A stretch of DNA of 64,000 nt from Rubripirellula sp. Its GTDB lineage: Bacteria > Planctomycetota > Planctomycetia > Pirellulales > Pirellulaceae. The notes under the pieces are model-generated. The model searched no databases. It saw only the letters and a list, made by a program, of their open reading frames with translations, and was not told where the DNA came from. The stretch's first letter is position 1, and each line of letters starts with the position of its first letter. The position numbers and the translations under genes are program-made. This document shows positions 1-64,000 of this stretch, piece by piece. The stretch covers positions 416,001-480,000 of the forward strand of contig OZ244207.1 in assembly GCA_965216875.1 (NCBI GenBank), written 5' to 3'.

Positions 1-126
1 TGCGTCTTTGAGATTAAGGGCGGTCGTAGGATTTAGCGATCACGGGTTGAAAGCAGAATTTTGCTTGAATCGTTTTTTTCGCCCTTGTCGATCGACTTTC
101 TCAAGCGGTAGTGTGAACGGCTGCAA

Positions 127-1515
127 ATGGGTGAGCTAGGGTATTTCAGACCCCAACTCCTGCCCCCACCCGAAATCATCGTGTCCGCAACCCTCACGAT
201 TTCCGACTTGATTGATCCCACGAATCTGCCGAGCACCTCTGACGGTCCTTGGTCGAAACGTCTCTCGGATCAATACGATATTGAGCTTTCTTCTGATTTG
301 GCCGATTGGTTCGACCGCGAGCTGTGGTTGAAGACTGGCCACGGTGAATTCCGCGACCCCGTCTCGCCACGCCAACTTCTCGACGATCCGGCGGAGGTCA
401 TTTGGCCCGGTCTGATGCCGTGCGATTTGTTGCCTGTGTTGGGGAACGAGGCCGGCGATTGGCTTTGCGTAAGGGTCGGTGCGGACAACCGAGCGAGCGA
501 GATCGTTCAGTGGTATCACGGTGGTGGTGACTGGCTGCCTTGGGGCAACTCCCTTGCCGACGCTCTCTTTTTTGATGCCCTGAGCGAAAGGTTGCCGAGT
601 CCGGCCAGGCGACATGCTGTGCCCGCGGAGGAGCCACGAAGATCCAACGCCGTCGAAAGTGACGAGCTACTGCGGTGGGCTAGCGAGCATGTCGATTCAG
701 AGGTTGCCGATTTGCTCAAGCCTTCGCACTCTGCCGAGCATGTCGCGGAAGTCATGCTTGGGCACCGAGTCGCCGAAGTTGCGGTGCGTTGCGAGCTGGT
801 TCAGTCCGCATTGAAGGAAACCTTATCGGCCACGCTCGACCCAACGACCGCACAACAGATCGGCGTTGATTGGAATGAAGTGGTGCAGTGGATGTTTGAC
901 ATGCAGCGGATGCCTGTCGAAACGCGCCAGCGGCTTCAACGAGATTACGGGCTAACGATTTCCGTCCCGCAAGATTGGCAGGCTGCGGAACAACACAGCC
1001 GCGCAGTCATTCAGCTTTCACCCGAATTGGCTTGGGCCTGGGATGTGATCGGGTACGCTGCCGAGCGAAACGAGGATTCGAAGCAAGCGATCGACGCCTA
1101 TTGTCGCGCCGCCGAGTGCTCGGTGTTTACGGATCAATCGGTTCGGCTGAGGACCTATTGGACGGCCGACCATGCCGCAAAGTTTTCGGCGTCTCGATTG
1201 CTGGCCGGCTATTCGGATGTCGTTTCGCGTTCGGAATACTTGGGGATGCTGTGCGACGAAGACGCCCTTTCGCGGCGTCAGCGAATCACGAAACACTGGC
1301 AAGCCAAGGCCGAGGCTGCCGAGCAACGCGAAGATTGGAGCGAGGCCCACCGATGTCGTGTCGCATCGGGATGGGATCTCGGCGCGGAACCGCTGGCTGC
1401 CTTCGCCGAGATTCTCGATCATGTTGCAGTCGCTGCGGAGCGATCCGGCCAAAAGGGACGTGCTCAGGTCGCCTTGACCCATCGTCGTTGCATGCGAGAA
1501 CGCTACGATATCTAG
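127..1515 (+). CDS. SMI1/KNR4 (SUKH)-like domain protein with helical/TPR-like C-terminus
   Basis: N-terminal LSSDLADWF...LLPVLGNEAGDWLCVR...IVQWYHGGG pattern resembles SUKH domains; PELAWAWDVIGYAAE...AIDAYCRA is TPR-like; start may be GTG 181. Confidence 0.55.
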   Translation: MGELGYFRPQLLPPPEIIVSATLTISDLIDPTNLPSTSDGPWSKRLSDQYDIELSSDLADWFDRELWLKTGHGEFRDPVSPRQLLDDPAEVIWPGLMPCDLLPVLGNEAGDWLCVRVGADNRASEIVQWYHGGGDWLPWGNSLADALFFDALSERLPSPARRHAVPAEEPRRSNAVESDELLRWASEHVDSEVADLLKPSHSAEHVAEVMLGHRVAEVAVRCELVQSALKETLSATLDPTTAQQIGVDWNEVVQWMFDMQRMPVETRQRLQRDYGLTISVPQDWQAAEQHSRAVIQLSPELAWAWDVIGYAAERNEDSKQAIDAYCRAAECSVFTDQSVRLRTYWTADHAAKFSASRLLAGYSDVVSRSEYLGMLCDEDALSRRQRITKHWQAKAEAAEQREDWSEAHRCRVASGWDLGAEPLAAFAEILDHVAVAAERSGQKGRAQVALTHRRCMRERYDI

Positions 1516-1602
1516 AGGTCACCTTCGTGGATTCGGTTTGTCGCCTGCGCGACGACCGCTGGGTTCACGATCCTTAGCACTTCTTCCAGCCCGATCCAAG
1601 CA

Positions 1603-2289
1603 ATGGCCGATTCGTCTGACGCCGAAACCTCAAACATCGTCTGGCACGACCACAGCGTTGCCCGCCAAGAAAGAGAGCGGAATCTATCCCAAAAAGGGGG
1701 CGTGATTTGGTTCACAGGACTGAGCGGATGTGGCAAAAGTACGATTGCCAACGAACTCGATCGGCTCTTAGTCGGATCGGGTCGAGCGACGATGCTGCTT
1801 GATGGCGACAACATCCGCCATGGCCTGTGTGCGCCGCCAGCGGCACTCTCGGACGAGCATGGCCAGGAGTTCGCGGATCGGTTTGGGCTTGGTTTTGGCG
1901 AGATCGACCGCGAGGAGAACATACGCCGGATCGGTCACGTTGCCTCGCTGATGGCTTCCTCGGGCTTGATCACGTTGACCGCATTCGTCAGTCCCTATCG
2001 CCGAGATCGCGACCGAGTCCGCAAGATCGTCGAATCGGCAGGTGCCGAGGGCGACTTCATCGAGGTCTTTGTCGATACACCGCTCGAGATTTGTGAGGCG
2101 AGGGACCCGAAGGGGCTCTACAAAAAGGCCCGGGCTGGGGAAATCAAGAACTTCACGGGGATCAGCGATCCCTACGAAGCACCCGATTCGCCGGAATGCC
2201 ACCTCCGTGGCGGGGATGACCGGACGCCGACCGAGCAGGCCCAAGAGGTGCTTTCGTTGTTGTCCGACCGCAGGATCATCAACGTTTGA
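1603..2289 (+). CDS. cysC: Adenylyl-sulfate kinase
   Basis: [13 protein letters not shown]-loop, [43 protein letters not shown]. Confidence 0.95.
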
Positions 2290-2427
2290 GGCGGAACCGA
2301 CCCACAGCAGAAAAGGCTCGAACTTTCGTGGAAGGGCCCCTCAATTTGCCGTTGCGTTGGTTGGCCGCGGCGTTACACTTACGGGCCAACATAAGCGTGA
2401 TAGAACGAAAAGTAGAAACTAAAACGA

Positions 2428-2697
2428 ATGACGATCTCGAAAGAGCGAAAAACCGAGGTAATTGGCCAATTCCGACATGCGGACGCCGATACCGGCTCGC
2501 CTGAGGTGCAAATTGCCATCTTGACCGAGCGGATTAACGGGCTAACAGAACACATGCGAACTCATCGCAAAGATTACGCATCACGGCGTGGTCTGCTGGG
2601 TTTGGTCAGCCGTCGCCGACGTTTGCTTGACTATGTGCGAGGTGAGGACCCGCAGCGATATCTCGATATCATTGGAAAACTGGGCATTCGTAAGTAG
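2428..2697 (+). CDS. rpsO: 30S ribosomal protein S15
   Basis: [28 protein letters not shown]; 89 aa; upstream of pnp. Confidence 0.98.
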
Positions 2698-3102
2698 CCC
2701 AGCTTGACTGCCCAGGACGCGACGAAGGCAACCGCCGATCGCCCCGGTGGGCGGCGGCATCCTGTTCTCATCTGTCTCTTGGCGGTCTGGCGGAGCAATG
2801 CGTTTCCTGCATTTGCCCGGTGCTGATCCATGCTCCTGCGCGCTGCAACAGGCGCATTGGTTGGATCGACTTCCCACCAGCCGACTCATCTCGGCGGCGC
2901 CACCTCTCACCGACGGATCGTTCGATCATTTCTTCTGTTGATCACTTGCCGGCAATCCCCACGAATGCGTCATTGGCCGACGCACACGAGGCGATCAGTC
3001 TGCAAGAATATTTCTGTGTAGGCATTAAAGAGTAGGGTCACTCACCGCGGCATCAAATCGTATGCAAAGCATGTCACGGGAGCGGCTCAAGCTAGAAGGA
3101 CT

Positions 3103-5400
3103 TTGAAAGTGACTGAAAAAAAAATCCGAGTCGAAAAACAAATCGGTCGTCAAACGCTTTCGTTTGAGACTGGCCAACTCGCCAAACAAGCTGCCGGAGC
3201 CGTTTCGGTGCAGTATGGCGAGACCGTTGTTTTGGTTGCTGCGGCATCGAGCGATCCGCGACCAGGGCTCGACTTCTTTCCGCTGATGTGTGATTACCGC
3301 GAGCGTTTGGCTGCAGCCGGAAAGTTCCCAGGCGGTTTCCTGAAGCGAGAAGGCCGACCGAGCACCAAGGAAACATTGAGCGCTCGCTTGATGGACCGCC
3401 CCATCCGTCCGCTTTGGCCCCAGGGCTATAAGGACGAAGTGCAAGTTCAAGCTTTCGTGATGGCAAGTGACTTGCAAAACGATGGCGACGTGTTGGCCAT
3501 GAATGGTGCGGCCGCCGCGCTTCACATCAGCGAACTTCCTTTCCAAGGCCCGCTCGGTAGCGTTCGTGTCGGTAAGGTTGACGGTGAACTGATCGCTTTC
3601 CCAACTCACGCCGAGTTGGAAGAGAGCGAACTGGACATGATCGTTAGCGGCTCGAAAGAAGAAGTCGCCATGATCGAAGGCTTCGCGCACGAGATGCCCG
3701 AAGACGACATGTTGGAAGCCATCCGGTTTGCTCACGGTGTCATCCGCGACGTGATCGACCTCCAGGAAGAGCTTTACCAAAAGGTCAATCCACAGAAGAA
3801 AGAATTCATCCCACCAGAGGATGATGGCCTGCTCGGACGTTTGACTGAAACCTATTACGACGACTTCAAGACCGCCCAGCAAACTCCTGGCAAGCACGAT
3901 CGTGCTGACGCAGTGAAGGCACTTCGTGACCGTGCAATGGGCGAAGTCATTCCGGATCCCAACGCCGATGACGCCGTCTGCGAAAAGCGCTTCAAGACCG
4001 TTTGGCACGACCTCGAAGAAAAGGTCGTTCGCGATCTGATCACCGCAGGCACGCGACCCGACGGCCGCGACAACGAAAGCCTGCGTCCGATCTACTGCGA
4101 AACGGACTTGCTTCCGCAGGTACATGGTTCGGCCATGTTCCAGCGTGGCGAAACTCAGGCCTTTGTCACCATCGCACTCGGTACCGCTCGCGATGAACAG
4201 CGTGTCGACGGTTTGATGGATGAGTACAGCAAGAAGTTCATGCTGGACTACAACTTCCCATCCTTCTCGGTTGGCGAATGTCGTCCGATTCGCGGCCCAG
4301 GTCGTCGTGAGATTGGTCACGGTTGCTTGGCCGAACGCAGTGTCGCTCCGGTCCTGCCCCAAGCCGATGACTTCCCCTATACGATTCGTGTGATCAGCGA
4401 CATCCTTGAGTCGAACGGAAGTAGCTCGATGGCGTCGGTTTGTGGTGCCACGCTTGGTCTGATGGCTTCGGGTGTTCCAATCAGCAATCCGGTTGCCGGT
4501 ATCTCGGTCGGTTTGGTTCGCAACTCACCAGACGATTGGGTTCTGTTGACGGACATTCTTGGAACAGAAGATCACTTCGGCGACATGGACTTCAAGATTG
4601 CTGGTACGCAAAACGGTATCACCGGTATCCAGCTCGACTTGAAAGTAACCGGTATTAGCGAAGACATCATTCGTGCGACGCTCAAGCAATCGCGCGAAGC
4701 ACGCATCGAAATCCTTCGCAAAATGTTGACCACCATCTCGCGTCCACGTCGCGAAATCTCAGCGACTGCACCGCGTTTGCTTCGCACCAAGATTTCGCCG
4801 GACAAAATTGGCGCACTCATCGGTCCTGGCGGCAAGAACATTCGTGGCATCCAAGAAACCACGGGTGCCGTGATCGAAGTCGATGATGACGGAACCGTGT
4901 TGGTCGCAAGTAACAACAAGGAATCGGCCGAAGAAGCGATGAAGGCTGTCGAAGCTTGCACCGCAACCGTTCAGATCGGCAAGATCTACGACGGCGTGGT
5001 CAGCAGCATCAAGGAGTTTGGTGCGTTTGTCGAAATCTTGCCTGGTCGCGATGGCCTTTGCCACATTTCGGAACTGAGCAACGGTTACATCAGCAGCATC
5101 GACAAAGTCGTGAACGTTGGCGATGCAATGAAAGTTCTGGTGATCGACGTCGACGAGCATGACCGTGTGAAGCTGAGCCGACGTCGTGCGTTGGAAGAGC
5201 TTGGTGAAGAAGACGAGATCGCTGCTGCAGCCGAGTCGGACGATCGTGGCGAACGATCCGAACGTGGTGATCGTGATCGTGACCGCGGTGACCGAGACGA
5301 TGATCGTCCTCGCCGTCGTCGTGGTGGGGGCGGTCGTGGCCGCAACCGCGAAGGCAGTGGTAACAGTGGTGGTGGCGGCGGTGGTCGCTACCGCGACTAA
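3103..5400 (+). CDS. pnp: Polyribonucleotide nucleotidyltransferase (PNPase)
   Basis: [39 protein letters not shown] (IGPGGKNIR) and S1 domains; start TTG 3103 or GTG 3109. Confidence 0.98.
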
Positions 5401-5422
5401 GCCTCGCCGTTTGATTCAAAGC

Positions 5423-5458
5423 AACGTCGCCACGCCCAACGCGTGGCGACGTTTTTTT
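5423..5458 (+). terminator. Rho-independent terminator of rpsO-pnp
   Basis: AACGTCGCCACGC-CCAAC-GCGTGGCGACGTT perfect 13-bp stem running into a T tract, 22 nt after the pnp stop. Confidence 0.85.
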
Positions 5459-5500
5459 GTGCGCAGCCCGTCCCCGCGTTCTGGCGTACACTCGAGCAAT

Positions 5501-5608
5501 CACCCTCCCGCTTGCGGGAGGGTCGGACGCTAAAGTCCGGGGAGGGAATGATCGTGACAAAACAGACCCTCTCCGGGCCTTAGAGCCCGACTCTCCCAAG
5601 GGAGAGTG
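5501..5608. repeat. REP-like family A doublet (CACCCTCCCGCTTGCGGGAGGG ... CTCTCCCAAGGGAGAGTG)
   Basis: Palindromic units; near-identical copy at 5730-5845 and inverted copy at 15271-15375. Confidence 0.85.
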
Positions 5609-5652
5609 TTTTTAATCGCGCAGTTTCGAAGCCTAGTAGAAACGCAATGAAT

Positions 5653-5702
5653 CCTCGTTACCACGCTCTGCGTGGTAACGCACTTCCGGACGCTCTGCGT
5701 CC
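5653..5702. repeat. REP-like family B (CCTCGTTACCACGCTCTGCGTGGTAACG...GGACGCTCTGCGTCC)
   Basis: Double hairpin; other copies at 29211, 30899, ~31119 and inverted at 48344-48394. Confidence 0.8.
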
Positions 5703-5729
5703 CTACGCTTAGGCTTGCGTTCCAGCAAC

Positions 5730-5845
5730 CACCCTCCCGCTTGCGGGAGGGTCGGACGCTAAAGTCCGGGGAGGGATTGATCGCTACAAAGTAGACCCTC
5801 TCCGGGCCTTAGAGCTCGACTCTCCCAAGGGCCCAAGGGAGAGTG
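5730..5845. repeat. REP-like family A doublet, second copy
   Basis: Direct repeat of 5501-5608 with a duplicated CCCAAGGG. Confidence 0.85.
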
Positions 5846-5905
5846 TTTTTAAGCGAGCAGTTTCGAATCCTAGCGGAGGCTCTCGCTGCCATCCGACTTG
5901 CCCCG

Positions 5906-6868
5906 CTAACTCACTCCAAACACTTCGGCGCGGGCCAACATCATCTCGGCCCACCGGGCGTGCGTTTTTACTTCGCACATTGCATCGCCGCTGCGAAACA
6001 CAGCTGGGGCATCTTGTTGCGACAGCTGCAGTGCCATTTCGTATTCGTCGGCCGAAACGCGATAGCTGCGCTCGATGACTGCGATTTGTTCGGGGTGGAT
6101 CGATGACTTGCCAAAGAGTCCTTGCGCCAAGTCTTGCCGGCACTCTGCTGCGAGTAGTTCGGGGCGATCGAAGTAGTCAAACACCGGGCCGGTCAGGTTG
6201 AAACCGAAGGGGCGAAAGGCGGTAACAAGCTGCGGGATCACTGCCGATAGGGGCGTGTCGTAAATCGTGCAGTCCGAAGGTCGTCGCAAGCCAAGGCATT
6301 GGAGTAAATCATTGCCACCGATTCGAAGTGAGAGAACTTGGTCTGCCAAGTCGTGCTGCGCAATGAGATGACGGAGCCCACGCATTTCGTCGGGGTCGAA
6401 GACTTCGGGTGTTTCCAAAGTCAGCATGTTTGCAAAAGGGCTCGCGTCTGGGAGACGTTCGAAATAATCGAGGCAGTTCCATTGTGTCACTTTCGGGAAC
6501 ACGAATCCGTCGATCGCTTGGACGTTGGTCATTCCCAGCACCTGCGAAAGGACCTCGGGATTGCGAACGCGAATGAACCGAAGCAGCGGTGTTGGCTCCA
6601 GGTGTAGTAGCATCGCTTGCAGGTTGCACAGTGAATCGGCGACGTCACCGTCGGCAATCGAGTCTTCAGTGCAAAAGATCACCGAGCGGAGTTTTGGGTA
6701 CTTTTCCATCATCGCGATCTCGACCAGATCGCGGCGTTGCGACGGAACGTAAAGTGAAGCACCGAGACGCAGATAGCGAAGATGCGGATGCGTTATCGGC
6801 GAAGGACATCCTTGATCAAAGCGACGGCTCGAATCGGCAAATTGGGATCGATATTGATCGGAACGCAT
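5906..6868 (-). CDS. HpcH/HpaI aldolase / citrate lyase beta-like protein (Ter-associated)
   Basis: LGASLYVP, IFCTEDSI, FIRVRN, GFVFPK, LRIGGNDL, GKSSIHPEQI; start uncertain (ATG 6868 or ATA 6796). Confidence 0.8.
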   Translation of the reverse strand: MRSDQYRSQFADSSRRFDQGCPSPITHPHLRYLRLGASLYVPSQRRDLVEIAMMEKYPKLRSVIFCTEDSIADGDVADSLCNLQAMLLHLEPTPLLRFIRVRNPEVLSQVLGMTNVQAIDGFVFPKVTQWNCLDYFERLPDASPFANMLTLETPEVFDPDEMRGLRHLIAQHDLADQVLSLRIGGNDLLQCLGLRRPSDCTIYDTPLSAVIPQLVTAFRPFGFNLTGPVFDYFDRPELLAAECRQDLAQGLFGKSSIHPEQIAVIERSYRVSADEYEMALQLSQQDAPAVFRSGDAMCEVKTHARWAEMMLARAEVFGVS

Positions 6869-7917
6869 TTCTGCTCGGCTAGATGAAGAAGATGTTGGAC
6901 TTCCTGGTCACGTTCATTTCGTACGATAAGCATATCGGGAACGCGTCTCAGCAGGACACGCGTTGCTTCGCAGATTCCCGGTTTGACGTGATTGAAGTTG
7001 GAGATGCTGTAGTCTGCCATCACCGACTTCAACCAGCTTTGTGAGATCGTGGCTGTTCTTGTTGACGGCAGGTGCAAAGCTGGCGCGCTGAAGGATGCCA
7101 ACTTTGGTTTCATCGCATTCCAAACGCGATCGGCAAACGAGGTCGAAATGTCGAACGCGGCGAGTTCGTTTAGAAAGAGGCAGCCGTGAAAGGAACGATT
7201 CGCGATCACTTCATCATTCAGGATGGATCGGCTCACTAGGCCTGCGACCGTTGCCCCGAGGATCGCGGAGGGGATCAGGTAGTCTTCATCGGTCGCGGCG
7301 GTTGCGATCCCGCAAAGGTCGGCGACGGCAAACAGTTCGTCACTGAGGCCCGTGTCGTTTTCAGCGTTGTAGGAAGCGATGGCAGACTGAAGTTCGCGTC
7401 CGATCACTCCCTTTCCTGTCCAGCCGTCAAGGAATCGCACATCGGTCGCATCGTGTCGCGACAAGATCCAATTCAGCGCGTGAGCGTCGATGCCGCGATC
7501 GCGAATGATCGAAATGGAATAGTGAGTGCAGTCGAAGCCGAGGCTTCTCAGTGCGCGACCGACGAGAACTCCGATCGGCGTTCCGGCGCGAGCAAGCGAA
7601 GCGAGCGGGATGTCGTTCGCTTGGCTCGATTGCGCGATCAAATTGGCGAGGATGCAAAGGTCACTTGCGAAGCGGTCGAGATTGCGGTCAACGGCCGAAT
7701 TGAACAACGCCATGTACTCGGGCGTCGGCTCGGCCTCGCGGCTGATCATTTCGCTGTAGTGTTTCTTTCCGGACTGGATCAGCCGTTCCTTCTCGGCGAT
7801 CGGAGTCGGCTCGACCTCGATCGGCTCCAAGAGGAACGTTACATCTTCGGCGTCGTACGACCCCGAGAAGTCTTGCGACCCTGGACAGTGATCGCTCGGT
7901 GTGATTGACTCGCTCAC
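6793..7917 (-). CDS. StiP-like cysteine protease domain / PELOTA RNA-binding domain protein (Ter-associated)
   Basis: FSGSY..EDVTFLL, KERLIQSGKKHYSEM, SLARAGTPIG, HYSISIIRDRGID, FLDGWTGKG, C-terminal VKPGICEATRVLLRRVP; GTGA overlap with upstream gene. Confidence 0.85.
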   Translation of the reverse strand: MSESITPSDHCPGSQDFSGSYDAEDVTFLLEPIEVEPTPIAEKERLIQSGKKHYSEMISREAEPTPEYMALFNSAVDRNLDRFASDLCILANLIAQSSQANDIPLASLARAGTPIGVLVGRALRSLGFDCTHYSISIIRDRGIDAHALNWILSRHDATDVRFLDGWTGKGVIGRELQSAIASYNAENDTGLSDELFAVADLCGIATAATDEDYLIPSAILGATVAGLVSRSILNDEVIANRSFHGCLFLNELAAFDISTSFADRVWNAMKPKLASFSAPALHLPSTRTATISQSWLKSVMADYSISNFNHVKPGICEATRVLLRRVPDMLIVRNERDQEVQHLLHLAEQKCVPINIDPNLPIRAVALIKDVLRR

Positions 7918-8690
7918 GCTTCGCCCTCGGCCAGGAATCGTTGAGCGATACAGCTCCAGAGTTCACTGTTTTGGGGCAGGATGGCAAAGTCGCAAAGGTC
8001 AAGGAAGCCGGCGTCGAGTTCCGAGTCGCCAACGCCGATCGTGCAAGTCGATGTGGTCAGTTCGGTCTGCAGCAGATGTTCGGCGGCGTGTCTTTTGTCG
8101 ACGCATTGAGGGATGAAGTAGAGGTTGGCATCTTGTTGGACAACGCGTCCGATCTTCGCCCATTGCGATGATTGAAGTTCCAACGCAAGTTCGCTGATTA
8201 GCGATGTGTCACCCGTGCGGTCTTTCGCATTCACGAAAAAATGGGCGTTGTTGCACGTGCCGAAACGGACAATGGGGTTCTCGCGGCACGCGAGTTTTTG
8301 TTCAGCGATTCCAAGAGCGTCGCGGAGCGGTTCCTGGATCGGTGCAAGGCGTGCGTTCATGATCGATTGCCACTGCGCATCGATTTGACCCTGTTTCAGT
8401 ATCACCGCTCCGCAGTGAACGATCCCGAACTCAGTCGTTGGCAAATGCGCCCGGTGGAACTGTTCGAGTGACCGACACGTCGCGGGAATGATCTCGCACG
8501 ATTCGAAGAGCCATTTCGAGAAGCTCTGTTGATGAGGGAGCTGAAAAGCGTTGGGAGTACCGTCGGGGCCGCAAGCGCCGGTGGCGAGTCGGTCGATTTG
8601 TTCGTTGTCGAGTCCTGCAAACTCTTTCAGTTTGCGTCGAGACTGAAAGAGCGTGTCGTCGAGGTCAAGAAAGACGGTCGGCTGGTGCAT
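7914..8690 (-). CDS. HAD-superfamily hydrolase (Ter-associated)
   Basis: Motif I FLDLDDTLF, motif II IPATCRS, motif III DK, motif IV GVGDSELD. Confidence 0.85.
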   Translation of the reverse strand: MHQPTVFLDLDDTLFQSRRKLKEFAGLDNEQIDRLATGACGPDGTPNAFQLPHQQSFSKWLFESCEIIPATCRSLEQFHRAHLPTTEFGIVHCGAVILKQGQIDAQWQSIMNARLAPIQEPLRDALGIAEQKLACRENPIVRFGTCNNAHFFVNAKDRTGDTSLISELALELQSSQWAKIGRVVQQDANLYFIPQCVDKRHAAEHLLQTELTTSTCTIGVGDSELDAGFLDLCDFAILPQNSELWSCIAQRFLAEGEA

Positions 8691-8833
8691 GTTGGCTTGC
8701 GAGTGGTAAGCATATTAAATCAGCCCTGCGCGATTGACGCGGCCAATTCCAACAGCGAAAATCCTGCTGCCGTGAACGATGTGTTCACACCATGGTATCG
8801 CCATTTCGTCCTAATTGTTCATGGTGTCTGTCG

Positions 8834-10111
8834 ATGGGGATCATTATCCCGTTGGTGATCATTTTCTTTACTTGTTTGATCATTTGGCGCGCTTGTGATG
8901 GATTCGAGGTCGCGTCCGAATACATCGGCCGAAACATGTCTGAAGGTGTGCGGGGTGGAACGATCAATGCGATCTCAAGTTCGATCCCCGAGCTTTTCAC
9001 GACCCTGATTGCGCTCTTCGTGCTCGGGAACTTGGACGGATTTTCGATCGGCCTGGGGACAACCGCCGGAAGTGCGCTGTTCAACGGAATGATCATTCCG
9101 GCAGCCTGTATTTTGACTGTCATCGGCACGGTCGTGATGGGCGTCCATGTGACAAGTGTCAACGTGTCGAGCAAAGTGATCTTGCGCGATGGTCTGACGC
9201 TCATTGCCTGCGAGTTCATTTTGATTCTTTTGATCAATGGGACGACGCTGTATTGGTGGCAAGGCGCGCTGCTGATGGTCATGTACATCACCTACTTTGC
9301 GTACATGTTGTTGTCGATGAAATCCAAGGCTGCCGACAACGACGGTGCCGAGGATGATGATGACGAAGAAGACGACGACGAAGCAAAAGGCGGTTTTTTC
9401 TATTGGATTTCGGGTGGACCCATTCTGGATCTTGAACGCTGGTTCGTGCGTGACAAGCATCACGATCAGATCAAGAACGAGACCTGGAACGCATGGCCGC
9501 TGCTGTTGTCCGCAACGTCGCTCATCGGTGTCGCCTGCTGGATGTTGGTCAAAGCCTGTGAATGGCTTGGAACCGGGCCAGGCAATGAAGCCGAGCCACA
9601 CTACATCCTCTTTGGCCAGACGTTTGAAGGGTTCGGAATGCCGGCCATGTTCGTCGCGGTGATTTTCGCTTCGATGGCCACGAGCGTCCCCGATACAGTG
9701 ATCTCGATTCGCGACGCACGCGATGGCGACTACGACGACGCGGTCGCCAATGCACTGGGAAGCAACATCTTTGATATCTGTTTCGCCCTTGGTTTTCCGC
9801 TGTTTCTATACACGGTGATCCACGGCCCGATGCAGGTTGATGAAAGTGTCGCCCAGCAGAGTTCCGAGCTGCGTTTGCTGCTGTTGATTCTGACGGTATG
9901 CGGGTTCTTTGTGTACTACTTTGGCAAGCGTGGCGTTGACAAAGATGGGACTCAATACATTGAAATGAAACGCGGCAAGGCGATCATCTTGTTGCTGATT
10001 TACGTTCTTTTTGTCGTCTTCATCGTTGGCCGAAGTGCCGCCTGGCCGTGGGCCGAATCGATCTCGGCAAGCTTGCAGAAGCTGCTCGAACACCTCCCTT
10101 TGGCTGGTTGA
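8834..10111 (+). CDS. Sodium:calcium antiporter (CaCA family)
   Basis: Alpha repeats AISSSIPEL...GSALFN and ATSVPD...ANALGSNIFDI; many TM segments; acidic central loop; ATG 8834 preferred. Confidence 0.9.
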   Translation: MGIIIPLVIIFFTCLIIWRACDGFEVASEYIGRNMSEGVRGGTINAISSSIPELFTTLIALFVLGNLDGFSIGLGTTAGSALFNGMIIPAACILTVIGTVVMGVHVTSVNVSSKVILRDGLTLIACEFILILLINGTTLYWWQGALLMVMYITYFAYMLLSMKSKAADNDGAEDDDDEEDDDEAKGGFFYWISGGPILDLERWFVRDKHHDQIKNETWNAWPLLLSATSLIGVACWMLVKACEWLGTGPGNEAEPHYILFGQTFEGFGMPAMFVAVIFASMATSVPDTVISIRDARDGDYDDAVANALGSNIFDICFALGFPLFLYTVIHGPMQVDESVAQQSSELRLLLLILTVCGFFVYYFGKRGVDKDGTQYIEMKRGKAIILLLIYVLFVVFIVGRSAAWPWAESISASLQKLLEHLPLAG

Positions 10112-10177
10112 ATCTCGCTAGCCAGTAAGGTAGCCTTGACCCCCCGTAATAACCCGATTTTAGATGAGGACTCATTG

Positions 10178-10621
10178 ATGGGCATTTTTGATGCACTACT
10201 CGGAGGCATGGAGAGCAGCGGCAAGCTCGGCCCCCAAGAATCGTTTGCCGGTATCCTTCTCGGTGCCAGCGCTTGTGACGGGCACATTGCCGATGATGAG
10301 GTCCAGAGTCTCGTGACCGCGTTGTTGCGAATGAAACTTTACCAACGCTTTGATGGCAACCAGTTCAACAAGATGTTGAACAAGTTGCACGGGATGTTGA
10401 AGAAGAAGGGTGTCGACGCTTTGATCGACGCATGCGTTGCTGGACTACCGCCGGAGTTGAACAAAACTGCGTTCACCAACGCTTGTGATATCGTCCTGTC
10501 AGACGGCATTGTCGAACCTGACGAGAAAGAGTTTATCGATAAGCTCCAAGCGAAGTTGCATATCGAACAAAACGCAGCGAAGACCATCGCGCAGGTGATG
10601 GTGGTAAAAAACAAAGGCTAA
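10178..10621 (+). CDS. TerB-family protein
   Basis: ASACDGHIADDE...DIVLSDGIVEPDEKEFI bipartite acidic motif; GAGGA RBS before ATG 10178. Confidence 0.85.
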   Translation: MGIFDALLGGMESSGKLGPQESFAGILLGASACDGHIADDEVQSLVTALLRMKLYQRFDGNQFNKMLNKLHGMLKKKGVDALIDACVAGLPPELNKTAFTNACDIVLSDGIVEPDEKEFIDKLQAKLHIEQNAAKTIAQVMVVKNKG

Positions 10622-10691
10622 ACGCATTACGCGTCAAGCTTGATTTCATGCCTTCAAGGTCCAGTTGTCTATTCTTGCCCCGGTGGTGTTA

Positions 10692-11138
10692 ATGTCTCTG
10701 TTTGATGAAGTATTGGAAGACGGCTCGTTCGATGAACAACCGTTTGGGCCTCAAGAAGGTTTCGCCGGAGTGTTGCTCGGAGCATCAGCATGCGATGGCC
10801 ACATCGCCGACGAAGAAGTCCAGGGGCTGATGACCTGTCTTCACCGTATGAAGCTTTATTCACGCATCACGCCCAACCAGTTTGGTTCGATGATGGACCG
10901 TTTACTGGGCGTGCTCAAGCGTGGTGGCCCCGAAAAGCTGTTGAACGTTTCCGTTCCAGCCGTGCCACCCGAGTTGCGCGAAACCTGTTTCGCAAACGCC
11001 GTCGACATCGTGCTTGCTGATGGCGTCGTCGATCCAGAAGAAAAGACCTTCATCGACTCACTCGCTGCGCAACTCGAGATGGATGAAAAGCGTTCCTTGG
11101 CGATCATCAAAGTGATGGTCTTCAAGAACAAAGGCTAA
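10692..11138 (+). CDS. TerB-family protein (tandem paralog)
   Basis: ASACDGHIADEE...DIVLADGVVDPEEKTFI; same C-terminal KNKG as previous gene. Confidence 0.85.
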   Translation: MSLFDEVLEDGSFDEQPFGPQEGFAGVLLGASACDGHIADEEVQGLMTCLHRMKLYSRITPNQFGSMMDRLLGVLKRGGPEKLLNVSVPAVPPELRETCFANAVDIVLADGVVDPEEKTFIDSLAAQLEMDEKRSLAIIKVMVFKNKG

Positions 11139-11184
11139 GCCAACTTCAAAGAGTGTTGGGCCTCGTTTCCACGCGGTCCGCGCC

Positions 11185-11247
11185 GTTCGTAGTCCCGCCT
11201 TTAGGCGGAATGAGAGAAGATTCCGGCTAAAGCTCGGTACTACGAAC
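11185..11247. repeat. GTAG-type REP-like family D inverted doublet
   Basis: GTTCGTAGTCCCGCCTTTAGGCGG...CCGGCTAAAGCTCGGTACTACGAAC; related copies at 19066, 28313, 31040, 50820. Confidence 0.8.
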
Positions 11248-11273
11248 GAGCGGCTCTTCTTTCTGCATTCGGT

Positions 11274-12191
11274 TCATGTCGTGCCAAGGAGTCGTCGAGG
11301 GTTGGCGTTGGTCCACTGATCAATTCGCTGGTCCGACACGCCAACCTTTTCCTTGAGGACACGCACCATTTCGGGCATCGTTGCCGCACAGCCGGCGAAA
11401 TGGGTACGGCACTGTGACCAAGCCGCGCCATCAGCGTCGACCTCAACGATTTGATTGCCCAGTTCATACTTGCCCGGACCAAGCCCCGCGGCGCTGATCG
11501 CATCGGTAACGATGACAACATTCTCGTCGGGAATGCAGCGCAGGTAGTTCGCAAGAGCGAAGGGCGGCAAGTGGTGACCGTCTGCGATGAGCGAAATCAT
11601 CAATCGATCCGAGCAACTCAGCGCACGCTGAATGATGTTGTCGTGGCGATTGATCTGATTGGCGCAGCCATTGCCCAAGTGTGTGAACAGTCTTAGGCCG
11701 GCATCGAGTGACTCGCGAAGTTGCTCAAGCGTTGCGTCGCAGTGGCCAGCGGCAACGATGATGCCTTGGTCGGAAAGCCAACGCGTGACTCTTCCGCCAG
11801 GATCGGATTCCGGAGCGAGAGTGACTAGTTTTGCGTGCCCGCCAGCGGCATCGATCAGGAGTTTTGCATCGTCAAGGTTTGCATCGCGTACTGCATCCAC
11901 CGGATGGGCGCCGACGAACCCCGTTTGCCGGTTGATGAAAGGCCCCTCGATGTGGATGCCTGCGATCACTTCATTGGCATCCGGCAGTTCATCGATCAGT
12001 TGCGCAATTCGGGAAATCCGAAGGGCCATCGTATCGAGCGGCGCCGTGATCACCGTCGCTAGGATTTGGTCAACGCCATCGGATCGGAGTCGCTTGCAAA
12101 CGCCAGTCAGCTGTTCGGGTGTAACGTGGTCACTGTTGAAGTCGACGCCGGCGTAGCCGTTGACTTGCAGGTCGACGAAACCGTTCATCAA
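11274..12191 (-). CDS. nagA: N-acetylglucosamine-6-phosphate deacetylase
   Basis: GFVDLQVNG, GIHIEGPF, GAH, VTLAPE, AGHCDA, FTHLGNG, IADGHH, VTDA. Confidence 0.9.
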   Translation of the reverse strand: MMNGFVDLQVNGYAGVDFNSDHVTPEQLTGVCKRLRSDGVDQILATVITAPLDTMALRISRIAQLIDELPDANEVIAGIHIEGPFINRQTGFVGAHPVDAVRDANLDDAKLLIDAAGGHAKLVTLAPESDPGGRVTRWLSDQGIIVAAGHCDATLEQLRESLDAGLRLFTHLGNGCANQINRHDNIIQRALSCSDRLMISLIADGHHLPPFALANYLRCIPDENVVIVTDAISAAGLGPGKYELGNQIVEVDADGAAWSQCRTHFAGCAATMPEMVRVLKEKVGVSDQRIDQWTNANPRRLLGTT

Positions 12192-12949
12192 ACACGTTCC
12201 AGAGAGTGCATGGTTGATTCTGAAAGGTTGGCGGCCGACGCGTTATCGATAATCAGCGACGCTTGAGGATGGTTTCGCAGGATGCTGGCCGGCACTTCGG
12301 GGCTGATCGCGTCTTCCAAGGTCGCCCGAACGGCGTTGGCCTTTTGCGAGTCGGGGACGCTGCAAAAAATCTCGGCCGCGCTCATGATCTGCTGCACTGA
12401 CATGCTGATTGCGTGCGTGGGAACGTCTTCAAGTGAGCCAAACCAACCTTCGCCGACTTGCTGCATGCGACAGGGGTGATCGAGTTCCACCAGGATGTAG
12501 GGATCCGTCGTTTCAAAATCGGCTGGCGGGTCATTGAAGGCGAGATGGCCGTTTTCGCCAATGCCGACCAGTGCGAGGTCGATCGGGTGTTGAGTAATGC
12601 GTTCAGCGGCGTGGGCGATCGTCGCTCGAGGATCTGCATCGCCGGGCAGGAATTCAAAGCTTGCCAAAGGAACATGGTCGACGAAACGTTCTTGCAAGTA
12701 TTTACAAAACGAGGCGGGGTGCGATCGATCGATCCCAACATATTCGTCAAGATGAAAGCCGTGCACGCGCGACCAATCAATGTTTGGCTGTTGGGTCAGT
12801 TCGGCGAGGACTTCGAATTGCGAGGCTCCGGTGGCGACCACGATCGTGGCACGTTCCTTGGACGCGAGCGTTTTGCGAAGTGTTTCGGCCGCCGCGTTGG
12901 CAACCCACTTACCCATCGCCGGTCGGTCAGCGGTTAAGATTGTGCGCAT
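12188..12949 (-). CDS. nagB: Glucosamine-6-phosphate deaminase
   Basis: ATGASQ, FHLDEYVG, GIGENGHLAFNDP, PASILRNHP; ATGA overlap with nagA. Confidence 0.9.
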   Translation of the reverse strand: MRTILTADRPAMGKWVANAAAETLRKTLASKERATIVVATGASQFEVLAELTQQPNIDWSRVHGFHLDEYVGIDRSHPASFCKYLQERFVDHVPLASFEFLPGDADPRATIAHAAERITQHPIDLALVGIGENGHLAFNDPPADFETTDPYILVELDHPCRMQQVGEGWFGSLEDVPTHAISMSVQQIMSAAEIFCSVPDSQKANAVRATLEDAISPEVPASILRNHPQASLIIDNASAANLSESTMHSLERV

Positions 12950-13073
12950 TGAGATTTCTAGGTGTGGTGTTGGAAACGGCTATAGGATAGCAGGTCGGAC
13001 TTTTGTCGAGTGCGGCTTGCAAAGCAACAACGCCATGGTTTGGTTGGCCTGGCTAATACGAAGAGGTGTTAAA

Positions 13074-15242
13074 GTGCGTCAGCTAGCGTTTCTTCTCTTT
13101 CTCTCGTCGGCATCCTTCCTGTTTGCGGATGCTCCGCGAGTTCTTAAGCCGGGCACCCTGCCATCGGATGCTCGGCTCGGAAACCTGAAAACGCTCAACG
13201 GGCACTTTCCGTTTATCGTGTCGGCCGATCCTGGTCATTGGGACGTGCGTTCCGAACAGTTGCGGCGTCGTGTATTGGTGGCAACGGGGCTATGGCCCAT
13301 GCCAGAAAAAACACCGCTTGAACCGGTCATCCACGGCAAGGTGAAACGTGACGGGTTCACCGTCGAAAAGGTTTATTTTCAAAGTTTGCCTGGGCACTAC
13401 GTCACCGGTTTGCTGTTTCGTCCTGACACGCCATCGGAAGCGCCAAGACCAGCGGTGTTGAGTCCGCATGGACATGGTGGCCGGATGCAAAAGCACAGCG
13501 ATGCGGAACTTGCACGGCAGTTGTCGGTCGGTGCGGAGCACTTCGAACGCTCTGGGCAAATGCCAAAGATCGCACGTTGTGCTCAGCTGGCACGAATGGG
13601 GTGCGTTACCTTTATTTTTGACATGCTTGGCTACGCTGATTCGAAGCAGATCTCTCACTCTGTCGCGCATCGCCATCAAAATGCCCGGCCCGAGGAAGCC
13701 GATTCAACGAGTGATCGCTGGGTGCTTTACAGCGCGCAGGCCGACTTGCGACTGCAGTCGGTGATGGGGCTGCAAACGTGGAACTGCATCCGTAGCCTCG
13801 ACTTCCTCGCTTCGCTTCCCGATGTTGATCCCGATCAATTGGCGGTCACCGGAGGAAGTGGCGGTGGGACTCAGTCGATTCTCTTGGGCGCGATTGACGA
13901 AAGGGTCAAAGTGTCGTTCCCCAATGGCATGGTTTCGACTTCGATGCAGGGAGGTTGCTACTGCGAGAACTGCAACTACCTGCGAATCGATACAGGCAAT
14001 GTTGAGTTGGCGGCGCTCTTTGCGCCGCGGCCGCAGGCGATGACAGCGGCCGACGACTGGACTCGAGACATGATGAGCGACGGATACCCCGAACTGAAAT
14101 GGTTGTACGCCATGATTGGGGATGAGTCGGACGTTTATTGTCGACCCATGTTGCACTTCAAGCACAACTACAACTACGTCACCCGAGCGACGATGTATCA
14201 ATGGATGAATCGTCATCTCGAACTGGGGTTGGATGATCCGATCATCGAACGCGACTTTGAACCACTTACCGACGTCGAGGCGACCGTATGGAATGATGAC
14301 CATCCGCTGCCTGGAAAGGTTGGTGTCGAGCATGAAAGAGACCTTTGTCGATGGCTTGAGGATCAGGCCTCTGACAAGTTGGATCAGATTCGACCCCGAG
14401 ACGAAGAATCACTTTCGGAGTTTCGCCGTGTAATGGGTGGGGCCTGGGAAGTGATCTTTGACCGTTTGCCACCGACCGCCGGTGACCTACGATACGACCA
14501 GATCGGGCAGCTTGGCCCGAAGGATCTGTCGATCGAGCGCGGGTTGGTCGCAAACGATCAATCAAAATCCTCGCTGCCGGTTTTTGTTGTCGGCGATCGA
14601 GACTCCGCCCAGCGCGTGGTCGTTTGGAGCGATGGCCGTGGGAAATCAGCGGCCTTTGACGGCGGCCAGCCAAGCGAGCTGCTGCGGAATCTTGCCAATG
14701 ACAAGACTGTTGTGATTGTTGCGGACCTGCTCGGCCAAGGAGAGTTCAACGCTCACGACCGAGCCATCACCGTCCAGCGTCTGGTCGACGACAAACGCTC
14801 CTATTCTGCATTTACATTTGGATACAACCGGACGCTAACGGCCGAGCGATGCGGCGACATGCTTACGTTGATCGGGTACGCCAGAGAAATCGTTAAGGAC
14901 AACGTTTCGGTGTTGGGCACATCGGGATCGGCGGGATGGGTGGCTCCTGCAGTTGCAATCGCTGGCGCTCAAGTCGAGCGTGCCGTTGTCACCACAGATG
15001 GATTCCGCTTCGGAACCGTCTCATCCTATCGAGATGCGAATTTTGTGCCCGGTGCCGTGAAATACGGTGACCTGCCGGCCTTGTTGGCATTGCGGGCTCC
15101 TCACAAGACGATGGTTCTGGGAGAAACGGAAAGCCCAAGCTTGGTGACCGATGCGTTTGAGGCGACTGGCTATCCCTTCAATGTCGACTTCAAAAAAGGC
15201 CCAGTGAACGAGGAAGTCGTTCGTTGGCTTGTGCGTGACTAA
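13074..15242 (+). CDS. Secreted alpha/beta-hydrolase, acetylxylan esterase-like
   Basis: GAGGTG RBS before GTG 13074, signal peptide, VEKVYFQSLPG, SPHGH, nucleophile VTGGSGGGTQ. Confidence 0.75.
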   Translation: MRQLAFLLFLSSASFLFADAPRVLKPGTLPSDARLGNLKTLNGHFPFIVSADPGHWDVRSEQLRRRVLVATGLWPMPEKTPLEPVIHGKVKRDGFTVEKVYFQSLPGHYVTGLLFRPDTPSEAPRPAVLSPHGHGGRMQKHSDAELARQLSVGAEHFERSGQMPKIARCAQLARMGCVTFIFDMLGYADSKQISHSVAHRHQNARPEEADSTSDRWVLYSAQADLRLQSVMGLQTWNCIRSLDFLASLPDVDPDQLAVTGGSGGGTQSILLGAIDERVKVSFPNGMVSTSMQGGCYCENCNYLRIDTGNVELAALFAPRPQAMTAADDWTRDMMSDGYPELKWLYAMIGDESDVYCRPMLHFKHNYNYVTRATMYQWMNRHLELGLDDPIIERDFEPLTDVEATVWNDDHPLPGKVGVEHERDLCRWLEDQASDKLDQIRPRDEESLSEFRRVMGGAWEVIFDRLPPTAGDLRYDQIGQLGPKDLSIERGLVANDQSKSSLPVFVVGDRDSAQRVVVWSDGRGKSAAFDGGQPSELLRNLANDKTVVIVADLLGQGEFNAHDRAITVQRLVDDKRSYSAFTFGYNRTLTAERCGDMLTLIGYAREIVKDNVSVLGTSGSAGWVAPAVAIAGAQVERAVVTTDGFRFGTVSSYRDANFVPGAVKYGDLPALLALRAPHKTMVLGETESPSLVTDAFEATGYPFNVDFKKGPVNEEVVRWLVRD

Positions 15243-15270
15243 TGCTACAGATTGCAATTGCGCACGTTAG

Positions 15271-15375
15271 CACTCTCCCTTGGGAGAGTCGGGCTCTCAG
15301 GCCCGGAGAAGGTCTTTTGCAACGGTTATTCCCTCCCCGGACTTTGCGTTCGACCCTCCCGCAGGCGGGAGGGTG
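15271..15375. repeat. REP-like family A doublet, inverted copy
   Basis: Reverse complement of 5501-5608 with substitutions. Confidence 0.8.
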
Positions 15376-15509
15376 ATTGCTGGAGCTCGCGTTAACCGGG
15401 GCCAGCACTTCGACCTCATGGCACCATAATTGCGATCTGCAACACTAACGCAACAAACACTCGTTACGGTTCCGCCAGAGCAACTTCCAACGCAACTCAG
15501 GCAGTGCAC

Positions 15510-15636
15510 GTGAGCCGCCGGCCGTGAGGCCTCGGGCCCTTGCCCCTACATGTGTAGGCGTTAGCTCAAATGCATTAGCGCTATCTGGTCCACGCGCAGT
15601 CGCGTTCATGGCCCGACGCTAGCGCGTACGGCTCAC
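15510..15636. repeat. REP-like family C inverted pair (GTGAGCCG...GGCCCGACGCTAGCGCGTACGGCTCAC)
   Basis: Family C core also at 29321, 29411, 31008, 31222, 48266, 48316. Confidence 0.7.
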
Positions 15637-15870
15637 GGGATCGTGCGCGATTACCGCAAGTAAAACGTTCAATCGTTGAGGCATCACCTCACGCGAAGGT
15701 TCTCTTGAGAACCAATCGCAGTAGGTGTTTGCGAAAAGAAGAGGCGAAGAGGTAATCGCGCGATAACGCACACGTGTCATTCGGGCGCAGCTTGTTGATT
15801 GTGTTGTTGGGAATCGGTAACTTGGTACCTTCGTTCAGCGCTCACGTCTCCGCAAACCTTTTCTGCACTG

Positions 15871-16371
15871 ATGAGCACGTCGGAATCCACAACGCCCAAG
15901 GCAGGTGGCGCCAAACGCAAGCTGGCTGTGATTGCCATGTTCTTTGTGATTGGTACGTCGCTAGGCGTCGGAGCATTTACCTTCGACTATGCCGAAGGAA
16001 CGTCGTACATGGGCAACGATTCAAGTGCCTGTGCCAACTGTCACGTGATGCAGCGTCATTACGATTCATGGCTCAAGTCAAGCCACCATGCCGTGGCTCA
16101 GTGCAACGATTGCCATTCGGACCCCAGTTCGACGTTCAGCAAACTCAAGTGTAAAGCGATCAACGGTTTGGCTCATTCGTATGCATTCACCACAGGTGAT
16201 TTTCACGAGCCGATCCAAATGACCGATTGGAATCGTGAGCAAACTGAAAAAACATGCCGCAAGTGTCACGAAGGCATGGTTCATCAAATCGATCTGCCCG
16301 GTTTGGCAAATGATGCTCAAGCCATGTCGTGTACTCGCTGCCACAACGACGTCGGACACCCTTGGCGTTAA
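15871..16371 (+). CDS. nrfH: Cytochrome c nitrite reductase small subunit (tetraheme)
   Basis: N-terminal TM helix; CANCH, CNDCH, CRKCH, CTRCH; directly upstream of nrfA. Confidence 0.9.
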   Translation: MSTSESTTPKAGGAKRKLAVIAMFFVIGTSLGVGAFTFDYAEGTSYMGNDSSACANCHVMQRHYDSWLKSSHHAVAQCNDCHSDPSSTFSKLKCKAINGLAHSYAFTTGDFHEPIQMTDWNREQTEKTCRKCHEGMVHQIDLPGLANDAQAMSCTRCHNDVGHPWR

Positions 16372-16374
16372 GTT

Positions 16375-17784
16375 TTGTTTGGGAGAAATCCGTTGACTGA
16401 CAATGCATCTCGTCGTCCCCTTTCGACATTCGGCGCACTTGCGATCACGGCCGTTGCCGCGGTGGGCGTTTTCTTTGGCCTCGGCTTGTTGATGGACATC
16501 AACGAGAAGAAACAAGAAGCGAAATTGCCGTTCTTCAAAGTTGTCGAGTTGACCGACGACACCGATGATCCAAAGGTTTGGGGGCAGAACTTTCCCTACC
16601 AATACGACACGTTCATCAAGACCGTCGACCACGAACGAACTCGGTTTGGCGGCTCGGAAACGATTCCCCAGGAACCGAGCGAAGACGATCCGCGTACCGA
16701 AGTCACCCCCAGCAAGTTGGAGCACATCCCGCAGCTGAAACGAATGTGGAACGGCTACGCGTTTGCGATTGATTACCGAGAAAAGCGTGGCCACGCCTAC
16801 ATGCTCGAGGACCAGACCTACACCAAACGGACTCAGGTGGTCGATCAGCCCGGCACCTGTATCAATTGCCATGCATCCACTTACGTTCCGTGGAAGAAGG
16901 CGGGCGATGGCGATCCGCACGCAGGCTACAAGAAGCTCAACCCGCTTCCGCTGAACGAGATTCGCGATCACTTTGGGCAAGCGATTTCGTGCATCGATTG
17001 CCACGATTCACAGACCATGGCACTGCGCATCACGCGCCCTGGGTTTCTCGAAGGGATCAAAGCGCTCAAGGCAAAAGAGGGAATTGAGGACTACGATCCC
17101 AACACCATGGCAACTCGCCAAGAAATGCGAAGCTACATCTGTGCCCAATGTCACGTTGAGTACTACTTCAGCGGCGAAGACAAAGACCTGGTCTTTCCCT
17201 GGCACAATGGCTTGAACGCCGATGAGATGTTGGCCCACTTTGATGAGAAGGGGTTCAAGGATTGGACGCACAAAGAAACGGGCGCCCCAATGATCAAGGT
17301 CCAGCACCCCGAATTCGAACTGTGGTCCAAGGGGGCTCACGCTGCAGCAGGTGTGAGTTGTTCGGATTGCCACATGCCCTACACCCGAGTGGGCGGCTTG
17401 AAGATCAGCGACCATCAAGTCCGCAGTCCTCTGTTGAATATCAACAACGCATGTCAAACATGCCACAAAGTACCCGAGCAAGATTTGTTGGCGCGGACCG
17501 AAGCGATTCAGGAACGCACCAAAGACATGTCAAAGAAGGCCTTGGATGCGCTTGTCGACCTGATCGACGACATCAAAGAGGCCAAGGAAAAGCACGAAGG
17601 CATCGACCTGACCGAGGCACAGCAACACCAACGCAAGGCGAGCTTCTACGTTGACTTTGTGGTGTCGGACAACTCGAACGGATTCCATGCGTCGCAGGAA
17701 TCCGCGCGACTGTTAGGGACGTCGATCGACTTTTCGCGAAAGGGGCAAAACGCCGTTCGCGATGCGATTGACAGTTTGGAGTAG
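16375..17784 (+). CDS. nrfA: Ammonia-forming cytochrome c nitrite reductase, pentaheme, CxxCH heme-1 variant
   Basis: GYAFAIDYREKRGH, CINCH, CIDCH, CAQCHVEYYF, KVQHPEFE, CSDCHMPY, CQTCH, NSNGFHA. Confidence 0.92.
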   Translation: MFGRNPLTDNASRRPLSTFGALAITAVAAVGVFFGLGLLMDINEKKQEAKLPFFKVVELTDDTDDPKVWGQNFPYQYDTFIKTVDHERTRFGGSETIPQEPSEDDPRTEVTPSKLEHIPQLKRMWNGYAFAIDYREKRGHAYMLEDQTYTKRTQVVDQPGTCINCHASTYVPWKKAGDGDPHAGYKKLNPLPLNEIRDHFGQAISCIDCHDSQTMALRITRPGFLEGIKALKAKEGIEDYDPNTMATRQEMRSYICAQCHVEYYFSGEDKDLVFPWHNGLNADEMLAHFDEKGFKDWTHKETGAPMIKVQHPEFELWSKGAHAAAGVSCSDCHMPYTRVGGLKISDHQVRSPLLNINNACQTCHKVPEQDLLARTEAIQERTKDMSKKALDALVDLIDDIKEAKEKHEGIDLTEAQQHQRKASFYVDFVVSDNSNGFHASQESARLLGTSIDFSRKGQNAVRDAIDSLE

Positions 17785-17787
17785 TGG

Positions 17788-18936
17788 CTATTCCGCCGGC
17801 CAATCGGGCAACTCGAACTTCTTTTGGGTGTTCGTGGTGTGTTCGGTGTAGTGCCGATCCATTTGGCGAAGGAGTCCACGTAATGTCCAGCGACTTCCGG
17901 GGGCTTGTTTGTCCAGCGGCAAGTCGTTGAGCAGGTACGCGAATCGACGCGTGAATGCCGAGACCCGTTCCATTTGCCGAGCCTCTTCGGCGCCCGTCCA
18001 GTCCTTGTGCTTTGCCACATAGTCGGGTGGCATTTGTTTTGGGTTGAGATCCATCACAGGGATTTTGGGTTCCCGACTTGCGTAGATCTGTGAAAAGAAG
18101 AGCAGTTCACGGCCCATCATGTGTTCGGTGTTCCACCGCGGAGTGTGAGTCCCGTTGCTAGGCCGGAAATTCATTTGTTCGGTCGACAACTTGGAAAAGA
18201 CGGCCTGCGAGTCACGACAGGCCTTTTCTTTGCGTTCGATCAAGTCCACGAGCGTTTGGGAAAGTGCAGCTGGTTTGCTCGAAAGCAAGACGACCGCTGG
18301 CGTTCCACCTTTGATGTCCGAATTCGCGACACAGGTGTTCGAAAGGTTCTTTGGGCGCTCGGCATTCGCAACGGATTTGGCGCTGATGACAGTCAATTGT
18401 TTGCCCATCAAAACGGCATGTTGGGCATCTCGGCTGGCCGGTGCATTCGTTGGCTCCCCATCAAGGATCATGACATCGCATGCCCCCATGCGCGTTTTCA
18501 TCTCTTCCGGTACGGCAGCATCGTCCGCTGCAAATCGGTGATAGCCAATTTGAAGGCCATCGACCGTAACGATGACGTTGGCGTCATCGATCACTTGCAC
18601 TCGGATCGCGTTGGTCGACAGTTTGAGGTCGCTCGAAAACTTGCGCCAGCTTGCGTGCGCTTCATTCGGTAACCGGTCGAGCACGTTGTCTGATGGAACC
18701 GTTGCTCGAAACCGTTTGTTCTCTTCGCGGGTCGATGAGTCGCCCAATACGATATCGACGCCCTCGAGTTCGCTCGATGCATGTTCATCATCGATCCTGA
18801 CGAGCAGGTTCCACATGGTCTCCATTTCGAAACCGCCCGAGGACGTGTGACGAATCGCGACGGGATGGCCGGGATCGGCAGATGAGACGAGCGGCAGTGC
18901 AGACAACGAAATGAGTAGGAGCAGGTGACGCATCAT
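17788..18936 (-). CDS. Secreted protein with C-terminal DinB-like domain
   Basis: Signal peptide; QMNFRP...TPRWNTEHM...HYTEH pattern of DinB/YfiT helical bundles. Confidence 0.6.
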   Translation of the reverse strand: MMRHLLLLISLSALPLVSSADPGHPVAIRHTSSGGFEMETMWNLLVRIDDEHASSELEGVDIVLGDSSTREENKRFRATVPSDNVLDRLPNEAHASWRKFSSDLKLSTNAIRVQVIDDANVIVTVDGLQIGYHRFAADDAAVPEEMKTRMGACDVMILDGEPTNAPASRDAQHAVLMGKQLTVISAKSVANAERPKNLSNTCVANSDIKGGTPAVVLLSSKPAALSQTLVDLIERKEKACRDSQAVFSKLSTEQMNFRPSNGTHTPRWNTEHMMGRELLFFSQIYASREPKIPVMDLNPKQMPPDYVAKHKDWTGAEEARQMERVSAFTRRFAYLLNDLPLDKQAPGSRWTLRGLLRQMDRHYTEHTTNTQKKFELPDWPAE

Positions 18937-19065
18937 GAAGCTTTTTCGTTCGATGGGGAGGAAACAAATGGTTCTGGCGTTAACGTGTTAACAATTCGCG
19001 AGTTTTTTTGTTCCGGTCGGGACGAATCGTTTTGCGGGAGTGTCTTAGTGTGCGGGCACGCGTCT

Positions 19066-19118
19066 GTTCGTCGTATCGGTTTTAGCCGGCGTCTTTCCGC
19101 CTGAAGGCGGTACTTCAA
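19066..19118. repeat. Degenerate REP-like family D doublet
   Basis: GTTCGTCGTATCGGTTTTAGCCGG...CCGCCTGAAGGCGGTACTTCAA. Confidence 0.55.
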
Positions 19119-19243
19119 TCGGGACAGGAATCTGCCGCCTAATAAAGGGACCGTTTGTTCGTTAGTGTCAGTGTGGCGGCGACTCGAGTCCATACAATAA
19201 CGGACACGCCGACTCTCGTTTTCTTGTCATGTGAAGGAATGTT

Positions 19244-22200
19244 GTGATGTCACGTCACCGTGCCTTGGCGGTCTGTTCGATCAGCATTGTATTGGTTTCC
19301 GCCTTTTTCTCTGTGTTGATGGCCGCAAGGCCTCAGCAGGCGACGTGGAAGGACGTTAATGATGCGATAGCCAAAGGGCTGCCCAAGACCGCCATCGAAA
19401 AGCTCGGCCCCATCATCGAACGAGCAACCGAGTCGGGAAGCCACGCCGAGGCGATCAAAGCGATCGGGATGAAAATCGCTCTCGAGGGCAACGTTCAGGG
19501 GAACAAGCCGGAGGAACGGGTGACCCGAATGAAGGCTGAAATCGCCGGTGCACCTGAGCCGATGAAGCCGGTCATGCGCGCGATCCTGGCCAACTGGTAT
19601 TGGCACTATTTTCAGCAAAACTCCTGGCGGTTCATGCAGCGAACTCGAACGTCGTCGGCGCCGAGTGATGACTTCACGACCTGGGACCTGCCTCGCATTT
19701 TGGCCGAGATCGACAAGCACTTCACCGAGTCGCTCAATGACGCTGAAGCACTGCAAGCGATCCCCATTGCCGAGTACGACGACCTGTTCGAAAAAGGCAA
19801 CGCGCCTGATTCATACCGCCCCACCGTCTATGACGTGATTGCCTACAACGCGTTGGATTTTTACCTCGCGGGCGAGCAGGCCGGCGCGCGCTCTCAAGAT
19901 GCGTTCGACCTATCCGCAGAGAGTCCCGTTTTTGATTCGGGCGAAGCCTTCTTGGGATGGGAACCAGAATCGGATGACGACAACTCTTCGATGCTCAAAG
20001 CGATTCGGTTGATTCAGCAAGTTGCCGAGTTTCATGCCGACGATGACGACCCGTCGGCACGATTGGATATCGAATTGTTTCGCTATCGATTTGGCAACAG
20101 CCATGCATTTGGCGAAGAGAAAACGAATCGTTTCAAGTCCGCGCTCACGAGGTTTATCCGCGAAAACGAGGACCATCCGATTTCGGCACGTGCGATCCAT
20201 CAGCTCGCAAGTACGATTCACGCCGAAAACGACTTTGTCAAAGCCCGCGCGACGGCCCAGACGGGGCTGACCAAATTCCCTGAAAGCATTGGTGCCAGTC
20301 GTTGCTACAACCTGATTCAACAAATCGAAGCCAAAGAGTTGCACGTCACCGCGGATCGCGCGTGGAGTAATGACCAGCCGTCGATCAACATTCAATATCG
20401 AAACATTGACAAAGTACACTTTCGATTGGTGCCCTACGATTTTGACAATTACGTCAAGTCAAACCGTTGGGGTCCCGAACAGCTCGATCGAAACCAACAA
20501 CTCGCGCTGCTCCGGCTGAAGCCGATTCACAGCTGGGAGGTGTCGGTACCGGTCACGGAGGATTACAAGCAACGCGTTGAACGCGTTTCGCCGCCCGATG
20601 ATTTGCCAGCCGGCTCGTATTACCTGATCGCGAGTCACGCCGATGACTTTTCGGAACAGAACAACGTGGTCGGGTATTGTGAAGTCTGGGTGACCAAGCT
20701 TGCGATCGTGTTGCGAGGCCGAAACTACGAGGACATGAGCGACGGATTTGTGCTCGATGCCGAAAGCGGTGATCCGATCGCGGGTGCGGTGGTGAAGGGT
20801 TGGCAACGCGACAATCAAGGCAAGTTCCATCCGATCAAATCGACGAAGACCGACCGCAACGGGAAGTTTGAGTTCCCACTCGCTCAACGAGCCAGTCTGT
20901 TCTTGGCTACACACAAGGGTGAGTCGTTCGCCTCGATCAATCACGTTCAGGGCTACGGACGTGGATCGAGATACCGAGTCCAAGAGCAAACGATGTTCTT
21001 TACCGACCGGTCGTTGTACAGGCCGGGACAAACGATCCGCTACAAAGGGATTTGCTATTCGTACGATCAAAAGGAGAACAACTACCGCACAATCGGAGCA
21101 AGAAACCTTACCGTTGTATTTGCGGACGTGAATGGGAAGGAGATTGAACGGCAAACACATCGAACAAACGAATACGGTAGCTTCAACGGTAGTGTCACCG
21201 CGCCGCGTGATCGCTTGACGGGCCAGATGAGCATTCGGGTTGAGAATGCACCACCCGGAAGTGCCTCGTTTAGCGTCGAGGAGTACAAGCGTCCCAAGTT
21301 CCGTGTTGCTGTGGATCGCCCGGAAAAAGCGGCACGGTTGGGCGATACGGTCAAGGTGAAGGGCACGGCGACGGCCTACACCGGCGCTGCGATCAATGAT
21401 GCTAAGGTGCGTTGGCGGGTTGTTCGCGAAGTCCGTTATCCCGATTGGTGGTTCTGGCGATGTTGGTGGATGCCACCACAATCAGGGAACAGCCAGGAAA
21501 TCGCTCACGGTACAACCGTCACGGATGCGGGCGGGGCGTTTTCGGTTGAGTTCGGCGCTAAACCCGACGTCAAAGTCCCGCAAGAATCCGAGCCAACGTT
21601 TCGTTATACGGTTTACGCGGATGTGACCGACACCGCAGGCGAAACACGCTCGGCATCCCAAACCGTCAGCGTCGGCTACACGGCATTGTCCGCCAAGATG
21701 ACTGCGGCGAACTGGTTGACCGAAGATGAACCAGTTGACATTCGTGTTCGTACGACGACGCTCAACGGTGTTGACCAGCCTGCCAAAGGCACGATCAAAA
21801 TCTATTCGCTCAAGCAGCCTGAAAAGGTCAGGCGACCAGCTCTTAGCGGCAATCGCTACTACTACAACTACGGCATCGGTTTCGGACAGCCGCCGGCACC
21901 AGATCCTGCGAACATCCATTCGTGGGAGCTCGACAAGCTTGTTCTGGAGACTGAGTTTGCCACCGACGCATCGGGCGCGACGACGATTGCAGCGGAACTT
22001 GCGGCCGGACCCTACCGCGCCAAACTCGAATCGGCGGACCGTTTCGGAAAGCAGGTCACGGCGATGCTTCCGCTTCAGGTCTACGCTCCCGACGCACCCA
22101 AATTGGCGATCAAGATCCCGCACTTGTTTGCTGCCCCAGATTGGCGGGCCGCGCCTGGTGAGGACTTCACGGCACTTTGGGGCAGTGGCTATGACCGTGC

Positions 22201-25200
22201 CCGAGCCTTTGTCGAAGTCGAACATCGTGGCAAAGTGATTCAAAGCTATTGGACCGATCCGAAGCAGACGCAAAAGGTCATCCGGCAAAAAGTCAGTGAG
22301 CCGATGCGCGGAGGATTCCACATTCGCACAACGATGGTGCGCGAAAACCGAGCCCACTTGGAATCTCGCTACGTTGATGTTCCATGGGACAACAAACGTC
22401 TGAAGCTCCACTGGGAACACTTTGTTTCGAAGCTTGAACCGGCACAAAAGGAAACGTGGACTGCTGTGATCAAAGGTCCCGACGCCGAAGCAAGCGTTGC
22501 CGAGATGGTTGCAACTTTGTACGACGCATCACTCGATGCTTATCGCGGGCACTATTGGTCGGGGGCGTTTAGTGGCTTTTATCGAGACAACTCGACCGTG
22601 CGCTCGATGTTCGAAAACACGAACAAGAATCTGAACTACATGTTCCACAATTGGCGTGTTTCGTTCCGTGGTCAAACGTTGACCTACCGCCATTTTCCAG
22701 CGTCGATCATTCAAAGCATGCAAGGCTACGGGTACTTTGGCGATACGACTGTCATGGAAATGCAAATGGACGGCGCAATGGCACCCGCATTGGCACGATC
22801 AGCGGCGCCAGCGATGAATCGCCGTAATATGCGGTTCAGTCAGGTGGGCAGTGAGCTGAGCAGCGGAATGGGCGGCATGGCTGCTGACAAAAAGGCAATC
22901 TATAGCGCCCGACCAGAACGTCGAGTCCAGCAAGCCGCGGCGCAAGCACCAACTCCCGATCTCGAGAATGTGTCGGCTCGCAAGAACCTCAACGAGACGG
23001 CGTTCTTCTTTCCTCATCTGGTTTCGAAGAAAGATGGCACCGTGCGAATGGAATTCACGATGCCTGAAGCGTTGACGGAGTGGAAGTTCATGGGGTTTGC
23101 CCACGATCAACAGCTTCGTGGTGGTTCGCTTTCGGGCACGACGGTGACGGCCAAGGAATTGATGGTCCAACCGAACCCGCCACGGTTCTTGCGCGAAGGC
23201 GATGCGATTGAGTTCACCGTGAAGGTCAGCAACGAATCGCCGACGAACCAGTCGGGTCACGTCCGTTTGACCTTTGCCAACGCGACGACTTCAAAGTCGG
23301 TCGATCAGGCGCTGGCGAACGTCGAGACGGATAAGGCGTTCGACATTGCGGCTGGCCAATCTCAAACGCTTTCTTGGAAGTTGGATGTGCCGGATGGAAT
23401 CGGATTCCTTACCTACAAAGCGGTTGGTTCAACGGGGCGATTGTCCGATGGCGAAGAAGGTTATTTGCCCGTCCTGTCGAGGCGAATCCTCGTACGTGAA
23501 TCACTGCCCCTTCCGATTCGCGGAAAACAAACCAAAGACTTTCGCTTCGAGAAACTGTTGGCCTCCGCTGATTCGCAGTCACTCAAGCATCAATCATTGA
23601 CCGTTCAAGTCGTTTCGAATCCATCTTGGTATGCCGTGATGGCGTTGCCTTATTTGATGGAATACCCGCACGAATGTACGGAGCAGACCTTCAATCGCAT
23701 GTACGCCAATTCGCTGGCCAGACACATCGCGATGTCCGATCCGAAAATCGCAAGAGTCTTCGAGCAGTGGCGGGCAACACCGGCGCTCGATAGCCCGATG
23801 GAAAAGAACGAGGATCTCAAAGCGGTCATGCTCGCGGAGACGCCATGGTATCGCCAAGCGAAGTCGGAAAGTCAGGCTCGTCGCAACGTGGGGATCCTGT
23901 TCGATAACAACCGGCTCGATCGCGAAACGGCTCGGACACTTCGAAAGCTGACCGAGATGCAGCTTCCCGATGGCGCTTGGCCTTGGTTCCCAGGTGGAGG
24001 CGCAAACGACTATGTCACGCTTTACATCACGACTGGCTTTGGTCGCATGCGGCATTTGGGAGTGGACATCGATACCGCAGCTGCGATCAAAGCGGTTGGA
24101 CGCTTAGACCAATGGATGACCAAACGCTACAACCAGATTCGTCCCGAGGATCGCGGACATAACCACTTGTCAACAACGGTAGCGTTTTACCTTTACGGGC
24201 GAAGCTTCTTCCTAAAGGATCAAGCTGTCGCACCACAGCATCGTGAGGCGTTCAACTATTGGGTTGGGCAGGCCAAGAAATATTGGCTGCAATTGAGTCA
24301 TCGCCAATCACAAGCTCACCTGGCCGTTGCCTTGCATCGACTTGGAAGCCGCGAAAACGCTCGCGGGATCATGCAGTCGATTCATGAGCGATCCGTCTCG
24401 GACAAAGAGCTGGGGATGTTTTGGCGTGACACCGAGCTTTCCTGGTGGTGGTACCGCGCTCCGATCGAAACCCAGGCAATGATGATCGAAGCGTTTGACG
24501 AAGTGATGGATGATCGAGTCGCGGTCGAAGATTGCAAAGTTTGGCTTCTCAAGCAAAAGCAGACCCAAGATTGGAAGACGACCAAAGCAACTGCTGATGC
24601 TGTGTACGCGTTGCTGTTGCGTGGAAGCGATCTGTTGGCATCGAACGAACTTGTGCAAGTCGACTTGGGCGGCGAGACGATCGAGGCCGCGAACGTCGAG
24701 GCGGGGACCGGATTCTACGAACATCGCGATGTCGGCGCTGCGGTATCAGCCAAACAGGGTGAGATCACGGTTTCGAAAGTTGATGACGGGGTCGCTTGGG
24801 CAAGCGTGCACTGGCAATACCTCGAAGATATCGCCAACGTCACGCCGCACGAAGCAACGCCTTTGACGCTGACCAAACAACTGCACCGTAAGGTGAATAC
24901 GGCCAAGGGGCCAACGCTGGTTCCGGTTGAAGGGCCGATCGGCGTCGGCGATGAATTGGTTGTACGAATTGTGCTGAGGACCGATCGCGACATGGAATAC
25001 GTTCATCTAAAGGACCATCGTGGAAGCGGAACCGAGCCGACCAATGTGTTGTCCCGTTACAAGTACCAGGATGGTTTGGGGTACTACGAATCAACCAAGG
25101 ACACGGCAAGTCACTTCTTCATCGATTACTTGCCAAAGGGGACGTACGTCTTTGAGTATTCGACTCGCGTGCAGCTCAAGGGCGAGTATCAAACGGGCGT

Positions 25201-25273
25201 CGCGAGCGTGCAATGCATGTATGCACCAGAGTTCAACAGTCACTCCGAAAGTTTGCCGATCGTGGTCAAGTGA
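19244..25273 (+). CDS. Alpha-2-macroglobulin family protein
   Basis: FTDRSLYRPGQT (MG2), ARKNLNETAFFFP, PPRFLREGD, thioester YPHECTEQ, CMYAPEF C-terminus; 2009 aa. Confidence 0.93.
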   Translation: MMSRHRALAVCSISIVLVSAFFSVLMAARPQQATWKDVNDAIAKGLPKTAIEKLGPIIERATESGSHAEAIKAIGMKIALEGNVQGNKPEERVTRMKAEIAGAPEPMKPVMRAILANWYWHYFQQNSWRFMQRTRTSSAPSDDFTTWDLPRILAEIDKHFTESLNDAEALQAIPIAEYDDLFEKGNAPDSYRPTVYDVIAYNALDFYLAGEQAGARSQDAFDLSAESPVFDSGEAFLGWEPESDDDNSSMLKAIRLIQQVAEFHADDDDPSARLDIELFRYRFGNSHAFGEEKTNRFKSALTRFIRENEDHPISARAIHQLASTIHAENDFVKARATAQTGLTKFPESIGASRCYNLIQQIEAKELHVTADRAWSNDQPSINIQYRNIDKVHFRLVPYDFDNYVKSNRWGPEQLDRNQQLALLRLKPIHSWEVSVPVTEDYKQRVERVSPPDDLPAGSYYLIASHADDFSEQNNVVGYCEVWVTKLAIVLRGRNYEDMSDGFVLDAESGDPIAGAVVKGWQRDNQGKFHPIKSTKTDRNGKFEFPLAQRASLFLATHKGESFASINHVQGYGRGSRYRVQEQTMFFTDRSLYRPGQTIRYKGICYSYDQKENNYRTIGARNLTVVFADVNGKEIERQTHRTNEYGSFNGSVTAPRDRLTGQMSIRVENAPPGSASFSVEEYKRPKFRVAVDRPEKAARLGDTVKVKGTATAYTGAAINDAKVRWRVVREVRYPDWWFWRCWWMPPQSGNSQEIAHGTTVTDAGGAFSVEFGAKPDVKVPQESEPTFRYTVYADVTDTAGETRSASQTVSVGYTALSAKMTAANWLTEDEPVDIRVRTTTLNGVDQPAKGTIKIYSLKQPEKVRRPALSGNRYYYNYGIGFGQPPAPDPANIHSWELDKLVLETEFATDASGATTIAAELAAGPYRAKLESADRFGKQVTAMLPLQVYAPDAPKLAIKIPHLFAAPDWRAAPGEDFTALWGSGYDRARAFVEVEHRGKVIQSYWTDPKQTQKVIRQKVSEPMRGGFHIRTTMVRENRAHLESRYVDVPWDNKRLKLHWEHFVSKLEPAQKETWTAVIKGPDAEASVAEMVATLYDASLDAYRGHYWSGAFSGFYRDNSTVRSMFENTNKNLNYMFHNWRVSFRGQTLTYRHFPASIIQSMQGYGYFGDTTVMEMQMDGAMAPALARSAAPAMNRRNMRFSQVGSELSSGMGGMAADKKAIYSARPERRVQQAAAQAPTPDLENVSARKNLNETAFFFPHLVSKKDGTVRMEFTMPEALTEWKFMGFAHDQQLRGGSLSGTTVTAKELMVQPNPPRFLREGDAIEFTVKVSNESPTNQSGHVRLTFANATTSKSVDQALANVETDKAFDIAAGQSQTLSWKLDVPDGIGFLTYKAVGSTGRLSDGEEGYLPVLSRRILVRESLPLPIRGKQTKDFRFEKLLASADSQSLKHQSLTVQVVSNPSWYAVMALPYLMEYPHECTEQTFNRMYANSLARHIAMSDPKIARVFEQWRATPALDSPMEKNEDLKAVMLAETPWYRQAKSESQARRNVGILFDNNRLDRETARTLRKLTEMQLPDGAWPWFPGGGANDYVTLYITTGFGRMRHLGVDIDTAAAIKAVGRLDQWMTKRYNQIRPEDRGHNHLSTTVAFYLYGRSFFLKDQAVAPQHREAFNYWVGQAKKYWLQLSHRQSQAHLAVALHRLGSRENARGIMQSIHERSVSDKELGMFWRDTELSWWWYRAPIETQAMMIEAFDEVMDDRVAVEDCKVWLLKQKQTQDWKTTKATADAVYALLLRGSDLLASNELVQVDLGGETIEAANVEAGTGFYEHRDVGAAVSAKQGEITVSKVDDGVAWASVHWQYLEDIANVTPHEATPLTLTKQLHRKVNTAKGPTLVPVEGPIGVGDELVVRIVLRTDRDMEYVHLKDHRGSGTEPTNVLSRYKYQDGLGYYESTKDTASHFFIDYLPKGTYVFEYSTRVQLKGEYQTGVASVQCMYAPEFNSHSESLPIVVK

Positions 25274-25452
25274 GGCTGTATTGAAGCAGCCGGCGTCGAA
25301 TAATCGATACAGCTGGTACAAGCTCACAGGTGATGTTGCGTTTGAGCAACAAAAGGTGTTGCGTTTCGGCATCATCGGCAAAGGCAGCGTGGTAGGGTTC
25401 AGCGGACAAATTGTGTCCAGAAGGAAGCTTTTACCCTACCCGGACATTTTCG

Positions 25453-28275
25453 ATGAACCGCTGCTTCATCGCACTCGCAAAACGTCGCGCTGGCGGGCTG
25501 CCTCTTGGCAACCTGTTGATCGTTGCTGCGTTGTTGCTGGTCGCGACCGGCAGCGGGTGTAGCCGACTTCGCTTGCCCGCAATCGATTCGACTGGACGTT
25601 GTCTCTTTGCGCCCAAAGGGACGACCACAACATTCGCTCTTCCCGGTTGCAACGGTGAAGCCACGATCTGCAATCGGGCGATGGACCATTTGAAGCTGCG
25701 TCTGCAAGAGCACAAAGCCAAACTGCGTGCACACAAAGACAAACTCAAAGGTGTGTTTCCACCCAAGTCGGCGTTTCCCGAGCCAGCAACGCCACCAAAA
25801 TGCCAAGTGCCCAGCCTGCCCGGCGCACTTGGCAAGGGCAAGAAACCTGAAGCCTGTGTGCCGAGCGCGCCGTGCGGGCTCGGCTGCGAATGCGGCCCGC
25901 CAGCAGTCTTGTATGGCTGCGAAATCGATCTGAAACCAAACAAATTGCCTCGCAGCGGCAAACGCGGGTGCATCCTACTGACTCCCCAAAAGATCGTTGC
26001 GCCAGTCGGCGGTGAAGTGATTCTGTTGTCTGGGATCTGTGGCAACGATGGTTATCTACAAACCAATCAGCGTCTCGAATGGATGTTGACTCAAGACAGT
26101 GTGGGGACATTCATTCAAGTTGGTGATGATGCGCCGAGCTTGCTCGGACGATTGGCTGCGGCGAAGAAACAACCAACAAAGCACGATCCGTCATACGCTC
26201 ATGGCCTGACGAGCAGCAAGCGAATCAAGATCACTCGCGGTAACAATGACCCGCGAGACGACGTGCAATTGGAAAAGGGCCAGACCTGGATTTCGCTTAG
26301 CAGCCCCAACGAAGGAACAAGTCGCGTTACGGTTCTTGCTCCGGACAGCAATTGTTGGGACCAACGTAAAGCGACGGCCACGATCTACTGGATTGATGCG
26401 CGTTGGCAATTCCCTGGTCCACAGCTCGTGCCGGCGGGAACCCCTGTTCAACTCAGTACTCGCGTGACGAAGGCCGAAGGGACGATCCCGGCCGAGGGTT
26501 GGCGGGTGCGGTATGAGATTCAGCAGCCTGAGCTTGCACTCTTTGCGGGACCGACGCCCTCGTCAGTGGTCGAAGCTGTCGTTGACGGCTCGGGCAACGC
26601 AACGGTGCAACTATTGCCCAATGCTGGCACTGCGGGTACTGCAACCATCGACATGACGGTCATTCGTCCGACCGGGCAAGCGGACCAAATGCCAACGATG
26701 ACGATTGGTCGCGGCCAAACGTTTGTCACATGGAGTTCACCGAAGTTGGCACTGCGAGCGGGCGCGCCGCCGGTGGCCACCTTTGATGTGCCAGTCCAAG
26801 TCGTGGCGAATGTTTCCAACCCAGGCGATCAACCGGCAACCAACGTCCGTGTCGAAGCGAGCATCCCACCAGGTATTCGCGTGACCGAAGCCGATAGCTT
26901 CGCGACCGTGACCGATCGAACCGTGATCTGGGAAATCGGAATGCTTCCGCCCCAGCAACAGCTCGACCTGTTCATGAACGTTGCGGCTCAGCAATCGGGT
27001 GCGATCAACTTTGTCGCCATCGGTGACAACCTTCGCGCCGACGACACGGTGCGGATCGATGTCTTCCAGCCCTCTTTGCAATTGAAAGTTGCTCCTGAGA
27101 GTGACCGATATGAGGCAGGCCAACCGGTCACCTTCAACATCGACCTGACCAATTCGGGTAACCGAGCGCTGAATAACGTCGAATTGACAGCGACCGGTGA
27201 TGACGCGATGGAGCACTCCCAAGGGGGACGTGGTATTCGCAATCGTCGCGAAACGCCTCTTCAGCCCGGCGAGACTTGGCGCAAGAGCGTGACGTTTCTG
27301 CCAACGGCTTCCGGGCAACGTTGCATCACCGTTCAGGGTTTTGCTGACGGTGGTCAACAAATCCAAGAGCAATCATGCGTGACGGTTCTGAACGCCCCGC
27401 CACCCAACCGAGAGATTTCGGCTGTGCTTCAAGGGCCCAACCGATTCACCGTCGGAGGGCCGGCCGATGTCGTCACTGCAACCATCACCAATACCGGTGA
27501 AGTGACGCTGCAAGACATCAAAGTGACGATGGTTAGTGATCCACAATTGCAGTTCAGTCAAGCGACCGCTGACTATCGTGACCGCGCTGGCCGTAACATT
27601 GCTGAATGGACGATCCCGTCGTTGGGGCCGTCACAAGTCGTTCATCTGCAAGGCGAGTTTATCGGAAGTGCGGTAGGAGCCAATTCACGCGTCCGTGTGA
27701 CCGCGGTAAGTGGTGATGGCGTTAGCGATGAAACGGACTTTGTGACCAATGTAGTTCCGCCACTTCCATCCGGTGGTTCACCCGTGGCGCCGCCGCTACC
27801 ACCCGCTTCACCGGCACCCGAGATTCCGGGCGGCGCGGCACCGTCACAGCCCGCACCCCTTACCGGACCACCGGGAGGCGGCGGACCGATACAACCGCAA
27901 CGCTCAGGTCGTTTGCGGGCCGAACTGTTTGGACGAAACAATCCAGTACGTGTGAACGACCAGATCGGCTACTCGTTGCGAATCCTGAACGATTCCAACG
28001 AGCGTGACGGTCAGGTCTTGATTGACTTTCAGTTGCCGGCCGGTGTGAGCGTGGTCGGTGCCAACCCTGTGAAGAACCCCAAGCAAGGCGAGTACGACCG
28101 AAACGCTGGTGTGATCTCGCTGCCATTGATTCGGACTTTGGAGCCCGGCGAGGCGATCGATTACGAGATTGTCCTGTCGAGCAACATTCCTCAGCAAGTG
28201 AACCTAAACGTACGCGTTCGTAGTCTTCGCGAGCCCAACGGCGTGATCGTCGGGGCAACGACGGACGTCCGCTAG
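25453..28275 (+). CDS. Probable lipoprotein with Cys-rich N-terminus and DUF11/Ig-like repeats
   Basis: Lipobox-like ATGSGC; repeated NxG...A.NV...L.PG motifs; Pro-rich linker. Confidence 0.65.
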   Translation: MNRCFIALAKRRAGGLPLGNLLIVAALLLVATGSGCSRLRLPAIDSTGRCLFAPKGTTTTFALPGCNGEATICNRAMDHLKLRLQEHKAKLRAHKDKLKGVFPPKSAFPEPATPPKCQVPSLPGALGKGKKPEACVPSAPCGLGCECGPPAVLYGCEIDLKPNKLPRSGKRGCILLTPQKIVAPVGGEVILLSGICGNDGYLQTNQRLEWMLTQDSVGTFIQVGDDAPSLLGRLAAAKKQPTKHDPSYAHGLTSSKRIKITRGNNDPRDDVQLEKGQTWISLSSPNEGTSRVTVLAPDSNCWDQRKATATIYWIDARWQFPGPQLVPAGTPVQLSTRVTKAEGTIPAEGWRVRYEIQQPELALFAGPTPSSVVEAVVDGSGNATVQLLPNAGTAGTATIDMTVIRPTGQADQMPTMTIGRGQTFVTWSSPKLALRAGAPPVATFDVPVQVVANVSNPGDQPATNVRVEASIPPGIRVTEADSFATVTDRTVIWEIGMLPPQQQLDLFMNVAAQQSGAINFVAIGDNLRADDTVRIDVFQPSLQLKVAPESDRYEAGQPVTFNIDLTNSGNRALNNVELTATGDDAMEHSQGGRGIRNRRETPLQPGETWRKSVTFLPTASGQRCITVQGFADGGQQIQEQSCVTVLNAPPPNREISAVLQGPNRFTVGGPADVVTATITNTGEVTLQDIKVTMVSDPQLQFSQATADYRDRAGRNIAEWTIPSLGPSQVVHLQGEFIGSAVGANSRVRVTAVSGDGVSDETDFVTNVVPPLPSGGSPVAPPLPPASPAPEIPGGAAPSQPAPLTGPPGGGGPIQPQRSGRLRAELFGRNNPVRVNDQIGYSLRILNDSNERDGQVLIDFQLPAGVSVVGANPVKNPKQGEYDRNAGVISLPLIRTLEPGEAIDYEIVLSSNIPQQVNLNVRVRSLREPNGVIVGATTDVR

Positions 28276-28312
28276 AGAAGCATTACGAGCGCCAGCTTCC
28301 GCCAGGGAATCA

Positions 28313-28374
28313 GTTCGTAGTACCGGCTTTAGCCGGAAAACCATGGCCAGCCGGCTAAAGCCCGTACTACGAAC
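28313..28374. repeat. GTAG-type REP-like family D inverted doublet
   Basis: GTTCGTAGTACCGGCTTTAGCCGG...CCGGCTAAAGCCCGTACTACGAAC. Confidence 0.8.
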
Positions 28375-28816
28375 GCGACACCGATTCAAAGGCCGGTTAT
28401 TCCGCCTGACACAACTACGACCGCTGGCGCGTCATCGTCCGCTCGTGCCGCCAAAGCACACTGGCAACACCGATGCAAGCTGTGCCCATTGCTCGAGTAA
28501 ATCGCAGTGTGCGTGGCGACCACAGAATGTTCGATTACCGAGGCCCGCGACGACGAAGACACAACCATCAAGAGACTTCATGACGCGAACTAACCGCATT
28601 CGCCACCTTCCCACTCCATGGCATGGCGAAGAAGCGAGGGCGTGGGCACAAGCCAGTCCTGAAGCAGCCGCACAAAGCGACCTCTCCCTCGAGTCGCACA
28701 TCTGTGGGGTTGTGTCCACGCTCCGCTTCACACGGTTCGCAAACAACACGAGTCCCTGACGCCCATACAAACTCTCAAACCAACTTCCCCTCCGGCAGCA
28801 CCTCCCCGAGAAAACT

Positions 28817-29134
28817 ATGGCAAAGAAAGACACCTTTCGAATTGTGACGCGAGGAAGTGACGGCTCGCTCTTGATCCGTGACTACCCGAACTGCGAACCG
28901 ATCCTGAAGATGCACATTCAAGTGGGAACGGACGACTGCAGCACCGACTTGGCTCTGCGTGGGATGCCTGTGTTTCGCGGCTTGATCGGCCCCATGCCCG
29001 AGGGCAAGAACATCGTTCGCTACGAATCGCCCGAAGTCTTCGAGACCCTGACCAAAGAATGGGGTAGCGCGAAACCACGCCGCCGTACGCGACGAACCAA
29101 GTCGGAAATGGCAGCTGAAAAAGCAGCCTCCTAG
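28817..29134 (+). CDS. Small hypothetical protein with basic C-terminal tail
   Basis: 105 aa, ATG start after GAGA, natural composition, fills an intergenic gap. Confidence 0.65.
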   Translation: MAKKDTFRIVTRGSDGSLLIRDYPNCEPILKMHIQVGTDDCSTDLALRGMPVFRGLIGPMPEGKNIVRYESPEVFETLTKEWGSAKPRRRTRRTKSEMAAEKAAS

Positions 29135-29210
29135 TCGCGCCGGCTGAATTCACCTCAGTTTCACGCCGATCGCCTCCGGCGTGACCCGCACCTCGCGACC
29201 ACGCTCCGCA

Positions 29211-29437
29211 CCTCGTGACCACGCTCTGCGTGGTCACGCACTCCTCGGACGCTCCGCGTCCTCTTCGTAGGTCATGCTTCGCATGACAATCGTTTTCGCA
29301 TTGCACGCTGTTGAGAGTAGGGCCCGACGCTAGCGCGTTCGGCTCACAAGAGAAGCCAGAAGGTGGGTTGCTTTCCCACGCTCTGGCGAGCGTCGCTACG
29401 GTGAATGCGAGGCCCGACGCTAGCGCGTTCGGCTCAC
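29211..29437. repeat. Composite REP mosaic (families B, C, E, C)
   Basis: B 29211-29261, conserved spacer, C 29321-29347, E 29355-29400, C 29411-29437. Confidence 0.8.
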
Positions 29438-29597
29438 GTTTGTCATCGGGCGGCGACCGATTTGTCGTCAAAGTGATTTCATTGCATCCGCCCGATGATT
29501 CGCTAATGACATCGGGTGCTCCGTTTTGTTAGTTCCTGATTGAAAGCAGCTTTGAGTGCCAAGGCTGCCCGCAACTAGGACATGACAAAACAGCCCC

Positions 29598-30881
29598 ATG
29601 AAACTTGCCCAGTTTCGTACATGCACCCACCGCGCCTGCATCCTCACAATCTCGCTTGTTCTTGGCGTTGTCACCGCGTCACTTGGCGCTGACGAACCCC
29701 TTTGGAAGCAGGGGATTTCAACTTGGAACGGCAGCAGCTACGACGAGCTGCTTGATGAACCTCCGGCGGTCACAACGAATTTGTCCGCACCCTTGCCGGT
29801 AGCCGAGCAGGAATTCGCGGCTCCCTTGGAACAGGAGGAGCATCCCGCGCTCGAGCAAACGCCACGATCCTCGTCACTTGGCAGCAAGCCGTACACCATT
29901 CCGGTTGATCCCAATTCGTGGACGCCGCAAACCGTTGGCACCATTGCCCTTCCCGCCAGTCTCCCTATTGGCCAGTCGGCAGTTGGGCTCGATCCACCGG
30001 TCAATGGCAAAGTCGCTACCGCAACCGAAGGCGAAGCCGTCCAAGCATTGCCCCCGCCTGTTGGCGATGCAGGTCCGGACGACATCGAACCTGATTCGGA
30101 TTTAAACGAAGCTGATTTATCGGCCGCAGGCCCGATCGGGGAAGCGATCGAAGCAGGTGACGGCGTCGTCGAGTCAGCCCCTTTGGAACCCGCGGTCGTG
30201 CGTTGGTACCAGTACCCCCAGCAATGGATGCGCGGTTGGGATTCGCATGCCGAATTTGGCATCGACGGAAGCGATGGGAACGCGACGACGCTGGCGATCC
30301 AAACCGGGCTAGAAATGAAGCGTAAGACGGATCGGTACACGCTTGCTCTCGATGTCGACTATCGCCAAGCGAGCAATCGCAAGACAACCGTCGAGGACAA
30401 TGGCCGATTCAACTTGGACTACGACCGCATCATGGGCGATTCGCCTTGGTCAGGATTTGGAAAGTTCGGACTCGAGTGGGACAAATTCAAAGCCTTTGAC
30501 TTGCGGGTGAACCTAAACGGTGGTCTTGGGTATCACTGGATCCGAACCGACCAAACCTCACTGGTCACGCGGTTTGGTGCCGGTGCCAACCAAGAGATCG
30601 GGGCGCCGAACGACGACTGGATCGCTGAAGCGGTCTTCGGTATTGAAGCCGAAAAGCAATTGACGGCTCGCCAAAAGATCAAGGGCAAGGTCGATTACTT
30701 CCCCGCTTGGGAAGACTTCGGCAACTTCCGCCTTGTCACCGACTTGGCTTGGGAAATCCTGCTCGATGGCAGTGAGAACCTGAGTCTGAAACTAGCAGCA
30801 ACCGATCGCTACGACAGCACACCTCAAGGCGCCGAACACAACGACATCTACTATTCATTGTTGTTGCTGTACAAGTTTTAG
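29598..30881 (+). CDS. DUF481-like outer-membrane beta-barrel protein
   Basis: Signal peptide, long Pro/acidic linker, amphipathic beta strands (WDSHAEFGIDGSDGN..., DLRVNLNGGLGYHW), terminal YKF. Confidence 0.75.
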   Translation: MKLAQFRTCTHRACILTISLVLGVVTASLGADEPLWKQGISTWNGSSYDELLDEPPAVTTNLSAPLPVAEQEFAAPLEQEEHPALEQTPRSSSLGSKPYTIPVDPNSWTPQTVGTIALPASLPIGQSAVGLDPPVNGKVATATEGEAVQALPPPVGDAGPDDIEPDSDLNEADLSAAGPIGEAIEAGDGVVESAPLEPAVVRWYQYPQQWMRGWDSHAEFGIDGSDGNATTLAIQTGLEMKRKTDRYTLALDVDYRQASNRKTTVEDNGRFNLDYDRIMGDSPWSGFGKFGLEWDKFKAFDLRVNLNGGLGYHWIRTDQTSLVTRFGAGANQEIGAPNDDWIAEAVFGIEAEKQLTARQKIKGKVDYFPAWEDFGNFRLVTDLAWEILLDGSENLSLKLAATDRYDSTPQGAEHNDIYYSLLLLYKF

Positions 30882-30898
30882 AGGAGCGTGAGCTCATA

Positions 30899-31360
30899 CC
30901 TCGTGACCACGCTCTGCGTGGTCACGCACTCTCGGACGCTCCGCGTCCTCTCCGAAGGTCATGCTTCGCATGACAATCGTTTTCGTATTGGACGCTGTTG
31001 AGAGTAAGGCCCGACGCTAGCGCGTTCGGCTCACTGCCCGTTCGTAGTCCAGCCTTTGGGCGGTACGTGAGAAGATTCCGGCTAAAGCTCGGTACTACGA
31101 ACTGCCGGCTCCAAAAATCACGACTCTCTGCGTGGTCACGCACTCTCGGACGCTCCGCGTCCTCTCCGAAGGTCATGCTTCGCAGGACAATCGTTTTCGT
31201 ATTGCGCGCTGTTGAGAGTAAGGCCCGACGCTAGCGCGTTCGGCTCACTGCCCGTTTGCAGTCCAGCCTTTGGACGCGGACCGTAGCTACCTTCGCCAGA
31301 AGGTGGTTTCCATTGGCCGACCATCTTCCACTATCACCACGCTCTGGCGAGCGTAGCTAC
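30899..31360. repeat. Tandemly duplicated composite REP mosaic (B-spacer-C-D twice, then E)
   Basis: Units repeat with a 214-bp period (C cores at 31008 and 31222); E doublet 31283-31360. Confidence 0.85.
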
Positions 31361-31374
31361 GAAACTCGCTCGGC

Positions 31375-32451
31375 TTACAAGACATCGTCGCGATTGCGTT
31401 CTTTTAGCGCCGCGACGGCTTCCCGAACTCGTTCTTCAGCATGCTTGGGCGCGACAAGTGTTGCATCATCGGTGTGGACGATGATCAGATCTTCTACATC
31501 GATGGTGACGATCGCGTGTGATGAGTCACCGTGGACAATGCAGCCGCGTGTGTCGATGCCAATGTGGCTTCCCACGACCGTGTTCCCAGCCTCATCGTGT
31601 GGATGGAGACGCGAGAGTGCCTGCCAACTGCCGACATCGTCCCATGGAAATGGAGCTTCGATCACGACCACATTTGGATAGTCTTCCATGACGGCATAGT
31701 CGATCGACTTGCCCTTGATCGCCGTGAACTCTGTTTCAAGTGTTTCGGCAAATTGATCGCTTCCCATCGCATCGGCGATGTTCGCGATGTGAGCGTGCAT
31801 GTCCGATTCGTTCTTTGCGAGCGCGTCGAGAATTGTCGATGCACGCCACAGGAAGATGCCGCTGTTCCAATAGAAGGTTCCTGCAGCGAGGTATTCTTCG
31901 GCCGTCTTGCGGTTTGGTTTTTCACGAAACTTCTCAACCGAAAACGCGGCAGTGCCGGTTGCCGAGATGCCGTCGCCACGTTGGATGTACCCGAACGATT
32001 CAGCCGCGTAGGTTGGGCGAATCCCAAACGTCACAATTCGCGTTGGGTCTTCATCGATCAGCGCTTGCCCGGCGGCGATTGCATTCTGAAATGCCGACTC
32101 GTCTTTGATGACGTGATCCGAAGGCATGACAACCATGGTCCCCTCGGGATCGACGCGATGAACCATCGCAGCGGCAAGGCCAACGCAGGGAGCGGTGTCG
32201 CGTTTACTGGGTTCGCCAACGACGTTCTCGGCTGGCAGGGCGGGCAACTGTGACGCGATGGCATCCACCAAGACGCGATTGGTGATCACCATTTGTCGTT
32301 CGGGTGGGACCAAGTCGCCAAGTCGATCGACCGTCGATTGGATCATCGTGCGCTCTCCCGCGAGCGCCAACAGTTGTTTGGGACGTTGGGTACGGCTTGC
32401 TGGCCAGAAACGTGTTCCACTGCCGCCAGCCATGATCACAGCATGTAGCAT
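31375..32451 (-). CDS. manC: Mannose-1-phosphate guanylyltransferase
   Basis: MLHAVIMAGGSGTRFWPASR..PKQLL, EPSKRDTAPC, FREKP, WNSGIF, SIDYAVME, WDDVGSW; true start ATG 32451. Confidence 0.93.
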   Translation of the reverse strand: MLHAVIMAGGSGTRFWPASRTQRPKQLLALAGERTMIQSTVDRLGDLVPPERQMVITNRVLVDAIASQLPALPAENVVGEPSKRDTAPCVGLAAAMVHRVDPEGTMVVMPSDHVIKDESAFQNAIAAGQALIDEDPTRIVTFGIRPTYAAESFGYIQRGDGISATGTAAFSVEKFREKPNRKTAEEYLAAGTFYWNSGIFLWRASTILDALAKNESDMHAHIANIADAMGSDQFAETLETEFTAIKGKSIDYAVMEDYPNVVVIEAPFPWDDVGSWQALSRLHPHDEAGNTVVGSHIGIDTRGCIVHGDSSHAIVTIDVEDLIIVHTDDATLVAPKHAEERVREAVAALKERNRDDVL

Positions 32452-32455
32452 CGCG

Positions 32456-34771
32456 TTATTCCTTATCGCGGTCGCCGAGCGTTTTGCGTCGTGCGATCTC
32501 TTCGTCCAATAGTTTGAGAGCTTGTCGGAAATCGTTGTTCTCGGGCGCCAGCTCGATTGCTCGTTCGATCTGTTGCCGCGCCTCGTCCAGTTCGTCAGCA
32601 AGGTAGAGCGACAAACCGAATCGATATTGTAGGTCAGCGTTGTCGGGGGCAAGCGAGGCATCGCGACGCAGCAGCGGCAATTCGTCTTTACGCAGCTGCT
32701 TGGCTTCGTCCGCGAGTTGCTTCGCTTTTTGCGGGCCAACCGAACGAGCAACCTGTTCGAGCAATTGCGCGAGATTGGTTCTCGCTCCGGTCGTCTTGGG
32801 CTCAATCCGAATGGCGGTCCGATACGCCTCTTCGGCTTCGTCAGCCAATCCACGTGCTTCGCACAGCATCGCCCAACCCATGTGGGCTCCTGAGCGATCT
32901 GATGCGGTCATCAACGCGTCGCGCACTTCGTCGATTGCCTTGTCGACACGCAACTGATCGGTTCCGCTCAGTTCACCGTAGGCACCGGACGTCACCAAAA
33001 CGCGGACCGCTTCGCTTCGTACCAATCGAACCGGGTCGTCGATGTGTTTGAGGAGAGTTCGCCCCACATCGCGCAAGGCATCGGGGCTTGCCTGTGCAGA
33101 GGTCAGGAAAACATTGATCGCAGCGGCGCGAACAATGGGATGCTGATTCTCGTCGGCGAGCATTTTGCGCGCGGTTCCGATGGCTTCGATGCGACCGGTC
33201 CTCGCGAGTTCACTCAGCGCCGTCGCTCGCGCGATTGGCGGGGCCAAGTCATCCGTCTTGCGAACAAGCCGAAGCATCTGTTCGAGCGATTTCGGTTCGC
33301 CCGCTCGAAACGCATGCAGTGTTTCGGCGAAGTGAGGGTCCTTGCGCCGTTTTTCTCCGTACCATTGCTGACAAGCTTCGTCGCACCATTGGTCGACCTT
33401 CTTGACGATGTCGTCGATCGATTGGTTTTGGTCTCGCGCAACGAGCCAATCGGCGTATTCGCCAAGCGACTGCTGATCCGATGGGTTCAGGTCCTTGATG
33501 TGATCGTTGACGTGACAACCGCTGCAGGCGTTAGGCGTATTGAGTTGGGTTGAGAGGTCAGGGCGTGGAATTCGCAAGCTGTGATCACGGCGTGGGTCGA
33601 CCGCCATGTAGGTCGTCTCAGGCATGTGGCAGTTCACGCACATCGCTCCCGGCGTGCCTGGCTTGTGATGATGGTGCGATGGAACGTCGTACTTACCAGC
33701 GGCGTGCTGATGACACGATGTACACGTTTCGTTGCCAGGGTGCTTTAGCTTGAGTGAATGGGGATCATGGCAATCGCTGCAACGGATCCCCTTGTGGTAC
33801 ATGCGGCTTTGAACAAACGATCCATAGACATAGACCTCATCTTTGATCTGGCCGTCGTCGTGGTAGGTGTCGGCATGCAATAGTTCGAGGCTAAAGTGAT
33901 CGCAGTAGTTCGGTCCGGGACGGAAGTTGGCATCAAGCATTCCGCGACGACTGTGACAGGGTGCACAGGTTTGCAACTGGGGTTCGGCATCCTCGCCCTT
34001 GAGTTTGGCCAAACCGAATCCGTGATTCCGATCCCAGAAAAGCGACTTGCTGTTGGCCAAGTCCACATGCATGCTGCCGGGACCGTGGCAAGCTTCGCAG
34101 CTCACGTCGATTTCAGAAAAGGTCGTGTGATAGCGCGCCGTCTTGACGTCAAAGTTGCGTTTTAGATTGGTTGAATGACAGTCGGCACACATCGTCTGCC
34201 AACGCTGTGCGATCCCCGTCCAGTGAAGCGGATCGTCGGGTTCGAGTTTGTCGTCGACATCAGGCGGTCGCAGGTAGAACCATCGCTTCTTTTCGGTGTC
34301 CCAGCAGATTCGCAAAACTTGCAATCGCGGGATCTCATTCTCTGCCAGATTGGGGGCACGATCGAACTCGACCATGTACTGTTGGAGGGGTTCGTAGCCA
34401 AAGACGTACTTGACCTCAAAGTCTTCCATCTGGCCGGTTTCGCCTTCGGTGTGAACCATAAAGCGGTCCCCGTCGCGAAACATCCGGTCGACCATCCCAT
34501 CATGCTCGAGGGTCGCATCGTTGAAATCACCGAGCACTGTTGCTTCGGTGGCCAAATCCATTGCCAAGTCGTGATGTGAACCGGCAAACGCGTCGGCTTG
34601 GTCTTTGTGGCAGTCAATGCATTGGCTGCGGCCAACGTACGTCGCTTGGACATCGGTAGGGATCGCAGTCCAGTAGTCGGCAAACACGCCGCCGGCCAGC
34701 AAGAGACCAATGGCACCGACCACGATCCAACGTTTCGATGTGGGTTCAGAAGATCGCGAACGGTCGGTCAA
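32456..34771 (-). CDS. Membrane-anchored multiheme cytochrome c with HEAT/TPR C-terminus
   Basis: Eight CxxCH (CIDCH, CADCH, CEACH, CAPCH, CSDCH, CTSCH, CVNCH, CSGCH); N-terminal TM; TPR-like C-terminus. Confidence 0.85.
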   Translation of the reverse strand: MTDRSRSSEPTSKRWIVVGAIGLLLAGGVFADYWTAIPTDVQATYVGRSQCIDCHKDQADAFAGSHHDLAMDLATEATVLGDFNDATLEHDGMVDRMFRDGDRFMVHTEGETGQMEDFEVKYVFGYEPLQQYMVEFDRAPNLAENEIPRLQVLRICWDTEKKRWFYLRPPDVDDKLEPDDPLHWTGIAQRWQTMCADCHSTNLKRNFDVKTARYHTTFSEIDVSCEACHGPGSMHVDLANSKSLFWDRNHGFGLAKLKGEDAEPQLQTCAPCHSRRGMLDANFRPGPNYCDHFSLELLHADTYHDDGQIKDEVYVYGSFVQSRMYHKGIRCSDCHDPHSLKLKHPGNETCTSCHQHAAGKYDVPSHHHHKPGTPGAMCVNCHMPETTYMAVDPRRDHSLRIPRPDLSTQLNTPNACSGCHVNDHIKDLNPSDQQSLGEYADWLVARDQNQSIDDIVKKVDQWCDEACQQWYGEKRRKDPHFAETLHAFRAGEPKSLEQMLRLVRKTDDLAPPIARATALSELARTGRIEAIGTARKMLADENQHPIVRAAAINVFLTSAQASPDALRDVGRTLLKHIDDPVRLVRSEAVRVLVTSGAYGELSGTDQLRVDKAIDEVRDALMTASDRSGAHMGWAMLCEARGLADEAEEAYRTAIRIEPKTTGARTNLAQLLEQVARSVGPQKAKQLADEAKQLRKDELPLLRRDASLAPDNADLQYRFGLSLYLADELDEARQQIERAIELAPENNDFRQALKLLDEEIARRKTLGDRDKE

Positions 34772-34813
34772 CGGTAGCTTTTGCAGAGGTGGTGGGGCTT
34801 TGAGTGCAGACGC

Positions 34814-35233
34814 CTATTGTACTTCAGTCAGAAGTTTGACCGCTTCGGATCGCATCTGCTTAACAAGTTGTTGCCGAGTTTTATCGCGCGATCCGATCTG
34901 TTCAAGTCGGCGTGCCGCACGAAGCAGGCTCTCGGCGGCATGTGCGTGGCGTGATTGAGCCGATGACGCACCTTCCATCGCATCGAGTTCCTTTCCGAGC
35001 ATGCTGTTTTTCAACAGGCTCTGCTGGCCCGCCAGCTCGAGCAAATCGTTCAAAATGGGATCGGACGATTGCCCCGGATTCCCACTCTCGATGGCTTGGC
35101 GGAACTTTTCCTCAATCGATTGCTGACGCTTTGTTTCGTTGGGGCTTTGAGCCACACCGACGCTCAGTCCGGTGAAAATCCCCATGACTGCCATCACCGC
35201 CAACACGACCAGCCATCTGCCATATTCGTACAT
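34814..35233 (-). CDS. Hypothetical exported helical protein
   Basis: ATG 35233 followed by a hydrophobic signal/TM segment; co-oriented with neighbours. Confidence 0.55.
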   Translation of the reverse strand: MYEYGRWLVVLAVMAVMGIFTGLSVGVAQSPNETKRQQSIEEKFRQAIESGNPGQSSDPILNDLLELAGQQSLLKNSMLGKELDAMEGASSAQSRHAHAAESLLRAARRLEQIGSRDKTRQQLVKQMRSEAVKLLTEVQ

Positions 35234-35454
35234 CGCCCAACCCACCGTGAAAAAGGTGCAAAAAACGGATCCATCCCATGCCACCGCCGCATATTGGACC
35301 TGATAGTGTCCTGCCATATCAACAGTGATCGGCAGCGGTGATGGCCGCGGCCTACCTACAGCAAACAACGCGCCAATGGCTGGTGGCGGCCGCGGAATAA
35401 GGCCCGGAGACGTCACCCGGACATTGGGAATCAGGACCCTGAGTCATCGGGACC

Positions 35455-36327
35455 CTAGGAATCCGGACCTTGGGGACCGTTGGGATGGTTGGGGCCGGGC
35501 GGCGGTGGGGCCTGCTCGGTCACCGGCGGACGCTTCGAAATCGGTTGCTGTGGCGCCGGTTGTTTTCCGCCGGTTGATTGAGCCGTCCGCGTTCGGGTTG
35601 TCGGACGTCGCTTGATGGGCGCCAGGGCATGCTGAGTTTGGTAGGCGACCTCGGCAATCATCGAGTCGACCCGGTTGCGGCAGATCGCGTAGACGGCCAA
35701 GGCGGGAATCGCGACGACCAAGCCGCCGACCGTCGTGACGAGCGCTTGGTAGATCCCTTCGGCCAGGTCGCCGGCGCCGGCTGAACCGCGAGTCGTTGCA
35801 ACTTGTTGGAATGCAAAAATCATCCCCGTGACGGTTCCAAGCAGCCCGACCATCGGCGCGATGTTGCCGATCACCGAAAGGTATTCGATTCGACGCATGA
35901 GACGTGCGGCTTGTTGTGCCAACGAATCTTCGACTGCTTTTTCCACTTCGCGCCAACCGAATTCGAGTTCCGACAATCCCGAAAGCAAGACGACACTCAA
36001 GACGCTCGGTTGGCGCCTGCACGCGGCGTCGGCTTCGGCGGGACGCCCGGTCAACAGCGATTGACGTACCGCATCGCTAACACCGTCGGGCAACACTTCG
36101 CTGCGTCGCAGCGTCATGACTTGATCGAAAACCAAGTAGGCGGCGGCGACGCTTAACGCGAACAGCACCAAAAGAATCAACAGGCCAACGATGCCGCCGC
36201 TGAGGACGATTTCAAAGAAACCATCGCCTTGGATTTGGTCGGCTGCTTGTGCCCCAGTGGACTGCGTGCCAGTGGGTGGGGCTGCTTGTGCGAGCAGTGC
36301 AAAGGAAAGGTCGGCTGGACTCATCAT
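35455..36327 (-). CDS. MotA/TolQ/ExbB proton channel family protein
   Basis: LSVIGNIAPMVGLLGTVTGMIFAF, LAEGIYQALVTTVGGLVVAIP; ATGA overlap with upstream GTPase. Confidence 0.92.
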   Translation of the reverse strand: MMSPADLSFALLAQAAPPTGTQSTGAQAADQIQGDGFFEIVLSGGIVGLLILLVLFALSVAAAYLVFDQVMTLRRSEVLPDGVSDAVRQSLLTGRPAEADAACRRQPSVLSVVLLSGLSELEFGWREVEKAVEDSLAQQAARLMRRIEYLSVIGNIAPMVGLLGTVTGMIFAFQQVATTRGSAGAGDLAEGIYQALVTTVGGLVVAIPALAVYAICRNRVDSMIAEVAYQTQHALAPIKRRPTTRTRTAQSTGGKQPAPQQPISKRPPVTEQAPPPPGPNHPNGPQGPDS

Positions 36328-38153
36328 GACTCCATCATGTCAGCTGTACCGGCCGAGAGTAGGAACTCGGCATCGGCAAGCAAAGGATCATCCCACCGAA
36401 GGCTCAGCACACCGTCGCGTTGTAGTTGCAGGATCGTTTCATGGTGTCGCTCGCGTATCCGTTTCTCGGCTCGATCGACACGTGAACGCCCCTGTGCCAA
36501 AGACAAGACGACCATCGCAAAAATCGCTGTGGGCAATATCGACAATAACAAACTGGTCAGCAGCATCGACATTTCGGGACGTGGAAACGACTCGAGGCCG
36601 CCCCCCATCTCGATCAGCGTCGAATAGCTTGCACCAAAGTATCCTCGATAAAGCGCGACAATGGGACCAGCCATCAAAAACCAAAACACGGCCGTTCCGA
36701 TGAGTCCACAGAGGACTGCGCCTGCGCGCGAAAAGTTCACGTTTTCGATTTCGTCATGGAAGATGCGTTGCGATTGCTCTTGCAACGCGCCGATTCCGGA
36801 AAGGTAGGCAACTTGCGAACGGTTTGCGTCCCCTGCGATTGAAATCTGAGAGGGGCGCTGTTGCCTGAGTTCGGCGATTTCGTCGCGAAAACGAGCCGCC
36901 AACGGACCCAAGCGATCGGTCACTGCGGCCGCACTGCGGCGCTGGAGTCCGTCTCGGACATCCTGGTCTGCACCCTGTTGGGCGACCAAATTCTTGGTGC
37001 TGCTCCAGACGACGCTGATCAACGACGGGAGCGATCCCGAGAGCGAAAGGAACACACGGTCCCAAGCTCCGTGTGTCATGTTCAACAGGCTAAGTTGCGA
37101 CCGATAGGGGAACCAAAACGCAGCCGTGTCGGTAATCAGCGAAAGTCTCAGGTTGCTGCGGATCGCTGCGCGAAGCGGTCCGCCACTTCCGACGAGGCTT
37201 TCGGCAACCTCGGCTGGCAACTTCGTTGCTTCATCGTTTAACCGTCTGACCGCCGCGGTCAAACCGGGAAGCTGGTCGCTCAGGACACCATGCAGCGCCG
37301 CGCGGAACCGGCCGTCGAGAGCCGATAAGCGGGTGCTTCGCCGACGATCCCCTTCCCAGGCGTTACCGAGTTCCGCTTGCAGACGGGCTGCCACCTCGGT
37401 CGCCGCTGCGCCGCCAATCGTCTTTTCGTCTCGTCCGCCAATTTCAAAATCGTCAACCACCACGGGGGTCGCGATCACGCTTGTCGGTGCTGCTTCGCGC
37501 ATCCGCGCCACGAAGGCTTCGATGTCGGATGTCAATGCGTCATCGCGCGTGCGAACGATGTTCACCACGGGGATGACGATCGTGCCTTCGCTCGCCTCGG
37601 TCAACATGCCGACCGTTTCGCTCCGCAATTGGTCACGACGGACGATCAATAGCAGAACGGATGCGAGCGAGAGTGCTCGGGACGCGATCTTGGCAATCTT
37701 GCGACGATCATCGGTCGCACCGGGGGCGTCGACCAGCAGATAGGGGCCGCCAATCGATTCCATCTTGCCCGCGTCGCAGTGGATGTACTTTTCATGCCGA
37801 GAATCGAGGTCGGCTGGCGGCACCGGTCCGACCCAAGTCAACGATTCGGTTGCTTCCGCCGCATTGTTGCCGCTCGGAATCGCAGCGGCGACCGATGCGT
37901 CTTGAATGAGTTGCCGAATCATCCAAGACTTGCCCTGACCGGTTGCGCCGACGACAGCAACCACGCTTGCGCCACTGCTGCGATCTTCGAGGATCATCCT
38001 GCGCGCTTCCGCATGCTCGTCGCAAAGTTCAAGCACCTCGCGGCCCGTTTCACTGTCTCCCAAGACGCTGGTTGCGGCGCGACGAACGCGGGAAAGAAAA
38101 ACGCGTCCCGGTTCTCCAAGCGAGCTTGCAGGTTGCGGCGATGCTTCCGTCAC
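36324..38153 (-). CDS. Dynamin-like P-loop GTPase with two C-terminal TM segments
   Basis: G1 GATGQGKS, G3 DAPG, G4-like VVNIVR, helical stalk, two hydrophobic C-terminal segments. Confidence 0.65.
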   Translation of the reverse strand: MTEASPQPASSLGEPGRVFLSRVRRAATSVLGDSETGREVLELCDEHAEARRMILEDRSSGASVVAVVGATGQGKSWMIRQLIQDASVAAAIPSGNNAAEATESLTWVGPVPPADLDSRHEKYIHCDAGKMESIGGPYLLVDAPGATDDRRKIAKIASRALSLASVLLLIVRRDQLRSETVGMLTEASEGTIVIPVVNIVRTRDDALTSDIEAFVARMREAAPTSVIATPVVVDDFEIGGRDEKTIGGAAATEVAARLQAELGNAWEGDRRRSTRLSALDGRFRAALHGVLSDQLPGLTAAVRRLNDEATKLPAEVAESLVGSGGPLRAAIRSNLRLSLITDTAAFWFPYRSQLSLLNMTHGAWDRVFLSLSGSLPSLISVVWSSTKNLVAQQGADQDVRDGLQRRSAAAVTDRLGPLAARFRDEIAELRQQRPSQISIAGDANRSQVAYLSGIGALQEQSQRIFHDEIENVNFSRAGAVLCGLIGTAVFWFLMAGPIVALYRGYFGASYSTLIEMGGGLESFPRPEMSMLLTSLLLSILPTAIFAMVVLSLAQGRSRVDRAEKRIRERHHETILQLQRDGVLSLRWDDPLLADAEFLLSAGTADMMES

Positions 38154-38197
38154 GGATGTCTCTCGCGTCGTTGAAAAGGAATGAAGTGTGAAACGTC

Positions 38198-40384
38198 TTA
38201 GTTGCGTGATATCAACCGCTGGAGCTCTTGTTTGAACTCGTCGCGAACTCGGTACACGGCAAGCGAAGGTCCAACTGCGTCCCGCGTTGCGATTTGCGAA
38301 ACGGGCAACGTTTCTTTCTTGCCACCAATTTCGAGGGTGGGCTGTTTGGTGAGCCGAACGACGCCGAACGTGTCACAGAGCACGGCGTGGAAGTCGGCAA
38401 GTTGTTGAAGCGCCGCTTGTTGGCCAACGTTGCGTGTGTTTTTGCCACCCGACCAGACCGCAGCTAGCGTGGTGAACCCGGCTGCCGCAAACAGCTCCGA
38501 TATCGAAGCTTGCAGCATGAAGTTTGCACCAAAGTCGATGGGGATCGTTAACACACCGGCACAAGCCGCAAGCAGCGCGGCCAACGGAGTCAGTCCGGCG
38601 GTCAGCTTTTTGTGCGTCGGGACTTCGGACCACATTTGCCGAACCGCTTCATCAAGGCGTTTCGGATCGAGCGACGTGAAATCATCACGTTCAAATCGTG
38701 AAATCGCCGCCTCAGCCGCCTCGTTCCAACGCGTTGGGTCGCTGGAGTTCAAGTCGTGTTGGTCACTTTGCTTTTGATTCGAATCACCCGATTCCCCGGC
38801 ATCCCGCGGGACATTTGCGTCAATGTTGGCACCACCCTGGGCATTCCAATGTGGTAGCGAAAGCGATCCGTAGTGACGATCAATCGCCATCGACAAGCGT
38901 TCGGGTGACAACAGCCCGCCATATTCGCCCTTGCGAAACTTGTCTTTGATTTCGCCGGCGGTTTTTTGAGCGAGCGCCGAGGGGGCGAGTTGGCGAACAA
39001 AATCGGCAGCGCCACCAAAAACCTGGCGCACTTTGGCATTCATCCGCACGCCCCAACGAGCGTACCAAGGTGCCGTCGCCGCAAACGATTCGGAAAGCTG
39101 CCGGATGATACGTTCACTTTGATGCAACCGCAGCTCAAGGATCTCACCACCCATTTCGCGATGGGCGAAAAACTCGAGTGCCGCCTCGAGCAAACACTCT
39201 TGAGCCTTTTGTGTGCGTTGAATGGATTCGTCGGCGTCGCGGTCGATGTGGGCAAAGCCATGTTCCCAAACGGCCGTTCTCAGGCCCGATTCGAGCGCGA
39301 TACGAAACTTGTCGAACAACTGTCCGCGATTGAGTCGGCTCGGCAGCGCGGTCAGCAATCGATCCGATTCGATCGACGCTGGCGGGTTGTTGTCGGCATC
39401 GTCTGAAAGGGCAAAGAACACGGGCAGTGGCTCGTCATCCGTGCCGACCGTCGCCTTAGCCTCGTCACTCGTCGGAATGAATGGCCGACTCGCGGGGACT
39501 TCGTAGTCGTATGCGGCGTAAATCGTTTCGATCCCGTGGTTTCGCGCCAAAGGCAGAAACGTGTCGTGAACCTGGTCGGGAGTTTGCCCAGGACGAACCT
39601 TATTGACCGCCAACATCCGAGGAACGCCGGGCATCAAGTCGGAGGCGATTCGCATCAGGTCGCCAAGCGTCGCGTCGCGCGAAGATTCGGCAGAGGTGAC
39701 AACAAGAAACGCGGAACAGAGCGTGGCGGCGCGACCGAGCAACTCGCGGCGAATCGTCGGCGATCCGAGCCCAAGCGATTCGTCAGACACGATGTCGGGA
39801 CAATCGAGCAAGCCGATTCCGGTTTCATCGAGTGCCGGGTCGGTAGCAACGAGCGGGACGCTGAGGAAGGCCTCGCTCCCTTCACGGTTGTTGTATTGTT
39901 GGTGTGCTTTTTCAGGGTCTTCGTTCAGCATCTCGGGCGGCTTGCCAACGGCGTCGCCAATGCGACTCATCAGCAATCCCCACAGTTCGGCATCGCCTTG
40001 CCAGGCGCGCGGTAACCAAAGGACAAATCGATGCGTGCCCTGGTCGTTGTTGGCACCGCGAAGCGTTCGCGCTCGCCCCTCGGGACTTAAGAACGTCGCA
40101 ACCATGCTGGTCTTGCCGCTGTTGAGCATCCCGGCGACGGCGACGGTGGGCCAATCGACCAGTCGTTCGGCCGTGTGTAAACGGCGGCCGGCCGCCAAAA
40201 CATCCTTGGACGAATCGGCATCGAGACGTCGCAGCGAGTTTAAGAAACTCTCGCGTCCTTCGGTCGGATACATCCTGTCGATGGCGGCGCGGCGGTCATC
40301 ATCTTCCAGCAGCGAGAGCAAGCTGGACCAGTCGGTCGTTTCTTTCGTGGATTGACTGCGACGCAGGCCGAACATCGTATTCAA
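38198..40384 (-). CDS. Dynamin-like P-loop GTPase with hydrophobic paddle
   Basis: G1 GMLNSGKT, G2-like QGT, G3 DCPD, G4 NKVR, long helical region, hydrophobic hairpin near C-terminus. Confidence 0.65.
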   Translation of the reverse strand: MNTMFGLRRSQSTKETTDWSSLLSLLEDDDRRAAIDRMYPTEGRESFLNSLRRLDADSSKDVLAAGRRLHTAERLVDWPTVAVAGMLNSGKTSMVATFLSPEGRARTLRGANNDQGTHRFVLWLPRAWQGDAELWGLLMSRIGDAVGKPPEMLNEDPEKAHQQYNNREGSEAFLSVPLVATDPALDETGIGLLDCPDIVSDESLGLGSPTIRRELLGRAATLCSAFLVVTSAESSRDATLGDLMRIASDLMPGVPRMLAVNKVRPGQTPDQVHDTFLPLARNHGIETIYAAYDYEVPASRPFIPTSDEAKATVGTDDEPLPVFFALSDDADNNPPASIESDRLLTALPSRLNRGQLFDKFRIALESGLRTAVWEHGFAHIDRDADESIQRTQKAQECLLEAALEFFAHREMGGEILELRLHQSERIIRQLSESFAATAPWYARWGVRMNAKVRQVFGGAADFVRQLAPSALAQKTAGEIKDKFRKGEYGGLLSPERLSMAIDRHYGSLSLPHWNAQGGANIDANVPRDAGESGDSNQKQSDQHDLNSSDPTRWNEAAEAAISRFERDDFTSLDPKRLDEAVRQMWSEVPTHKKLTAGLTPLAALLAACAGVLTIPIDFGANFMLQASISELFAAAGFTTLAAVWSGGKNTRNVGQQAALQQLADFHAVLCDTFGVVRLTKQPTLEIGGKKETLPVSQIATRDAVGPSLAVYRVRDEFKQELQRLISRN

Positions 40385-42594
40385 TGGGTCTTGGTATCTC
40401 GCAATCCGTTGCGTGAATCAGGCAGCCCGCGGTTTTGAGTTTCCGTTTGGGCAACCTGTGATTCGGCACGAATGTCATCTGCTTGGTGGCGCGCTGTGCC
40501 AGTTTCTGCATTTGCCAGGGCTTCTTCCCACCAGCGGTAGGCGTCACCGGCGTTCCAATGATAAGCATCCAGGCACTGACGCAGGGCGTCGGCGAGGTCA
40601 TCGACACGCTGCGGACGCTCCTCGGGGTCTTTCCGCAGACAGCTCATCAGGACATTTTGCAGGTCTTCAGGCAGGGGGGCGCCAATCCGGTCACTCGGTC
40701 GCAACGGCTCCTCATCAAGCTGTTTCAAACAGATATCAACCGCCGCTTCCCCCTCGAATGTAGGCACTCCGGTCAATAACGTGTACCCGACAGCCCCGAT
40801 CGAATACAGATCACTTCGTTCGTCGGCCAAACGAGCGTTTCGCACCGATTCGGGCGACATGTACATCGGAGTCCCGGTAATTGCGTCTGAAACGGTCACT
40901 TCGGTCGACTCTCGATCGATTTCTTTGACGAGTCCGAAGTCGAGAACTTTCACCATGTCGTACAAGCCGGATCGGGCCGAGACGAGAATATTGGCCGGTT
41001 TGATGTCTCGATGGACCAAGCCCAATTGATGGGCTTCGCCGAGTGAACCGCAAATCTGCAACAGAAGATGGATCACACGCGCCGGCGGTTGGCGGCCGAA
41101 CTGGTCGATCAGTTGTTGTAGTGTGATCCCATCGACGAACTCCATCACGTAGTAGAACGTGTCATCTTTGGTGCGACCGTAATCGTAAATCGCGATCGTG
41201 TTTGGGTGCCGTAGTCTCGCGGTCAATTGAACTTCTCGTTCAAACCGCAACAACGACAACGAGGTTGCGTCGTCACCCTCAAGGACTTTCACCGCAACGT
41301 CCCGCTTGAGCACATCGTGTGTGCCTCGATAGACAGCCCCCATGCCTCCTTGTCCAACGACTTCCTTGAGCTCGTACGCGCCCAGCCGCCTTGAAGACCG
41401 ATCGTCCGATGGTGAACGGAATTTGATTCGGTCAGTAATCTCTTGATGCGACACCCAAACCACCGACCCCACGACCAGCAGCGCGAGCAAGCTCCAAAAG
41501 ACGTTTCGCAGTACGTTCAGGTGCGCGTAGACCTGATCGACGTCGATCTTGGTTGCAACTCCAAACTCATCGTCGGGAAGCCATTGCCACGCAGCCACGA
41601 CGTTGCGACCTCGGTAGTCAATGTACCCATCGACATGGACGCCCTTTGATCCTCGCGTCACTTGATCGGCCATCAAGGTGAGTGGCCGACGCCGCGAGCT
41701 CTTGGATACCGGCGTCTGGGACAAATCGTCGCGAACTCGCAGTTGGACGTTGAGCGCGCTGCCAGCGGAGCCAGACTTCGACATCACACCCGCCTCGCGC
41801 AACAACGACTCGTGTCGGCTTGGCGAAATCAGTGTGCCGCTTCGATCCAAGGCGATCGTTTCACTTGTGGGGCCTGCGCGGGCCGTCTCAAAGAGCTTAA
41901 AAAACGACTCCGATGGATCGATCAACAACATCATCAGGCCGTCGGTTCGCCCACCGCGAGTGACCGGGACGATGGTCGCCATGATCGGATTGCCGCCAAA
42001 CTTCAGCGGCCCCTCGTCTCGAAGTGGAGCCGGAGCGGGAAACGGACGACAGACCGTTGATTCGCGACTGAGCAATTTGGTCATCGAGTCCGGCGGAATC
42101 AAAACCGTCTTGCCGTTCAGGTCATCGACGCTCGCGGTGACGACGCGGCCATCGGAATCGCAAAGCAACCATCCAAAGTAGATCGAGTTGGCAAGATGTG
42201 GCAGCAATTGGTTCTCGAGCGAGCCGACTTGGTCTTGGATGCCATGGGACGACTCAGGCGACTGGGGCGCATCGGCAAGGATCGTTCGTGCCGTTTGCAA
42301 CAGGGGCTCGTTCGCTTCCAGCGATTCGGCTTCGTTTTGACGAGCGGTCATCCAAAGATCTACCGATTGGACCGTCGACTCGACCAATGCTTCGAGTGAT
42401 TGACGGGTCTGTGCAGCTGTCGTCACGCGAACCCGGTTGCCGATCCACCAACCGGCGGCAATGAAACAGGCGATCACCGTGCCCGCCGCCAGCGGCGCGA
42501 ACGATCGGGGCCGACGCCATGCCGAACGCCGCGATGAGCGTTGGTCTTGCCGCACGACTTCGGCTGAATCGAGGTGATAACTGTCTGTTTCCAT
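40381..42594 (-). CDS. Membrane Ser/Thr protein kinase with extracytoplasmic Cache-like sensor
   Basis: TM, ~310-aa periplasmic region with YIDYRGRNVVAAW, TM, Hanks kinase (GQGGMG, VAVK, HRDIKPAN, DFG, GTPMYMSPE). Confidence 0.9.
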   Translation of the reverse strand: METDSYHLDSAEVVRQDQRSSRRSAWRRPRSFAPLAAGTVIACFIAAGWWIGNRVRVTTAAQTRQSLEALVESTVQSVDLWMTARQNEAESLEANEPLLQTARTILADAPQSPESSHGIQDQVGSLENQLLPHLANSIYFGWLLCDSDGRVVTASVDDLNGKTVLIPPDSMTKLLSRESTVCRPFPAPAPLRDEGPLKFGGNPIMATIVPVTRGGRTDGLMMLLIDPSESFFKLFETARAGPTSETIALDRSGTLISPSRHESLLREAGVMSKSGSAGSALNVQLRVRDDLSQTPVSKSSRRRPLTLMADQVTRGSKGVHVDGYIDYRGRNVVAAWQWLPDDEFGVATKIDVDQVYAHLNVLRNVFWSLLALLVVGSVVWVSHQEITDRIKFRSPSDDRSSRRLGAYELKEVVGQGGMGAVYRGTHDVLKRDVAVKVLEGDDATSLSLLRFEREVQLTARLRHPNTIAIYDYGRTKDDTFYYVMEFVDGITLQQLIDQFGRQPPARVIHLLLQICGSLGEAHQLGLVHRDIKPANILVSARSGLYDMVKVLDFGLVKEIDRESTEVTVSDAITGTPMYMSPESVRNARLADERSDLYSIGAVGYTLLTGVPTFEGEAAVDICLKQLDEEPLRPSDRIGAPLPEDLQNVLMSCLRKDPEERPQRVDDLADALRQCLDAYHWNAGDAYRWWEEALANAETGTARHQADDIRAESQVAQTETQNRGLPDSRNGLRDTKTH

Positions 42595-42750
42595 TCAACC
42601 AATATCGTCGAAAACAACGCCGAAAAGTAGTGTGTCTTGGGCGCAGAGCTTATCATCCGACACGAACGCGTTTTTCCAAACGACAGCAGCTCGCGTTGAC
42701 ATGCACGCGGAATGCGGCCCACCTCCGACCCGATCCCACCACACTCCAAA

Positions 42751-44102
42751 ATGAAACACCTGCTTTTTCTGACGTTTTGTTTCGCTGCCCTTGCCAACCT
42801 CGACTCGACCGCGGCGGCCAACGAACGACCGGCGCAACCGCTTCCGAACATCGTGGTGATCTTTAGCGACGATCAAGGGTTTCACGACGTCGGCTGTTAC
42901 GGCAGCGAAATCAAGACACCCCACCTCGATCAGCTCGCTCGGCAAGGCATGCGTCTGACTCAGTTCTATGCCGCCAGCAGCATTTGTACGCCTTCGCGAT
43001 ACGGCTTGCTCACAGGCAATTACGCTCACCGTTCCCAAGATCAGCTGCTCGGTGCGCTGATGTTCCTCGAAGAAGAGGACGCCGCTCGGGGAATCCGCTC
43101 CGGTGAAGCAACGTACGTGTCGATGTTAAACGCCGCCGGATACGACACGGCTCTGGTTGGCAAGTGGCATCTCGGGCATGGCCAACAAGAGTTTTGGCCG
43201 ACCGAACATGGATTCGACACCTTCTTTGGGCACACGGGCGGATGCGTCGATTTCTTTACCTTGAACTATGCCAACAAGCCCGATTGGTATCGTGGTCGAA
43301 CGATTGTTCATCCCGACGGCTACGCGACCGACGTGATCACCGAAGAGGCGATTGACGTTCTGCGGCAATCAAAACGAAACGACAAACCGGTCTACTTACA
43401 TATTGCCTACAACGCGCCGCACTTTGGCAAGGCTGGGACGACCAGGCTAAGAAACCGGTCAACGTGATGCAGCCGAGCGAAAAGGACTTGGCGCGTGTTT
43501 CGATGATCGAAGATCCCTTGCGACGCGCCTTCGCCGCCAAAGTCGTTGGCATGGACGAAGGCATTGGACGCATCATGAGTGCGCTTGATGAACTTGCTAT
43601 GGCTGACAACACGCTTGTGATCTTCATGACCGATCATGGTGGCGATGCACGTTATGGTGGTTCAAACGAGCCCTTTCGCGGCGGCAAAGCAACGCTGTTC
43701 GAAGGCGGTATCCGTGTTCCCTGCATCATTCGGTGGCCTGAAACTGTGCCAGCCGGCAGCGTTTCCGATGCGGTCACCTGCGCGATTGACCTCGCAGAGA
43801 CCTTTGCCGAAATCACGGGCCAGCCCGTGCCCGACACCGATGGTCAATCGATCCTTTCAGTTTTCAAAGGCGATGCATCGGACGCTCCACGGACCTTGGT
43901 TTGGAAAACGGGGGCCCACGCTTCGCTAGCGCGCAAGTCGTGGCTTGCCGTTCGCCAAGGCGATTGGAAATGGGTCAGGCAGCCAGGCAAACAGGGAATG
44001 CTGTTTGACCTCGAAAGCGATCCGGCAGAATCAAACGATCTGGCAGAGCTCGAATCTGCGATTGCAAAGAAGCTTGAGCGGATCGCGGTCGAATCAAGGT
44101 GA
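42751..44102 (+). pseudogene. Arylsulfatase split by a 1-nt frameshift near 43431
   Basis: PNIVVIFSDDQG, CTPSR, GKWHLG, YNAPH in ORF 1; MDEGIG, FMTDHG, GKATLFEGGIRVP in ORF 2; one added G fuses them. Confidence 0.8.
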
Positions 44103-44300
44103 TGGCTGTTGCATCCATGAAACCACGAACTCGATGGACAACCATGATCTCAATGGATTGACTCGCAACGTTTGTCGGTACTCGTCCCCGTCAATCTTGC
44201 GGATACGCTACACTCCACTCGGGGGCGGATCTCTGCACCGGCCAGGTTCGACCCTCTTACCGGTCCGTTCCTATCACAGTGTCGCCGAAAGGATCCTTCC

Positions 44301-44660
44301 GTGGTCGAGATAATTGTTGTCATCGCGCTTTGCCGCGGACTTGGTCGGAGGCTACGCGACAAGGGCTACAAGCCGTTCTGGTTCCAGGCGATGCTTGTTG
44401 TCGGCTGGATTGGCGGCGAAATCATGGGTGGGTTTATTGGCGGGATCTATCATGTCATCCGCAACGGCCCGAATGTGGAACCCGGATTGGAGATTTATCT
44501 GTTTGCGATTGGAGTGGCTGTGATGAGCGCCTGCTTTTGCTATTTGGTCGCGCATCTGCTTCCAGACAAAAATGCAGTCGCGCAACCTGCGGTTCATACA
44601 ACCGCCGAAGATCCGTTCGATGAACGGATTCGAGATGCCAATAATCCGTACGCGCCGTGA
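44301..44660 (+). CDS. Small membrane protein
   Basis: GTG 44301 after AAGGA; 2-3 hydrophobic segments; C-terminal NPYAP. Confidence 0.6.
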   Translation: MVEIIVVIALCRGLGRRLRDKGYKPFWFQAMLVVGWIGGEIMGGFIGGIYHVIRNGPNVEPGLEIYLFAIGVAVMSACFCYLVAHLLPDKNAVAQPAVHTTAEDPFDERIRDANNPYAP

Positions 44661-44666
44661 CAAACG

Positions 44667-47045
44667 TTAGCGATCGGTCACCAGGTTGACCGAAGTGATG
44701 GTCAAGCCGTCGCGCGGTTCGATCTTGATCGTGTTCTCTTCGCGCACGTGGCTTGCCGGTACTTCGATCGAGACAGTGCCAAAGAGATGTTTGAATTCGT
44801 TTGCCCATTCGGCTTCCGATTCAATCGCGTGCCCGTTGATCGTTCCGCTCAACACGCCACCCAATCCGCCTTCGCGAAAGACGCCAACATTGACCACTGC
44901 CCGGCGAATCTCATCGGGATTGGCCACGTTGATGCGATAACCTTCGGCGGGAACTCCATGCGACTTGATCGCCGTTCCAGGTGCGTACGACGTCTTGCGG
45001 TTGATCGAACCTTCAATTTCCAGTGGTTCAGTCAGATTCACTGTGACGACTGTCGATTCTTCCACATCGACCTCGACCCGTGACAAGTCATCAAGCACGA
45101 CGTCGTCGTGGTAGTGGATTTCGCCGTCACGATAGTAAAGGCGTCGCTGCGAGATTGAATCGATCGCCAGACTTCCGACCAGAGGGGTGATGTTAAGCGA
45201 GAGCCGGCGGCCGCCCATGTTGGTAATGGCAAACTGCAAACGTTTGCCTTTGTGAACCGCAGTGATGTCAAGGAATTCACGATCGAACGCGACGGGCAAT
45301 CTTCGTCCATCGAAATCTCGCCACAGGTCGAAGAAGTGCACCATCGGCGTGGGGTCACAATCGGCAAGCGTCGCGTTGTTTGGCTTTCCATCTTTGGGGA
45401 TGAAGGCCACGTCGCCGCTTTTGGGATTCCACGGCATACTCAAAAAGATAAACGGCACTGCAAGTTCGATCTGTTCGGGGCGTTGTGACAGCTTATGCAT
45501 GTAAGCACTGTACGCTCGCAAACGAAGCCAGTAGTCACTCGGGCCGCGACCGGGCTGGAGTGAGCCGCATTCAGTAATCAGGATGGGCTTGACGTTATCG
45601 GTCGCGTGCATGTGTGCACGAAACATATCGAGAATCGCTTCCAGACGCCCCAGCAAGTAGTTGGTGTATTTTCCATCGCGACGTTCCCAAGCACCGAGCG
45701 AACCGTAGTCTTCGTAAAAGTGGTGTGAGTAAAAGTCGACGTGGTCTTTGGTCAAATCCATGAACTTCAGCTGGTTGCGATACAGGTCAAAGTCGTTGAC
45801 TTGGACTTGCATCCAGGCCGAGGTCGGGCCGCCAACCATCGTTTCGGGACTGCGCTCGTGAACGGCTTTGGCAACTCGATTGTGAAGGTCCGCCATCAGC
45901 GCCCAGGCATCCACATCGGGGCGGTAGTGGTAATCCCATTCGGCTTTGATCGTTGCTTCGTTTTTGACTTCCCAATAACTGGCGGATCGACCACCGTCCT
46001 TGATCTGGTCTTCGACGTAGGCCGCTGCGAGTTCCGCGGCATCGTCAAAGTGCTCGACCAGTGGTGTGCCGCGGCCGACTTGTTCCACCGACATGAAATC
46101 GGGGTACTCGTCAAAACACATGGCAAACTTGATGTCGCGGAATTGGGGGATCGTTCGTGAACGTCCGCTGTTGTAACGATCGAAGAAACTCAGGTCGGCC
46201 GCGCCCGGTTTGTCGGTGCGATCGGTCAGTTTCGGTTGATTTGGCGAGTAGCCTTTGACCAGAGCCGGTTGGAACTTCATGATCTGACGACCCGGCTGGA
46301 AATTGCGTTCGGCGGCCCAGTTTTCAAAATGTTGATCGAGGTTTCCGGGCGCCGCGTAGTAGCGAAAGAACTTTTCACGCTCGAGATCGACGTGCCCGTC
46401 AATCGACAATTCGTTTTGAGGGTCAAAGTTGACTTGCACCTTTTCACGCGGGTGTTCGGCGCCCAGGTTGCGATAAGGGATATCGTCAAAGATGGTCGAC
46501 AGCTTGGCCTGCGAGTTGAACGCAACTTCGGTAATGACTGCCTTGGTTCCGGGCTGGCATTGCACGCGGATTTGAATCGGTTGCATCGATTCGCTCGGAA
46601 TCGGCATCGCAGCGACTTTGGCCCGATAGATCTCATTCTTGCGAGTGCTCAGAGGAAGGTGGGACTTGGGTGCATAGGGATGCATGACCAAGCCGCCCAA
46701 ATGATCGAGCCCTTCGCCTCGAAGGATGATGTAGCGAAACATGCTGGCGACACGCTCGGCCCCAGGCGGCAAATCGATCGTCACGTCCCCACTGACTTCT
46801 CGCCGCTCGCTCGAGAGCACGATTTCGTCGAGAATCCGATGAGGCTCTTCGCCGCGAAAGCGGAGGATTTTGCCCTCTGCGAATTCACCCAGCAGATAGG
46901 AATGGGCCGCGCGACGAGCTTCGCCTTCGGCGCTCAACTTTGGGCCAGAGTTGGCCAGCGGAACCTGTGCAACACCGATTGTGGCAAAGCCCCAAACGCA
47001 ACAAACGGAAAGAGCGAATCGAAGCAAGAGCGGCTTGGCGACCAT
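44667..47045 (-). CDS. Clan GH-A glycoside hydrolase, beta-porphyranase/beta-agarase (GH86)-like
   Basis: Signal peptide; WEVKNE acid/base, FYSHHFYE, ILITECG nucleophile; C-terminal beta domains. Confidence 0.65.
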   Translation of the reverse strand: MVAKPLLLRFALSVCCVWGFATIGVAQVPLANSGPKLSAEGEARRAAHSYLLGEFAEGKILRFRGEEPHRILDEIVLSSERREVSGDVTIDLPPGAERVASMFRYIILRGEGLDHLGGLVMHPYAPKSHLPLSTRKNEIYRAKVAAMPIPSESMQPIQIRVQCQPGTKAVITEVAFNSQAKLSTIFDDIPYRNLGAEHPREKVQVNFDPQNELSIDGHVDLEREKFFRYYAAPGNLDQHFENWAAERNFQPGRQIMKFQPALVKGYSPNQPKLTDRTDKPGAADLSFFDRYNSGRSRTIPQFRDIKFAMCFDEYPDFMSVEQVGRGTPLVEHFDDAAELAAAYVEDQIKDGGRSASYWEVKNEATIKAEWDYHYRPDVDAWALMADLHNRVAKAVHERSPETMVGGPTSAWMQVQVNDFDLYRNQLKFMDLTKDHVDFYSHHFYEDYGSLGAWERRDGKYTNYLLGRLEAILDMFRAHMHATDNVKPILITECGSLQPGRGPSDYWLRLRAYSAYMHKLSQRPEQIELAVPFIFLSMPWNPKSGDVAFIPKDGKPNNATLADCDPTPMVHFFDLWRDFDGRRLPVAFDREFLDITAVHKGKRLQFAITNMGGRRLSLNITPLVGSLAIDSISQRRLYYRDGEIHYHDDVVLDDLSRVEVDVEESTVVTVNLTEPLEIEGSINRKTSYAPGTAIKSHGVPAEGYRINVANPDEIRRAVVNVGVFREGGLGGVLSGTINGHAIESEAEWANEFKHLFGTVSIEVPASHVREENTIKIEPRDGLTITSVNLVTDR

Positions 47046-47399
47046 GAATCGGCGAATGGTGTGAGGGGAAAACGAATGAGGAATTGCTTCATTTAATGGA
47101 AATCGACATGCCAAAAATCGGAATAGCTATTGCTGACTGAGCAGATCCAATAATGACACTAGCCACCCGCCGGTTGGCACACTGGCGAGAGGGAGCCGCG
47201 CGACGCAGGGTCGCACATCAAGAATTCATGCCTAATGTTTCTTTCTTGGCCGACCCGCCGTATTAAGATGGAAGGTCCCGCGGTCATCCCGCGGTCCCAC
47301 CTGTTTACGTTCGCCCTGGGTGGCGAGCCTTCTGCCCAGCCGGGGTGGCGCACGACGAGCCGCGCTGCTCGCCTCAACTATCAACGACGAAGAAACTCA

Positions 47400-48095
47400 A
47401 TGAAGACTGCAATTCACACACTGACTTTGGTCGCCCTGACCTCCGCGACAGCCTGTTGGGCGGGCAACCCATGCCGACGGATCGTTCGGTGCTGCACTCC
47501 GCGGCCGGCCTGCAATACTTCAGGCGATCAACCGAGCGAATTGAACATCATGCTGACCACGGAACTGGTCGCGCTCCGTAAAGAGCTAGAAGAGATGAAA
47601 GTGGCCATGGCCGAAAAGGACAAGGCACTCGAGGAGGCAACTCAATTGGTCGCGACGCAAAAGGACGAAGCGGAGCAGCAGCTGCAGAAATTTGCACGCG
47701 AAACGCGTCGCGCAGCGAAGGCCGAAAAAGGACTCGCCGAAGCACAGCAAAAGCTTGCTGCGACCGAAGCGAAGCTTGCCGAGTCGAATGCGGTCAAAGA
47801 GAAGCAAGCCGTTGCCGCTAAACAGGCCGCGGCAAAGTTGAAAAAGCAAAACGCCCAGCTCAAGAAACAACTCGATAAGTCGAAAAACGCCTTGGCCAAA
47901 GCACAGGACGCTCTGGCGAAAGAAAAGCAAAATCGCGAGCAGGAACGCCAGCAACAACAGCAGGCTGCAGAGAATGCGGCAAAGGAAGAGGAAACCGCTG
48001 AGGAAGCGGTCGAAGAGGTTGCTGAGGAAGAAGTTGCTGCTGAGGAAGAAGTTGCTGCTGAGGAAGTGGTTGAGGAAACCGCAACCGAAGAGTGA
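47400..48095 (+). CDS. Secreted coiled-coil protein with acidic repeat tail
   Basis: Signal peptide, Cys cluster, A/K/Q/E coiled coil, 18-bp GTTGCTGCTGAGGAAGAA repeats encoding EEVAAE. Confidence 0.7.
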   Translation: MKTAIHTLTLVALTSATACWAGNPCRRIVRCCTPRPACNTSGDQPSELNIMLTTELVALRKELEEMKVAMAEKDKALEEATQLVATQKDEAEQQLQKFARETRRAAKAEKGLAEAQQKLAATEAKLAESNAVKEKQAVAAKQAAAKLKKQNAQLKKQLDKSKNALAKAQDALAKEKQNREQERQQQQQAAENAAKEEETAEEAVEEVAEEEVAAEEEVAAEEVVEETATEE

Positions 48096-48140
48096 GCAGA
48101 GCTTTGGATTCGTTCCCTCGCAAAGCGGGGGAGCGATTCC

Positions 48141-48394
48141 GTGAGCCGAACGCAACGTGAGCCGTGATCGCGTAAGCGACCGGGCCTCTGTTCGTTGTAG
48201 CTACGCTCGCCAGAGCGTGGTGTGGTGGAAAGTGTTTCGCCGTCGCGTCCACCTTTTCTGGCGAAGTGAGCCGAACGCGCCAGCGTCGGGCCCTACGAAA
48301 TCAATCCGAAAGTAAGGCCAGACACTAGCGCGTGCGGCTCACGGGACGCGGAGCGTCCGAAGAATGCGTTACCACGCGGAGCGGGGTAACGAGG
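48141..48394. repeat. Composite REP mosaic (families C, E, C, C, B) between convergent genes
   Basis: E 48197-48266, C 48266-48292 and 48316-48342, inverted B 48344-48394. Confidence 0.8.
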
Positions 48395-48441
48395 TGAGGT
48401 AGGGGTAACGAGTTGGGAGGTGGGGCGATTGGGCGATTGGC

Positions 48442-49518
48442 TTACCAGCGCATCAGGGCTGTGCCCCAGGCCAGTCCGGCTCCGAAACCGCAAAGGAGAA
48501 CGAGGTCGCCTTTCTTGATGCGTCCTTCGCTCGCCGCTTCGCAAAGGGCCAGCGGAATGCTCGCCGCCGATGTGTTCCCGTAGCGATCAAGGTTCACGTA
48601 GACCTTTTCCTCGGGGACGTTCAAATCGGAGACTGCCGAGTCGATGATGCGTTGATTGGCTTGATGCAACACGACCAATCCGAGTTGGTCACTGGTGACA
48701 CCCGCCTCGGTCATCACTTGTTTGGCACTCTCATCAAAAACGCGCACGGCCCACTTGAAGACGTTGCGTCCGTCCATGCGCAAGTACTGTTGCCCTGATT
48801 GATGCGCTTCAGGCGTCAGCGACTGACGCGTTCCGCCGGCGGGAACACAAAGCATCTCGCCGCCGCAACCTTCGCTACCGAGTTGGTACGAAAGGATGCC
48901 TTCGCCACCGGCGTTGGGCTTCAAGATCGCGGCACCCGCTGCGTCACCAAAGAGCGGGTATGTTTTCTTGTCTTCTGGATTGACCGTGCGGCTCATGAGG
49001 TCAGCGCCAACGACCAACGCACACTTGCTGTTTCCAGCTGCGATGAATTGGCCAGCGGTGACCATGCCGTACATGAATCCGGCACACGCTGCGTTGACGT
49101 CCATGGCTGGGGCGAACACGCCCAAGCGTTTTTGTAAGTGACACGCTGTCGAAGGTGTCGGATGATCGGGGGTCATCGTCGCGACGATGATCAGATCGAT
49201 TTCTTCGGCCGTCACCCCAGCACGCTGCATCGCTTCGACCGAGGCGGCGTAACAGAGATCGCTGGTGGCTTGGTCCTCGGCAGCTCGGCGACGCTCCAGG
49301 ATGCCGGTGCGACGGACGATCCATTCGCTGTCACAGCCAAGAGCGGCCAAGTCCTCGTTCGTCACCACTTCTTCGGGGACATACGCGCCCAGTGAAGCGA
49401 TCTCGACGCCAGCGACCTTTCCCATGCGGCCACGTCGATTCGCTGTGGCGGGCACCTTTTTGGTCATGGCATGTCGAGGACGAACCCGATTTCTTGCGGT
49501 CGAAGTCAGTTCGGTCAT
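48442..49518 (-). CDS. fabH: 3-oxoacyl-ACP synthase III
   Basis: WIVRRTGILERR, AACAGF (Cys), LFGDAAGA, LHQAN (His), YGNTSAAS (Asn), GFGAGLAWG; start 49518 or 49467. Confidence 0.95.
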   Translation of the reverse strand: MTELTSTARNRVRPRHAMTKKVPATANRRGRMGKVAGVEIASLGAYVPEEVVTNEDLAALGCDSEWIVRRTGILERRRAAEDQATSDLCYAASVEAMQRAGVTAEEIDLIIVATMTPDHPTPSTACHLQKRLGVFAPAMDVNAACAGFMYGMVTAGQFIAAGNSKCALVVGADLMSRTVNPEDKKTYPLFGDAAGAAILKPNAGGEGILSYQLGSEGCGGEMLCVPAGGTRQSLTPEAHQSGQQYLRMDGRNVFKWAVRVFDESAKQVMTEAGVTSDQLGLVVLHQANQRIIDSAVSDLNVPEEKVYVNLDRYGNTSAASIPLALCEAASEGRIKKGDLVLLCGFGAGLAWGTALMRW

Positions 49519-49674
49519 TCGCGCTCGAGAAGGGGTAGGATGTCTGTATGAAAAATGTGCGCAGGATCCATTGCACAGCACTGAAAAATCAGCTCTGAGT
49601 ATAACGAGACAGGCCCTACGTTAGTAGATGTTCCTTCGTTCGCAGCGTCCCCCCCGAAGAGATCGAGCGTTAAT

Positions 49675-50817
49675 GTGGCAATTGCCAACCTTCGTCGCGG
49701 ATTGATGGCGGTGGCCTTGCTAGCTGGCATCTCCGCAGCGATTGGGCTGGCGTGGCATTCCCGCTTCCAACCGCCTCGTTTTTTCGAGGTTGCAGGTCCC
49801 TCGATGGTTCCGACGCTGGTCGGCCCCTCGCTCGACGCGCACTGTCAGCGGTGTCGAAGCCGCACGCGTGTCTCACCAACTGCTGCAACCAGCAACAGCA
49901 TCCATCGCATCTGCTCGCTGTGCGGAGGGACGCTCCACTTGGCGGACTCACCGATTCCGCCAGACGTCGTCGAGATTGAACCTGTCGCATCCGACGCAGC
50001 GCTTTCAAGGGGAATGCTTGTCGCGTTTGAGAACGATCACTTGATGGTCAAACGCATCGCGGGCCTCGAAGGCGACGAGATCGGCATCGACCAAGCAACT
50101 CGCCAATTGACGCTCAATGCCATACCCCTCATCGATGCACTCGCCGAACAACTGGGGCCAGAAAGCCTGCCCACGTTGTTGGTGGATCGCGACGCAGGTC
50201 GGGATGTCTCGCGATGGGTTGGGGCGCGCGGTTGGCACCGCGATGAATCAGGCCGATGGCGTTTCGAAAACGACCACGCGACTCAATCTGGCGAAACGTG
50301 GCTGGTCTATCACCATCAAAGTGTGCATGACCACAACCTGCCCAGCCGCATCATGGACGACTATCCGTTCAACGTAGGTGTGACGCGCAAATTGATTGGA
50401 GTGGGTCGATTCCGAGTTTCAGCGGAAGTGCGTTCGGACATGCCGGTGGAGCTAGAGGTCGCCTTCTGGAGTCACGATGGCCCACGCTCGACGACCTTCA
50501 AGAACTGCCAAGGTGAGTTTTCGGCAACCTCTTTCCAGTCGATTGCAAACGCGTCGCTGCCCGTCACCCCAACGACACCGGTTGCGATCCGAGTCGACGC
50601 CGCGGTGATGCTGACCGACATCATCCTTGACCGTTTCGTGCAATACCGATTACGCCCGCGCGATGACGATTCGCTATACCCACTGAAGCTTGCACGCGGA
50701 CAGTTGTTTGTTGTTGGCGACAACGTGCCGGTGTCCAAAGATAGCCGCGAGTTTGGCGCCGTGAGCACGAAACAAATCGTTGGCACCGTATCACCGGTTC
50801 GATCAGACCCGCAATGA
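49675..50817 (+). CDS. Signal peptidase I (S26)-like protein
   Basis: N-terminal TM, GPSMVPTL (Ser), MVKRIAG (Lys), GDNVPVSKDSR box E; CQRC/CSLC insert. Confidence 0.8.
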   Translation: MAIANLRRGLMAVALLAGISAAIGLAWHSRFQPPRFFEVAGPSMVPTLVGPSLDAHCQRCRSRTRVSPTAATSNSIHRICSLCGGTLHLADSPIPPDVVEIEPVASDAALSRGMLVAFENDHLMVKRIAGLEGDEIGIDQATRQLTLNAIPLIDALAEQLGPESLPTLLVDRDAGRDVSRWVGARGWHRDESGRWRFENDHATQSGETWLVYHHQSVHDHNLPSRIMDDYPFNVGVTRKLIGVGRFRVSAEVRSDMPVELEVAFWSHDGPRSTTFKNCQGEFSATSFQSIANASLPVTPTTPVAIRVDAAVMLTDIILDRFVQYRLRPRDDDSLYPLKLARGQLFVVGDNVPVSKDSREFGAVSTKQIVGTVSPVRSDPQ

Positions 50818-50819
50818 CC

Positions 50820-50881
50820 GTTTGTAGTACCGAGCTTTAGCCGGAACCTTCACTGCGCATCCGCCTGACAGCGGTACGAAC
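50820..50881. repeat. REP-like family D doublet, degenerate
   Basis: GTTTGTAGTACCGAGCTTTAGCCGGAA...CCGCCTGACAGCGGTACGAAC between convergent genes. Confidence 0.65.
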
Positions 50882-50903
50882 CGCGCAACGACAGTCGCCT
50901 CAA

Positions 50904-51935
50904 TCACCGTGGCGGTGGGGGTGGCAATTGCAGTGATTGCGGCTCGGCTGTGAGCGACGATCGGTAGTGTTTCAGCAGTCCATGAACGGATTGAAACTCG
51001 GCTCGGGTCGCTAACGAACGATATTGGGGATTAATTGCCACTTGGTCGAAACGCTGAATGACGGTGGCGATTTCGTCAGCCGTTGGATGTTGTTGAGCGA
51101 GAAAAACCGAACCGGGCAAAGCGAGGTAGTTCTTCCACTGAGGGTCAAGGATTTCGTAGAGCTGCGGCGAAATTTGAGCAAGCTGTCCACGAAGAACGTC
51201 AGCTTCAGTTCCCTGTTGCAAGTGAGGGGCGGCGGTTGGTGTTTGAATCACCGGTTGTTTGGGCGTTGGTAGCTGACCTGCGTAGGCCGCAATCGATTGG
51301 GTCAGTCGCTTGGCCGGCTCGGGCACGATGACTTGGCCTGCAGCGTCGGGAGTGCCGTAGTAACGTGACGTGGCAAGTTGGTCGATTCGAAGCACCGATC
51401 CGTCGATCGAGACGCCTGCGAAGAGTCCTCGGCTGCGTGAGTAGGTGTAGATTTCAGCTCGCAGTCCTGTGTCGGTTGCGACCGCGCCTTGGCGGCCAAC
51501 GGGACCTGCCGCAGCGGCGGCGTCTGCGCCAAGGGTGAGCTTTCCGTTGAGCAGATTTTGAACACTGCTTGGCGTCTTGAAAACCAAAACGATGTCAGAA
51601 GACTGCACTCCGATTTGCCAACCAATGTTTCCACCGGTCAATGTGATAAAGACGGGAGCGTGCCATATTTGTCCCGACTCTCGGATGAACAACAAGCCAC
51701 GTCCGCGTCGTGCGCCGACGACAAAGCTTCCTTTGATCACTTGAGGAATGATTGCGACCGCGTGTGCATCGCTCAGCATCGCTTCGGGAATGCGATGGCC
51801 CGTGGTGGCGAGTGCCTCGTTGAGGACCACCGATGCTTTTGCAATCGTTTCGGATTGCTGATTCTGGGCCGTTGCGGTCGTCGCGTTTGCGAGGATCGCA
51901 GCGATGGCAACAAATAGGACTAGCATCGGTCGCAT
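50904..51935 (-). CDS. Lipid-binding SYLF (Ysc84-like) domain protein
   Basis: GGNIGWQIGVQSSDIVLVF, LGADAAAAAGPVGR, YTYSRSRGLFAGVSIDG; AAGGAGG-like RBS before ATG 51935. Confidence 0.88.
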   Translation of the reverse strand: MRPMLVLFVAIAAILANATTATAQNQQSETIAKASVVLNEALATTGHRIPEAMLSDAHAVAIIPQVIKGSFVVGARRGRGLLFIRESGQIWHAPVFITLTGGNIGWQIGVQSSDIVLVFKTPSSVQNLLNGKLTLGADAAAAAGPVGRQGAVATDTGLRAEIYTYSRSRGLFAGVSIDGSVLRIDQLATSRYYGTPDAAGQVIVPEPAKRLTQSIAAYAGQLPTPKQPVIQTPTAAPHLQQGTEADVLRGQLAQISPQLYEILDPQWKNYLALPGSVFLAQQHPTADEIATVIQRFDQVAINPQYRSLATRAEFQSVHGLLKHYRSSLTAEPQSLQLPPPPPR

Positions 51936-52178
51936 AGCGAGGCTCCTTCCTTGAAAACCGATCATTGGGCCTTGGAATCCGATCGTTGGCCGGTGAACAC
52001 GCATTCTAGGAGAATGCCCTGAAGACCAGAACACGAATAATCGCCACGGAGCACGTGCAATCAAGACTTAACCCCTGAATATGTGCCCCTTTCCCGCCGC
52101 CAACGTTGATTCCGGCCCAGAATGAATAATGCTGGTATTCTGTTCCTACCTCTTTCCCCCCGTGACGACTGACTAGCG

Positions 52179-54629
52179 ATGCCCAGGTATGGACTTGCAC
52201 TTTCGGGTGGCGGATTCCGCGCCGTCCTGTATCACTTGGGCGTGGTGCGATTGCTTCGTGACGCCGGGCTGCTAAATCAGATCACGCACATCACAAGCGT
52301 CTCGGGGGGGAGTGTCCTCGGCGCTCATCTTGTCTTGAACTGGGACCGCTACACCGGATCGGACCAAGAGTTCCAAGAAGTGACCGACGAGTTGCTTCAA
52401 TTCCTGCAGCTTGATATTCGCAACCGCATTGTCCGGCGTTTTCCGTTCGCGTCCACAGCGAACATGTTGCGGCGTACCTTTCGACTTGAACGCCGCCGCG
52501 TCTTCACCCGCGCCGGGTTGTTGGAACATCATTACCAGCGTTACTTGTACGGCGACGTCGGACTCTTCAATCTCCCTGAGTCACCGCGTCTTTACATCTT
52601 GGCGACCAACCTAAGCGAAGGTTCCCTGTGCGCGTTCTACCGCGACGGCATGATGCTGCAACGCCGCACGCCAGGCGAACAGATGCAATTCGAGAGCATC
52701 CCTACCGGACTCGCAACGGTTCCGATGGCGGTGGCTGCGTCGTCGGCATTTCCCGGGTTCTTTCCGCCACTTGAATTGCGTAGCAGCGAAGTTGGAGCGC
52801 GTGAGGGTGAATTTGGTCGGCAGTCCTTTACCGATGGCGGGATCTACGACAACATCGGATTGAGGATGTTTCGTCACATCCAGCAATCGACGTTCCGCGA
52901 CATCGACTCGTTTGAACTCGATGACGTCGTTGACGAAAATGCACTCGTCAGATTGCTAAGTGGCAATGAGTTACCGACAAGCAATTCGCCTCACTCGCGA
53001 TTGGTCCAGCGGCTTGACGAACTTGCGCCATCTCAAGGCGAAGTCGCAAGTGAACACAAATGCGCGAGCTTGATCGAGCGTCTCGCGACCGTGATCGAAA
53101 CGGACGAACTCTATCGCGACCCGGTCTTGCGTGATGTCAAGCTGAGCGACCCGACAGCGCAACTTCTGCTTCACGGTTTGAGCGACTCGTCCGAACAAGC
53201 AAACAGTTGTGACCAGATTTGGTTGAACCGCCAAATTGTCGCTTCCGTCATGCATCAAGAGATTGGCCATCGTGTCTTGAGGACAGGACACCGCGGATTC
53301 GATGGCGTCATGGTGAGTGATGCTGGCGCGACATTCAAAGTTCGTTCCGAAGGTCGCGCCGGTGGTCTGCTTAGCACTGCGATGCGTTCGACCGACATCT
53401 TGATGGATCGCGTGAACCAGATGGAATTGGAATCCTTCCGGAACACGCCGGGTGTGCTCTTTTTTCCGATCACTCGAATCGTCGATAGCGTTGCCGATCC
53501 CTATGCCCCGCATCGCGAAATCCAACGCAATGCGGCGTTGATTCGCACCGACATGGATCGTTTTTCGGATTTGGAAATTTCGGCGCTCGTTCAGCACGGA
53601 TACTGTGTCGCGAGACAAGCCTGTCGCGAAGAATCATCACTCGACATCAACGACAACCTCAAAGGCGCGCCCTGGGAACCAGTTCAAACGCAGCGTTCCT
53701 CGCGCGGTCCCGTACCCACCCTGTGCGACGAAAAAAATGCATTGCAGCACGCTCGCACGCTACAAAAATCGTCGTCGCGTCGCATCGTTTCGACACTTGT
53801 AAGTTGGCGTGATTGGCCGTCGTACATTTGGGTTCCACTGGTCGCTTGGTTGGTCTGCGTGATCCCCTATTCGTTGTATGAATCGCGCAGGACTGCCGTG
53901 CAACATGGATATGTGGTGACTGCGGTTGCCGAAACCAGTCCAGTCTACCGGCGACTTCTTGAATTGATTGATGGCGGCCCCGTCACGGAACGTCCTCTCG
54001 TTGAATTCGATGAAGTCGATCAACTACAACCGCCAAACTCGGATAGCTTCGAAGTCCTTTCGGACGATCGGATTTTTGACCTGCGGAATTGGACCACGGG
54101 GTCAAAGAACGACGAGGCCTATGCCTATAGCCGACTGCATGTGCGGCGAAAGGTCGAAGCGACCGAAACGCACATTCGATTGCAGGCCAAGTCACGTGAC
54201 CCTGAACTCGATTTCGTTTGTCGCGAGGCGAGTCTGTTTCCGCGCTATCGTCGAATGACGTTGCCCGACGGAAACTACCACTGGGAGATCGATCTCGACT
54301 TTTCTCGCATACCGCATGGTGGCGATGCCGAGGTCGTGTTTGATGGCCACGTTCTAAGCGAGCGGGCAGCAACGTATGGTGACGAGGGGCTCTTTCAGTT
54401 TGCGGTGATGGTCGACACCGCGTTGCTGCAGATCTGGATGTTGATGCCCGACGATCGCGGCTACAAGGATTTCACCATCCGCGGCTACCCGATTGGCGAG
54501 CCAGAGATGACCGAAGTGATCACGCCCACCAACACGGTGCAGTTGCCAATCGGAGCGATTGCGGTCTTTCAATTAATCAACCCGCGACACGACTACCGCT
54601 ACGAATGTCGCTGGACTTGGACTGAATAG
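52179..54629 (+). CDS. Patatin-like phospholipase with TM segment and C-terminal beta-rich domain
   Basis: LALSGGGFRA oxyanion loop, SVSGGS nucleophile, ASSAFPGFF, DGGIYDN. Confidence 0.85.
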   Translation: MPRYGLALSGGGFRAVLYHLGVVRLLRDAGLLNQITHITSVSGGSVLGAHLVLNWDRYTGSDQEFQEVTDELLQFLQLDIRNRIVRRFPFASTANMLRRTFRLERRRVFTRAGLLEHHYQRYLYGDVGLFNLPESPRLYILATNLSEGSLCAFYRDGMMLQRRTPGEQMQFESIPTGLATVPMAVAASSAFPGFFPPLELRSSEVGAREGEFGRQSFTDGGIYDNIGLRMFRHIQQSTFRDIDSFELDDVVDENALVRLLSGNELPTSNSPHSRLVQRLDELAPSQGEVASEHKCASLIERLATVIETDELYRDPVLRDVKLSDPTAQLLLHGLSDSSEQANSCDQIWLNRQIVASVMHQEIGHRVLRTGHRGFDGVMVSDAGATFKVRSEGRAGGLLSTAMRSTDILMDRVNQMELESFRNTPGVLFFPITRIVDSVADPYAPHREIQRNAALIRTDMDRFSDLEISALVQHGYCVARQACREESSLDINDNLKGAPWEPVQTQRSSRGPVPTLCDEKNALQHARTLQKSSSRRIVSTLVSWRDWPSYIWVPLVAWLVCVIPYSLYESRRTAVQHGYVVTAVAETSPVYRRLLELIDGGPVTERPLVEFDEVDQLQPPNSDSFEVLSDDRIFDLRNWTTGSKNDEAYAYSRLHVRRKVEATETHIRLQAKSRDPELDFVCREASLFPRYRRMTLPDGNYHWEIDLDFSRIPHGGDAEVVFDGHVLSERAATYGDEGLFQFAVMVDTALLQIWMLMPDDRGYKDFTIRGYPIGEPEMTEVITPTNTVQLPIGAIAVFQLINPRHDYRYECRWTWTE

Positions 54630-54836
54630 AAGCTTCTCGCCTGCGCCAGGACTCTGAAAGATCCTCTAGCACTGCGAAGGGATTCTACCCCCGAAAGTGC
54701 GGGCGAATCCTTCACCGTTTTTAGACACTTGCGCTTTGCGAGCCTCTACACTGGAATCCACTGCGACGGGGAACCACTGCGGTGAGTGCATGAAAACTTG
54801 CCGCTAGCAGTTCCGTTTGGCAATCGGGAGTCTTGG

Positions 54837-57800
54837 GTGTACCGCATTTTTTTGATCGTCCTCGCTGTATCGCTGGCGACCGCTTCCAAGGTTTCGTTGG
54901 CCCAAGTGGACGATGGGCCCCCTTTGAGCGGCGGCAATCGTCTGACTTACTTGGACGAGTACTGTGATCCTTACTACCCGCATCTCGGCTTCGCCAAACT
55001 GACGACTCCCGCTTGGGTCGGTGACAACGATGTTGATGCCGTCGTCACGCTCGCGATTGACGACATGCGCGACTCTGCAAAGTACGAAGCCTACTTGCGG
55101 CCGATTCTCGAACGGCTCAAGCAAATCGATGGTCGTGCCCCGGTAAGCGTCATGTCCTGCAGTGTGGACCCTGAGGATCCGCTGTTGCAAACCTGGCTCG
55201 ACGAAGGGCTTTCGATCGAAGTGCACACCATCGATCATCCTTGTCCCTGTTTACAGGGGGGCGACTTCGAGCAAGCGAAAGCAACCTACGAAGATTGCGT
55301 CGACCTGATGGCGTCGGTCGAGGGGAATCACCCGGTCGCCTTTCGCATGCCCTGTTGCGACTCGCGAAACACGCCCAGCCCCCGATTCTGGATGGAGGTT
55401 TTTAACCGACGGACCAAGCGTCAGAACTTTTTGCAAATCGATAGTTCGGTCTTCAATGTCTTTACGGGCGACGACCTCGAGCTACCTAAACACTGGCTCG
55501 TCAACCAGCAGGGTGAACCGCGATTCAAACGGTACATCCCTTTTCCGTCCTTTGTGAACACCATCGAAAACTATCCCTATCCCTACGTGATCGCGAAACG
55601 GGTTTGGCAATTCCCGTGCGTTGTTCCAAGTGACTGGGAAGCACAGAACATTCAAAGGCCTAACAACCCGCAAACGGTTGATGACCTGAAAGTGGCACTC
55701 GATGCCACCGTCAAGAAACAAGGCGTCTTCAACCTCGTCTTTCATCCGCACGGCTGGATCCGCAATGATCAAATCGTCGAACTGATTGATTATGCATTCG
55801 AGACGTATGGAGATCGCGTTCTGTTTTTGAACTTCAACGAATGCGTCCAACGCATCAACTCGAACTTGCTCGATGACCAACCCATCCGCCATCCCGACTC
55901 GGGCGATGACAACGGCGTCCGGCTGGCCGATGTCAACAACGACGGGCACTTGGATGTGCTGATTGGCAACGACTCCCAACAGCGGCTGAAGATCTGGCAG
56001 CCATCTCAATCTGCTTGGCTGGAAACGCCGCTTCCGGTCAAGCTTGTGACGGTCCAGGAGGGCACGACGGTTGAGCTTGGTGTGCGTTTGGGGAAGCTTG
56101 ATCAAACGTCACCATGCAGCTTGTTTGTCAGCACAGAAGACCAACAGGGGATTCACCACTTTCGCGGTGGCCGCTTCACAACCGAGCCACTTCCGGTGGG
56201 TTTGTCAGGACTGCAGACATGCGTTGCTGGGATCGACCAAGGTGTGCGGTTGCGTGATTTGGACAACGACGGGATTTGTGAGGTCATCGTCGCCAACCCG
56301 AAAGTCCAACAGATCCTTCAGCGGTCTGGGGCGGGAGATTGGAATGTCGTCTCCGAAGACATTGGTGCGCCGATCGTCGACGCCGATGGACAAGACGCTG
56401 GTGTTCGCTTCATCGATCTCGATCGCGATCGGTTCGTCGACGTTGTTGCCGCCAACGGGGCCGAATCGACTATCCAGCTTTACGATAGCGGCACGCAGGG
56501 ATTCACTCGGCGCATCGAATTGTCCGATCCGCTGCCACCGATCGTTCGTGAAGGAGCCAACAACGGTGTTTGGTTTGCACGTGAGCACATGTGGGTGCAA
56601 AACGAAGACACCCATCGGTTGCCCGACAATGTGGATCGACGAACATTCGGGCAAATGTTGGGTGCCGGTGACCCGCCGCCCAAATCAGCTCAGGCATCGC
56701 TTGATTCGATTCGCGTGCCAGCGGGGTTCGAAGTTGAACTTGTTGCCGCCGAACCGTTAGTGCAAGATCCCGTCGCGATTGACTTTGGCAGTGATGGTCG
56801 GCTTTGGGTCGCCGAAATGGCCGACTATCCGCTTGGCATCGACGACCGGGGAGAACCGGGCGGCCGGATTCGTTTTCTCGAGGACAAAGATGGCGACGGG
56901 ATCTTTGACAAATCAACGTTGTTTCTTGATCAGATCCCGTTTCCAACCGGTGTCATGCAATGGCGTGATGGAGTCATTGTTAGCGCTGCCCCCGAGATCT
57001 TTTTTGCCGCCGACCGCGATGGAGATGGCAAAGCCGAAGTGCGCGAAGTGCTTTATCGTGGCTTTACCGAAGGGAACCAACAACATCGAGTGAACGGGTT
57101 TCGTCGCGGCTTGGACAATTGGGTTTACCTTGCCAACGGCGACAGCGACGGGGTAATCGAATCGCTCAAGACAGGTCAACAAGTCGACATTCGCGGACGC
57201 GACCTGCGCATACGTCCGGACACTGGCGAGATGGACCCGCAAGCAGGTCGGACTCAGTTTGGTCGGCATCGCGATGACCACGGGAATTGGTTTGGATCAA
57301 GCAATCCGTTGCCACTTCGTCATTACATTTTGTCGGACCACTATCAACGTCGAAATCCTCTCGTACCCTCACCGGCCGCCCATCGCGATATTGTGCGGGT
57401 CGACAACAGCCAAGTGTTTCCCGTTTCTCGCGTGTTGAGCCATTGGTCCGGTTACAAGCCGCCGCCGGCCGGGACGCCTCACCGGTTCACCTCTGCTTGC
57501 AGCACCGTTGTTTATCGTGATCAGTTGCTAGGCCGCGAATTCGTGGGCAACACATTCACCTGCGAGCCGGTCCACAACCTCGTCCATCGCCGAAAGCTGA
57601 TCCGAGATGGCATCTCCTTTCGAAGTGAACGCCCCAGCGGTGAGGCGTCACGGGAGTTTCTCGCTTCGAGCGACAGTTGGTTCCGCCCGACCATGGCAAC
57701 CACAGGTACCGATGGTGCGTTGTGGGTGGTTGATATGTACCGGGCCGTCATAGAGCACCCGGAGTGGATCGATGACGAACGCGAAAAACAGCTGTTCTTG

Positions 57801-59933
57801 CGAGCGGGGCACGATCGCGGACGCATCTATCGCATCTACCCGAAAGACGAAAGACCAGGGCCGTTGCAGGAGTTGTCGGTGCGCGACGCGGGCGATTTGA
57901 TCAGGCATTTGGGGTCAACCAACGGCACGCTTCGCGATCTTGCACAGCAATTGCTGATCCAACGCGGCAACAACGACGTCACCCGACAATTGCGGCACCT
58001 CATCATCACGGACCAAACGCCTCTGACTCGATTGCACGCGCTCTGCGTCCTCGATGGTCTTGGTGAGATCGATGTTTCCATTTTGAAGCGGGCCTTATCG
58101 GACGTCGATCCAACTGTCCAGCGACATGCGATTCGACTGAGCGAGTCGTTCTTGAAGAATCAGCACGAGCGGAGCGGCGAGCTGATCGAAGTGATGAGCC
58201 GTTGTCACCAGAACCCGCACGTCCAATTGCAACTCGCTTCGTCGCTCGGTTTCGCTCGCACTGAGGATGCGGTCGCGTTGCTTGCCGAGGTTGCCAATCG
58301 CAATGACTCACTCGAGATTCGGGCGGCCGTGATCAGTTCGCTCGGGCCGCACAATTACCAAGCGTTCTATCAATCATCGACGACTGCCCAAACGGATGCT
58401 GGCTTTCGCGATGCAATCATGGCAATCGCAAAGCAACAAGACGACTTCGTTTTGATGAGCCGATTGATCGACGATGTCATCACGCGCGTGCTGCGCCGAA
58501 AACAGACTCGCAATTTTGAAATCGTGACGGAAGTCCTCGAAGCCGTCGGAGATGATCGCGACAAGATTGAAACATCGACTCAGGTTTCAGTGGACGAAGC
58601 GCGTGAACTGGCCGAGCAAGTCCTGGCCGGAGCAGACGCCGCCGCCCCGTTGCGGGCCGCGGCCGTCGGTTTGCTTGCCACCGATCCCGGCTCGAACGCG
58701 TTGCTTGAAGCGTACCTTGCGCCGTCAGAGTCCGTGGAGGTTCAAATTGCCGTAGCCCGGGCTTTGAGCCGAGGAAACATTGAGGGCCGCGGAACGCTGC
58801 TGGACCGTTTCTCGCAGCTGAGCCCCAAGGTTCGCGTCGCGGTTGTTGAGCTATGGCTTTCGCGAGCCAATTCGTCGCTCCGTATGCTTGATGCGGTTGC
58901 CGATGGACAGCTTCCGGAATCAACCCTCAGCGTGACGGTCCGTCAACGCCTGCTCCATCACCCCAGCAAGGCGGTTCGTGAGGTCGCTCAGTCCCGGTTT
59001 GGTGAAACCGCCGGGCCAACAGACAACAGTCGTACGATTCGGCGTTACCTTTCGAAAGTCAATCCAAGGAAGGCTCAACTCGAAAAAGGCGAAAAGGTCT
59101 TTGCAAAGTCTTGTTCCGCTTGCCATCGATTGCGCGGCCTCGGGCATGCCATCGGCCCCGATTTGTCGGCTCTCAAGAACCGCTCTCCCGATATCTTGCT
59201 CACCGCGATCGTTACCCCTAACGCGGCTGTGGAAGACAAGTATCAAAACTACAACATCCTGCTCGATGATGGTGTCATCCTTTCCGGCGTGATCGCCTCG
59301 GAGTCGACAACCACGCTCGACTTGTCAATGAAAGACGGCAAGCAGATGCAGATTCTCCGGTCTCGAATTGAGCGGATCCAAAACAGCGGTCTTTCGATGA
59401 TGCCGGACGGCCTGCACAAAGAGATTTCTCCTTCGGACATGAATCACCTGCTCGCCTACCTCGACCAAGTCGGTCCGTCGCCGAAAGCGTACGAGGGAAA
59501 TGTGCCAGCGATCGTGACGCCGAGTGATCAAGGGAATGTTGTTCTGCCGGCGACGAAGTGCCGAATCTTTGGCGACGAGATTCGCTTTGAACCGCGTTAC
59601 AAGAACATTGGTTACTGGGTCGGGGACAACGACTACATCGATTGGTCCATCGCCGTCGAAGCGGCCGGCGACTACGAAGTCGTGCTCAGCTATGCATGTG
59701 CGGACCAATCGGCCGGTAATCAATTTCGCTTTACGGTCGGTAGCGATACGCTCCTAGGCAACATCGAAAGCACTGGATCTTGGGAAGTTTACCGTGATGT
59801 TTTGATTGGCAAAGTGAGCCTGCCAAGTGGAACGGTCTGCGCTGCGCTTCGGCCACGCAAAGGTGTCGATCGATTCTTGATGGACTTCCGCTCCATCACC
59901 CTGCGCCCGGTGCCAGCGGCCGCTTCGGAATAA
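54837..59933 (+). CDS. PVC-type heme-binding multidomain protein (deacetylase-like, FG-GAP, beta-propeller dehydrogenase-like, HEAT, cytochrome c, CBM-like)
   Basis: LAIDD / HTIDHP / FHPHGW; DVNNDGHLDV repeats; FEVELVAAEPLVQDPV; HEAT repeats; CSACH...GPDLS...SMMP; GTG 54837 after GGGAG. Confidence 0.82.
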   Translation: MYRIFLIVLAVSLATASKVSLAQVDDGPPLSGGNRLTYLDEYCDPYYPHLGFAKLTTPAWVGDNDVDAVVTLAIDDMRDSAKYEAYLRPILERLKQIDGRAPVSVMSCSVDPEDPLLQTWLDEGLSIEVHTIDHPCPCLQGGDFEQAKATYEDCVDLMASVEGNHPVAFRMPCCDSRNTPSPRFWMEVFNRRTKRQNFLQIDSSVFNVFTGDDLELPKHWLVNQQGEPRFKRYIPFPSFVNTIENYPYPYVIAKRVWQFPCVVPSDWEAQNIQRPNNPQTVDDLKVALDATVKKQGVFNLVFHPHGWIRNDQIVELIDYAFETYGDRVLFLNFNECVQRINSNLLDDQPIRHPDSGDDNGVRLADVNNDGHLDVLIGNDSQQRLKIWQPSQSAWLETPLPVKLVTVQEGTTVELGVRLGKLDQTSPCSLFVSTEDQQGIHHFRGGRFTTEPLPVGLSGLQTCVAGIDQGVRLRDLDNDGICEVIVANPKVQQILQRSGAGDWNVVSEDIGAPIVDADGQDAGVRFIDLDRDRFVDVVAANGAESTIQLYDSGTQGFTRRIELSDPLPPIVREGANNGVWFAREHMWVQNEDTHRLPDNVDRRTFGQMLGAGDPPPKSAQASLDSIRVPAGFEVELVAAEPLVQDPVAIDFGSDGRLWVAEMADYPLGIDDRGEPGGRIRFLEDKDGDGIFDKSTLFLDQIPFPTGVMQWRDGVIVSAAPEIFFAADRDGDGKAEVREVLYRGFTEGNQQHRVNGFRRGLDNWVYLANGDSDGVIESLKTGQQVDIRGRDLRIRPDTGEMDPQAGRTQFGRHRDDHGNWFGSSNPLPLRHYILSDHYQRRNPLVPSPAAHRDIVRVDNSQVFPVSRVLSHWSGYKPPPAGTPHRFTSACSTVVYRDQLLGREFVGNTFTCEPVHNLVHRRKLIRDGISFRSERPSGEASREFLASSDSWFRPTMATTGTDGALWVVDMYRAVIEHPEWIDDEREKQLFLRAGHDRGRIYRIYPKDERPGPLQELSVRDAGDLIRHLGSTNGTLRDLAQQLLIQRGNNDVTRQLRHLIITDQTPLTRLHALCVLDGLGEIDVSILKRALSDVDPTVQRHAIRLSESFLKNQHERSGELIEVMSRCHQNPHVQLQLASSLGFARTEDAVALLAEVANRNDSLEIRAAVISSLGPHNYQAFYQSSTTAQTDAGFRDAIMAIAKQQDDFVLMSRLIDDVITRVLRRKQTRNFEIVTEVLEAVGDDRDKIETSTQVSVDEARELAEQVLAGADAAAPLRAAAVGLLATDPGSNALLEAYLAPSESVEVQIAVARALSRGNIEGRGTLLDRFSQLSPKVRVAVVELWLSRANSSLRMLDAVADGQLPESTLSVTVRQRLLHHPSKAVREVAQSRFGETAGPTDNSRTIRRYLSKVNPRKAQLEKGEKVFAKSCSACHRLRGLGHAIGPDLSALKNRSPDILLTAIVTPNAAVEDKYQNYNILLDDGVILSGVIASESTTTLDLSMKDGKQMQILRSRIERIQNSGLSMMPDGLHKEISPSDMNHLLAYLDQVGPSPKAYEGNVPAIVTPSDQGNVVLPATKCRIFGDEIRFEPRYKNIGYWVGDNDYIDWSIAVEAAGDYEVVLSYACADQSAGNQFRFTVGSDTLLGNIESTGSWEVYRDVLIGKVSLPSGTVCAALRPRKGVDRFLMDFRSITLRPVPAAASE

Positions 59934-60033
59934 CAGCTGGCCGATTGGGATGCGCATTATTGCCCGGGGAGCAAAAACTTGAACACCCGGAGGCAATTTT
60001 GTCCTGGTATTCATAATTTGACAGTAGTGGTCT

Positions 60034-60065
60034 TGACCATAGGTGTCATAACGTTCAAATAGGAT
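60034..60065 (+). promoter_or_regulatory. Putative operator/promoter copy 1: TGAC-N7-GTCA, 11 nt, TAGGAT
   Basis: Same motif and spacing repeated at 60375-60406. Confidence 0.5.
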
Positions 60066-60072
60066 TGTTGGG

Positions 60073-60227
60073 ACGCAGGCAGGCGTGACCAAATGGGCAT
60101 AGGCTTCTATCGATTGTGAGCCTCGGGATTCCATTAAGGCATGGTGTTCCATTGAGGCATGGGGCTCACAATCGCTGGCACCTATTCTCGTTGGTTGCTT
60201 GCGAACTTGAGACGTCGTTCTTGTCTC
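60073..60227 (+). ncRNA. Putative structured RNA, copy 1 (family not recognised)
   Basis: CGCAGGC 60074-80 pairs GCTTGCG 60197-203; ATAGG/CCTAT; 14-bp inner stem 60111-124/60161-174; downstream GAGACG/TGTCTC hairpin. Confidence 0.55.
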
Positions 60228-60374
60228 GTTCATCAAACACAATGATGTGACATTTGGTGCTGGGAAACCAAGCTCGTTATTCCAAAACACAGCGGGGATT
60301 TGCTCATGTCTAATCTCAAATTGAATCACTGTCTCGGAATTGGCATCTATAAAACTTTTGTGTTTATGCGGTTA

Positions 60375-60406
60375 TGACCTTTGTTGTCATCAGAATTCCA
60401 TAGGAT
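60375..60406 (+). promoter_or_regulatory. Putative operator/promoter copy 2: TGAC-N7-GTCA, 11 nt, TAGGAT
   Basis: Same motif and spacing as 60034-60065. Confidence 0.5.
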
Positions 60407-60413
60407 GTAATTA

Positions 60414-60550
60414 ACGCAGGCAGGCGTTATCAATGGGGCACAGGCTCTTAGGGTTGTGATCGACCCTAAGAGCGTTTTCTCTTCTTTGGGCAACTGTTCT
60501 CGTTGTTAGCCTGCGAGCTCGAGGCATCTTCCTCGCCTCTCTTTTTTCTT
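60414..60550 (+). ncRNA. Putative structured RNA, copy 2, with terminator-like hairpin and U tract
   Basis: CGCAGGC 60415-21 pairs GCCTGCG 60509-15; ACAG/CTGT; 13-bp inner stem 60444-56/60461-73; GAGGC/GCCTC then TCTTTTTTCTT. Confidence 0.55.
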
Positions 60551-60624
60551 CACAGGGAAATCGCCTAATGGCGCATCGCTACTGAGGCGTTTCTCTTACT
60601 TCAATTCTCACTAGGGCACTTATC

Positions 60625-63600
60625 GTGAAAACTTGGAATCGAAACAAGAAACGCAAAACAGACTCCCGCAAACGTCGCAACCGACGCGCGTTGCAATGTC
60701 AATCGCTCGAAAAAAGGGAACTGTTGATTTTTGGTGCTGGGCCAGTTGCTCCTCCTGTCATTACTCATGATCCTGGCGAGTTCTCCGGCGTTGTGCGGCT
60801 CAATGTCGAGCTAACGGGCGGGGGCGTTGGGACCGGTAGCGGTGTTCTTCTCGGTGATGGATTGCATATCCTTACCGCCGCGCACGTGGTCGAAGATGCA
60901 AGCAACGTCAGTGTCACATTCCCAGGTAGCACTGAGGTCGAATTCGACATCGATCTCGCAGATGTCACGTACTCTGCTCACGGGCACAACGCAACCAATC
61001 CCTACCGGGACGGCAACCGAAATGACTACGCTGTTTTTCCTCTGCCCTCAGCAGCTCCAGCGTTGGCGAACCGATACCAGTTTTATACTGATTCGTTAGT
61101 CGGGAATGACATCGATATCGCCGGATATGGTCTGGCGGGTACCGTTACCTCTTCCACTGTGCTGCCCTCAGGTGATTTGCGTTCGACGCAAAACACAATC
61201 GCCTTTGTGAATACCGATGGGACTGAGTTTCAGGTGGATGTTGACCACGCGTCGTATAATCCTCCGGCAAATGCTCCCTTCTCAGGATTCTCCGAAATTG
61301 ATGCGGGGATGCGATTCACGCTTGAACCGTCGGGTTATCGATTCTCTGATTCGCTTCCGGGCCTTGGCGCTTCCGAAGGCGCGTCTGGAGCAGGGGACTC
61401 CGGCGGGCCAGCATTGGTCAACGGGGAAATCGCAGGAATCGTGCTGGGGATTGTTCCAGCAGGCAACCCCCATCCCGGGAAAGTCTTAACGTTTTCGACA
61501 GGCGCCGACATGAGAAGCACTGCTCAAGAATTGATGCGTTCGTCGGCGCAACAAACGATTGTGCTCGATATGAACAAGCAAACTGAGGGAAACGACAACA
61601 TCCTTGACGAGATCGTAATCCAGCAATCAACAGTTTTTGGCCCTGACCCACATGGGATGGTAATACTTGTCAACGGGAACGAAGCCTACCGTTCGCCCGC
61701 ATTCGACGGTGACATGCCAAAGATCCATATCATTGGATCAGGTGACGCGGAACTCGTCCGAGTTGAGCATGATGGCCCGGTGCCTGTGTCTCATGGCCTT
61801 GCATCAAGTCCGTTCGAAATTGACTGGGGCGGTGGCGATAAGCACCTCGATCGTTGGACGAATCCATACAATCGTTACGACGTAAACGCCAATGGAATTG
61901 TCTCGCCCAACGATGCGCTTGCGACCATCAATTTCTTGGCTAGCGCAATTGACGGCTCCTACGTCCCAGCAGATGGCGAGACTCACCATTCCGGCTACAA
62001 CGATGTCAACGAAGACAATATCATCACTCCGCTCGATGCGTTGCACGTGATCAATCAACTTGCCCGCCTCCAAAACGGATCGGGCGGTGAGGGAGAAGAG
62101 GCGGCACAGAGCATTGACTTAGGAGAGGTCGGCTTTCTACGAATCACTAACCAATCGATTGCTGGCCAGGCCTACTATGAACTCGTCGCCGCCAACACCG
62201 GCACTTTGACCGTTAGCTCAATGCAAGATGGTGGAGGGCTGCCGCCGGAGCTTGAGATTTTCGCTGGAGCGATTTCAATCGGTGAAAGCACGAGCTGGAT
62301 CAGCCCAACAGTGACTGTCGATGTTGTCGCAGGAGAACGCTACATCGTGGTTGCCGATGGGTCTGGAATCGCCGATCTCGTCTTCAGCAACCAGATTGCT
62401 CAGGAGAACTTCGCCTTGGGTAACGTGAACCTTGGTGTTGCGGTCGACGACTTTGCAACTGGGACTGGGTTCATCATGTACAGCGAAGAGAGCACGCATA
62501 CACGGTTCTCCAACACGTTTGTCGGCAACTCGGATCACTTGCTTGCTGTGCGTTTTGAAGGCGGCCGCTGGAAGTACAACGCTAACGGAGGGACTTGGTA
62601 CAACTTCACACCCGAATCGACTGATCGACTGATTGCCGCCGTCGACTTTAGCGGCGACAAGATCGAGTCGCTTGCAGGTGTAAGTGGTACCTTCGAAGGG
62701 ATCCAGCAAGGTTTCCAATCGGGTGACCTGACCTTTACCGCGAATCATTGGAATGGCGGCTTCAATGATGGTGAATTCACGATCGGTGGGACATCATTCA
62801 CCGCGGACGCTTCCTCCGTTCATAGCATTGGCGCGATCAATCATGGAATTGCGGTCGTCGATACGTTGACAGGCACGGGTTACGTGATGTTCAGCGAGGA
62901 AAACCTGTTCACGCGATTCGGCGCAAGCGGTCCGTACATCGACAACAGTGACCATCTGATCGGTGTGCGCTACTTCGATGATCAATGGCACTATGACAAC
63001 AACAACAGCAACGAGGGTTGGGTGCCCTTTGGTACGGTTGATTCGGATCGCCTGATTGCCAGTCTCGATTTTGGCGCCGACACGATCACCTCGTTGCAGG
63101 GCAGCACCGGCAGTGTCTTTGGGATCAAGCAGGGATTCGATTCCGCGGACATGAGGTTCCACGCCGACTACTTCAACGGCACGACCAATGACGGTGACTT
63201 TACAATCGAGGGAACCTATTTCGTTACGGGAGCCTCATCGAGCCATCGCGATCTCGGCTCGGTGGCCCAGGGCGTTGCGGTAGCCGATGGCGAGACGGGA
63301 ACCGGCTACTTCATGCATAGCCATGAAAGCGTGTTCTCGCGTTTTGCGGCAAGTCCTCCGCATGCTGACAACAGCGAGCATGTGATTGCCGTTCGCAATG
63401 AAAACGGTCAATGGCAATACAACGATGACTCCGTTTGGAACGACTTCGATCCTGTACCAAGTGATCGGCTTCTCGCATCAGCCGACTTCCTTGCCGACAC
63501 CATTGAGTCGTTGCAAGGAACGTCGGGACGCATACACGGAATCGAACAGGGCTATGAATCGGGCGATCTCGAGTTCGAAGCCAATCAATTTGGAAGCTTG

Positions 63601-64000
63601 GGCGACGTCGGCGAATTCAAAATCACCGGCACAACGTTTACCGTCCCAACAACGGCCTCCAAGTCACTTGGCCCGGTCAACAGTGGCGTTGCCATTGATG
63701 ACTTTGCGACGGGGTCGGCGTACATCATGTACACCGCGACGAGTGTGCACACGCGTTTCCCCCTCACTCACAATCACAACAGTGACCACCTCGTCGCCGT
63801 CAGGTTCGAGAACGGTCAATGGAAGTTCAATGCCAATGGAGCGACTTGGTACAGCTTTACGCCTTTGGCAACCGACCGGCTGATTGCTGAGATTGACATG
63901 ACGGCCGACACAATCGAGTCGCTCCAGGGTGCCAGCGGCACTTACGAAGGGATCCAGCAAGGGTTCCGTTCGGGTGACTTGACGTTTGCAGCGAACCAGT
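60625..64000 (+). CDS. Large secreted trypsin-like serine protease with dockerin-like and ~140-aa tandem repeat domains (3' end beyond window)
   Basis: Read by hand from GTG 60625: RRALQCQSLEKRELL signal, LTAAHV, NDYAVF, GDSGGP, DVNANGIVSPNDAL / DVNEDNIITPLDAL, four repeats; absent from the ORF track because no stop is reached. Confidence 0.88.
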   Translation, partial: MKTWNRNKKRKTDSRKRRNRRALQCQSLEKRELLIFGAGPVAPPVITHDPGEFSGVVRLNVELTGGGVGTGSGVLLGDGLHILTAAHVVEDASNVSVTFPGSTEVEFDIDLADVTYSAHGHNATNPYRDGNRNDYAVFPLPSAAPALANRYQFYTDSLVGNDIDIAGYGLAGTVTSSTVLPSGDLRSTQNTIAFVNTDGTEFQVDVDHASYNPPANAPFSGFSEIDAGMRFTLEPSGYRFSDSLPGLGASEGASGAGDSGGPALVNGEIAGIVLGIVPAGNPHPGKVLTFSTGADMRSTAQELMRSSAQQTIVLDMNKQTEGNDNILDEIVIQQSTVFGPDPHGMVILVNGNEAYRSPAFDGDMPKIHIIGSGDAELVRVEHDGPVPVSHGLASSPFEIDWGGGDKHLDRWTNPYNRYDVNANGIVSPNDALATINFLASAIDGSYVPADGETHHSGYNDVNEDNIITPLDALHVINQLARLQNGSGGEGEEAAQSIDLGEVGFLRITNQSIAGQAYYELVAANTGTLTVSSMQDGGGLPPELEIFAGAISIGESTSWISPTVTVDVVAGERYIVVADGSGIADLVFSNQIAQENFALGNVNLGVAVDDFATGTGFIMYSEESTHTRFSNTFVGNSDHLLAVRFEGGRWKYNANGGTWYNFTPESTDRLIAAVDFSGDKIESLAGVSGTFEGIQQGFQSGDLTFTANHWNGGFNDGEFTIGGTSFTADASSVHSIGAINHGIAVVDTLTGTGYVMFSEENLFTRFGASGPYIDNSDHLIGVRYFDDQWHYDNNNSNEGWVPFGTVDSDRLIASLDFGADTITSLQGSTGSVFGIKQGFDSADMRFHADYFNGTTNDGDFTIEGTYFVTGASSSHRDLGSVAQGVAVADGETGTGYFMHSHESVFSRFAASPPHADNSEHVIAVRNENGQWQYNDDSVWNDFDPVPSDRLLASADFLADTIESLQGTSGRIHGIEQGYESGDLEFEANQFGSLGDVGEFKITGTTFTVPTTASKSLGPVNSGVAIDDFATGSAYIMYTATSVHTRFPLTHNHNSDHLVAVRFENGQWKFNANGATWYSFTPLATDRLIAEIDMTADTIESLQGASGTYEGIQQGFRSGDLTFAANQ

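Follow-up and report, generated by a model that had tools for sequence, protein, structure and literature searches.

What are the two short, related units that stand in tandem in a single intergenic gap of a Rubripirellula genome, what drives them, and do they act as RNA? The genome (assembly GCA_965216875.1) is closed, with 8.26 Mb and 56% G+C, and the window, i.e., the whole stretch of 64,000 nt analysed here, corresponds to positions 416001-480000 of its contig (OZ244207.1). Both units sit within a 690-nt gap that follows a gene of 1,715 aa (DUF7133/cytochrome c). A first-pass annotation, made from the letters alone, had described them as sharing a series of motifs at a distance of 341 nt; all these motifs lie where it had placed them, and the shared 5' ends fall at 60073 and 60414. 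The features of the locus, in window coordinates, are the following:

60034..60048, + strand: predicted DriD-type WYL-activator box of copy 1, TGACC-N5-TGTCA, over the -35 position; 21.9 bits with the matrix of 12 foreign sites, 21.5 bits with a second matrix
60060..60065, + strand: predicted -10 hexamer of copy 1, TAGGAT, 11 nt past the box; 6/6 identical in copy 2
60073..60204, + strand: predicted rod of copy 1, with a closing stem, a bulged G-U-rich helix and a variable apical arm
60111-60122/60163-60174, + strand: apical stem of copy 1, 12 bp of perfect pairs, from folding
60129-60164, + strand: inner 18-nt tandem duplication in the apical arm of copy 1
60203..60231, + strand: 3' hairpin of copy 1, -9.9 kcal/mol, without a U tract and not scored as a terminator
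60306..60377, + strand: ORF of 23 codons in the spacer, its stop overlapping the copy 2 box; GRAVY 0.62, single copy in the genome
60375..60389, + strand: predicted box of copy 2, with an intact palindromic core and an off-consensus centre; 8.6 bits, under the 15-bit cut of the 12-site matrix
60401..60406, + strand: predicted -10 hexamer of copy 2, TAGGAT, 11 nt past the box
60414..60516, + strand: predicted rod of copy 2; its apical hairpin (60444-60473) has 13 bp, and its linker is rich in pyrimidines
60521..60551, + strand: terminator-like hairpin of copy 2 followed by a U tract, -8.7 kcal/mol
60625..64000, + strand: downstream gene, 1,144 aa, with trypsin-like and dockerin domains, extending beyond the window

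As the annotation had noted, a U tract follows the copy 2 hairpin. None follows that of copy 1, which makes transcriptional read-through past the latter likely. A further hairpin (window 60554-60596, -19.6 kcal/mol) lies between the copy 2 terminator and the start of the protease gene, and has no sequence counterpart after copy 1. The 23-codon ORF in the spacer, which is unchanged in the sister strain described below, is probably a chance occurrence.

The alignment of the two copies is gap-free over its first 76 columns, and identity along it changes sharply from block to block. On the promoter side it is 13/16 in the box, 3/10 in the spacer, 6/6 in the -10 hexamer and 0/7 over the next seven bases; on the RNA side it is 28/33 in the 5' arm, 23/28 in the 3' arm, 15/23 in the 3' hairpin and 15/42 in the apical part, with the flanks of both units at background level. 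After the 0/7 stretch, identity returns exactly at the predicted start, itself placed from the position of the -10 and the point at which identity resumes. Core positions as a whole are identical at 51/61, as against 3/17 in the promoter spacers. As far as the sequences can tell, this patchy conservation is of the kind left by selection.

Turning to what might drive the units, we consider it highly likely that the shared upstream TGAC-N7-GTCA is a WYL-activator site of the DriD/DdaA type lying over the -35 position. Both copies hold the GAC-N7-GTC pseudo-palindrome; the copy 1 box is strong (21.5 bits) and that of copy 2 weak, its 8.6 bits falling at the low end of the range of recA boxes (8.1-28.7). 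The -35 position reads CCATAG in copy 1 and CCTTTG in copy 2, neither being a consensus -35, and the spacing of 11 nt from box to -10 in both copies compares with 10-11 nt at other sites of the regulon. TAGGAT looks like a working -10 in this group, and it also occurs 17 nt after TTGCNN upstream of three of the seven 6S genes found in relatives; the two units lack that -35 and have the palindrome instead. The earlier proposal that the units are separately promoted is thus supported, inasmuch as each copy has its own box with TAGGAT 11 nt further on.

The same arrangement recurs well beyond this locus. Across 400 family genomes, the box followed after 11 nt by TAGGAT was found at 18 sites in 17 genomes, as against 1 for the reversed pattern, and the family sites yield the consensus TGACC-W-W-ACG-TGTCA. 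With a matrix built from 12 sites of other genomes (15-bit cut), boxes were detected in the present genome before recA, priA, a PD-(D/E)XK nuclease gene, the IMS-family (imuB) cassette, csrA and both WYL genes, and one further box at a PARP/macro-domain locus. A scan for box plus -10, with a matrix whose training set included 11 sites of this genome, of the class of the candidates, but neither RNA copy, returned 21 sites; the reversed genome gave 0. Genes that stand behind the box in relatives are those for Cas3, a GSU0053-type Cas7, DUF5131 and csrA. We propose that this family possesses a DriD-like regulon that would comprise recA, priA, the mutasome, csrA and, through the Cas genes of some relatives, CRISPR-Cas.

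The search turned up only two WYL genes in this genome, namely that for an HTH-WYL-WCX regulator (a single gene, at about 1615985-1617058) and that for a small stand-alone WYL protein. The best solved relatives of the regulator are 7tzv, 7u02, 9pfq and 8tp8 (E 2e-11 to 3e-11; about 27% over WYL-WCX), followed by PafC, with 9cu3 also among the closest; from their description and length we take all five of these structures to be DriD. The regulator is present in 16 of the 18 other family genomes searched, and a box lies upstream of 4/17 of its orthologs. A recA box of at least 8 bits occurs in 15/17 genomes with the regulator and 1/12 without it, a contrast whose threshold was set after the scores and which, the genomes being kin, is largely one of family versus non-family; the highest score of control stretches taken from within recA is 1.9 bits. 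For this count one genome with no upstream DNA was dropped, and G014, which codes for a 30%-identical WYL protein, was placed among those without. An identity of the element as a LexA (SOS) box was rejected: autoregulation is a hallmark of LexA, and the lexA gene that is present here has no box upstream in either scan. By title and the start of the abstract, a scope outside which most of the subscription literature falls, we found no publication that describes this regulon or reports small RNAs as targets of DriD-type factors.

Several other loci under such boxes deserve a separate mention. In three genomes the box precedes a csrA paralog (here at 2730055), with a leader of about 260-300 nt in two of them, and would thereby link the damage response to post-transcriptional control. 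The gene for the stand-alone WYL protein (about 85-90 aa; 4582563-4582883) has a box of its own and was found in 8/30 genomes. A strong box at 7972945, present in all three genomes of the genus, lies between an unannotated ORF of about 81 aa and a divergent unannotated ORF, with no Pfam match, and at 1256421 a genus-conserved 85-aa ORF of no known family stands directly under the box, ahead of an imuA/imuB-like cassette. Finally, at 1943393 a 16.9-bit box with a -10 stands ahead of some 400 nt that contain no long ORF, fold moderately (z -2.3) and are unlike the RNA studied here.

Downstream of these promoters, the annotation had placed structure at the level of RNA on the + strand, and folding agrees: the z-scores are -5.06 for copy 1 and -5.50 for copy 2, 0/200 shuffles are as good, and the + strand folds better than the - strand by 12.7 and 14.5 kcal/mol, respectively. 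RNAalifold on the two copies, which it had suggested as a check, recovered the same core structure unprompted. Of the seven both-sides changes that the program reports we count two, because four lie in the unalignable apical part and one in an ambiguous register. The first is the step from ATAG/CTAT to ACAG/CTGT, described earlier as a compensatory swap and confirmed as a change on both sides; the second, from A-U to G-C, is in the 3' hairpin. The closing stem has two possible registers, as GCAGGC is present twice at the 5' end; here the pairing of 5' and 3' ends stands, whereas the register originally drawn gives way to the second GCAGGC repeat, which the ensemble prefers when the 3' hairpin is included (probability 0.85 in copy 1 and 1.0 in copy 2). 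Likewise, the apical stems do pair despite their different sequences, but over 12 perfect pairs in copy 1 and 13 pairs in copy 2 rather than the 13-14 bp first given. Between the copies, 7/54 paired and 11/30 unpaired positions differ (Fisher p 0.024), and simulated random divergence keeps as many pairs in 0.95% of cases from copy 2 and 0/100,000 from copy 1, all of these being optimistic figures because the structure was picked from the very two sequences compared. Most of the conserved positions are paired, and the loops and apical arm are not common to both copies.

A sister strain, X5, allows a comparison over a shorter distance. It is represented by one algal-metagenome contig that spans the entire region; over 1,200 nt, 23 substitutions and one deletion are listed. 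Its differences fall on 10/373 bases of the units and 5/319 other intergenic bases (p 0.43), and hence give no sign of purifying selection between the strains. At the 66 positions common to both copies X5 has four changes, all in copy 1, which shift the fold of that copy to another register; random sets of four changes keep the copy 1 energy as well in 38% of 1,500 trials. In copy 2, two stem changes slightly strengthen the fold, and 9.5% of random pairs do equally well. Since these shares of random changes do as well, X5 appears to lend no support to selection on copy 1 and weak support to selection on copy 2. The original claim that selection acts on RNA structure comes out weaker than stated: it rests on two both-sides changes between two sequences, and the X5 changes in copy 1 preserve its fold no better than random changes would; the comparison set for covariation amounts to two paralogs and one strain variant. 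As an aside, the inner helix (60095-60105 with 60177-60183; 60435-60446 with 60489-60495) resembles the base of the genome's own 23S helix 89, which, going by helix numbering, we take to be part of the peptidyl-transferase region. We rejected this likeness: it was chosen post hoc and is not significant once this is taken into account. The genome holds 54 occurrences of the 12-base two-strand motif (0.015 per 4,500 nt), of which two bases are lost in X5 copy 1.

These data also bear on whether the locus is decaying or otherwise passive DNA, i.e., a real damage promoter that was duplicated long ago along with either a quasi-palindrome or a small-ORF relic, where template-switch mutation or chance keeps the pairing and the RNA has no function of its own. 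Such an origin would fit the restriction of the units to one species in all searches, the X5 changes, which are not depleted in the units and shift the copy 1 register, and a reading frame in which 8 codon differences are synonymous and 10 non-synonymous (p 0.083, six frames considered). However, drift does not give a core identity of 51/61 next to near-random spacers (3/17), and the conserved G-U pairs favour pairing as RNA over pairing as DNA. Moreover, the frame in question has no shared start codon, both core ATGs are lost in X5, and the five X5 copy 1 changes that fall in it are all non-synonymous. We hence regard passive DNA as a very unlikely explanation.

If the units do code for RNA, the predicted products belong to no known RNA family and are found in one species. 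The annotation could not match them to any riboswitch, 6S or SRP family, and the Rfam comparison that it had proposed agrees with this: across 3.5 kb around the units there were 0 matches at E up to 10, the isolated copies gave six sub-threshold matches of 16 bits or less, far below the cut-off, none reached the gathering score, and the SRP RNA lies elsewhere in the genome. The available part of PMC2864571 lists a Rhodopirellula-1 motif, which has no Rfam number. An attC site, a tRNA relic, a Pho box and a sigma-54 promoter were rejected on inspection against their consensus features. Also rejected was a sponge of the CsrB/RsmZ type, the copies having 1 and 0 GGA motifs as against the many expected in loops, and a type I toxin-antitoxin system, there being no shared ORF across six frames and no complement of more than 15 nt in the genome. 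Bacterial Y RNAs (YrlA/YrlB), as described in the accessible text of PMC4201824, are like the units in that their paired 5' and 3' ends form a bulged stem and in that they may come in pairs; they are unlike them in having a GNCGAAN0-1G motif near the 5' end and a T-loop-like/tRNA-like module. A Y RNA was likewise rejected, as no match to a Ro60/TROVE gene (PF05731) was found in the genome, nor is there one among the neighbours, where it would be expected within 4 kb on the same strand.

The search for relatives was equally negative at every level. In the genome itself there is no third copy, one candidate locus being devoid of the conserved blocks, and the longest perfect match to the units elsewhere is 15 nt. 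BLAST found a homolog in 0/60 relatives, the 5' pattern with three mismatches allowed in 0/300 family genomes and the 3' pattern in 0/400 genomes. A covariance-model search, which the annotation had foreseen as a route to homologs, returned none: the model built from the two copies (R1) found 0 in 149 genomes under strict filters, with 19 candidates scored per listed genome, and 0 in five genomes under laxer ones, run twice. A strict two-ended pattern gave 0 matches in genome contigs and 0 in metagenome contigs, and a looser 3' pattern 70 genome matches, none with the remainder of the element. The looser two-ended pattern gave at least 119 metagenome and 39 viral matches; nhmmer on 158 of them reached a best E of 0.78, and none of the 80 metagenome matches given to the covariance model scored. 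Five other patterns gave 0, 0, 3, 6 and 0 viral matches, the nine being due to chance, and plasmids and phages yielded a best E of 2. Further, a promoter-anchored search recovered 21 sites in 19/300 genomes plus nine in three near genomes, with no similar RNA behind those examined. Among other repeated features, the genome has three tRNA arrays at 591000-632640, of which the two at 608 kb and 633 kb have several hundred bases of conserved upstream sequence in common, and three tandem copies of a 104-bp REP-like repeat on the minus strand at 1682196-1682404. As for the neighbouring genes, the downstream trypsin/dockerin protein is matched by no more than its dockerin part in the four other genomes searched, and the upstream DUF7133 protein has full-length matches in G012 and G003 and not in the two genomes of the same genus; because of this, the RNA locus is, judging by these comparisons, lineage-specific.

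One specific identity, a replacement for 6S RNA, was suggested by the seeming lack of the latter. No match to RF00013 exists in the genome. In the 40 genomes searched, 6S genes of 207-227 nt occur in seven relatives (three over the cut-off), in each case upstream of one and the same conserved gene, and here that gene is not preceded by 6S. The accessible part of one report also describes 6S as absent in related planctomycetes (PMC5673643). Like 6S RNA (a rod of about 180-220 nt with a central bubble), the units would form closed rods, and the ends of copy 2 resemble those of E. coli 6S (p 0.012 against random segments). However, at 103-132 nt they are too short, they lack the large central bubble and any sequence likeness to the 6S genes of relatives, copy 1 has no resemblance to the E. 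coli 6S ends (p 0.60), and Rfam gives no 6S match up to an E of 10, even when the inputs are extended to 200 nt. A 6S role is thus extremely improbable.

What then would the promoters make? We think it reasonably likely that each makes a stand-alone RNA product. The main rival, which we judge unlikely, is that the units are cis-acting structured 5' leaders or attenuators of damage-induced mRNAs; copy 2 would serve the downstream gene for a secreted protease, and copy 1 either the 23-codon ORF or, if transcription reads through, that protease too. The 3' hairpins are indeed each followed by a start codon, 79 and 86 nt on, and the two registers of the closing stem, the missing U tract of copy 1 and the leaders of about 260-300 nt on csrA genes of the regulon are what such a device might show. 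A scan of 59930-60700 detected no sigma-70 consensus promoter of its own for the gene, though such a scan is also blind to promoters of the activator type. Against these points, inspection revealed no strong antiterminator (4 bp at most), the sequences past the two hairpins are unlike each other (local score 17), and the 23-codon ORF is single-copy and not a peptide of the transmembrane type; a second promoter-leader unit before an ORF of chance size would be without clear purpose.

For a stand-alone RNA, the question shifts to its mode of action. The rod could be a scaffold for a variable arm that acts as a guide or antisense against phage, mobile-element or host mRNAs. The constant frame with its variable arm invites this reading, as does the reach of the regulon to Cas3, Cas7 and DUF5131 genes in relatives and, in the part of the DdaA literature available, the control of defence genes by that factor (PMC12392091). 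Yet, no above-chance match was found in the own genome, in plasmids and phages (best E 2) or, for the copy 2 linker, in IMG/VR (searched with one exact 20-mer), and the variable arms are themselves tightly paired, so that we hold base pairing to be quite unlikely. A protein scaffold or decoy is favoured over antisense action, since the conserved part is a bulged G-U-rich helix with no exposed seed and no genomic complement of more than 15 nt; binding to a protein nonetheless remains a tentative assignment.

In conclusion, both units are probably non-coding RNAs of a damage response, and the locus is, on our reading of the DNA, a known kind of switch that drives an RNA of no known family. The fuller statement, that they are two paralogous small RNA genes of a DriD-like DNA-damage regulon which act by their structure, is one on which our confidence is evenly balanced. 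Briefly, we advance the following plausible mechanism. In each unit a WYL-activator box covers the -35 position and a -10 hexamer follows after 11 nt, the layout seen by comparison at recA, priA and other repair genes. By analogy with DriD, single-stranded DNA made by damage would activate the HTH-WYL-WCX protein, which would then recruit RNA polymerase to both promoters, with transcripts starting near 60073 and 60414 and copy 1 presumably being transcribed more strongly than copy 2. The copy 2 RNA would end at its U tract, with a length of about 135 nt, and that of copy 1 at its hairpin (about 155 nt) or read through. In the least certain step, the RNAs might act via their conserved bulged double helix as a protein scaffold or decoy and not through a pairing seed. 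Candidate partners within the regulon, at the level of a guess, are the stand-alone WYL protein and the activator itself; counting against the former, it occurs in eight of 30 genomes and the RNA in one, so that the two are not co-distributed. More speculatively, and with little confidence, the RNAs could be ligands or decoys for WYL proteins, made by the WYL activator's own regulon, in a feedback loop that sustains or ends a LexA-independent response, and belong to a broader class of tandem non-coding RNAs that evolve fast and stand behind DriD-type promoters. The breadth of any such role is for now that of an RNA known from one species; independently of it, the family gains a defined DriD-like regulon that can be put to the test.

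The closest parallel to the proposed switch is the DriD regulon of Caulobacter crescentus. In the text available to us, DriD is switched on by single-stranded DNA (PMC13004042; PMC9186387) and its site, ATACGAC-N7-GTCGTAT, covers the -35 position of promoters that lack a good -35, with a single distance to the -10 (PMC13004042). The system described here resembles it in the GAC-N7-GTC core over a non-consensus -35, the recA target, the homologous HTH-WYL-WCX regulator (PMC9186387; PMC13004042) and the fixed distance from box to -10, the latter compared as a property and not nucleotide by nucleotide (PMC13004042). It differs in its outer bases (TGACC-N5-TGTCA) and in targets that include priA, the imuB cassette, csrA and the two non-coding units; the accessible text of PMC9186387 holds 0 mentions of 'small RNA', 'ncRNA' or 'noncoding'. 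The DdaA regulon of Acinetobacter and other Moraxellaceae offers a second likeness, with a related motif (CGWCA-N5-TGWCG) and repair, CRISPR-Cas and defence genes under one WYL activator, as the available sections of PMC12392091 and PMC13010146 describe. The DdaA site is reported to lie about 50 bp upstream of the start (PMC12392091), whereas the box here is centred near -32, and term searches of the accessible parts of both papers found no small RNA target of DdaA. PafBC of mycobacteria, another WYL activator, likewise governs a damage response that does not depend on LexA, and its promoters have no -35; it is a heterodimer with a non-palindromic motif, in contrast to the one regulator gene and near-palindrome seen here (PMC6789036, in the part available). 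Two small RNAs at a damage-regulated locus are also known from agrA/agrB-dinQ of E. coli, where, according to the portion of PMC3567139 at hand, they are antisense to the mRNA of an adjacent toxin; the RNAs proposed here carry the damage promoter themselves, and neither a complementary neighbour nor a hydrophobic toxin ORF was found beside the units. The outputs described for WYL activators in the texts available (DriD, DdaA, PafBC) are proteins, and two small RNAs would hence add an RNA layer to LexA-independent damage responses. The WYL domain has a Hfq-like Sm fold that could bind RNA (PMC6789036), and a role of RNA in activating such factors has been suggested (PMC11077062), again as far as the accessible portions of these sources go; if the present proposal is true, the RNA ligand that was once suggested for the Sm-fold WYL domain (PMC6789036) would have a concrete candidate in these units.
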